Position numbers and translations under genes: made by a program
Shown: positions 1 to 64,000 of the stretch, piece by piece
Position numbering within the stretch: the first letter of the stretch is position 1
Layout: each line of letters opens with the position of its first letter
Origin: Adineta vaga
Lineage: Eukaryota; Animalia; Rotifera
Length of the DNA stretch: 64,000 nucleotides
NCBI GenBank assembly: GCA_021613535.1
Contig: CP075493.1
Location: 11,408,001-11,472,000, forward strand
Reading direction: 5' to 3'
The notes under the pieces: generated by a model
Seen by the model: only the letters and a program-made list of their open reading frames with translations
The model's database searches: none
What the model was told of the DNA's origin: nothing

Positions 1-635
1 TATTATATATATATATATCTATTGATGTTCTTTGAATAAATTTTTGCGTACTGTATTCTCATGAATGTTTTTAGAATTGATTATTGTTCCGTCTTTGAAA
101 ATAAAATAATCAAGATTAAAATTTTCTCTTAAGATTTTATTAGAGAGATTCAGACGGTAGTCTAATAAGTGAGGTAGATATAGTAACGGTGGAAGAAAAG
201 AACAAAGTATGGTACGTAGTAGGAAATAAAATCATAAAAGTATGTGTTTGCCTACATGAAAAACAAACAATATTTTCGGAGCGTTGTCGACGTTATTTTT
301 GAAGCTTTATATTTTTTGACTAGTCTGTTTTTCATCTATGAGAGAAACAGCAAAATTTCTCCGCATTTTTTGGTTATAAATTCATCATAAAAGTAAGTTT
401 TTTTCCTTATAAAAATCTTTCATCAGATCAACGCACGTATCGGAGAGGCCGCAAATTATTTGAAAAAGAGAAAGAAATTATTCGAATAATGGTTATTTTA
501 TCAGTTTTTCTGTTGATATATTATATTTGGACGAATAAGAGAGAGAGAGTTAGATACTTTTCGTTCATCGTTCAACTTAGTATTATATCATCAAGAACGA
601 AAAAAGTGTATACATCTGTATTTTAATGTTTTCAG

Positions 636-1267
636 ATGCCAGTAAAACAACTTATACTTTGTGTTATAACAATAGTCTGTGCGGTGCTAATATATAAACT
701 TTCACGATCAAATCGTATGCAGATTGATTTTCCTGTGAATGAGAAAGAATGCCAGAGAGTACGCGAATTAGTTCAAAACAAACGGATTCATTTAACTATG
801 GAAGAGCGCTCTACAACGTTCGAAAGTATTGAGAATGCAAATTTTAGTGATTATGTAAAAGTACTTCTCGATCAGCATAAAAATTCCGATAAATCAATAC
901 AAGATTTTATTGCTCGAATTCCTTTCACTGAACACAGTCAATTTCTTTTCCATGGATAGTCACTGGATGGCGAAATTCTTATTCACTTACTCTTATTGCA
1001 CACAAGAAATACGATGGTCATCATAAGATTCTCATCTCCAAATTATCAAGAGAGCTTACCATATCGATCTGGATGAAAATATTTTCACCTCTGAAATCGC
1101 TGTTTGGTATGACAACGAGTGAACATGAACAAATAGACGAAATTCTTGCAGGCAAATTTAGTGAACAAAACAAACAAATGTTAGAAAACATGATGTTATA
1201 TGTAATTGCTGGACATATCAATACTCATTTTGCTAATGATATTCAAATCAATTTTGTTAATAAGTAG
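636..1267 (+). CDS. Uncharacterised N-terminally anchored protein; apparent frameshift near 950
   Basis: ORF 636-959 starts with a hydrophobic anchor (LILCVITIVCAVLIY). Another frame (WIVTGWRNSYSLTLIAHKKYDGHH...) is open from about 950 and runs into ORF 1073-1267 with no intron signals. ttttcag lies directly before the ATG. Confidence 0.5.
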
Positions 1268-1284
1268 AAATCTCTAACCTGAAC

Positions 1285-1308
1285 TTATTATTATTATTAT
1301 TATTATTA
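1285..1308 (+). repeat. (TTA)8 microsatellite
   Basis: Read directly: ttattattattattattattatta. Confidence 0.9.
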
Positions 1309-2238
1309 TATTACTACTGATTGAATGATTGATTTCGAAATTTAGTTTACAAATATATTTTATCATTGTTGTTATCTTTGAAAAATGTCTGAAATAAAAG
1401 CTCTATAATCTCTTGTTCTAAGTCAGAAGAATTCATTTTGAAAAGTTTGTAAATATCCAAATGATGTTACTATTGGATGAATTAAACTTTGAAAATCTTT
1501 TTTTTACATATAGTAAAGAAGTGAGTGTGAAGATGGGTCAGAATGTCTCTTTTCTTTACTCATACCTACGCCCATCATTTTTTATTTAAATATACTCTCA
1601 GTATAAGATATCTTGAATTGTCTTCAACAATACAAATAGGTGATATAATCAGTTTTAACAAACAAATAAGAGCAACATGCCCAGAATGGTCCATAAATAT
1701 CGACGCGAGAGGCTACTAAAATATTTTGAATGAAATCTTTCGTATAAGTTTTTAGTAGACTTCAATAAATGTCTTGTACAATAAAATGATGAAGAAATGG
1801 ATTTACTAGAATTCATTATAGTCAAATGTGCGAAACTCCATAAAGAGTCATTCCCATTTAATGTCACTGTGTTTTACTAGAAATTAACCATTTTTGCCTT
1901 TCTTTAATACGAAACACATCGGACATGGTGATTGCATTAAAAATTCACTTCTTTCTTTTTCTATTTATAATTAAAGTAAAAACAATGAAATCTTCACTAG
2001 TTTACTTTCTCATCTGATCGTATTTATCAATTGAAAGTATTAGACTTGTATTGAAGTTATAGATCGCAAAATACGATGACTGCTTAAATTGTTCGCAACA
2101 AATGCGTTTAGACTTTCTTTGACTCTATGTTCATAAAACTATGAAATCAAACTCACATCTATAAACATAATTTTCATTTTATTTTAAAAATAAATGCTTT
2201 TAAAGTATATTTTGTGATGACAAAAAAGTGTCTATAAA

Positions 2239-2739
2239 TTACAGATTGAACAATTGTTTGATCTCACTTTCTGTGAACCATTTTTTCAGATTATCTGCTT
2301 CGAGAACTTGTTCTTCGGCTCTTTCATGTTCATTCACCAATTTGGATACTTTATCGACAAGTAAAGTGGCTTCGTTAATAATACTATTGAGATCTTCATC
2401 ATCGGTTTTTTTCAATTGTTTGAGACGATGAGAAAAATTCTTGAATTCAATCAACAATTGACTAAGTTGCTTGTGATGATCTTCTAAATGTGAGATATCA
2501 ATTTTTCGAGCAAGTTTAGGAAAAATCCGTTGATCTTCGATGGTATGATGATTGTGAAGATAATGACAAAATGAATGAATATCAGACGCTAAATGGTGTA
2601 GATCTGCAACGGTTTTCGCTCGTTTACATTGTTGTTGCATTGATAGAAGTGATTGTCCATGGGAACGATGAAAATAGCACATATTTTCATGGAGTGCTCC
2701 AAAGATATTTCGAGAACTCATTTGATTATTTTGATACAA
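2239..2739 (-). CDS. Hemerythrin/HHE cation-binding domain protein, intronless
   Basis: His/Glu pattern FHRSH...LHNHHTIEDQRIFP...HLEDHH...HERAEE, matching the HxxxE repeats of hemerythrin-like proteins. Confidence 0.8.
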   Translation of the reverse strand: MYQNNQMSSRNIFGALHENMCYFHRSHGQSLLSMQQQCKRAKTVADLHHLASDIHSFCHYLHNHHTIEDQRIFPKLARKIDISHLEDHHKQLSQLLIEFKNFSHRLKQLKKTDDEDLNSIINEATLLVDKVSKLVNEHERAEEQVLEADNLKKWFTESEIKQLFNL

Positions 2740-3551
2740 TGAAATTTTGCTTCATCAACGATATTTTTCACAGATATTTTTATAGTTCTCTAAAAAATTC
2801 TGCGCTGTCATTATTACGTGTTATGGTTTACAGTTACAGAACGCAAAAGAAACTTATATATGCAAATGAGAGATGACTAAGCAAGATGGCGCAATGTTCC
2901 AATCACGAATAGATGTTTTTCTGACAGACGATGTCGAAATTTCAGCTCTCTACAGTGCTGTTCTTATAATTTTGAACAGTACTGTATTGCAAACGAACGA
3001 TGAATTTGGGTATGTGCAAGTGTAAAGGCAAAAATAAATACATCAGAGACATCTGCTATTAACCCAAATGCGATCATATACACTTTTTCGCATAAGTGAA
3101 AGAGATTTAAGATTAGAAGAAAAGGTTTAGATCTTTCGTAAAAATAAATTGTCAGCAAATGGAAAAACTATTGATTGATTACTTTCTTTTATCAATCTTG
3201 CGCGATGTAGTCCTTTCTTTCGTTCTTCTTCCTTTTGTTCTTTTATCGGTACCAGTGCTCTTTTTACTTATTGGCTAACATCACGCACTATGTTACTAAT
3301 AGAAGCAATTCGAAATCTCTGAATCATTGTTTGATCATAAATGCTTATCTTCAAGCCGCTTCTTCTTAGTTGAATATAAAAACATCATCACACGTACGTA
3401 CACGATCGTATAAATATTTTCGTTTCTCTCACTTATACATCTCTTTATACTTCTCATCGAATATGTCTCAATTGATATGTCGTATTTACTTCGCAAGATC
3501 TTATAACAAGTTCGACCAGAAGAAAAACTTTTAGCTGTTTTCACTCTACAC

Positions 3552-6500
3552 ATGTCGTCGTTTCGTATTTCTTTGATATTCTTAATTTTACCGAATCTTC
3601 TCATTGCATCAGTTTCGGGTGTTTCTCCGACTGATCTACAAAATGTCGGACTTGATGATATGACGTCATTATCATTTGAGTTTTCATCTATTCTTGATAA
3701 AATCCAAACAATTAGTAAGCACGTCATTTTTTATTCTTTCAATTCTGATTTTCTTTCCTACGTATAGTTAATCAATTTCATTGTCCAAAGGAATGGACAC
3801 ATTTTGGTGGCTCATGTTATTACTTATCTAAATTACCATCAACATCAATACAAGCTAATCAAACATGTAATCTTTTAGATTCAACTTTAATGCAAATACG
3901 TCGTTCAAATGACTTCTTTTACACAACATATGTTATGAAAAAACATAATTTATCTACATTAATGATCAGTATACATCCCGATCTATTGAAAGGTAAGAAA
4001 ATGATGAGTTTCTATCTACTGAGGAAAGAAAAGGATTTCTTGTTTTAGAGAAAAGTATGATCGAAACTGTAGAAATTGATCAAAATCAATTCTATGTTAA
4101 ATCTTATGAATTGAAGAAAAAGTTAATCGATCAATTGAATGAAGCTGGCCTACGTATATCAAAACGTTCGAAAAAAATGAAACAAACGATTAAAACACTT
4201 CAACAAAATCTTGTTAGTGGATCTAATAATACAATAGAAAATAGTGAAAACGATGAATTGGCTTTAGAAGATAGAAGCGATGAATTCAAAAACATCACTA
4301 ACATTCAAAGATTATGTGATGAAATACATTGGAATATTACAAAGATTAATTCAACGCTTTATCTATTGACCACTTCTTTAACATCAAATAAAATCATTTG
4401 TTCATTAAATGAACTTCCCGCTAACATTCAATATTCATATATTTGTGAAAATGGTTTGTAATCTTGACTCTAAAAATGAATATCTTAAATCTATAATCAT
4501 TGAATATAGTATTCGACTTTTGTTTTGCAAATACTAAATGTGGCAAACATGGACATTGTGTAAATACATTATCCGATTTCAAATGTTCTTGTTCGTTTTT
4601 ATACGATGGGCTACAGTGTGAAAAAAGTAAGATTTTACTTTTCTGATTGTTAGATAACCTTTACCAATGATTTCTTTTCTAGTTTCAAATTACGGCAAAC
4701 AGATTATCATTAGTTTCATTCTTGCTTTCGTGCTTTTCGGACTATCAATGACACCAGCGCGTTGGGTTATCTTGTTTATTTGTAAATCTTGTTGTACGAT
4801 GTGTCAACATAGAAAAAGAAATAGTAGACAGAAAACAACACATGATCGAAACAAGTCAACGAGTAGATCAGAAAAAAGACGAGCTATGTAAGTTAGTCAT
4901 GTTTCATTACTTTTATTTAATAAAAAAAAAGGTTAAAATATACTGAAACATATCTTTCGTTTAGTATGACAGACAAGCCGAATCAAACCAATATTCGATC
5001 TTTCTGGATGATTGGATTGAGTATACTTTTCTTTCTGTTCATACTCCTTACAGTAACACTAACACATTATATATCATCTAACTACCAAACAATGTATCAT
5101 ACAATTCAGTTAGTAACATTATGTAAAATCATACCATATTTGCCAGCAAATAGTCTCCTGTTTTGTCCAATAGCATTTATTTTAATATTCAGTTTTTCTT
5201 GTCTTATCAAACGACAAAATCACTGTTTAGGTTTGTGTCATGGTCGACCAGGTGACATTTTGTTTTTTTTCAATACTTCATAAACTTTTTCTTTTCATTA
5301 TATAGGCTTTTTATCGCCAATTGAACCATTTCGTATAACAAATCGTTTTCCAATTGCAGCACTTTTTGGTGTATTTGCATTTGAATTCTTAAAAACATTG
5401 GAAACGTTTTTACTCCAGACAAGAAATCAATCAAATTCAAGTATACTAAGTACATTATTCAGAATATTGTGGATTATGTTTCCTTCTTGGGTAAGAAAAT
5501 CATATAATAGATCCTTAAGTGAATGAGAGTAATGATATTTTCTACTGTAGATTTCAATATTATCCGATACTTATTTCATTACAATTACGTCATACTATTA
5601 CACGACTTGTTATCTGTTTGTATGTATCAATTCATCTTATCTACACGATTATACGAGAAGGGCCGTGTGTGAGTTTTTCAAATCCAATAGGATATGGTTT
5701 ATTTTTGAATAGAACGAAAATTGGAATGGTAATTATGTCACAAGCATTGATAAATTTTTAAAATACCATTTTTTTCTAGGGATTCGATACACCATCTTTC
5801 ATTATTTTTACTTATGTGAGAAATATTCCACTTTTTATTTTACTTTCTTATCTTGCTGTGGAATTATCTGTACGTTTCTTCTATGATTCTATATATATGA
5901 CAATGAAAATGAAACAAAATTCATGTTCAACATTATCGTCTTGTGATGAATCAGAAGAATTGATATTGGCAAAAGAACATGTTACAAAACTATTTCGACA
6001 GTCTGGTCATGATAATCGATTGATCTATTCAACAAGTGCTATTATTGACAAATTAGGTGATGCTAAAAATGAGAACAGGTTATCTTACAACTGTACAGAT
6101 AGTTTTCGTTTTACCACAATGATTTTGTGTACATATACAATGGCTATTGTATTTGTTTATTACTTTGCATGTACATTCGTATTTGTATACATGTCACATG
6201 TGCATCGATTTCTTTCGTTAAAATCAATTTTAATAAGTGTAGTTATAACTCTTGGAATCGTTGGGATTCAATTGTACATTGGTCTTATCAATTATAAACT
6301 TCATAAATTACAATTATTTCGAGGTACACATACAAATATTCCATCCATAATCAATTTTCAATCGAATACAATCGGATCCAAATCGATTCCTTATTTTGGT
6401 TTCTTTGTTGGTTATACAGCATGTAGTTTCGTAATATTTTTTCATTCCATACTTTTCCTTTACTATATCATTCAATGCATATTTTCACAAACAATATATG

Positions 6501-7492
6501 TTACATCAATACTTAATAGAACTGTACCTATCCTAATTATTTATCTACTTGCAATGCTCAGTACATCATTCTTTGGAAAAACTATCCATTTAACCAATCT
6601 GAAAATATATGGATGTTTTATCTACTTGAGTTTCTTTGTTGGTAAGATTTGTTTTATTAAATCATGTATGATATGAAACAGAAAAGAAATGCATTTCTAT
6701 TAAGAATGTTTTCTCGGTTTTCCTTCATGCTTAATTCGATTGATTACATCTGCGTTTTTTAATGTACTGTACATGGCAAGACTTGATTGTAGTTTATATG
6801 GAAAATCATTCGAAAAATTCGGTAAATTATTTCAACTAATGGAAAGATGTGAACTTTTCGAAGTCTTTCATTTAGATGCTGGATTTACTGCCTATGTTTC
6901 ATATTTACATGCAGAAGTTGCTTATACAAATCCAATTATGCTTGGTGAGTTGATAGAGATGGAAAAACAAGTATATCTATTTGTTTATCTTTGTTAGTGT
7001 TTTGTTCTTCATTCTTTGATGATATTCTTCAACGACGACCAAAGCAAAGTTCGGATGGAAATGATATAGAATTAAAACTAATGACTGTGAAAAATGAATT
7101 GTTAACAAAACAAAAAACGACCTTCATGTTCGATTCAAATAATTCAATCATTACTTGCTTATCAGAACCAGAAGAAGTATATGATTATGTGAGAATTAAA
7201 AAGCGAAAGCGAAATCGTTTTCGATGGCTTCTTGCATATACACTTTCAAATAATAATCAATTGATTCAACTGAGAAAACGAGTACATATTCGTCTTCCTT
7301 CTTTACGTAGTGATGATTGGCTTGAACATTCAGTCGAAGAGAATGAAACTCCTGAATTTGTAGTGACAAATTCAAAACAAACTAAGTATAGTTATATCTG
7401 TTTGAAAAAGAATCCATGATAATTGATCATATATTCTTTCTTTTAGACATACAACATCATATTACGTTGATGATTCTGAAAATATTGAATAA
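3552..7492 (+). CDS. Multi-exon C-type lectin + EGF + STRA6-like multipass membrane protein
   Basis: Signal peptide; exon from about 3768 reads CPKEWTHFGGSCYY (CTLD); exon about 4510-4626 reads CGKHGHCVNTLSDFKCSCSFLYDGLQC (EGF); then a TM. In-frame splice across about 4888-4964 leads to STRA6-like motifs CHGRPG/LLSPIEPF, ARLDCSLY..DAGFTAYVSYLHAE..TNPIML and RFRWLLAYTLSNN..L..LRK. Last exon 7447-7492 is inferred (alternative stop at 7419). Confidence 0.8.
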
Positions 7493-7714
7493 TTCATCTT
7501 CTCAAAATATACGTGTCGGATACAACAAAAACTTCACAATTCCTTCTAATATTCTCATCTAATCACGAATCTATCTACAAAGTGTAGAAGACTGTGTTCT
7601 GCTATGAGTACGCCTAGCAATCACTTTTTTCTTTATGGCAAGATGATATGTATCCTAAAGTTTTCACATTCTCTTTTCTGATATAAAAAGAATACATGCA
7701 TGAAAAATACATGT

Positions 7715-10525
7715 TCATCCTTTAAAGTCGAAAAACGACAGTTCTTCGTCTTTGTTGACAAAGAGTTCTGTATGATCATCAATTGCATTACAGCTACCTT
7801 TGCCGATAAGAACACCATTGGAAATGAATTGTGTAAATAATAATAGAAAAGGTGAATCAGTTATATCACATCGACGAATATGAATATCGAGATGAAAGGA
7901 AGCCAAAAATGTTGAATTTGATGTTATATCAATGATGGTTTCTGTCCGTGGAAGATTGAATTGATTTCGCACAATCAATCGAACATCAGATATGGATGCT
8001 ATTTGAATATTATACGATAAAACATGTCGAAGAATAATTCTATAATTCATCAAATTCTTATCTACTGATTCAATTCTAATCTGTTCAATAGACATTGGAC
8101 GATTGAACGTATCATCAAATACACAAGTAGTTGAATTATAACATTGTTTATTTTGTAAAGGATGATTGATTGTAACCGAAAAATCATCAAGTAGACGTGG
8201 TAAGTGCTGACCTCCACGCATTTTAACTGTAATTGATGTGGATTGTAATTTAAGTGGAACATTCATAGGTAGATTTGTTAATTTCTCTACCCGGGAAAAA
8301 GATTTCGATGTATGTTTAGCATAAATAATATATGGATGAGCTTTGTTAAATGGTTGTCGAAGAACAGCAAAAGTGCAAATCAGTATCAGACTAATTAAAA
8401 GAACGATCAATATTCGACCAAAGTATTTTATACGTTGAGCGACTGAAATAAGATTTAGTGCGAGAAATAATGTCGACGTAATGACAACACTACTGATTAC
8501 TATATTAGTACGTAATCTCAATGCAGGCAAAGACATTTTGAGGAAAATCGGCATAAGAATACGTAGTAACCAATCGCTAATTGCAATTGTATGTGTGAAT
8601 GGTAAAAGAGAAATGATCAATGGTAGATACAACCAATGAGATTTCTGTTTCAAAAATGTCCATTGATGTTGTTTTGAATGCAAAATGAAGTCAACGATCA
8701 TCGCACAAAGATAAGTAGGACAGATAAAGATCGACCAAACAAGAATTATATAGAATATTCGATATTTGAATAGAATGGAAATCATCATTAACAAACAATA
8801 AATCAATAGAATGGAAAAATTTTGTTCGAAATTGAAATGAATCTTGTTCGAATGTTTCACATTGATTTCTGTAGAGTTATCTGATGATTTTCGAAGAATA
8901 CAACGATGAAGTCTATCAAACAGATGTTCACTGCTCAGAAAACCGATTAAATATGGCAAACTAAAAACATACATTGCCAATGTTACATTGCCATTCCATG
9001 CAGTAGGTCGTATCATTGTCATGACCGCTGCGAAAATGTATGATAATATAAGACCAACTATGATTGAGATGATATTCGCAATGACATAGATTATAATCGA
9101 ACTAATACGAATAAGAAATGGATTTTTGAAATAAACATAAATACAATGCGGATCATTACATGATGAAGTTGGTTTACGATGCCATATGTGATCGAAAATA
9201 ATTAAAACTATACCCATAATAATAGTCATGATAATTAGAACCCATTGAATTAGTATCGATGTTGATAATTTATATATCATTAAATATCGACCAAGAATAT
9301 CAAAATAAATCAATAGATCAGGTTCAGTCACATTTTTAGACATTGGAACATATTCTCGAAATAGATTGCGAGTTAAGATACCAAGATTTTCTCCTAAATC
9401 TTGAATAATACCTCGTTTAATTTCTGATGAATGATCAAGTACAGTATGATAGGTATAACTATCAAGCAAAAAACCGAAAGCGTATCCTAATCGAGTATTA
9501 TTTAAATACAGTACATTATAATCACTCGCCCATGGAATCCACATTGAAGTCAACTCAAGCACAACGTTAGTACGTGGTCTTGATACTCGACTATAATCAA
9601 TTACTAGCTAGAGCAAAAAAGAAAAAGAAAAGTCCTCTGTGCATAGATTATAATACTAATTAATTAATAATAAAAAAAACCTGTGATCGTGTTGTTTCAG
9701 TTAGAAAAGCCACTTCTCTACAACTTGCTGCATCAACATTGATAAAATAATCGAAATCAGATCGCCAACGATGATGAGTAGTAAATGCTTTTGCACCTTC
9801 GAGATTCGATTCTTCTCCATTCGTAAATAGAAGTATCAAATCCATCTTGGAAAAAGTTAATGTAACATCATGAACTAGATTTGAAACTAATTCGAGTAAA
9901 ATGACAACACCTGAACCATCATCACAACTTCCCGAACTAAACTCCACTATAATAGATAAAAATGAATCGATTTTCTTACATGATAGAATAAAATTTTACC
10001 TGTATCATAATGAGCACTTAACAAGAGACTTGGTATGTTTTTTTTATAGGTTTGACTTGCATTTGATATACGAACAAGAATATTTTGTAGTTGATTTTGT
10101 TTTAAATTAGTAAAATTTTGAAGTTCAATTTGAAATCGAAGATTTCGTTTGTTCATTGAATAGATACGATGAATTTGAGAAATGAGATAATCACGTGCTT
10201 GAAAATTACCACGTGTATTACTAACCCTTGATCCATATTGTGTTAAATTATGTAAATAATCTAGAGCACGTTCTTCACTAAATATATTCTTGGAAATACT
10301 TCGTGGTTTGACTGTAGGTACTGAATAGAGTATACGAAGTGCGAGTGGACCAGCAATGTTCAATAGACAGATAAACATGACCATCCATAAAATAAATTGT
10401 TTGAGATACTTTTTCGAACTGAAAAATTTTCGATTGATTTTCGTATTTGTTGTTGAGAATTCTTCATCTTCTTGAGTTGGTGTTCTATTGGATACTAATG
10501 TAATCTCTTCTACCATTTTATTCAT
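7715..10525 (-). CDS. ERMP1: ER metallopeptidase 1-like, peptidase family M28, 3 exons
   Basis: FSEERA, LLLSAHYDT, DDGSGVVILLE, LFTNGEESNLEGA, FINVDA, SDY and YHTVLD M28 motifs, followed by many TM helices. Short introns near 9947-10000 and 9610-9682. Confidence 0.85.
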
Positions 10526-11657
10526 CAGTAATCGTTGTTCTTTCTTTAACAATGAAATACTTATTACTCTTTTATTCAAGTAACTATACACATATTATAT
10601 TCTCGTTTCATCCGTTCTTTTTTTTATGACGTTGAAGAAAAGAACAACAACGATCGTACACGTGGAAAATGCCGACTCAAATAAAACATCGTAAACAAAT
10701 TTCAAGAGAAAAAATTATTCTCTCAAGGAAAAACCTATTTAAATGTGAATTGTATATGTTTCATCGGTATGCTTACTTTCCTATTATAATGCCACTCATA
10801 GAAGGAAATAATATTGGTGACAAGAAAACGAATAAAAAAATCGCAATCATTCATTGATTTTGTGCCTATATTTCTAATATTGAATGTAAATGAAATCATT
10901 ATTCACACAAAAATTGACTTAATACCAAGTGTACGCTATAGAACAAACGGATTTATCTAGGTTTTGAGTTTGAGATAAGATTCTTGTTTGTAATCGGCAT
11001 ATAAAGAGAGCTAATCAAGTTAATTGCTTAAAATACAGTTCATTATAAGATGAATTATAAAATCATATGAAATGCAGTCTTATCACGAGAGTAGACTGTG
11101 AGAAAATGTGAAAAAAGCAAACTCTCGGGTAGTTGTTCGCCGTGCGAATGGTGATTGCGCATTATGTGACAGTTGAAAGTTATAATCTATATGATTCCTT
11201 ACAAATAACAAACAATCCCATATACACATTTAGAAAAATCCTATCTTCAAGAATATCGCAGAGTGGATTATTGTATTTCAAGTTTATATGTAAAGAATGT
11301 GGATATATGAGTTCACTTGGAAACAAGATAAGCGTCTCTCGATTTGTAGCATCACCCTTAATTCAAAATACGATCTTGTAATTAATCTTACACAAAAAAA
11401 GGTTCGAATCTTTCATCTATTCTGCATATGCGTTTGAACATTACTAATAATTTTTGTCATATATTAAATTTAATTGTGTATTTGTAATAAAAAAATTGAA
11501 TATATAATAGAACTCTAAGTTAAGAATTTGGGAAGATTCTTTTATTATATATGTGTAGAAAACTAAGATTAAGTTTAAAGACCAATAATACACTATCTAA
11601 CTCCCAATATAAACCATACGAAATGAGAAATTCAGTCATTATGTATTTTATGTTTGA

Positions 11658-11960
11658 TTATGGTGTTGGAGCGACTAAAAGTGGAGTACATGCAGCCATG
11701 CATGCACCTTGTGCAGCACTACATGCTGCAGCTGCTGCAACAGTTGAAGTAGGAGTCGATGTCAGCCAGGCCCACCATCCAACAGGTCCTGTAGCTGCAG
11801 CAGCTGCAGTGGATGCACCAAATGTAAGACCTGCTGCGGCATAACAAGTAACAGCACCATAATTGCAGGCTGTTTGACATGCCGCATAAGCTAATGGTCC
11901 CGAAAAGACCAAATTAGGAAATAATAGAACGAAAATAAAGAAAACGGTTGTTCGTTTCAT
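11658..11960 (-). CDS. Small secreted Cys/Ala-rich protein (GPxAYxxCQTxCN family, familiar from fungi/protists)
   Basis: Signal peptide, then GPLAYAACQTACNYGAVTCYAAAGLTFG...ACSAAQGACMAAC. Intronless and visibly more GC-rich than its flanks. Confidence 0.8.
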   Translation of the reverse strand: MKRTTVFFIFVLLFPNLVFSGPLAYAACQTACNYGAVTCYAAAGLTFGASTAAAAATGPVGWWAWLTSTPTSTVAAAAACSAAQGACMAACTPLLVAPTP

Positions 11961-13390
11961 AAATAAATTCAGTAGTTATGTGAAGTCTAAAATACAAAAT
12001 TTAATAAATCTTTCTAATCGTCACACTTCACACGTCTCTCAATGTTTTAGAATTGAGATGGATACACTCAGATATACTACTAATTAGTCGTAATAGCATA
12101 ATGACCGATTAGTTTTATCACCATATCTAAGTTTATTCAAGTCAAATTTAAAAGCGTTAATTGTAACTCAAAAATGACTGAACTGGGAAAAAAAATAAAT
12201 CCATTGCACCATGTTATCTTATCTCTCAATAAAATTATCATAGAGAACGTGAAAAAAGAAAAAAACAGAAGAAATCAATGCTGACTTTTCAGTCAGACGA
12301 TATTTTTTCCTTCTCTTTCGTCATCAGAAGTCAACCAAACTGCGCGTGCGCCTAACTTGAAGCAATCCATCGTCCATATTTTCTTTCCATTCGTTATATA
12401 CAGATAGAATTTTCAATAGATGTCCATCTATAGCGGTTTTTACACCATTTATTAAATCTATCATCGTATTCTCTCACAATTTGAATCGAGTATAGTATTT
12501 TCAAGATGTCTTGAGATGAATTCATCTACTTTTGATTTAGTTTTAGTTATAGAATAATGTCTTAGTAGTTATGGTATTCGACATGATAAGAATATGCTCA
12601 TTACTTGATTTGGACCTCATTTTTAAGTATGATATGAAGACACTAGAAAACTATATGCAAACACTTCTTCAATAATACCCGCAGTTCAGTAATGATAATA
12701 TTAGCAAAATCATTTAGCTTACATATGAAGAAATTTCAAAAACTTGACATGATATTTGATCATCTTTGCAAAAATTTCTCTAAATCAACATATATTATCG
12801 TTAATAAGTATTGGTAATAACGGATTTAGACAATAGATTGATAAGAGATATTTTGTTTATCGACAATGATTATTTCTGATTTAAAAAAAGAATAGTCGGA
12901 AGATATCTAATAAGTAAGAATTATACAACTGATTGAAGATATTTTTTAAGTTTTAGTATAGACTCGAAGGTATGATATATATTGTTATCAGAATTAATAA
13001 AACTTTCAAAAGTGAGTGTGGCGAATGAAATACAGACAACCGCATTGCTATTCTCCGAATGCAAGGTAAATATGTTGTATACATTGTAAACTTGATAAAG
13101 AAAGCAACATGACTGATAATATATGAGTTAAATATAAAAGTAATATTATAATTTATTTCTGTTCTGTATTTCTTCAATGCTAAAAGACTGGGGAAAATGC
13201 TGTTACAAAATTATTTTTTCGTTCTGTTTAGAATGTTGTCATAGTATACGTTTCTCTTGCAAATAAGCTTGTTTTTGCTTCTACCACTAATTGTATCGTC
13301 TATTAGCAACAGAGAAAAAACCCACTCGTAGTCGTCGGTTTCTATATTGAATAAAATTCTTTTAAATTTTCACTGAAGAGAATAAATGTT

Positions 13391-16300
13391 ATGGATCGTA
13401 GTAGACGTGTTCCTAATAATCGAAAGCGTCGGCCACCAACCAAAAACCAGACAGAAGAATTAGCTGCTGCTGCTGCTGCTGCAAAACCGGAAAACTTCGT
13501 TTATGATAATCAAGATTTTCCCTCCCTATCTGCAGCTCCGGTCATATCAACGAAGAAAGATTCAAAGTCATCTACTCAGTTAAATGTACAACCAAAGATA
13601 GATGATCACGACGAAATAAAAACGCAACCATGTAATATAATAATGTGCTGTTTAAATGATTAATTTGATAGAAGTTTGATTTTCTTTAGTGGAATCGTCA
13701 AAAACTGAAGCATCGGTAACCACGAAACGAGCATCTCCATGGAAAACACCAGCAGAGCCGATGCAAGCTGTACCTTTGATGCATATTATATCTGAATGTG
13801 AAGAAGAAAAAGCCACTTCAAAAAAAAATCTTCCTACTGCATGTAAGATCTCTTTACTTTATTTTATCATGAATAACATAGGATGAACTATTCAGTGATA
13901 CTTGTAAATCAGAACTTTGTTCAATCATAAACAGGCGTTTTTCAATTTTTGTTTTTCATTAAAAGATACATCTGTCATTCAACCTGAAACTCGATTTATG
14001 ACACGTCGTGAAGATGAAATTGATACAAAATTATGTGAAATTATCCTAAATATCCATCTACGAAAAGAATATGTTTCACTTGAGCGTGTTGAACAAGAGC
14101 TTTTTGCATATTATAGAGTTCAATCATTTCGAGATCTACATGTCCACCAGCAGAATTTAAAAACATTAACTAATCTTATCCATCGTATTAAGGATGTCAC
14201 ATTTTATATGCAAATATTTGAACAAGTTTTCAATTTATGTACTTTACATGATCTCGGTCCATTGATAGCTAGATTTCTCAAACTCGAGACATACGAAGAT
14301 GCTCATTTAGGACCATTAGATGAGAATCCTGCAGTACAACGCGTCTTTAAGTATAAACCACGAAAACGTCATCAACCTATTCCGGAATTAACTTGTGGAC
14401 AAATAATAAATTCATTTCTTGTTTTCGGAGAAAGATATCATCGTAATGAACGCTATGATTACGACGCATTTCTCGACGATCTTGTTCAACAGAATCAATT
14501 ACATAATCAAAAAGAACTTGGTATTTATATTAAATCTTTTTCATATTTAATTGAAGTATGAATTTATAGAATGAACTTTAGAGAAATAACAATAGATCTT
14601 TTTGAATTATTGTAGGTATCAAGAAAAGTAGATCAAGAATGTAACAAATATAAGAAACAGATTGAAAAGGATGCACAAAGACAGATAATTCGAACAATCG
14701 AAACACGATTAGGCGAAATTCAAAATGATGTAGAAGACGAACTCAATTCATCAGCATACATCAACAAATCACCGATTGCTGTTTTGGATTATCTTGTTTC
14801 AATCGTTGACAAATATTTAACTGTACCTCAACAAAAACTTGTCCGTGATATATTGATGAAAATTCGAGAAAGTGAACTTCTACGATGTTTATTAAATATT
14901 AGTATATATTTGGGTACCATCGACGAACCTGCGAAATTCATTGATGAAATACAAAAATTCAATCGACAACAGGTGGATGAAAGTGGACGACAAAATTCTA
15001 CATCAACAAAATCGATGAATCATAGCAAAAAGGATCATCAACATACGGTCAATATGCAAAATGTAAGTTCTATTAATCATTTAGAATTGATCGAAAATAT
15101 CTTATATTTTAAGTCTAACACAACGATAGATTTGTCACGACCAACTATTGAGACATCATTTGAAAATTCGTCTTCACGGTCATCATTTGAGAATAGACCA
15201 AAAATATCGATAAAACAACTCTGTTCAGACATGTTCAAAATTCTGGTACGTTTCGATACAGTTCTTACTTTGAAACAATTATTTGATTTAAAAAAATATC
15301 TTTGTAATCAATATTCATTACATGATTTTTCCGAATTCGGTATTGCTAACGGCGATGATAAACCACTAGATATAATTACTTTTTTGCATACTTATCGTCA
15401 AGAAATCGATCCAAATGGAGAATTACTGATTTATGAAACGAATGCATCGTCAACAGGTGATCGACACGAACTGTATTCATTTGTTAATCAATTAGCAGTG
15501 ATTAACACTTGGAGAGAAAAACAACAAGGTGGAGAATTTTCGACAAGTAGAGAAGTTCCTTTGACTAAAAATCAACTGTCGGCTATTGGAAAAGCACTTC
15601 AATATAAATTCGGTGAAACTTTAACAAATACGCGTAGTTCTCAAATTATTAAAAAAGCAAAAAATCAATTTCATAAAGAACCACATTCAATTATCCAGTA
15701 AGTATTCTATCACTTATCTATAATTGTATCTGCGTTTATTTCTATGGATAGTTTCGAAGAATCTTTGTTAGATGAAGTTAATCTCAATCGTCTTGGAATA
15801 TGTCCACCATCACTTCTTGTTGATGAATCTCAATTATGTAAAATTATGCTTCAATGTCCGATTATGGATGATTTATCAACCTGGTTACAATGGTCCGATT
15901 TCTTTCAATCGAGATATGGTTCACTAAAAGCATTTATCGCTCGAAAAAAAGAAGAATTAGATTGTCTTCTTTTACTTGAAACATCAAATCATGAACTTTT
16001 ACGTCTTCCGATCGATTCTTCGCTTGATAAATTTGTAGAGGAATTAGAGAAAAGAAATATTCGTTCAAGTGTCGGTCATCTCTGTTCGATTATTATGTGT
16101 GAATATGTACAAGTCAATCAATTACCTAAAACTATATATCAACAAGTGATGAAAACATGGTTTATTGATCTTCGATCATCTGCTCAATTAGAACGTGATC
16201 GAAAAGAACCGATGCAGTATATTATGGAATTTATGACCTATTTACCAGGATTAATTGGTCAATCACGAATTGTTCAAGAATTAATACTTGATCCATTGGA

Positions 16301-19300
16301 TGAAGTCTTTGGAGAAAATGAAGAAATGAATGCACGCGAAAGAATCTGGTTATTAGCGCATGGAAAACAAAAATCAAAATTAGAAAAGTTCGGTTATATA
16401 CTTGATATTGATGAATGGAAAAATGAAAATAAATGGAAAGGAATTGAAGAACTTGAAGAGGAAGTCAACATTCAATCAATACAGACTTCGATTAGCAGAA
16501 CACAAATATTGCTTCAAGATACTGATGTACCGATAAGAATACAATCAACTTCAGTTGTAACCATTCCAACATCTCCTGCTGTTATCGAACGTCCAAATTC
16601 AATAAGCATTATTACAAATATCGATGATGCAAACTCAGGTTCTGCTGCATTTGAACATATTAAACAAATTCGTGAAGGATTTGGTGTTAATAATAATCTT
16701 GATTCTGTAGGACAATCAATTGTAGATAATCTGAAAGGTGTTCTTGAACGAAGTTTAGAAAAATTATCCAATGATCTCTATTCTGATCAAGGTCATTTCG
16801 TTTTGGAACTTATCCAAAATGCAGATGATAATCATTATCCTTCGGATTGTTTACCAACATTACGTTTTATTGTTTCATCAAATCGTATTCTTGTTTGTAA
16901 CAATGAAATTGGATTTCAATCGAACAATGTCACTGCTATTTGTAATGTAGGAAAATCAACGAAAGGTAAACATAAACAAGGTTATACTGGACATAAAGGT
17001 ATTAAAGTATTTATCTTATTTAAAATATATCGAATAGAATACTTTTTTTGTATATAGGAATTGGTTTTAAATCTGTTTTTATGGTATCTCATCGTCCTGA
17101 AATTCATTCGGGAGATTATCATTTTTGTTTCGATACGCTTTTAGGTAATGAACAAATTGGTTATATTCGACCAATTTGGTTAGAACAATCCGAAGAAATC
17201 TTACCATCAGCAGCCGATTGGAAAACATGTATTCGTTTACCAATAAAAATTGATCAACGTGGCGATCGATTGAAACGAAATTTTGATGATATTCAAGCTC
17301 GTCTTTTATTATTTCTTAATCGTCTTCGACAAATTGAAATTGTTCGAGAAAAAGATAATCATGAAAATCATACTCGAAGCTTCACACGTATTGATCATGC
17401 TCAAGGTCAAATTATTGAATTACAAGAACGAACAACTACATCAGACACTATTGTTCGAAGTTTTTGGCTTGTCGTTAAATCAAATAATGAAGTTCCGCCA
17501 AATATAAAAATGTATTTAAATGATATTAAAGGCGATGTTCAATCAACAATCATTGCTATTGCTTATCCATTAGATGCAATTCATGAAGCATCATCCTACG
17601 CTATACTTCCATCTCAACCACTTTTTGCTTATTTACCACTGCGTTCGTATGGTTTTCGTTTTATTCTTCAAGGTGATTTTGAAATACCTGCTACTCGACA
17701 AGAAGTTCTACGTGATAATATTTGGAATGATTGGTTGAAAAAAGAAATGGCTCAACTTATCCCTGTTGCTTATGATTTATTTAAAAATTTACCTAATCTT
17801 CTAACGACATGTTCAGTTGACGTACAAAAACATATTGGATCATTAAATTCACTTGAAACTTTGAAATATTTTATCAAAATGATTCCAGCACGTAATGAAA
17901 TCGATCCGTATTTTAATTCATTTATTGATAAAAGTATCAAAGGACTGATGGGTTGTATTCGCTTACCAATTATCAATGAAGATACTCAAGAAATACTTCA
18001 ATGGATATCACCAACACAATGTGTATTTGTTCGTGATTCATTCATAAAGCATATTTTTACTTCGGATCTACTTTTATCACATTTCAATAGTTATTATCTA
18101 AATGAACAATTTGTTCATGAATGTGATGAAACTATTTTAATGAAATTAGGCTGTCGACGATTAGATTTTTCGACTATTTTAAAATTAATTAAAACATTAT
18201 ATACACAAAATGATCAAGAACATTCGACAAAAACTACATCGATTGAACAGAGTTCGTTACGATTGAATTTTGTAATATTAATATAAAGAAAATGTCTTTC
18301 ATTTTAGTTGCTCAATGGTTTTTATGTATTGATTATAGTTTACAACAAGAACGAGAAAAACCAAGTTTTAATCTCGATGATACCGAACACAATGAACTGA
18401 CAACGATTGATCAATTAAAAAAACTGAAGATCATTCCATTACAAGAACAAACACGATTAGTATCGATCGAAGAGATGAAAGAACGAGTCATTCTTTTCCC
18501 ATTAGATAAATCAACACAATTTTCGAAATATCTCAAACTTGCTGCAGAAGGTTTACCAACTATTGATCAAAGATTAATCGAATATATCGAAAAGAAATAT
18601 CCTCGACGTTTAGATTCAATTAAAAATTTACTTAAAAGTATCGGTATAAGTGAATTTAATAATGTACGAAGAATTTTTACGAATCATATCTTACCCATTA
18701 TGTCAGATGAGATGGAATGGAAAACAAAATCTGATTCTGTTCTTATTGCATACTTAATTCTAATTTATAAAGATTTATATTCACTTAATCCAGCACATTT
18801 TGCCAATGATATGGAAAAATTAAGAAATTATTTAATTATCAAAACACGTCAAGGTAATTTCATTCGTATAAATTCGAATGACATTCAAGATATTGTTCAT
18901 TTAACATCATTTTATGGAAGTCAAACATCAGTCGATATGTTGAAATTATTTCCTAATCGATTTACATTTATATCCGAGATTATATCACTCAATATCAAAA
19001 AGAATTATTTTATCAAGATCGAGAACGACAACGATTTAGCTATTTTCTTAATGAACTAAATCTTCATGGTTCTTTTCTAATCAAGAAAATTGATCAAGGT
19101 AACTTTTTCTTTTCCATTCGAAACGTTTTTGTATACTCTTTATATTCTTGTAAGGTTTCGCTAAAGTTGAACAACTTGTAAATACACAATGGAGTTCAGA
19201 AATTGGCACATTATCTTCGTTGATATTTGAACCATTTCTCATTCAAGATAGTTGTTGTGCTGAATTGGATGCATTCATTACATCCAAAGATTCTCTTACT

Positions 19301-22029
19301 GCCGATCAATATCTTGAAATTTTACAGTATTTAGATTTTACATTTCAATACTTTCGATCTTATTATTCAGCATCAGTTATTCGTTCTCGTGATCGTCATA
19401 CAGGCGATATATCACCAGTACATGGTGTTGCTTCTTCACTTTGTTTATCGTTGAGAGGACATTCGTGGATACCAGTGTCGAATGAACAATTCTACAAACC
19501 ATCAGATGTCTATTGGTTACCAATGAATCATCCTTTTCGTCGATATGTTCCTTGTTTAGATCCATTGAAAGTTCTATTAAAAGATAAGAATTTTATTGAA
19601 GTACTTGGGTTTCAATCAGAAATATTACCAATGACAATGTTTGAATTATTAATGAAATGGTCATGTAATCTTGATCATGATAAATTATGGAAATTAATCA
19701 ATACGTCTAAAGAACAAAATTGGAATATGTAAGTTATTATCATAAGCAGATAGATAAATTCTCTTTTTTCATCTAGAATTCCATGTACAATATCTACTGA
19801 ATCACGTCAGTTGTGTCATGATACAGTTCTTAATATTCAAAATATCTACATATTTATATGTCAAGATGAAAACATCCGTCGTCTTCTTGCTAGTTTTCGA
19901 CACTGGCCATTGATATTCATTCCACGAACCAATAATATTGGAGAATTTCTTTATGCTAATGAAGTATTTTGGCAAGATCCACTCGGATTGTTAACACCTA
20001 TTGGTGATACAATAGATAATTCAAAACAACCAATCGCTATACAACCATATTATCAAAATAATCATGTCTTTCAACAATTCTTTTTCAATACGTTTCAAAT
20101 AAAACAAGGACCAACATTGAATGATTATCTTCTCTTACTAAAGAATATTAAATATAAAACATTGGATCATATTTGGAAATGCATTTGTGTGATTACAAAA
20201 TTAGCATTTACTGATAATAAACAAAGTTTTGTTCGAGGTATTTTAGAAAAAGGATCATCTTGATATAACAGTATAATCGAGTTTCTATTTAGATACAACG
20301 ATTGATTGGCCATTTATTCCTTGTTTGAATAATGGAAATAAATGCGTGAAGTATACAGATCGACCATATTTTCCTCATGATATGACTATTGCAAATCTTT
20401 TTTCCGATGTAATACGAATTATTCAGTTACCAAGTATGTTTTGTTTGAAAGCGAGAAAAATTCTAGTCGCATATTCGTTTCTTTTACTTTTTAGATGAGT
20501 TAATCCATATGGTTGAATTTAAGCAACAGTTTTGTACGCTTTTCAATATCGAAGATTTAGCAAATGTAATAAAACTATCGGCCAATGTTGATAACGAACA
20601 AATAGCAAGTGAATTACAAGAATTTTACAGTTATTCAATTGAAATCATTCAATATTGTTTAATTCACAATAAACTTCTATCAGAAGAACGAGCTTCTTAT
20701 CTTCAATCGATTTTCTCGGAAATGAATTTTCTTTCAGTTGGTTGTATTGATCTATCGTACCAATATGGTGAGAATATTTTTCGAAAAACACCTTCACCTT
20801 CGACGTTGATTTGTTATATCGAAGAATCTACAAGAAAGTTTTTCATTTTGCAAAAATATGAAACAAATGAAAACTATCATATCGATGCTATGGTAAATTA
20901 TTTGATCCAAGATACATCCATTCGTTTAAAACTATCGGAATCAATACAAAAATTATATAAATCATATAAAAAATATGGTATAGAATCATTAATGAAAGAA
21001 CGAGATGGACTTCCTGGTCACAATCTACCTAAATGGGTGATTCCACGAACAATAAAAAAGGAATTAGATTCTTCTGTGATGAAAAAGGAAACAGAAGAAG
21101 AAGAAGAAGAGGATGAAGCAAATAATGATGAGATTATTATTACACCAGAAATGTTAGAAAAAATGAAAAATGAACCTGGTTGGCAATTGAAAAAACCTTC
21201 CACTAAAATACTAGTAGATCCAACTCAACCAAAACGCGTCACTTGTTTTCCAGCTACAGCTGGTGCAGTTCGTACAGATGAAATTTTAGATAACAATCAT
21301 CCATCCATATCGAATTTACAATTGACAGATATGGTCAAAAAACAAAAGACAACAATTAATGATGAAATAACTTCCTCATCATCGAATCCCACCGACCATA
21401 ACTTCAGTGAACATACTGCTAAACAACTGGAAACAGAAGACAGAGAGAAAGATGTTAAAACTATGGATCGATCGACTGTACCTCATACGACTTCTGCTAG
21501 ACTCGGCGATTTTACATCGATACCACCACCTATCAGTTTCGAACATATTCGTATATCAAATTTTACCGATATTGTTCTATCTCCCACTATATTACCTGAT
21601 CAGTCTGCTGCTGCTACCATGCAGACGTCTAACAATGAAATTGATATTATAGTTGGTCGTCGAGGTGAAGATTTTGTCTATCGATATCTTCAATGGAAAC
21701 ATTCCGATGCACAAATCCAATGGATTAATCAGCAAGCAGAAACAGGCCAACCATTTGATATTGAAATAATTCATAAAGACAAAAACAAAAAACCAGAATT
21801 TATCGAAGTTAAAACTACTCGAGTACCTAATCAAAATACTTTTCAAATATCAATTGGTGAAGTGGACTGTTTACTTCAATATCAAAATAATTACTATATT
21901 TATCGTGTTTATTATAATGATGACGATGAAAAACTATCAACAATAACGATTTTAAGCCGAATTAAATATCATTTACAACAAAAAAAATTGGCACTTTCAA
22001 TAACAATTGCAGAAAAGTTTGATGAATAA
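13391..22029 (+). CDS. NO VEIN-like / sacsin-related large protein: GHKL ATPase plus C-terminal DUF3883 (NOV_C) PD-(D/E)xK nuclease-like domain; about 10 short introns, one frameshift near 18977
   Basis: GHKL motifs HFVLELIQNADDN, NNEIGF, ICNVGKSTK and GHKG|IGFKSVF (split by an intron at about 17000-17057); LFAYLPLRSYGFRFILQGDF..PATRQ; C-terminal GRRGEDFVY, PFDI, FIEVKTT, FQISIGE. Consecutive ORFs are joined by GT-AG introns. Confidence 0.88.
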
Positions 22030-22329
22030 TTAACTTTTTTACTACATTTGCTTAAGACATACAACACGCGTTGTATATTTCTCTACAGAACAAATCATAT
22101 TTTTATTAAAATCAAATTCGAAAAAGAAGCTGAGTGAAATTTTCTCTTATACGTTATGAATAAATTCATTTACTATAGTAATGAAGCTATATGCACTGTT
22201 TGTTGATGCATTTTGATATATAAGACAAAAGCTGATAAGGTGAAACACGTGCACTAATACATTTGAAAAGCCATAGTATTATGTTGTAGTACGTATATTT
22301 GGTCATAAGTATGTGATTAACGATACATC

Positions 22330-25300
22330 CTAATCGATATTGTGAAGTGTTGATTGTACGTGAACTTGTGCAATATTTCGGTTACATTTTTCTTTAAATT
22401 TGTGAAGTGCAGAAAGAATAAGGGGAACTGCAAGTTTAAGAAAAGTTGACAATCCACCATAAAGACCTAAAAGTGTTGTTAAAACAAAAATGAAACTATT
22501 TCGTTCTATTCGTGTAACAGAACAGACAGAGGATGACATGTACTGAAGAAACGTCCGTAAGATACATTTGATGAACATGTTTCAATAAACATATTCTGTA
22601 CAATGGAATCAACTGTGTCATTTGAAGCAAAACGAGTTTTATTCTTATTCAATCCATCGAGTGAGAATGAAGTGATATTTACGTATGAAGTTAAAAGATT
22701 AATACAAGATTTTTCGTATAGACATTCGATTGTACTTCGAAGAATTGATTCAAGTGGTGTACATCTGTAAGAAAAAAAAAGTAGTTCGTTATTTTATGCA
22801 CAGAAATATTTTCTTACCCAACAACGTAACCTGGAAGGAAAGGTGCTGATGCTTGTGTACACGTTGATAATGTCGCACAATTACAGTTATTCAATCCATA
22901 GTGCTGTGGATGTAAATATATAGTTGGTGAATCGCTCAAAAATCGAATAACAGGATACCAATTTGTTGTATATGCCGATACTAAACTATTTGCTTGTGTC
23001 ATACCTCGTATGAGTCGAAGAGAATTTGAAAATGAATTCGGTAGAGTTCCCAAAAAGTTAGTAAGTGATGCATTAATAAGTTTGTCAAACAATTGAAATT
23101 CAAGCATACTAGCGGAGACAAAAGATGAAGCAAGAAACTTTTCACGAGCATCGTTAGCAGCATCTTGGGAAGATTACAGACGATAATAAGACTTTGAAAA
23201 TGAGTAAAAACTGTGCCTTGAAGAGTAAATGCATTTATTGCTGCCTTCGAGACATCTAATTGATTGTATAAACGATATAATTCTTGAAGAAAAGATTCAG
23301 AAATAAATTGACTGCTGCATACTTGATGAAAATCACACGTAAGATCGACAAAAGATGAATATGTATTAGATAATTAAGTACAGGGGCAATTAACAGCATT
23401 TGAATCATAACGTTGTTGCAGCTGTTGAAATTCATCTAGAGATGGATTTTGAATTGTCAATGTAGTTATAGAATCGGTAAGAATCGTGTAGATAGCAAGA
23501 ATAAATAACGATGTGCAGAGACCGACTATATAGAATCTTGTAGCAGCACGTTCACGATAGATGTTACGAGTATGATACAGATTTTCGAAGATATTAAATT
23601 CTTTGATCCAAACATGAATCTTCATACGAAGTGTTGCAAGTCGTGATCGAAGAGAACCTAAACGATTACCGATTTGATTTGGTGCATTTTGCTGATGTCT
23701 TCTTTTTTGAGTGAGATTGATATAAATAGCGATAATGATGGGAGTTAAGAAGCGTAGAGAGACAGATAATCCCCCTATTAGAGATATAATTTGTGTTATT
23801 ACTTCGATTAGTGTATTTCTTCGTGATATCTGATAGGAACATAATGTTGGCTGACATTGAATAAAATAAGCTGAATAACTTTGAGATCCATTCCAATATT
23901 CAATAAATAGTTCTGATAGAATAGAACCAACACTATCATTTATCGAGTAATGACTAGCAAAAGAAGACGAATTCAATCGTGTAAAATTATTCAATGTTGA
24001 TACATTAAAATAACTGAAAAGATAATTTAAACAGATGTTATTATCATAGAAACATTCTAATGTTGATTGTAACAGAGATTCAACAGGAAAACATGCAGTA
24101 TACAGACCAGGTATAGTATAATGATCAATCCAATTTCCACGAGTGCCACTATAAATACCTGTCGTTACTTTACAACTTGGATCATTTGCACATGCGCATG
24201 ATGAAGATGAATTATCATAAATATGTTCCAATGGATACATCGCTGCAGTAGGAGGAGATGAAGCATTTATGCGAATGTCGAAATTACTGCGAGCTCCAGT
24301 GAGAAACTGATTAACATGTGTAAAATTACGCATTAATTGAAGAAAACGTCGAAATTCATTGATAGTTTCTAATTTGAATTGATGAATGATCGAAAGCATT
24401 TGATTAGTAAATAGGTCAATATTCAATAAATCAGCAGTAATCAATTGAATTTGTTCGAATTTTTCAAGTGTACTGATGATCGTATTATTCGAAAAAGTAC
24501 ATAATGATTGAAGTAATTGAAAAAGAGTTGCACTATTATGAAAATCACGGTAATAGTTTGGTGTATCCCATGCACGAATTGTACGAGCAACAGTAGTTAT
24601 CCAACGCGATGAAATAAAGTCACTCGAGCATACTTGGTGATAGAATGGTTTTAAATGAACTAACGAACCATAGGATACTGTCAATTGTGTACAGGGACAT
24701 CGAAGTGAAGAAATCAAACCATTACTTTCAGATTGTTGGAATTGCATGATCGTCATTAAAGAAGGATTGACCACTTTGATTAATTTTGTATCAGATCTAA
24801 GTAATAGATAGAAAATAAGAATGGCTAACGTAAATGAAAGAGAGATAATGTAAAAGCGTGTCATCCAACGTTGTTGTTTAATATCTGATGATTGTTGTCG
24901 AAGCAATGTGTTAAATAGATTCAGATGAACAACTAATTGCCATAACGATCGAATCGATGTTCGAAATCGTTCTGAGCAAGATATATCTGCTAAAGAAAAG
25001 GAATATTAACTCATATATGATATTATTTCAACAATTGGTTTTCAAAAACACTTACCTGTAGTTTCACTGATATCCTTATTATTATTATTATCATCATTAT
25101 CGGCAGTCTCATGTTTTGATATGCGTTTCATACAACAATTAATAAAGTTAATCATATGCGGGACAAGAAGACGTAAGACAACGGATAGGCCACCATAAAG
25201 TGCAAGTAGAGATGCTAATATGTAGAGAAAGCTTGAATGTTGAACATTTATATAAGTACATATCTGTGGTTGACATTGAGTAAAATATGCAGAATAGTTA

Positions 25301-26399
25301 AGAGATGGTGACCAACGATTGACAAATGAAGTTTTAATCAATTGCTCGAACGTTTTATTTTCATTTGCATATTCGAGTTCAATCAGAGCAGTCGGTGTGG
25401 AGTTCGATGGTATTTTTAAATGCATGGCTAAAATATTTAATGTACTCTGATTGGTTAAGAAACTGTTTGTTAATGATGATAACACCAGTGATTCTAACGG
25501 CCAACATCCCATAAACCAATTATTCGGTGTATATGACGCATTGATTAGAAATATACTTACTTGTCCATCATTATCAATTGTTTCAATATCATAGAAGCCA
25601 GCTGGTAAATAGCAAGTTGCATTAACATCACATGTGCAATATCGAAGATTTTTCATTCCTTTGAAATAGTTTAATTGCGCATTGAGATACCAATTAACAT
25701 CGTCATTTGTGTAAGTTAAAAGTGTGTATGGTGTCTGAATTCCAGAAATGAATGTATTTCCCATTGTAAATGATCGATAGAAAGATATATATATTGAGAG
25801 AAATAAGTAATGGCATCCGTTTGAAAGCGCTCAAATATTGCTTCTCCCCGAGCAAAGAATAATCTTTCGCTCAATAAATAATCCGAGATAAGTCTTTCTG
25901 TATAGAAAATTTCGATATTATTATTAATAGTTGCTTGTGATAAATCACATAATTTACGTAGAACTTGAAATTGATTACTGGCCGTAGCACGAAAATCAAC
26001 AACAAAACGTCTGAATGTAACATTATCGAAAAGTATATCAATCCATTCTTGAGAAATAAATTGACTCGTACAGATCTTATCATATTCAACAACAAACTCA
26101 GCAAATGAACCGGTTAAAATTGAAATTTGAGTGCATGGACATTTAAGAGTTGTATCATAAAGTTTTTGTAGTTCCATATATATCTCGAGAGACGGATTAC
26201 TTACTTCATAGTGTCTTGTTTCTAAACGTATTCCATTGTAAATAAGAATGATTGACATGCCAACAAAAAGAAGAAGGAGATAGATTCGTGTTGACCATCG
26301 TTGAATACTGATTGTTGCTTGATCAATCGCCTCAGTTTCGAATAGATTTATCTGAAGAAGATATTGTCGCATTCGACGATATATACGACAAGAATCCAT
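22330..26399 (-). pseudogene. Triple-repeat membrane protein (3 x [TM - Cys-rich loop - TM]), disrupted by indels and a stop
   Basis: Three homologous units each with TR(I/F)Y-TM-NPSL-CPCT-(HQV)CSSxFIS-CxC-ESxLxS-YxxYFxxCxPxxC-GGLS-TM. Apparent frameshifts near 25790, 23165 and 22525; in-frame TAA at 23374-23376; introns near 24990-25055 and 22766-22817. Confidence 0.7.
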
Positions 26400-27331
26400 T
26401 AATTCTCGACAAAAATAACTGAATTCGATCGAATAATACTCTTGTGCTTTGAAAGAAAAAGTGCGTAGAAGCAACGAGAATTAGAGCAATAATTTACTAG
26501 CAGTTTTGCTATGAGTGAAACGTCAGCATTTATTAGTAAAGAAAAATTCTTTTTAAAACACATCGAATATTTGTTTGAAACGCTTTTGTGATCAAGCATA
26601 AAAAGAGAAAAAAAAATGCTCTGTTAAACGATGAATGGTTAACACCCATTTAGTTTCTCATTGAAATAAAACTTCTGTGGAAAATCATAAGTAATACCTC
26701 GTTCTATTCGCTCAAGTGTTTACTGGAAAATATGCGTATGCGCTTTTCTAAGGACATTTATTCGATAAGGAATATGAATATTAAAATCATCGAGATGATG
26801 TAGGTCATATAGTATAATAGAGAAAGTTAGCCACAATATTCAATTTGTTTTTGTATCTTTATAAATAATCGATCGATTGTTTTTCCACAAGTCCTACAGT
26901 ATTACCGTACTAAAGTTGTTGTTGGTGAATATAAATCATATGTGAACGACAACATTTAAATGCATCGAAACCTTAGTTCTACTCTAATGAATGAAGACAA
27001 TTAATCATTTGAATCTTTCTTTTTTTTCATCAATAATTATAATTTTCGAGTTTTCATTCTACGGAAAAAATCATACATTCATTTGTCTGGATTCATACAA
27101 ATTGTAGACGATGTTTTTTTCCTGATTATATAAGAAAGATACTTATAAAAGAATGTGAATCCATCAAGTATGTTGAAAACATCAGGACTCTACTTTAAAT
27201 GAACTATAGAATTTGTTTTACATGATTCTTTTCACTTATTTATACAATCGAAAGAACTATATTGTTTTAAATTTTATTTGTAGACATAACAAAAATTTAT
27301 CTTAGATTGGAATATTTCTCTTTGAAAAACA

Positions 27332-28237
27332 ATGTCAAATTTGATTAAGCTTTTATTCTTATTTATATTCGAAATTCCAGCAATATGTGTATCAATCGTT
27401 ATGTTTGTGTACTTTTTCACAAATTCATTTGTTCGTTTAAAACCTAAAAATCACATTTGGATTTTTCTTCTTTTTTTTAATTTTATTCAATTAATAGTTC
27501 TTATGCCTATGCCAATTAGTTTTTATTATCATGAAAAAGTATGGCCAGCAACAAATGCTTATTGTGTTTGGTGGACTTGGTATGAATATTCATCAAATGC
27601 AGCTAGCTTAATTTTAATGGCATGGGCATCAATTGAACGGTATTTTTTTATATTTTATCCGAGATTTTTACTTGGAACGTGTTGGAAAATATGGTTATAT
27701 CATTTCATCCCAATACTTTTTTGTATTCTATGGCCATCCTTATGGTATTTTGCTGTCGCTGTTATTAGTCCAGATTGTGAAAATAAATGGGAGTATAATC
27801 GAGTTATTTGTGGTGTACCATGTTTTACATCAGTTCATGGCGGAATTGTTGGTGTTCTTCATTTACTTTTTAATGTTTTAATTCCAATTATAATTCTTGT
27901 TAGTACGAATATAACACTTATAACTCGTGTTATCTATGAAAAATTATCACGTAATCAAATTGTGAATTGGCGTCGTCATCGGAAAATGGCATTTCAATTA
28001 TGGTTTGTTTCATCTCTTTATATGACCGGCTGGTTACCATTGACATTTGTGGGTTTAATTCAATTCACTGTACAACCTAAATTCATGCTTGAACAATTAT
28101 CAACCATCTATTTTATTCTGTATTTTGTTCCACTTCTCTTACCATTTGTTTGTGCATGTTTATTTCCTGATGTTATTAAAGTCACACGCGAATCTGTGAA
28201 ACGACGAATAGCAAATCGAGTGATGACATCAGCATAG
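27332..28237 (+). CDS. Orphan class A (rhodopsin-like) GPCR, intronless
   Basis: Seven hydrophobic segments; C..W in TM3 region; LMAWASIERY (DRY-like); TM6 WLP. Confidence 0.85.
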   Translation: MSNLIKLLFLFIFEIPAICVSIVMFVYFFTNSFVRLKPKNHIWIFLLFFNFIQLIVLMPMPISFYYHEKVWPATNAYCVWWTWYEYSSNAASLILMAWASIERYFFIFYPRFLLGTCWKIWLYHFIPILFCILWPSLWYFAVAVISPDCENKWEYNRVICGVPCFTSVHGGIVGVLHLLFNVLIPIIILVSTNITLITRVIYEKLSRNQIVNWRRHRKMAFQLWFVSSLYMTGWLPLTFVGLIQFTVQPKFMLEQLSTIYFILYFVPLLLPFVCACLFPDVIKVTRESVKRRIANRVMTSA

Positions 28238-28714
28238 CTTTGTTTTTGTTTCATAGTATTTAGTAAATCCAAATCTCATCTTATCCTTAGAGATATTATT
28301 AATAAAATACGCAAACCTAAGGTACAAACTCTTCGTTCAAAAAAGTCGAATTCATTATTGTAAATAAAAGGTTTATCGTTTGTTCATTTTCTTATTCGAT
28401 GAAGTTATATACATCATTACTCGTATGACATCACTATAGTTAATTATATATTTTGATATAATCACTAAATATATTTTTCATTATCTTCTGCTAAAGGATT
28501 GGAATCTTTCTCCATCTGTAGGAATGATAAGAGAGAAAAGAATACTCTTTGATAAAAAACGCATTGGTATGTACAGAACGCAAAAGAAAAATATAATACC
28601 ATGTGATGATGTTATGCGTCGTCATTTCTTTTTTTTTGTGTTGCATGCTGACAGAGCATTTTTGTTTCTTCAACATATATTGTTCTGACGATTGTCAGTG
28701 ATTACGATACAAAA

Positions 28715-30565
28715 ATGGAAACCAATGAACTCGTACGAGCACCATTCAATCAAATTCTTGGTACAGCGTTTGCAAATGTTCCAGCCTATTCGAATACCGA
28801 CGATGGAGTGTTCCATATCGAACGTCATTATATGCATGGAATCTTTCTCGGTGTTAAATGGCAATGTGTCGAATATGCACGTCGGTGGTTATTATTGAAA
28901 AAAAGTTGTGTCTTTAAAAGTGTTCGTTTTGCTGCAGATATTTGGACGCAATTAACGTATGTTGAACGTATTACAGATGGAAAACAATTTCCTTTAAAAC
29001 CATATCCAAATGGTTCGCCAACAAAACCTAAAATTGACTCGTTTCTCATATATTCGATTAGTGAAGAACAACCTGTCGGTCATATTGCTGTTATTTGTGA
29101 TGTTGGACCGAATTATATTCGTATTGCTGAACAAAACAATAAATTTCATTATTGGAATGGTGAATATGCTCGTGAAATTCTCATGATAGAAAAAGATGGT
29201 CTATATTATCTTGAAGATGAAGATCCTATGCATGGTTGGATGGAAATTGAAGATGATAAAAATGAATTAAAACCTTTGGATGAATCAGTGATAAATATGA
29301 TTCATCCACAATACAAACAACGTCTTCCTATCGGTAAATTTGAACGACGTGTTAGTCCCGAAAAAACGACTGATATAAAAGATTCATGGTTAGATGAAAA
29401 TAATTCAGCAGAAAAGTTTTATATTGAACATTTTCGTAAACATTTCGAACAAATAAATCATTCTTCAAATCATTTACTCTATTACAAAATTAATGTCGAT
29501 TTTCTTCTGACGATTGCTGAAACATCCAATGAATTACATCGAATGTTTCTCGAAGCCACTAATCGTGTTATTCAAGACGATGATTTACTAACACGTTTTG
29601 GAATTCCGAAAATATTTTGGAATCGTATTCGTCATTCGTGGAATCATGAACAAAATCAATGTATGACCGGTCGATTTGATTTGGGATTTGATGGACATCA
29701 AGTTAAAGTATATGAATACAATGCCGATACTGCAACAACACTTTTCGAAGGTGCTATTCTTCAGAAAAAATGGGCAGAATCGGTTAAATTACCATCGAAT
29801 TTTACATCAAGTCGACGGCTGCATCAGATCTTAGTTAATAATTGGAAACATATGGAAATTACCAATCGAGTACATCTATTGATCGATGATAGTAAAGATG
29901 AAATGCTCACTGCTCTCTATATGCAAAATGTATTAAAAGAAGCTAATATCGAATCGAAACTTTATGTTGGTACGAACCAATTCTATTGGAAAGATGAAAC
30001 TATTATTGATGATGATGGTGAAACAGTTGAATTTGTTTGGAAATTATGGATGTGGGATAGTGTTTTACATAATGAATATTCTACCGAACATTCTAATGGT
30101 CAACATCCACAAATAGGTGATATTTTATTACATAAACAAATCAAAATCATCGAACCATTATGGAAAGTTATAACAAATAATAAAGCACTTCTAGCAGTTC
30201 TATGGCAGACGTATCCAAATCATCCAAATCTACTTCGTACTGAATGGAAACTAACCGATGAATTGAAGCAGTTATCATTTGTGAAAAAACCAATTGTTGG
30301 TCGTTGTAGTCATAATATTACAATATATGATGCGAAGAATGATGAATCAATTATTGCTGAAACAAAAGGTAATTTTTCATCGTACGATAATATTTATCAA
30401 GAATTTTTTCTCGCGACTAATTATAATGGACATCATCCTGTCATAAGCAGTTGGGTAATTCGAGAAAAATTTGGTGGATTTGTTGTACGAGAAGATGAAA
30501 ATTTAATTACTAATAATCATAGTTCAGTTGTACCGTGTTGTATTGTTTGGGAAGAAGAAAAATAA
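28715..30565 (+). CDS. gss: Bifunctional glutathionylspermidine amidase (CHAP)/synthetase (trypanothione-synthetase-like), intronless
   Basis: APFNQILG N-terminus; GVKWQCVEYARR (catalytic Cys); GHIAVI (His); IAEQN; synthetase motifs GRFD, VYEYNADT, VWKLWMW, EPLWKVITNNKALL, HPNLL, KKPIVGRC, GFVVRED. 616 aa with the layout of the E. coli Gsp enzyme. Confidence 0.92.
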   Translation: METNELVRAPFNQILGTAFANVPAYSNTDDGVFHIERHYMHGIFLGVKWQCVEYARRWLLLKKSCVFKSVRFAADIWTQLTYVERITDGKQFPLKPYPNGSPTKPKIDSFLIYSISEEQPVGHIAVICDVGPNYIRIAEQNNKFHYWNGEYAREILMIEKDGLYYLEDEDPMHGWMEIEDDKNELKPLDESVINMIHPQYKQRLPIGKFERRVSPEKTTDIKDSWLDENNSAEKFYIEHFRKHFEQINHSSNHLLYYKINVDFLLTIAETSNELHRMFLEATNRVIQDDDLLTRFGIPKIFWNRIRHSWNHEQNQCMTGRFDLGFDGHQVKVYEYNADTATTLFEGAILQKKWAESVKLPSNFTSSRRLHQILVNNWKHMEITNRVHLLIDDSKDEMLTALYMQNVLKEANIESKLYVGTNQFYWKDETIIDDDGETVEFVWKLWMWDSVLHNEYSTEHSNGQHPQIGDILLHKQIKIIEPLWKVITNNKALLAVLWQTYPNHPNLLRTEWKLTDELKQLSFVKKPIVGRCSHNITIYDAKNDESIIAETKGNFSSYDNIYQEFFLATNYNGHHPVISSWVIREKFGGFVVREDENLITNNHSSVVPCCIVWEEEK

Positions 30566-31495
30566 AACTATAGTATAATCCTCTTTTGCATATCATTCTA
30601 ACCTCAGATATTTTTCCTACTCTTCAGTATCGAGTTGATACGCTTGATTGCATGCTAATGATTTCATATACATACATATTACTAGCAACGAAAATAATCG
30701 ACATGCATAGCTTTGTATTAGACACAATAAAAAGCTCCAGAAGGTGAATTAGGAAGTTATATCCTATGTTTCCGGAACTGATTCCTAGATTGAAATTGGT
30801 TCCGTGATATATGGTCAGCGTCACCGATTACAAAATATTTTCTATTTATGTCATTCAAATCATTTCTTTCAAGTATAGTCTTTCTTATATAAAGTCATGA
30901 ACAGATGTCAGCTAATAATTCTTCTTAGTTCTTTCTGTGTGTCTAACAAGCATCAGTATATAATCAGAATAGTCAAATAACAAATCGCTCACTTGTTCGT
31001 TGGTCGTATCCAGGTGTGTTTTATTAATATGTCAAGTGATGTTGAATTTCATCTGTTCTTTGGTCGATGATTATTATACAGATTTGATTGAACAGAACTG
31101 GTTTTAACATATATACATGCAAAATGTCGAGTACCAAAATGCAATAGAATCGTCCGCACTAACGAAATTCAAAATGAGTTTTCAATGAACATTATGATGA
31201 TGCATCTTTTCATCATTCGATAAATAAGACAAAAAATTCTTTTTATTGAAGAAATGAATAGTGAAGCATTGACAAATATGAGAATATAGCAACCGACTAC
31301 TTCAATAAATACATTGCTTCTCGTCTATAATTCTTTTTTTTTTAAATCGCTGACTATTTCCATATTCATGATATATGATAATCTAATAAATGGAATACCA
31401 ACTTTTACACAAGAAACATAATAAATCTGTCAGTTTTGCTTTGATTGAATGAGAAGAAAGAAGTAAAGAAGTAAAAGTGTTCATTTCATTCCAAT

Positions 31496-34400
31496 ATGTT
31501 CTCACTACTTACCTACTTATTTCTATTATTGATGCCGCATCTGCCAATGAACAATGCCCAATTTCATCTATACCAGACGAAATTTGCAGAAACTGATGGG
31601 GATTATGATTGCTTGGATCACTATGCGGCACATATGTTTTCGAGTATTCTGTATGGGAATATAAATCGACAAGAACATTATATAATTCCATATTGTCGGC
31701 GAGATCAATTACACGATGAATTTACGGCAGAACAAGATCAAATTCAGTCATTTACATTTGAAACTTTAAAGGAACGAAATGTCAGTAGTGATCAACTCTA
31801 TCAATGGTCAGCACCACTCGATCTAGTTGAAGAATATGAAGCTTTTGTTCTAAATAATGAAACAAGAAGCAGTTTGATTCGCTTTTACAATTGTTCTTTG
31901 TCAAGACGTTTTGGTCAATATTGTCAATATTTCTTCAAAGGAAGAGTAAGTAAAATATATTTAGTAAATCAACTATGGCTGTTCAACGAATATTCTGTAA
32001 TAAACCAAAATGATTCCATATTAATACAGAAATTTTACTTTCAATTTATTAATTTTTTTATCGATTAGGAAGAAATAATCAATAGATTTTAAAGTCTTTT
32101 TTTTCCAGGAACTATCAAGCCAACTATTCGATGACATTGTTGCAATGGCTCATCAGAATACTAGGCCTACAAAGGGAACATGTTTCATACATTTGAAATG
32201 TACTCGTACTTTTAATATAACTTGGTGTCTTGATTGGCGAGAAATTTGTGATGGTATCGTTCATTGTTGGCCGGATGCTATTGATGAACAGTATTGTGAT
32301 GAGCTGGAAGCAAATGAATGTGATATCAATGAATATCGATGTCGAAATGGCCAATGTATTCCGAAAGATTTCCTACTTGATAATCATGTAACAGTAGATT
32401 GTCTTGACGGAACAGATGAATCGACTGCACTTGACGTTTCGAGGAATACAATATGCATGAGAAGCAATGGAATTTTTATATGTGAAGACACTACTTGTTC
32501 ACGTACTTCAATAATCTGTTGGCCGGTAGATTGTCGTCGTACACGATCATGTCGAGCAGAAAACAATAAGATCTTTGGTCGTGCAATTCTGTCACGTACG
32601 GCAAATCGTCATATCTCTGAGAAATGTTGGTTGACGATGATTTGTATAGTGCAGATGTCTCATATTGTCTCTCTGGTAAGTTTCTGATTTTATCATCTTT
32701 TCTTTTTCATATTGCATAAGAATTCGTCTTTCCGAAGTATTTGAGTCGTTTTCGCATACAGTTTCGTTTCCTCGAAAATATATAGGTGAAAGCACGGAGC
32801 ACACGATAAAATGTCAATATAATCGTTGTTTTTGATCTAATTTTGAAATATGTAACAAATATTTTGCTTTTTCAAATTGATTATAGAACGATCCACACTA
32901 TACTGATTTTCTCAACAATACGTGCGACGATTTTTGTGGGAAATCTAGAGGTAAATATTGCATACCCAAAATTCGAAAATATTGTCCGCAATCATTTGAA
33001 TTTCCTGCTCAACCAATCAGTCATGGTCATCTTTATCTTGTCTATTCTTGGAATCGGACAGTTTCTGATGAAATAGACTATGTTTTACCTGAATACGTAT
33101 GTTATAGCGCAGAGTTATGTGGAAATTTATCTGGAACAGTTTATCTCCAAAAAGAGAGTGATAATAGTAAACTTTCCTGTCTTCATATCAGTATTTTGAA
33201 TGACACGAGCGCAGTTTCGTGGATAGCAAAGATATCACAGCTAACAGTGCGCTTTTTCGGATGTGCTAAGATAAATAATGAGAGAAAAGATTGCTCTATA
33301 GAGAATATGTTTCGTTGTGGTCAAAAATGTATTTCGAAACATCGTCTTGTCGACTATAGACGAGATTGTATGGATAATAGTGACGAAGCGTTCAATGGTA
33401 GTTGTAGTATTAATAATAATCATCATCGGACCATTTGTACGATTGCAAAGAAAAATATTACACAATGTATCGAAACTCCCTTACATCCGGAATCAACTAT
33501 ATCGCATGGAAAACAAGTTGGAGGTTGTTTAAAACCCAGAGGACTGATTCATTTTCCGACTCTATGTGATGGTTTCGTTGAAAATGAATATCGAACATTC
33601 GATGGAACTATCGAAACTGATGAAAGTAATTGTGATCAGTGGTTATGTGACAATCAATATACACGTTGTGATGGAACATGGAATTGTTTGAATGGAATAG
33701 ATGAAGCAGATTGTGCAAATGCACTTTTTTCACTTTGCAAAGCTGATGAACATCCTTGTTTATCACCATATAAAGCTGAATTGTTTTGTTTGTCTATTAA
33801 TCAAAGTGGAAATGGAATTATAGACTGTTTAGGAGCAACAGATGAACGTCACATATGCCGAAAGCTAGATAGTCAATATCATTGCTGGAATCATACTGAT
33901 GAAAATATACTGTTGAATTCGTAAGTTTATTTCATTTCAATATGTGTTTTCTACAATTTACAATTTTATTTAGAACAATAACAGATCTCAAACAAGAAAA
34001 ATGTATTGATCTCGATGAATTATGTGATGGGAAAATCGATTGTCCAATACATGGTGATGATGAAATGGGCTCATTATGTCAAGAAAATCGCTATAGAGAC
34101 GATTACTGTATGAATTTCGCGAGTGGTCTCGGCCATCTTGGAATCTTAATAGAATCTACTCTATTATGTCAGTTGGAAGAATCAATAAAACTGGCTTCAT
34201 CGAAATTAAGTAATACTTTAGCATATTTTACATTATCAAATTATAGCGTTCGTCCACCTTTGGAAACCAAGACATTTCTTTCAAGAAAGCTTATGCATTC
34301 TACTTTCGTTAAGGAGCATGATTCGAACTTAATAAATGAACGACAGGCAAATATACTACTCGAAGATAACTGTCATGGAGGAGTTCCTATATATATGTTA

Positions 34401-36788
34401 CGCAATGGATCAGTCGAAGCATCCAACAATAATTTGTACATAAGATGCTTATGTCCACCCAGCCTCTATGGTCCTCAATGTCAATATCAAAATCAACGCC
34501 TCAGTGTAATTTTACAAATCGGTGCGCTTAACAGACGTAATCCATTTATTTTCATTATCTTTCTTTTGGATGATGATAGCGAACAAGTTATTCATTCGTA
34601 TCATCGAATATCCTATGTATCAATTCGCGATTGTGCTACAAAATTCATCTTTAATCTTCTTTATAATGCACGCCCTAAGAATATCAATCGAAATTCATTT
34701 ATCCGTATTGATGTTTTTGAAACAATTGGTCTTATATATCGTGCAAGTTGGAAATATCCTATAAAGTTTCCATTTTTACCTGTATACACACTTGCAATCA
34801 AATTGACGATACCTCCCCAACGCATATCATCTTTTATTCGTTGCTCTTTAAAGTGTGGAGTTCATGGTCAATGTGGCATCTATATGAATACAAATGATTT
34901 CTTTTGTCACTGTAAAGCAGGATGGTGGGGCCAATTCTGTACGAATCCATATAAATGTCATTGTTCTTCTGATTCACTTTGTGTAGGTTTTACTTCATTA
35001 AATAATCGATCGATATGTGTGTGTCCACTAGAAAAATTTGGATTACGGTGTTATCTGTCGAACCGAGTTTGCCAGTTAAAAGATGTGAAAAAGTGTAGAA
35101 ATGATGGTCTGTGTATACCTCGTGATCGTCGAATTCTTATCGATCAAGATACAATCTGTTTATGTCCAGAAAGTTATTATGGTGATCGATGTGAGAAAAA
35201 TCAAACAAGACTTGCTATTTCATTTGTTTCATTCTCTTCAATACCTGCGCATATTCATCTTCATTTTATTTCTGTTCCACCTCGTCGAAGTCCACATGAG
35301 CGTGCAACAACTTTCGTTAAGGTTCCACTTGCTGACACATCCGTCAGTATCTATTGGAGTACTCCATTTAATATTATTTTTGCTCAAATTGATGATAATA
35401 TTTACAGACTTCTTGTTCAACCGGATCATGTACTGTTGCCCATTTATTCTTTATCAATCAAATCTTCTCAACGATGTCCATTAGTTCGAGAAGTGTTAGA
35501 CGAAACAACTGCATCTTTTCCACCGATCGTAAAATTCTATCATGTGCCATGTCAAAAACAACCAGAATTGGAATGTTTTCATGATAATGAACTATATATC
35601 TGCCTCTGCACGCATGATCGTCGTGCTAATTGTTTAACTTTTAATTTTCAAATGGAATATAATTGTCAAGGATTTAGCTACTGTGAAAACGGTGGTCTTT
35701 GCTTTCAAAACAATGCTACTTGTCCAGTAACAAGTATATGCGCGTGTCGACAATGTTTTTTTGGTGATCGATGTCAATTTTCTTCGCAAGGATTCGGTCT
35801 ATCACTTGATGCCATTCTCGGCTATCAAGTTCAGCCATATGTTTCTTTCTGTGAGCAATGGTCAATAATTAAAATAGGTACAGGTATTACTACTATCATG
35901 TTAGTTCTCAGTCTTGTTAATGGAATACTTTCGATAATAACGTTTCTTAGCAAGAAAACTCGACAAACCGGTTGTGGTATCTATCTACTTGTTGCCTCGA
36001 TAATATCTGTTCTAACGATGATTATGTTTGCATTGAAATTTGGTTTTCTGGTATCGAATCAGATGCATGGCAATAACAACGGATTTAATTTATATGTTCA
36101 ATGTATTTCAATTGATTATTTGCTTAAAGTATTGTTACTAATGAATGATTGGTTGTATGCTTGTGTCGCAATCGAACGATCACTCACTGCTATTCGCGGA
36201 ATTAGTTTCAATAAACAATTTAATCGAAGAGTAGCCAAATGGATTACTTTGATTCTATTGCTTTCTGTTTGTGGTTCGTATATACACGAACCTTTGTATC
36301 GTGAATTGATGGAAGATGAAACAGAAAAACGAATCTGGTGTATTGTTCGTTATCCACCCGCATTATCCGTCAAACTGACAACTTATACATCAATTATAAG
36401 TATGATTCATTTTCTTGGTCCTTTTTCTATTAACATAATTTCTGCATTGATTATTATTTTTAAAACAACTCAAATGCATTGGAAAGCTCACCAACAAAAT
36501 AGATATTATAAACAACTTCATAGGCAATTTCTCAAACATAAACATTTAATTATCACTCCTTTAGCTATCGTTATTTTGGCACTGCCTCGTCTAATCTTTG
36601 CATTTGTTCTCGAATGTATGAAATCTGCTCGTGATTCTGTATCACTCTTTGTAGTCGGCTATTTCATTTCATTTATACCACCGTTACTTACCTTTACAGT
36701 TTTCATTTTACCATCAAAAACGTACATGAAAGAATTCAAAGTGGCGATTCGATCGATACAAAAGATCAAAATGCGATTATGTCAGTAG
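31496..36788 (+). CDS. LDL-receptor class A repeat / EGF / class A 7TM receptor
   Basis: Signal peptide; LDLa motifs CLDWREICDG..DE, YRCRNGQCIP..DCLDGTDE, RCDGTWNCLNGIDE; several EGF modules (C.C..G..G..C); 7TM with CVAIERS. Introns at about 31946-32108, 32676-32886 and 33922-33972. Confidence 0.85.
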
Positions 36789-36879
36789 ACAGAAAGATAA
36801 CTTTTCCCTCTATACAAATATACGTTTTCTCCTTGTATTGTATTCTTGTATTTAGCAATGATTTTCCACAATAATTCCC

Positions 36880-37181
36880 TCCAGACTACCGGTAATATGT
36901 AGCGCTAATTAAGTCATTTGTAAACATCTTTCATGAGCATCACCTAAACACCACGCTTACTACCACGATCATTCATATTATGTTGTCCATTATAGAATAC
37001 TTTGATGATCATTAAATGGTATATGATAAATACCAGGCGCAAGAGTAACTGAATCCAATTTCCCATTATGATGAGCACACATGCTAGTCGATTGAAGTAA
37101 ACTTGCATCATCAGGAGTAATTATTTTACATTGCACAATTACTTCATAAACACAAACAATAAAAATAATCTTCTGCCACAT
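36880..37181 (-). pseudogene. Truncated secreted-protein gene fragment
   Basis: Signal peptide plus VTLAPGIYHI, which resembles the start of beta-helix/pectin-lyase-like proteins. The frame collapses after about 60 codons. Confidence 0.3.
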
Positions 37182-37648
37182 TGTTTTTCTTCAAGAAATA
37201 TATTAAAAAAGATTTTTCTATTCCTATATAAATGTGTTCTTTAGAATCAATCCTCTTCATTCTATAAAGCAAGAAAATACTACTTACAACTATAGGCTTT
37301 GAAATCGATGTATATTCAAGTGCAGAAACTTATTTAATGTACCAAGATAATGTCAATCAAGTTGCTATTGTCACACCAATTTAAACTTTCGTAATTTTAT
37401 TTCAATCATCGAAAATGCAGAATAATACATCTATATCTGTATAGTTCTAATGAAAAAACAACGATCAAACTTCATACTCATCCTACCGATACATTCACAC
37501 ATATGATTTACTCTACTTTAGTATAATTATCTTTTAGCCTACGAGTTAATCATCTTCTATATTCGTCATCCATTAAAATACCAAAATATTTATTCACACT
37601 TTAAGTTTTCATTTTGGAAAAAATCAAAACAATACGAAAACAAATGGG

Positions 37649-40600
37649 TTATTTGCTACTAGGAGTTTGTTGTATAATTCGTCGCTTTTTTCTGGCTGCT
37701 CGTTGCGCGGTGGCCGTGGACATTGCACAGAATTGGTGAAACTGTATGGCATTTTCTAACATACGTTGCGCAAATTTTTTCAAATGGATGTCTTTTTCAG
37801 CAAGACTTAGATGCGCGAAGCGTCTCACAAAACAGCTCACGTTTTCTTTCTGTTCATTCGTTAGGTCACCTGCACGATTGAGATCTCGGTGTTTGTTGGA
37901 TTTATTCTTGCGACGATTTGGGACTTCTTCTGGTAGAAGTGGTAAACGTGATTTATTTTGCTGCATGTCGATATCAGGAACAGAATACAACTCAGAAAAT
38001 ATCTGAGATATACCGTTGAAATACTCTATTTTTGGAGTACATTTTCCACAAGTGTATTCATCATCAACAGGAAATTGATTCATTAGATCACGCGAGGATG
38101 GACGTTTAATAGATCTTTTAATGATATTAGACTCGAATATATTTTAAAATTTCATTGAAAATGCTTGTGTCGATAAAAGTGATTGATCATTTACACCTAG
38201 TTGGTGCAGCATATACTCAGGCATAGGAAAAATTACATCATTAATATCGCCACTGACTGAAAATGGCGGTAGATTCTGTTTCGTAGTATTGGTTGGTTTT
38301 TTGAGCCAACGCTCAATCCATTCGAATCCTTATTTGAAATTTTAAAAAAAGGTATATTTTGAAAGGAAAATAGAAAAAAATTAGTTACTTCTTCGTATGC
38401 TGTTATCTTCAGCATTGTTATTACTCTGTTGTTTCGTAACGATTTCTTGATTTTGTTCATCTAATGCATGTTCTTTGGAGTCAGTGTCGTTTTTGACGTG
38501 CTGTAGTTGTTCAATTAAAACTGCCATTTCATCGTCTTTTATATGACCGATTTCCATGAGAGTTCGAATTTTTTCATCATACTTCGAACGCCTTCGTTCT
38601 ATTGCTAATATGTCTTCAGTTTTATCGCCATCGATTTCATGACGATCAGATTTTGACTTGATCGATCGTAACTATATGAACAATCGCAGTGTTTGATAGA
38701 CAAAAAAAAGTTTTTTTTTTCTTGAATATTTACTATTTTAAGTAATAAATTATCAATTTGTAGATTGAAATAGTGTTCAGAGCCGAATAATGGTAAAAAC
38801 AATTTATCTCTAAAAAGCTCTCGTTGCCAACCGAACAGTGGATCATTTCGAATTTTTAATAACAATACTGGCTTTCCAGTTTGTAAAGCATATCTTGCTT
38901 CTTGTTCGCATAGATGACTTTCATAATAATATTCACTGATGCAAAGAAGAATGCATTCCGATTTATTCGTCTGAGAAGAACTATCACGTAGTTGCCCATC
39001 AACTATTGGCTCAGCCCATACAGTTAAATTCTCTTCAGTAAATCTTTTAATAAGTTGCTGACATCTTTTTGTATCTTTTTCACAATAGCTCAACATCATA
39101 TTGTAATTATTGACTGGTACAGAACTTGAACGTCCTATTTTCGACATGCGTAAGTATTTTGCTGTTGCTAGATTGGAAAGTACATTATATCTTTGTTCAG
39201 CTTCGACAATTTTGTTTATGAAACCGGTTAGTTTCAGTTCTTTCTCTGTTTGATTGAGATCAGGTAAAACACATTGATCATGACCATATTGATAAAATTT
39301 ATTTATCGTTTGTTGATCCCAGTATTGAAAGATTCCATTTAGATTTGTTACTTTCGATGAGCTTGTAAAACGCTTTAAATAATTGTTTATCTTGTTTTGA
39401 CATCTCAATAAATCTTCATCTATAGATGCGAGAATGGTAGTCTTAATAACTATACGAAATACTAGTATAAATGTGCTCATGATTGTACTGACATTTAATT
39501 TACTCGATGCCACCCACTCCAGGTGTATGTAGCCATTCTTTGCCTCTCGAACGAAAGTAAAGAAATGACGATGTATAGATATTTGTTCTGGAAGCATAAT
39601 GAACGAAATATTCAGTTGTAATTTTTTCAATTGTATTTGCTGGTGTGTTGAAACAATCATTTCTTTTGCGAGAATTTCTTCATCTCCACATAAATTAGAA
39701 ACAGCAAATGCTATTGATCTTGTACTTTGATCTTGTATTGCGTATTCAATAGATTTAGAAACGAATATCTGTACTGACTTTCGTAATTCACTAACACTAT
39801 TGATCAATGATAGTGTTATCCAGTTTGAAAAGAGAATCCGTTTACAACTCAGCTTTCCACCGTTTGTTTCTGTGAACTTTGCTCCTACTGGAGTTGTAGA
39901 AGTGCGTTCATATTGAAAAGAACCTGCGCGTTCGATCACACTCTCTTTCAATCCATTTGTCGTCATCGGAATGACTATCACATCCGCCTAAGCATATGAA
40001 AGTAATACATTTTACTAGAAAGACTAAACTTACTTTTTGCAATGCAATATCTCCCATTCGGATTTCGATCGATGCATTTCCTATAGGAACTTTTCCAGAT
40101 ACATTTGGAGAGAAAAGAAAATTATCGACTGATAAGGCTGATGTACTTGAGGACAATGCTTTTGGTATGGTGTAGTACTGCGATTTCGTTCTTAGTTGAG
40201 TTGAAATTGGACAACAATATTTATGAGCGATTTGTTTTATGTGTTTTTCTGCTATTTCTTCGATGTCTTTAGGTAATGATTTACTGTTAAAAGTTATTGA
40301 CTTCGAGTTCGATAACAATTGGGCAACACATGGTTCAATTTCATCTTTCAAATGTGTCGGTGCCAGAAATTCATTTGATTCTAAGTATAATTCTACACCA
40401 AATTCGTCATATTTTTTTTCTATATCTGTTAATTCCGTGCGATAATTCCTGTAAAGAAATTCCGTCTAGATGAAGATCAAAAATCGATATTTTAATGTCA
40501 GTTTAAAAACAAGTCAATTATTTACTTGATATTTATCCAGTAAAGTCAGTTTAAACATTGTTCCATTGCATTTAGCAGCTACTTTCAACAACTGTTCCTT

Positions 40601-41355
40601 CAATTGATTCACCGTTTTGTAATAACCGAATAGAATGACTTTCCTATCTACTTGCTTTAACTTCGAATAATTGTGATCGAAAGAAGCAGTTATATCTCCC
40701 TTCTCTGTAGCTTCATCAATTAATTCTTCGAACTCATTCCTATTTCGCCTGGAATATTTAGAAGGTATTGGTAATGATATAGTTTCTTGTATAATCTTGT
40801 TTTCAATGATTTTGTTTAGATCTTTCACATGAGGCACATCCGATAGTTGTCGAGAAAGATAATATATTTTCAACGAATATTCAGGATCTTCTTCACATAC
40901 AGTAAATAGATGTTGAACTTTCTCATCAATAATTTTCTGCAGACAGCGTAGATTTTCTTCGTTTGTTGAAGTGTACTGTAACCATTCTCTAACTAGAATA
41001 AAAGATAATCTGTTTGATACGTATTCATCATTAATAACAAACCTTTATCATTGGTGAACGTTTGTGATGGCATTGTTTCAAATAATTTTTCGATAGAATT
41101 GGAAACAGCTTGTTCTATTTCTATTCTATTCTCTGTCGCGTCTAAGACATGAATTCGATAAACATCGGAAACATTTTCTGAACTCCATCGGTTTTTTATT
41201 AATTGCTGAGGAATGATGGCAACTTGTACGGAGAGCAAGTTTTGTATATATTCTTGTGCGCGTAGACAAAATTTTGAATTTTGAAAAAACTTCACCTGAA
41301 TTGAATCGTCAATTTTGTAACCACCATCATTTGAATTTGTAGATTCGGCTTTCAT
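37649..41355 (-). CDS. PARP14/PARP9-like KH-type region + macro domain + TIR (TIR_2) domain protein, multi-exon, with no PARP catalytic domain
   Basis: KH-like segments (KVILFGYYKTVNQLKEQL; LKLTGFINKIVEAE). Macro: SIEIRMGDIALQK|ADVIVI...GGKLSCKRILF...SIAF. TIR about 39110-38735: YNMMLSY...CILLCISEYYYESHLCEQEARYA..KPVLLLK. Downstream exons continue; in-frame TAA at 38144-38146 precedes in-frame ORF 38083-37649. Confidence 0.75.
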
Positions 41356-41802
41356 TCATAAAAATACATTAAAGAAACTACAGATAGAATCGATGTGTCA
41401 TTCTTTAGTAAACAGTCAATGAAAGAATATCAGTTCCGGCCAATTTTTCTTTGAATATAATGAAAAAAGAACGAAAAAAAGTCTTTCTTTCTCTTCTTTC
41501 TACATAGAAAATGCAATATGTAAGTATGATGTGCTGTGTTGATGATACAACCGACATGCTTTTCTTTCTTTTGTTATTAAAGATGTTGCTTTATTTGTCG
41601 ACAAATACAAAAAACGGTTGAATTCTTGTATTCTTGATACTATTAAAATTGTGATAAAGTTCGCTTGTTGACATATTTTATGCGAATACATCATACAGAT
41701 AAAAACGACAGCTTTATCGTTTCCTTTGAGATTTTCTTATAAAGTTATGTTTTATACTAAGAAATAGACTTCCTATAGTTCTAGATTACTAAATTCAGTA
41801 CA

Positions 41803-53808: not shown

Positions 53809-55074
53809 AATAATCTAAAGAGAAAAAAACAAAATCATTCTTATCAAGGTACTTGATATTTTGTACTTTGTCCTCGATCAGGTCGATCATATTTACATTT
53901 ATATCTCTTGTACTTGAAATATAAGTATTTCAAAAACTATATGATAATACACAAAGTTTTTAACTGCTCAGTCGATCAGGACAATGACTATCGTAATATG
54001 TATGTCAATATGCATATTACTCTCACATAATATCACATTCATTCATCAATGCAGCTATGAACATCAAGAATGTCCTTTATATGAAAAATATCATCATATA
54101 CACATTTTTTCGTCTTTTCTTTTTCTTTTCTCTTTATTCTTCGTATGTGACATAAGCAAAGCTACAGTATATACCGATGATATAACGATGCTCTATTGCT
54201 CTTTTACTTTGTCGTTGTGTTCATCAGAAATTATTGGTGCAAAATTTCATTATCACTACATCTTTTGTAATAATTTTTACATAAAAATATGTTGAAATTC
54301 ATCTGTGTTATATTAATGTTCTTTTCTTTATCTAAAGCTCAACTTAGTGGACTTTAAGCAACTGTAATGCGTGTCCAATCGTTAAAATAATTGCTATATG
54401 CTCAATATGCACAGAGTACATGTTATTACCAGATGACCAAGTTTCTACAGACAGACGGACAGGAAATTCTGTTTGTTAAATGTAGACAAGTTTCACCAGA
54501 TTAGTTTCTCTTAATAATTATTATGGGATAAACCGGGAATGAATTGAACTTTAGATGAAGAATCGGTGCCTAATCAAACGTCGATTCTTATTTCATTATT
54601 TTCCACAATGCGAGAGTTTGAGTGCGAGCTTGATAGTATAGATTTATTCTTCATTCATATATATACTTCATAAAATTTAGTCTTTTCATAGAAAGATAAC
54701 AATTCAATGAAAATCTAGGTCAAACTTTTATTATAGATCTGTAGTTGAAAGTTTCTTATGTATTTAGTCGAAAGTAAAGTAGTGATAGTTTGAATAGTAT
54801 AGAGCATGATATTGGTATGAAATAAAAGAAAAAAACAGAAGTTCTGGAATATTTAACTTGAAGAAATCAACGATATCCGCACAAAATATCATGTTATGCT
54901 TGTATACTGCCAAACGATCAATGAAAGATTGTGTACTCACCATTATGTAGCGTTCATTCAAGCCAATGGCAGTAATCTTTTCGTCAGATCTACATGTTAT
55001 ATTCTATTTTGCGTTTTCTAGGTTTTAATGTAATAGAGTCATTACTTTCTATTGGTGCTGATGTTGTCTGAATA

Positions 55075-55462
55075 TCAGCCGGTTTCAAGTTCAGTTAAAT
55101 CTGTTTCAAAATAATTATCATTTTCTCGAAAGGATGTTATTTTCCTAGTCAATTCATCACATTCACGTTCCATTTCAGCAACGATTAGTTGATGAACTTG
55201 CTGTCGAGTATTTTCGGCTGTTTCGATTACCGTTTGCAACATTGATTTTTCCCAATCATTAATCGTCGTTAAGTATTGCTTTGTCAATATTACGGGTAAC
55301 TCCGCCATACGCGAACGAAAAATATCTCTCTGTTCAGCAATACTATCAAGCTTGTTATTTAGTGCTTGGCCATGTTCGACATAATGAGATAGACAGACTG
55401 ACTGTCGACATCCTTCACATACATGTTGCACATTTATTCATTGTTCCTTTGCTCGATGCCAT
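55075..55462 (-). pseudogene. B-box-like zinc finger + coiled-coil protein, frameshifted near the 5' end
   Basis: MASSKGTMNKCATC then shifts to CEGCRQSVCLSHYVEH; coiled coil with INDWE and NYFETDL, typical of rotifer B-box/TRIM-like short proteins. Confidence 0.6.
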
Positions 55463-56321
55463 TATAAATCACAGCAGAATTGAAATATGCTTATACGTTT
55501 AAATTTGTGTATTTTTCTCTGTTAAACACATTGCGGACGCGTTTAGCGCTGAAAATATTTCTACTTCAACTGTTTACTCACGAATGAGAGAGAAAAGAAT
55601 AATCTTACAACACAACTACACACAATAATTTTATGTGCTAAGTATGAAGAGAACGTTAGTTGACTTTAATTTCTGGAAAAAAAATATGTATAGAAAGACA
55701 AGTAAACTCGGTATATCAAAGATATGAATTGATCTATTAAGCCATCGTTATTGAAATCAGAGTTTATTCGTACATTAGTCAAATAAAGAAATATCAATAT
55801 TCTCATAATACACAGATGTCCAATACAATCCAAATCATATAGATGTGGAAAATTATTCGAAAATCATTATTATTTTTCTTTTTTCTTAGCTAAAATGTTC
55901 ACTGTTGATACATATTCCGAATATATATAATTACTATATCATTGTCAAATTAAGAGCTTAACGATGTTTATTTCAAGCATGTAAATTATTACATTTTGTA
56001 ATTATATTCAGAGAAAAACCATAAAACATCGAAAAAAGTGTATTTTTCCCATTAATAGCTTTTCCTGTTATATTAACAGCTAAAATATCATGGCAATGCA
56101 TACTTGAAAAAGAAGTCTATTATTCTTTCATATTACCAATTTCAAAAGTTCATTTTATTTGTTGTTTATCATCATTATATGCGCATAAGATATGGTAGTT
56201 GTTATCTCAAACTTTTCCATTCACAGAAAATGTTCATGTATATTCATCAAAAATATAAATAATTTTGTTCTAGTTTGGTTATAAATTATAACTATCTCCA
56301 AAATAGTTATCATCTTATCAT

Positions 56322-57732
56322 ATGACTATGAAACGTTCTACAAAAAATATAGTGATATATGTATCAATTGGTATCATAGTAACGGTAGCTGCTCTTGCAG
56401 TAATTATATTTACTGTATGGAAAAATAATAAAAGTGAAATAAAAAGTAAGATTTTTCCAACTGTTATCTGATGAACATTTATTTCCTCATTTTGTTTCTT
56501 TTTTTTGTCGAAATACTTCGTACGAATCATCTTCTCTACTTAAATATGAATTTATAGGATCTACAGTAAAAAGCACCACGACTAGAGTAACAACTCTTAC
56601 TACTGTTAGTCGTCTTACAACACTACCCTCCACAAGTACCATTGATACTACGACAAGAGGTTTGTTACTTGATTTTCGTACCAACACTAGTAATTCAGGT
56701 TTCTTAGTTATGACTCTCTTTTGAACAAAATCTACATACTATTACTGTTCTTCAATAAAAATTGACGTCATTTTTCATAAATTTTTATTTTATTATTTTA
56801 CTAGTTACATCACCTATAATAGTAACTGAATATTCGTCGGCCTTAACTAGATCTAGTCAAAAAATATGCGATGCAATGAATTGTGAAAACAATTATCGGT
56901 TTTTTCAAGCTCTTGAACTGACTGTACCTGTAGCAGGTAACTATACTATCGAATCCGTTAGTGCTATGGATACAGATGGTTATCTGTACACCAATGATTT
57001 TGATTCCTCCTATATGGGTTTAAACGAGCTCGCATATGATGATGATACCGCCGGCAATGGACAATTTTTAATCACACAATACCTTCAGACGTCAGTACGG
57101 TATATTGTGGTACTATCAAACGTACGCAGAAATATGACAGGAACTTACAAGATCATATTTAGTGGTTTAGGATCGATCAATCTGTCTCCAATAAATGTAA
57201 CAGGTAAGAATCTCATCTACTTAGAATACAAAAAGTAACTACAACACATTGAAGTGCTCGTTAAATATTAAATTTAACATAATAATCACTAAGTTATTGT
57301 AGAGAAACACTCTTCTCATATTATTTCTTCTATTTGATTAGGAAGTCCATTGAGTTTATCGTGCTCATCACACTTAACTATTGACAATCCAAAATTCCGT
57401 CGACCATATTCTTCGTCATCATCATCATTTTATTACACTGCACTGAATATCAATGTGAGTATCAGTGGATATTATAGAATATCATCCTATAGTTATATCT
57501 GGATACGTATGGATACATTTATAGCAACAGTTTTAATCCTTCGATGCCGTCGCAAAATATTATACTATCAGACGATGATACGGGTGGCTATACAGAATTC
57601 TTATTGAGCTTATTTATTAGTACGACAGCAAAATATATATTAGTTGCTACAACATATCATCCCAACAAAACAGGTTCACTTTATATCTTTACAAATGATG
57701 CACAATCTATCAATTTCATTCCCAGACCATGA
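56322..57732 (+). CDS. Type II membrane protein with Thr-rich stalk and two PPC-like beta-sandwich repeats; frameshift near 57497
   Basis: N-terminal TM (VIYVSIGIIVTVAALAVIIF); Thr-rich exon; repeats G.Y.I.S.S.MDTDGYLY..F....L..DDDTAGNGQF and DTYGYIY..F....DDDTGG..EF..Y.LVATT; short introns. Confidence 0.7.
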
Positions 57733-58939
57733 TTCGAAAAATACAACTTCTAGCATTCACTGAACTAGTCGTTTCTATAACTTTTCACAAAAAAATAATC
57801 GCATGTAAATTTAAATTAATCTTTTCATATTTCTTCACACAATAAATATTATATATCACTGTTCAATTACTTATAGAGTAAATATTCTAATACTATTCTA
57901 TAAAAATTAATTGTATGTCCTCACAAAGAATTTGTTTCACTTGAGAAAACAAATAATACATAATATAATCATTTTTCTCTATAAAATAAGAAAAATTTTC
58001 ATTATATTTCAAGTAGTTTTATGATATATCAATAATTGCTAACAAAAACGACAGTTAATTGAGTAACATATATATACACACTTTCGATATGAAGAGTAAA
58101 TACAATTGCATCGCTGCATATTAATCGAAGAAGAAAATTAATTTATTTCAACTACATAGATTATTGACATGAGACTTAGACAAGGGGGTGAATCGAACAT
58201 ATATATTCGTTTTGTCTATGAGTCCAATAAGAAATATATTACGTTTCTTTATTTGTATAAGAATCTTTGTATTGAGATATATGTGTTATCATTAGACGAC
58301 GAGCTAGAGTAATGATTTTGATTAGAAAGAGTTTCCATCGAAGTAAATCTATGTTTACCTCATTTGAATAATTAGTTAGGATTAATGATAGTGCTCATCA
58401 AAAACGGAATGATCAACTAAGAGAAAAATATTTTGTCCATAATTTGTATTCTTTCAAGTATTTTCCTATAAAACTGAGTTACAATCCAAAATTTAAATCA
58501 AAAACAGTAAAGCTTACTTTTGAATTAAATAATGAAAGCGAAGTATAAAAACATTTCTTTGTCGAGAAAGAACTTTCATTTTAAACACTGCTCATAATAA
58601 AAGATTATTTAAATACAACTGTAATGATTATTCCAATTCGATTTACTATGCGATGCTTTTTGTCAATTTTAACTTTTGTATGTAGATGTAGAACTATTTT
58701 CATGCCATTTCGTCTTTAATAGTTTCTTCTTTTGCTGTTCTTATTATTTCAAAGTACTTTTTTTCGTTTGAAATTTAATAAAAAGAAAAACATTTTACAA
58801 GAAAAGAAAAGAAAAGAAAAGACTTGTTGTATGAATGTTCTTTCAAAATATTAAAGGATGGAAAAAAAATGAAATCTGCCCCATGTGAAAATCACGAAGA
58901 AATTCCATTTAGATCTTTTTTCAATAAAATATAATTAAA

Positions 58940-59944
58940 ATGGTTGATTGGATCAAATTACTAAAATTTCTACCATTATTAATCGTCATTATTCCTCTTT
59001 GTTTCGTATACAATCAATCGTACATAAATATAAAAGTATCAATTCAACAAAATTGTTCTTGTGCATTTGACTGTATTTCTTCTTGTCAAATATCTAACAA
59101 TCCACAACGTACATTGATGTACATTATTTGGGGTAAAGGTGGATATTGTAGCGAAATGAATCAATTATTATTAGCATTTGCGTATAGTGTATACACCGAA
59201 CGACATTTTATCATTGATGATCGAAAATGGAATTATGGAAAGTTTTCGAATTATTTTCATTTACCATTATCACAATATTATCCTCATTCAAATCGTGTTT
59301 ATCTTGGTAAAAATGATAGTGAAAATGACTTCATAGATCATGCCCAGACAACACGTACCGGTAATATATTAAATCGCTTTTGGATTGCTTCATTAAAAGT
59401 TCAATCTTTACAAAATATTCGTTATGTTACTCATTATCTATGGAAATCCTTATCAAATGAATCATATCAATTTATTGAAAAACATCGAATCAAACATCTA
59501 TCAAACTATATCGGTATTCATGTTCGACGAGGAGATAAATTGATTAAAGAAGCTCGTGAAATACCATTGATGGAATATATTACATTAATTGAAGGAATAT
59601 TAAATCGAAAGAGAAAAATGTATTATATCTTTGTTGCATCAGATGATCATACAGTAATTGAAGAATTACGTGAATTGAAACCAGAATGGAATTTTATAGG
59701 TATAAATCGAAAGAAACATCGACGAATAAATACGACAGGTCATGATCAACAAAATTTTAATCAATTATCAAAAAAAGATAAAATTTTTGAAACACGTTTA
59801 TTTATGTGTGAATTACAAATGTTAAAGTATGCAAAATATGTTTTATGTGGAATGTCATCAAATGTTTGTCGTTTTATACAAGCTCTAAGACATCAAAATT
59901 CATCGACTCTTATTTCATTAGATCAACGATGGCGTTCTACCTAA
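58940..59944 (+). CDS. Alpha-1,6-fucosyltransferase-like (GT23, FUT8/NodZ type), intronless
   Basis: Type II TM; GGYCSEMN; IGIHVRRGDKL..EA (motif I); IFVASDD (motif II); SSNVCR (motif III). No SH3 tail seen. Confidence 0.85.
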   Translation: MVDWIKLLKFLPLLIVIIPLCFVYNQSYINIKVSIQQNCSCAFDCISSCQISNNPQRTLMYIIWGKGGYCSEMNQLLLAFAYSVYTERHFIIDDRKWNYGKFSNYFHLPLSQYYPHSNRVYLGKNDSENDFIDHAQTTRTGNILNRFWIASLKVQSLQNIRYVTHYLWKSLSNESYQFIEKHRIKHLSNYIGIHVRRGDKLIKEAREIPLMEYITLIEGILNRKRKMYYIFVASDDHTVIEELRELKPEWNFIGINRKKHRRINTTGHDQQNFNQLSKKDKIFETRLFMCELQMLKYAKYVLCGMSSNVCRFIQALRHQNSSTLISLDQRWRST

Positions 59945-60274
59945 GAATATTATGATCAAAACGTTTAGTTAGGTTTTTATTTATCGTGATGTTCTTTACC
60001 TTTTCGTTTGTTTAACCTTTGGTAATTTAGTTGCTTAAATGAATTCTAAAATGTGTCTAGGTCAACTTCGAATTTTCAATCATGTTATTGCTACGCATAC
60101 AGAACTATTTCATTCTTTTAACAATACCGTTCGAAAAAAATAGTGGTGGTAGAGTTTTATTTCATACTTCGGATCAAGATGGAATGGTTAATCGACTTAA
60201 AAAAATGATGCTCTTTGTCAAACTGAAATCACGAGTGCCAAAGATGAACAATAAAGTATTCGAAAGAGAAATGT

Positions 60275-62053
60275 CTATTGAAAACGTTTCAGAGGATCCC
60301 ACCAAATAAATCGAGTACTAAATTCTGCTAACACTCGTTTTACTGTTTTGTACAATTGTAAATTTGAATCATGATGATAATTGGAAAGTGCACTAGCATA
60401 TTGTGGAATATTTTCTGCCCATTTTTTAAGTGCATTGAGTTCAATTTTATCAGAAAACACTCCGTAGCCTAACTTTTGTAAATACCATGCATTCAATACT
60501 TGTTCATATTGGTTTTCAACAGGTACACTAAAGAATGGTCGTTGTAGACTAATTGCTTCATTCATAAGTGAAAGTCCATCATTAGCAATAACACCTTTTG
60601 CACATGCTAAATCATCAACAAAACCTTGTTCAGAAAAACCTTTCAAATGTAAATTACCAATGATCTCTTCACGACCAAGTCCATAAACAATACATTTTTC
60701 ACCAAAAGCGGCGAGAGTAGAAAGTAAAGTCGTATCACTTTTACTACTTTGATATACAAGAAAATGTTCACCCTGTTCAGCTGGTATTGTCTTAACATCA
60801 AGAATAGCTTGACGAAGAATTGGCGGAACAAGTGTTGTTTTCGATTTATATTTTTCACGTTTCTCTGGTGTAAAGAAACCAGTAATAATATAATGATCAC
60901 AAGAAGGTAATTTTACTTTAACAAAATTTTTATATGTATTAAATGATCTGGGATCTGATTCTCTTGCTTCATCTGGAATAACACATCGTTGTACTACATG
61001 TTGATTATCAATTGAAAGAATGGATAAACCATGAGCTTTAGCAAACATATAAGCAAAACTATCAAAATCACTAATGACAGCTTGTGGTCTCCAAAAAGTA
61101 AGATTTCGATAATATGCACCAAGATTTTTATTCAACATAGTTGGCATACGTTGCATGGTATGTAATACAGATGCTTTTTCGTCGAAGACATTGTTTACAT
61201 ATTGCATTGTTAACCCTTCAATTTCCACAATATCAATTGCTGCTTTATCTGTAGTTGCTTCAGCACAACGTGGATATCGATTGGAAAAACTATCATGAAG
61301 AAATTTATATGCCCGATTACTAACGACAACTTTAACATGATGTCCTTCGTTCATAAGGATTTCAAGGGTTACTTTCGATCGTGTACTGTGGCCAAGTCCC
61401 TCACCTACGATTCCGTATAGAATACGCATATGTTTAGATTTCGAAGGTTCTATAAAAGGTGTCAATGCTAAACGAACAATACGATTAGCTTCATCTTGTA
61501 TCGTTTGGATATTTTTATCATCACCAAGTGAAATCGAAAGAATCTTGATATTTGTATTGATAAATGATTTATTGAATTGATCAATAAATTTATGTAAAAC
61601 AACTTTCGATGCATAATCTTGAACAAATCCAGTGAAGGAATTCATTTTCGTATAACTATAGACATTGATAATGGAACTTGAAGAAGACTTTTGTAGTAAA
61701 GAAATCAATGTTTCTGATGTATTCAATGTACGAAAAAAATCGTGTGCATCAAAACCTTGCTTTGATAGAAGATTGATTTTAAATTGACCATTATCAAGTA
61801 ATATACCAGTATTAATTAATATATCTAATTTACCAAATTCTTCATCGATTTGTTTTATCATATTGTCCGTAGTATTTAACAGAATAAACTTTGGCTGAAT
61901 ATCTTCATCGTTTAACATTTTCGTTACTCTTTCGAGTTTATTTCCATTGTTGGAATAATAAATAACACATATACCTTTCTTTCCTAACTGATAAACTATT
62001 TCATCTTCGACTTCATGACCTGTGCCAAGGATTAAAGCAGTAATCAATGACAT
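60275..62053 (-). CDS. Fusion of degenerate SDR-like Rossmann domain and MJ1255/VC2487-type GT-B glycosyltransferase, intronless
   Basis: N-terminal TALILG..., EFGKLDILINTG, IINVYS, YASK, TNIKILSI (SDR remnants). From about 61430: MRILYGIVGEGLGHSTRS, ISDFD, SIDNQH, LVPPILR, FLVYQ, G.SLMNEA..P.FSVP..QYEQVLNA. Confidence 0.85.
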   Translation of the reverse strand: MSLITALILGTGHEVEDEIVYQLGKKGICVIYYSNNGNKLERVTKMLNDEDIQPKFILLNTTDNMIKQIDEEFGKLDILINTGILLDNGQFKINLLSKQGFDAHDFFRTLNTSETLISLLQKSSSSSIINVYSYTKMNSFTGFVQDYASKVVLHKFIDQFNKSFINTNIKILSISLGDDKNIQTIQDEANRIVRLALTPFIEPSKSKHMRILYGIVGEGLGHSTRSKVTLEILMNEGHHVKVVVSNRAYKFLHDSFSNRYPRCAEATTDKAAIDIVEIEGLTMQYVNNVFDEKASVLHTMQRMPTMLNKNLGAYYRNLTFWRPQAVISDFDSFAYMFAKAHGLSILSIDNQHVVQRCVIPDEARESDPRSFNTYKNFVKVKLPSCDHYIITGFFTPEKREKYKSKTTLVPPILRQAILDVKTIPAEQGEHFLVYQSSKSDTTLLSTLAAFGEKCIVYGLGREEIIGNLHLKGFSEQGFVDDLACAKGVIANDGLSLMNEAISLQRPFFSVPVENQYEQVLNAWYLQKLGYGVFSDKIELNALKKWAENIPQYASALSNYHHDSNLQLYKTVKRVLAEFSTRFIWWDPLKRFQ

Positions 62054-62322
62054 TTGCGAAACCTAGTGATCTAAAATCAAAGAGACTATAATATTGCATG
62101 ATCATTTTCATCGTTTTGTCAAAATTGCGAAAAAACTATAAAAACGTGAAAAAAACCCTTTTTCACGCACATTTACTTCACTTTCATAATATCAGTTTTC
62201 AACAACATACATGTATATAACGTTGTAATTGCAAACGTGTGGTTCGTATCGGACGATATTTACCTTTAGTACTAAACAAATATAACGTGCAGCACATTCT
62301 TCTTACTAGTTAAATAAATTAT

Positions 62323-62607
62323 CTACACGAAAATGTAATAACATTTACAGACTACAGAAAATTCATAGATATTATTTATTATATTTTTGAAAAAATTGAA
62401 ATCGTTGACCATAATAAAACTTGATTGACTATTGATTCCAGTAGAAAAGGTTGTTGGTGAATGGAAACTTCCATTCTTTCTTCCTAGAAGTACACTGATA
62501 CTATTCAAATCCCCGTTAGAAATGACAAGATCAATATATCCGTTATAATTGAAATTCCCTATAGCGAGAGCATTTGGAGAACTGTAATGTTCGGTCGAAA
62601 AAGTCAT
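62323..62607 (-). pseudogene. Isolated FG-GAP/VCBS repeat fragment
   Basis: P.ALAIGNFNYNGYIDLVISN...ISVLLG..NGSF...DFN; about 1.5 repeats with no credible gene around them. Confidence 0.6.
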
Positions 62608-63059
62608 TTGATCTGTTCGAGTATTATCCTCCTGATCTAAGAATATCCCTACAAGATCAGACGAATACAGTCTATGCCATAAAAAGAATGAAGAAAACAG
62701 AGCTTTTGCTCTCTATCATATAAGAGAGGACATTCAGCCGTCAAATATGAAAAATAAAAAATTTCGTTCGACTTTTTTCTGTCTTCTCTAGAGTGCGTAA
62801 GATATTCGTATATTTTTGAAAGAATACATATAAAATTTGCTCAAACCTCGCTTAGTCTTATTTTAGACATCGATTATAAATATATACATTTATTCATGAA
62901 GTTTTTTTAAATGAGACGTTTGTTAGAATATATCATAAACATTTTTATAGCGAGATGTCTAATTGTACTTAATTACTAACATCACTAAATGAACACAACA
63001 GCAAAATTTTCAAACAAACGAATAGTAACGAGACACTATCGTGAGCATTCCAATTATTT

Positions 63060-63947
63060 TTACGCTACTCTTGCCACGACTACATTTGTTGGTCGTTTTA
63101 TTTTTTTCATCAGGCACGTTTTAAGTGGTTCAGTAAATTGAAATAAACAGATCATAACGAATACATAGGATAAAGTAACACATATAAGAGCAATCCGAAA
63201 ATGATATTTCGGTGGATTGATAAACAGTGACATAATAACAAAGACTTCATAAGGAAAACAAACGAATACTAAAATCATTACTAGTATAACTATACGTCGG
63301 ATCATTTGTAATTCTCTTCGTGCACGAGATAAAGCATTTACAGAGATAACATGTTTACTCATATGTTGAACATATCGTATTAATTTCATATAAATAAGCA
63401 TAATCAATAGGATTGGAATTGTGTAAATACAAAGTGCCATATAAAGCATTGAAAATGAACGGCGAAGAGGTAGTTGACATATTTGATTGTCAATATTATA
63501 CATAATTTCATTAGTAAACAAAAATACAAAAGGATAGATAATACTGAATAGCCATGCAGAAGCAATAAGTAAAACTTGAAATTTTACTGAATGCCAGAAT
63601 GTACGAGTTGGATATACCACCGTAACATACCTGAATATTGCTTGTATTAAAAATGAATAATTTAATGCAGCACATGTCACATAACCAACATAAGCACGAA
63701 CTACGCAAAGTGAATCTTGATATTCTGTTTGTTTTATATCATTGTGAAACGTGAAAAACCATAAACTAAAGCAACCACATCCGAATACAAGTGCAGCTAA
63801 ACATGAATTTGTCGTTAAGATCATTGAAACCGTATGACATGCTTTATCAATCAAAATGATGCATAGGAATAAGATAGAAAGTAAAATTCCAATAAGAGAG
63901 CAAATAATCATAAAAATATCGGAGGGAATAAACCATGATTCAATCAT
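63060..63947 (-). CDS. Orphan class A GPCR, intronless
   Basis: Seven TMs; NSCLA in TM2; SLC..RAY; IQAIFRY; CFPY in TM6. Confidence 0.85.
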   Translation of the reverse strand: MIESWFIPSDIFMIICSLIGILLSILFLCIILIDKACHTVSMILTTNSCLAALVFGCGCFSLWFFTFHNDIKQTEYQDSLCVVRAYVGYVTCAALNYSFLIQAIFRYVTVVYPTRTFWHSVKFQVLLIASAWLFSIIYPFVFLFTNEIMYNIDNQICQLPLRRSFSMLYMALCIYTIPILLIMLIYMKLIRYVQHMSKHVISVNALSRARRELQMIRRIVILVMILVFVCFPYEVFVIMSLFINPPKYHFRIALICVTLSYVFVMICLFQFTEPLKTCLMKKIKRPTNVVVARVA

Positions 63948-64000
63948 TATGATGAACGAACGAGAAGAAGACACTACTGTTATTAAAAAGAAAAGAGAAA

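Follow-up and report, generated by a model that had tools for sequence, protein, structure and literature searches.

Does a gene of the bdelloid rotifer Adineta vaga carry a TIR domain in place of a PARP domain at the end of a PARP14-like frame of KH-like and macro domains, and what might the product of such a gene do? A sequence-only reading of the locus had proposed this architecture and taken it for a sensor of nucleic acid or ADP-ribose coupled in the same chain to an NAD-cleaving TIR. The locus lies on the minus strand of the window (the whole 64-kb stretch of DNA analyzed) and corresponds to the gene I4U23_003711, with positions 41355 to 37649 running from its ATG to the last stop of the open frame. 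From the N-terminus, four KH-like repeats lead into a macro fold, after which come another KH-like module, a TIR_2 domain and a tail that is conserved. On balance, we favor the view that it belongs to a bdelloid-only family that arose by the swap of a TIR onto a macro-PARP frame, that assembly of the scaffold would lead to NAD+ cleavage by the TIR, and that this particular copy has been weakened.

The gene model is identical to the public protein P0225, which ends at the TAA at 38146-38144. Database searches used single exons or P0225 as query, and the joined spliced model (with X at the stop) served for coordinates and for BLAST against relatives that had already been retrieved. The features, in window coordinates, are:

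41043..41355, minus strand: exon 1, with the ATG at 41355-41353, KH-like repeat 1 and the start of repeat 2 (gene model; P0225; AF2 elements E13-H93)
40526..40992, minus strand: exon 2, KH-like repeats 2 and 3 (flanking GT..AG introns, 50 nt before and 60 nt after)
40034..40465, minus strand: exon 3, the fourth KH-like repeat, a linker predicted with low confidence and the first macro strand with G-D-I (macro start at ~40084)
39504..39987, minus strand: exon 4a, the main body of the macro fold, residues 405-565 (VIA, Foldseek, profile against PDB)
39450..39503, minus strand: 54-nt in-frame intron GTAAAT...TATAG (18 residues missing from Rotaria orthologs and paralogues)
39130..39449, minus strand: post-macro alpha/beta module, KH-like (AF2 elements H215-H308 of the C-terminal model)
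38734..39114, minus strand: TIR_2 domain, residues 696-822, running 7 codons into exon 5 (Pfam, VIA, PADLOC)
38899..38901, minus strand: codon of Glu 767, the putative catalytic glutamate (family-profile alignment to ROQ1)
38389..38671, minus strand: exon 5, the last part of the TIR followed by a tail segment that is charged and probably helical (conserved in Rotaria and A. steineri)
38147..38328, minus strand: exon 6 as far as the premature stop (near-invariant family tail motif at 38275-38219)
38144..38146, minus strand: in-frame TAA, premature relative to orthologs; end of the annotated protein (ortholog alignment; P0225)
37649..38143, minus strand: 164 more open, conserved codons in the same frame, the ancestral C-terminal tail (final TAA at 37651-37649)
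38132..38194, minus strand: hypothetical 63-nt in-frame intron GTAAAT...CGAG over the TAA (unproven, considered unlikely)
41803..43355, plus strand: head-to-head partner gene, a P0045-clade paralogue broken off mid-macro (tblastn, profile A4)

The 54-nt stretch at 39503-39450 is left unspliced in the public annotation, and the AF2 pLDDT there is 32-42. At its beginning, the protein aligns with A. steineri P0016 from residue 1.

The premature stop and the truncated partner

The TAA at the end of the annotated protein lies in frame downstream of the TIR, at a position where the orthologs have Arg or His, in a stretch of 21 conserved coding residues. The sequence-only reading had described it as truncating the tail downstream of the TIR. 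Judging from this alignment, it is a genuine premature stop relative to the orthologs rather than the natural end of the gene; it is recent and removes the last 164 residues. The tail beyond it shows 54% identity to A. steineri P0005, as against 57% for the tail before it, and aligns with the C-terminus of R. socialis P0018. A first gene model had removed the TAA through a 63-nt intron, which we rejected as the default, as orthologs conserve this stretch as coding sequence and the acceptor would be GAG, whereas the six other splice acceptors of the gene are TAG or AAG. We accordingly think it improbable that this stretch is a newborn intron whose removal rescues a nonsense mutation.

Upstream and on the opposite strand, the head-to-head partner codes for KH-like repeats and the first half of a macro domain, then ends mid-macro and is followed by unrelated F-box/LRR-like ORFs. 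It displays 41-59% identity to residues 1-472 of R. sordida P0045 in tblastn, with no match beyond, and is recovered by profile A4 at E 3e-61. Such head-to-head pairing is retained in three species (A. vaga, R. sordida and R. socialis), and the A. vaga genome has four pairs of this kind. In R. sordida a third TIR gene and an ART gene come after the pair, both of which are absent from the 64-kb window.

The premature stop and the truncated partner together suggest that the locus may be decaying, and I4U23_003711 is probably a weakened or decaying member of its family. A stronger version of this proposal would make it a young pseudogene, without present function, in a decaying copy of a gene cassette, which would account for a stop at a codon that is coding in orthologs, a broken partner and the missing TIR and ART genes. 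We consider this somewhat unlikely, given that the stop is a single defect in 1124 codons and that the TIR, every earlier domain and the tail motif at 38275-38219 (invariant columns N938, P941, F942, G946, N949 and F953 of alignment A2) all lie upstream of it. Moreover, the tail is conserved alike on both sides of the stop, the locus is publicly annotated as a gene, and, the assembly being haploid, an intact second allele may exist.

The TIR domain and its glutamate

The C-terminal domain is recognized by the Pfam TIR_2 model (PF13676) at E 2.3e-8, scoring 35.0 bits against a cutoff of 28, and the same model matches 28 of 30 family members. The corresponding part of the C-terminal AF2 model (its residues 317-450) superimposes best on the TIR of Hydra TRR-2 (VIA Z 16.4, rmsd 2.5, 119 aligned), followed by those of RPS4 (Z 15.4), MyD88 (15.3), SARM1 and C. 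elegans TIR-1 (13.6-13.9), and ThsB and AbTir (12.3). It is the most conserved domain of the protein (73% identity to A. steineri), and it shows similarity to the TIRs of ThsB (PADLOC match at E 4.5e-6), TIR-Ago and SAVED-TIR systems.

The sequence-only reading had correctly described the S-x-x-C-x-x-E motif and the Glu codon at 38901-38899, and its placement of this Glu at the catalytic position finds support in a family profile that aligns C-x-x-E onto C-L-E-E of the ROQ1 TIR (E 2.5e-4), where the aligned residue is what we take to be the catalytic glutamate, E86. This match needed the family profile, as phmmer of the TIR alone against the PDB yielded only noise, and SARM1 was not among the sequence matches of the TIR profile. 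Glu 767 is retained in all close orthologs and in 20 of the 30 family members; the other 10 have lost it, which implies that not every member is catalytic. In plant TIRs, SARM1 and AbTir, a Trp lies four positions before the catalytic Glu and is a feature of active TIRs; the equivalent residue here is Leu 763, which is not aromatic, and the position varies across the family.

Taken together, these comparisons suggest that the TIR is likely an NAD+-cleaving immune module. The TIRs of MyD88 and the TLRs have classically been described as non-enzymatic adaptors, and one could suppose that the rotifer TIR is of this kind and the protein solely a signaling scaffold: adaptor TIRs match its modeled structure as well as enzymatic ones, with MyD88 and Hydra TRR-2 among the closest, the aromatic residue before the Glu is wanting, and a third of the family has been retained despite loss of the Glu itself. 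We regard this as unlikely in view of the conservation of the Glu in every close ortholog and two-thirds of the members, the TIR_2 type of the domain, and its kinship with ThsB, TIR-Ago and SAVED-TIR. It is also at odds with the Glu-dependent cADPR synthesis reported for a wide range of animal TIRs, among them TLR4 and rotifer TIRs (bioRxiv 10.64898/2026.04.20.719644); six UniProt accessions of family members were not found in the accessible part of that preprint's supplementary tables. An NAD+-cleaving TIR thus remains our preferred reading of this domain.

The KH-like and macro frame and its origin

The macro fold is predicted with AF2 pLDDT of ~90 and is closest to macro 2 of PARP14 (VIA Z 20.0, rmsd 2.8, 168-171 aligned) and of PARP9 (Z 19.9; Foldseek E 8.4e-9), followed by macro 3 of PARP14 (Z 17.9); a profile search against the PDB likewise found a PARP9 macro at E 0.003. 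The G-D-I that had drawn attention to this domain is present at residues 398-400, and the NAAN, GGG and GxG loops are absent, as had also been seen. Compared with PARP14 macro 3, loop 1 is short by 5 residues. Loop 2 contains no glycine and carries a deletion when set against PARP9 macro 2 and the rotifer macro-PARPs. Throughout the TIR family this second loop is deleted or replaced by a stretch devoid of glycines, whereas the rotifer macro-PARPs keep a G-x-G-x-x-G. The Pfam Macro model (PF01661) fails on 29 of 30 family members, I4U23_003711 included, and reaches only E 0.054 with the remaining one.

The KH-like segments of the earlier reading are equally invisible to Pfam, searches with single exons and with the protein having returned no KH match for I4U23_003711, and emerge in the N-terminal AF2 model as four beta-alpha-alpha-beta-beta-alpha units, of which the second and third span residues 97-170 and 171-245; the linker at residues 356-395 has pLDDT below 50. 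For residues 172-244 the best real match is the KH domain of N4BP1 (VIA Z 8.0), and the repeats attain Z 7.5 with Nova-1 and 7.0 with PCBP2 KH3, scores that unrelated alpha/beta sandwiches reach alike. Foldseek with the N-terminal model gave nothing below E 1e-3. Among the paralogues, PARP14-type KH models of Pfam are the most recurrent weak matches. The post-macro module occupies a position equivalent to that of the KH domain after the macros in PARP9/14, where a macro interrupts a split KH; it is common to the rotifer macro-PARPs P0063 and P0079, and ESM Atlas PARP9 clusters with KH_PARP14_8 align across the macro and this module over 269-306 residues.

Could this frame sense nucleic acid or ADP-ribose, with the ligand switching on the TIR NADase of the same chain? 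The macro fold is intact and nearest to ADP-ribose-binding reader macros (PARP14 macro 2 and 3, PARP9 macro 2), the adenine-contact Asp 406 (39984-39982) is kept in 27 of 28 sequences, and bacteria possess single-chain Macro+TIR_2 proteins. PARP14 fragments comprising KH1-KH2 and KH8-WWE-ART, moreover, bind RNA (PMC10450202). Against this, GxxG is found nowhere in residues 1-400 or 566-700 and the KH-like block is acidic, with a net charge of -10, which renders nucleic-acid sensing doubtful. ADP-ribose sensing is doubtful too, because the second loop has been lost although PARP-ending rotifer relatives keep it, and the first is short; the failure of the Pfam Macro model across the family points the same way. 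This part of the sequence-only reading we hence judge to be distinctly unlikely, and we prefer to view the frame as a scaffold.

As regards origin, the same parts are joined in independent gene predictions from Rotaria socialis, R. magnacalcarata, R. sordida, Didymodactylos and A. steineri, and all the named full-length relatives are bdelloid (Rotaria, Adineta, Didymodactylos). Within the searches made, and judged from the sequences they returned, the KH/macro/TIR family is confined to bdelloid rotifers. Some paralogues (P0024, P0032, P0048 and P0090) carry an N-terminal SAM domain. The macro and post-macro region of the family recurs in the bdelloid macro-PARPs (profile E 7e-33 and 9e-29), whose C-terminus is WWE-PARP, which suggests that the TIR replaces the ART module; no PARP or WWE match was obtained in I4U23_003711, P0018, P0024, P0032 or P0022 with the same models that match P0063 and P0079. 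Structure prediction, the TIR_2 match and this lack of PARP and WWE thus bear out a PARP14-like scaffold with a TIR in the place of the PARP domain, and a literature search found no paper describing a PARP9/14-like KH/macro frame ending in a TIR, in keeping with the earlier impression of novelty. That the join is a gene-model artefact, with macro and TIR on different transcripts or genes, has next to no chance of being right, as a single 458-codon ORF (39981-38605) holds everything from macro strand 2 through the TIR, five bdelloids show the same join, and the spliced model has 45% end-to-end identity with a 1135-aa R. socialis protein.

Proposed function and comparison with known systems

We propose that the family originated when a macro-PARP frame of the PARP9/PARP14 type exchanged its C-terminal WWE-ART module for a TIR_2 domain. 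The degenerate PARP14-like frame would then act mainly as a protein-protein scaffold, a role in line with the protein-protein contacts attributed to the KH-like domains of PARP9, DTX3L and PARP14 in the accessible part of PMC11080071, and would probably do so jointly with the head-to-head paralogue. Assembly might bring TIRs together and so trigger NAD+ cleavage, giving rise to cADPR-type signals or to NAD+ depletion. Domain kinship and gene clustering suggest that this output may serve an immune-type response.

A bolder possibility, to which we assign little probability, is that the frame is a working sensor after all, with a remodeled macro pocket binding either a nucleotide produced by a TIR (cADPR isomer or ADP-ribose conjugate) or an ADP-ribosyl mark made by a pathogen, and with the paralogue pairs acting as sensor and executor. 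Were this so, such pairs would be an animal single-chain counterpart of the logic of Thoeris and of the paired TIR receptors of plants.

The family is of wider significance in that innate immunity consumes NAD+ through two main arms, macro-PARPs and TIR enzymes, whose outputs appear here to have been swapped on one frame. It allows the contribution of PARP14-type KH and macro domains, be it targeting, assembly or ligand sensing, to be asked about apart from ADP-ribosyl transfer. It also allows one to ask whether animal TIRs beyond SARM1 and the TLRs are regulated enzymes, a timely question given the 2026 preprint on catalytic animal TIRs cited above. For such questions, orthologs from Rotaria or A. 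steineri would serve better than the stop-truncated I4U23_003711.

Among known systems, the likeness to PARP9, PARP14 and PARP15 lies in the domain plan, in which putative type I KH-like repeats lead into a macro fold and one more KH-like module precedes the output domain (for the human proteins see PMC10450202). I4U23_003711 differs from these in having a single macro, which is without the Gly-rich loops, KH-like repeats without GxxG, no RRMs, WWE or ART, and TIR_2 as its output. Nearer relatives are the bdelloid macro-PARPs (A. vaga UJR08142.1, which is P0063, Rotaria P0079 and A. steineri P0103), with a homologous macro and post-macro region (28% identity over ~290 residues), which unlike I4U23_003711 start with PARP12-like CCCH fingers, end in WWE-PARP and retain the glycine-rich second loop. 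With SARM1 and C. elegans TIR-1 it shares the status of a cytosolic animal protein that has a TIR_2-type domain with a Glu at the catalytic position, and the SAM-bearing paralogues named above add a further resemblance; I4U23_003711 itself has neither ARM nor SAM, and its regulatory frame is PARP14-like.

Thoeris, with its ThsB TIR and macro-containing ThsA, had been cited as pairing macro and TIR in separate proteins. The rotifer TIR has weak similarity to ThsB, but Thoeris is not the only precedent, as ESM Atlas clusters of 144 and 1234 members hold bacterial proteins with a macro fold and TIR_2 in one chain. Those bacterial proteins are 360-430 aa long, with Pfam-recognizable macros and no KH array, and the shape search aligned the macro only. 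As the rotifer macro is of the PARP9/14 type, the macro-TIR fusion is independent of the bacterial one. Finally, while the rotifer family is without the NB-ARC and LRR of the plant paired TIR-NLRs RRS1/RPS4, and cooperation within its pairs is putative, with the partner truncated at the I4U23_003711 locus, it resembles them in its head-to-head pairs of TIR paralogues, only some of which retain the catalytic Glu.

Gene model, premature stop and tail

The locus lies in an AT-rich window (GC ~31%; G000:C1:11408001-11472000 of a 100.8-Mb assembly in six contigs), where we observed the following features:

41355-37649, minus strand: target gene I4U23_003711, with short GT..AG introns of 50, 60, 46, 54, 62 and 60 nt
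41803-43355, on to about 44889, plus strand: partner paralogue of the clade of Rotaria sordida P0045, head-to-head with the target and starting ~450 bp upstream of it
44923-46840, minus strand: two neighbouring ORFs, one for an EcKL/APH-type kinase-like and one for a cytidylyltransferase-like (CTP_transf_like) protein
33942-36788, plus strand: unbroken 948-codon ORF adjoining the target 3' end, with EGF-like Cys-rich repeats and, after them, a GPCR-like region of seven helices

The target translation is identical to GenBank I4U23_003711 (P0225, 977 aa, a 'hypothetical protein'), in which the public annotation keeps the in-frame 54-nt stretch 39503-39450 unspliced. We treat this stretch as a putative intron because it is missing from the Rotaria relatives and encodes the sole extended region of low confidence in the structure model (pLDDT 32-42). 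Databases were queried with exon references or the public P0225, and the spliced model with X at the stop served in local comparisons only; the latter aligns end to end with the 1135-aa R. socialis ortholog P0018 (residues 6-1113 to 6-1133, 45% identity). As the sequence-only reading had supposed, macro and TIR exons belong to one gene: they cannot lie on separate genes, because a single 458-codon ORF (39981-38605) extends from the second strand of the macro across the TIR, and gene predictions from five other bdelloid species unite the same parts.

The in-frame TAA at 38146-38144, where P0225 terminates, was likewise found as read. Our first model removed it with a 63-nt intron (38194-38132), which was dropped since orthologs code through these conserved 63 nt. 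Because they also place Arg or His at the TAA position, comparison with them indicates that it is a premature stop. The 164 codons beyond it are still open and about as conserved as the pre-stop tail (54% versus 57% identity to A. steineri), and because of this the stop must be recent, allelic or bypassed. Upstream of it lie all parts through the TIR and a nearly invariant tail motif (38275-38219, minus strand). That motif, ~19 residues just 5' of the stop in columns N938-F953 of the family alignment A2, is almost invariant family-wide and is assigned to no known family.

A KH-like and macro frame

Family alignments were used to fold two blocks of P0225: residues 380-835 (mean pLDDT 82.5) and residues 1-395 (mean pLDDT 78.5). 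In the former, the macro fold is closest to PARP14 macro 2 (VIA Z 20.0, rmsd 2.8, 168-171 residues aligned), PARP9 macro 2 (Z 19.9) and PARP14 macro 3 (Z 17.9), and Foldseek places PARP9 macro 2 first (E 8.4e-9), followed by PARP14/15 macros. The intervening alpha/beta module between macro and TIR is common to rotifer macro-PARPs; in the ESM Atlas shape search, PARP9 clusters, some members of which have KH_PARP14_8, align over both macro and post-macro module (269-306 residues). The G-D-I signature stands at residues 398-400 and the NAAN, GGG and GxG loops are all missing, both as first described. The adenine-contact Asp is conserved in 27 of 28 sequences. Loop 1 is five residues shorter than that of PARP14 macro 3, and loop 2 is shortened and free of glycine throughout the TIR family, versus G-x-G-x-x-G in rotifer macro-PARPs. 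Because of these loops, canonical ADP-ribose binding seems unlikely, which weakens the proposed ADP-ribose sensing despite the retained Asp.

The N-terminal block shows four beta-alpha-alpha-beta-beta-alpha units, in keeping with the KH-like segments originally noted. Their best real VIA matches are KH domains, namely those of N4BP1 (Z 8.0), Nova-1 (7.5) and PCBP2 (7.0), with several vigilin, FUBP and KSRP KHs as further matches; however, generic alpha/beta sandwiches score the same, and a Foldseek search with the model gave no match below E 1e-3. KH_PARP14_2, _5 and _8 recur most in Pfam searches of 24 family N-termini (best E 1.9e-5), with none of the three matching the target protein itself. 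Hence the label 'KH-like' is reasonable but not proven. The suggested nucleic-acid sensing loses ground, as a GxxG loop is found in none of the target's KH-like repeats and the block has a net charge of -10. By analogy, the KH/macro frame is more likely a platform for assembly or for binding partners; PMC11080071 reports protein-protein contacts for the KH-like domains of PARP9, DTX3L and PARP14.

The TIR domain and its possible catalysis

The TIR_2 assignment holds (Pfam score 35 bits, cutoff 28), and the fold resembles Hydra TRR-2 (VIA Z 16.4), RPS4 (15.4), MyD88 (15.3), SARM1 (13.6), and ThsB and AbTir (both 12.3). It is the best-conserved part of the protein, 73% identical to that of A. 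steineri and 55-57% identical to those of Rotaria. The S-x-x-C-x-x-E motif was confirmed, its Glu codon lying at 38901-38899, and the family profile can be aligned to the TIR of plant ROQ1 (E 2.5e-4) such that C-x-x-E falls on C-L-E-E, the final Glu of which is the catalytic residue of ROQ1. The target's Glu 767 is found in all close orthologs and 20 of 30 family members; all members have Ser 755, and 29 of 30 have Asp 709. One residue counts against activity: four positions before Glu 767 stands a Leu, a site that varies in the family, whereas plant TIRs, SARM1 and AbTir have Trp there. The TIR also bears a weak resemblance to defence TIRs, namely ThsB (E 4.5e-6) and, for relatives, TIR-Ago and SAVED-TIR. 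Outside the family, its closest TIR-only relatives (P0085 and P0087 from Logan/NCBI assemblies; Atlas shape-search row) have seven TIR_2 domains in tandem ahead of a WD40 propeller.

A 2026 preprint (bioRxiv 10.64898/2026.04.20.719644) reports that diverse animal TIRs, rotifer ones included, produce cADPR in a Glu-dependent manner, and that one R. sordida TIR also depletes NAD+. Those of its rotifer TIRs that were compared here belong to proteins of 291-763 aa, a good deal smaller than the members of the target family, six UniProt accessions of which were not found in the available part of the preprint's supplementary tables. We give the target TIR a roughly even or slightly better chance of being enzymatically active.

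Paired loci and kinship with macro-PARPs

The partner gene matches residues 1-472 of P0045, stops mid-macro and is followed by ORFs that belong to an orphan, F-box/LRR-like family specific to rotifers, which makes the partner a truncated pseudogene or else a chimera. Head-to-head pairing of target-type and P0045-type genes is kept across genera. In R. sordida (CAJOAX010003039.1, L014, 237-18558), the pair P0227 and P0045 is followed by a third TIR_2 gene (1107 aa) and an ankyrin-ART gene (PF01129), and R. socialis (L015, 1-13865) also has such a pair. At least three more head-to-head KH-like/macro/TIR pairs lie on A. vaga contig 3, and further single loci share the N-terminal frame:

G000:C3, about 14.258-14.271 Mb: pair
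G000:C3, about 4.255-4.263 Mb: pair
G000:C3, about 4.864-4.872 Mb: pair
C4, 7.62 Mb: single locus
C2, 2.22 Mb: single locus
C1, 5.6 Mb: single locus

Unlike in R. sordida, neither a third TIR gene nor an ART gene is found at the window locus, which, given also the truncated partner and the stop in the target, looks like a decaying copy of an R. sordida-like TIR/ART cassette. A separate rotifer cluster of 68 members combines NACHT, TIR_2 and ART.

A macro-to-TIR profile recovered 57 clusters below E 1e-30 among 1.84 billion representatives; all named full-length members are from Rotaria, Adineta or Didymodactylos, and several paralogues have an extra N-terminal SAM domain. Because the same profile matches bdelloid proteins of 1200-1424 aa (E 7e-33 and 9e-29) with the Pfam order PARP12-like CCCH, Macro, WWE, PARP, the TIR family has its macro and post-macro module in common with these macro-PARPs, which differ in having WWE-ART where the TIR stands. 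This bears out the description of a PARP14-like scaffold ending in a TIR instead of a PARP domain, and we class the family as a putative effector swap, TIR for WWE-ART, on a macro-PARP frame.

A full-text literature search returned no paper that describes a KH/macro/TIR protein or bdelloid TIR-macro genes, and databases list the orthologs as uncharacterised 'TIR domain-containing proteins'. In the human plan, an in-line KH array is followed by macros set into a split KH, then a further KH and WWE-ART (Suskiewicz et al., PMC10450202), and the oyster and cnidarian PARP14-like expansions described by Aravind and colleagues carry other added domains, none with a TIR output (PMC8195603). Bacteria have Macro+TIR_2 single chains (144 and 1234 members in two Atlas clusters), so that the domain pairing itself has precedents, Thoeris being only one of them.
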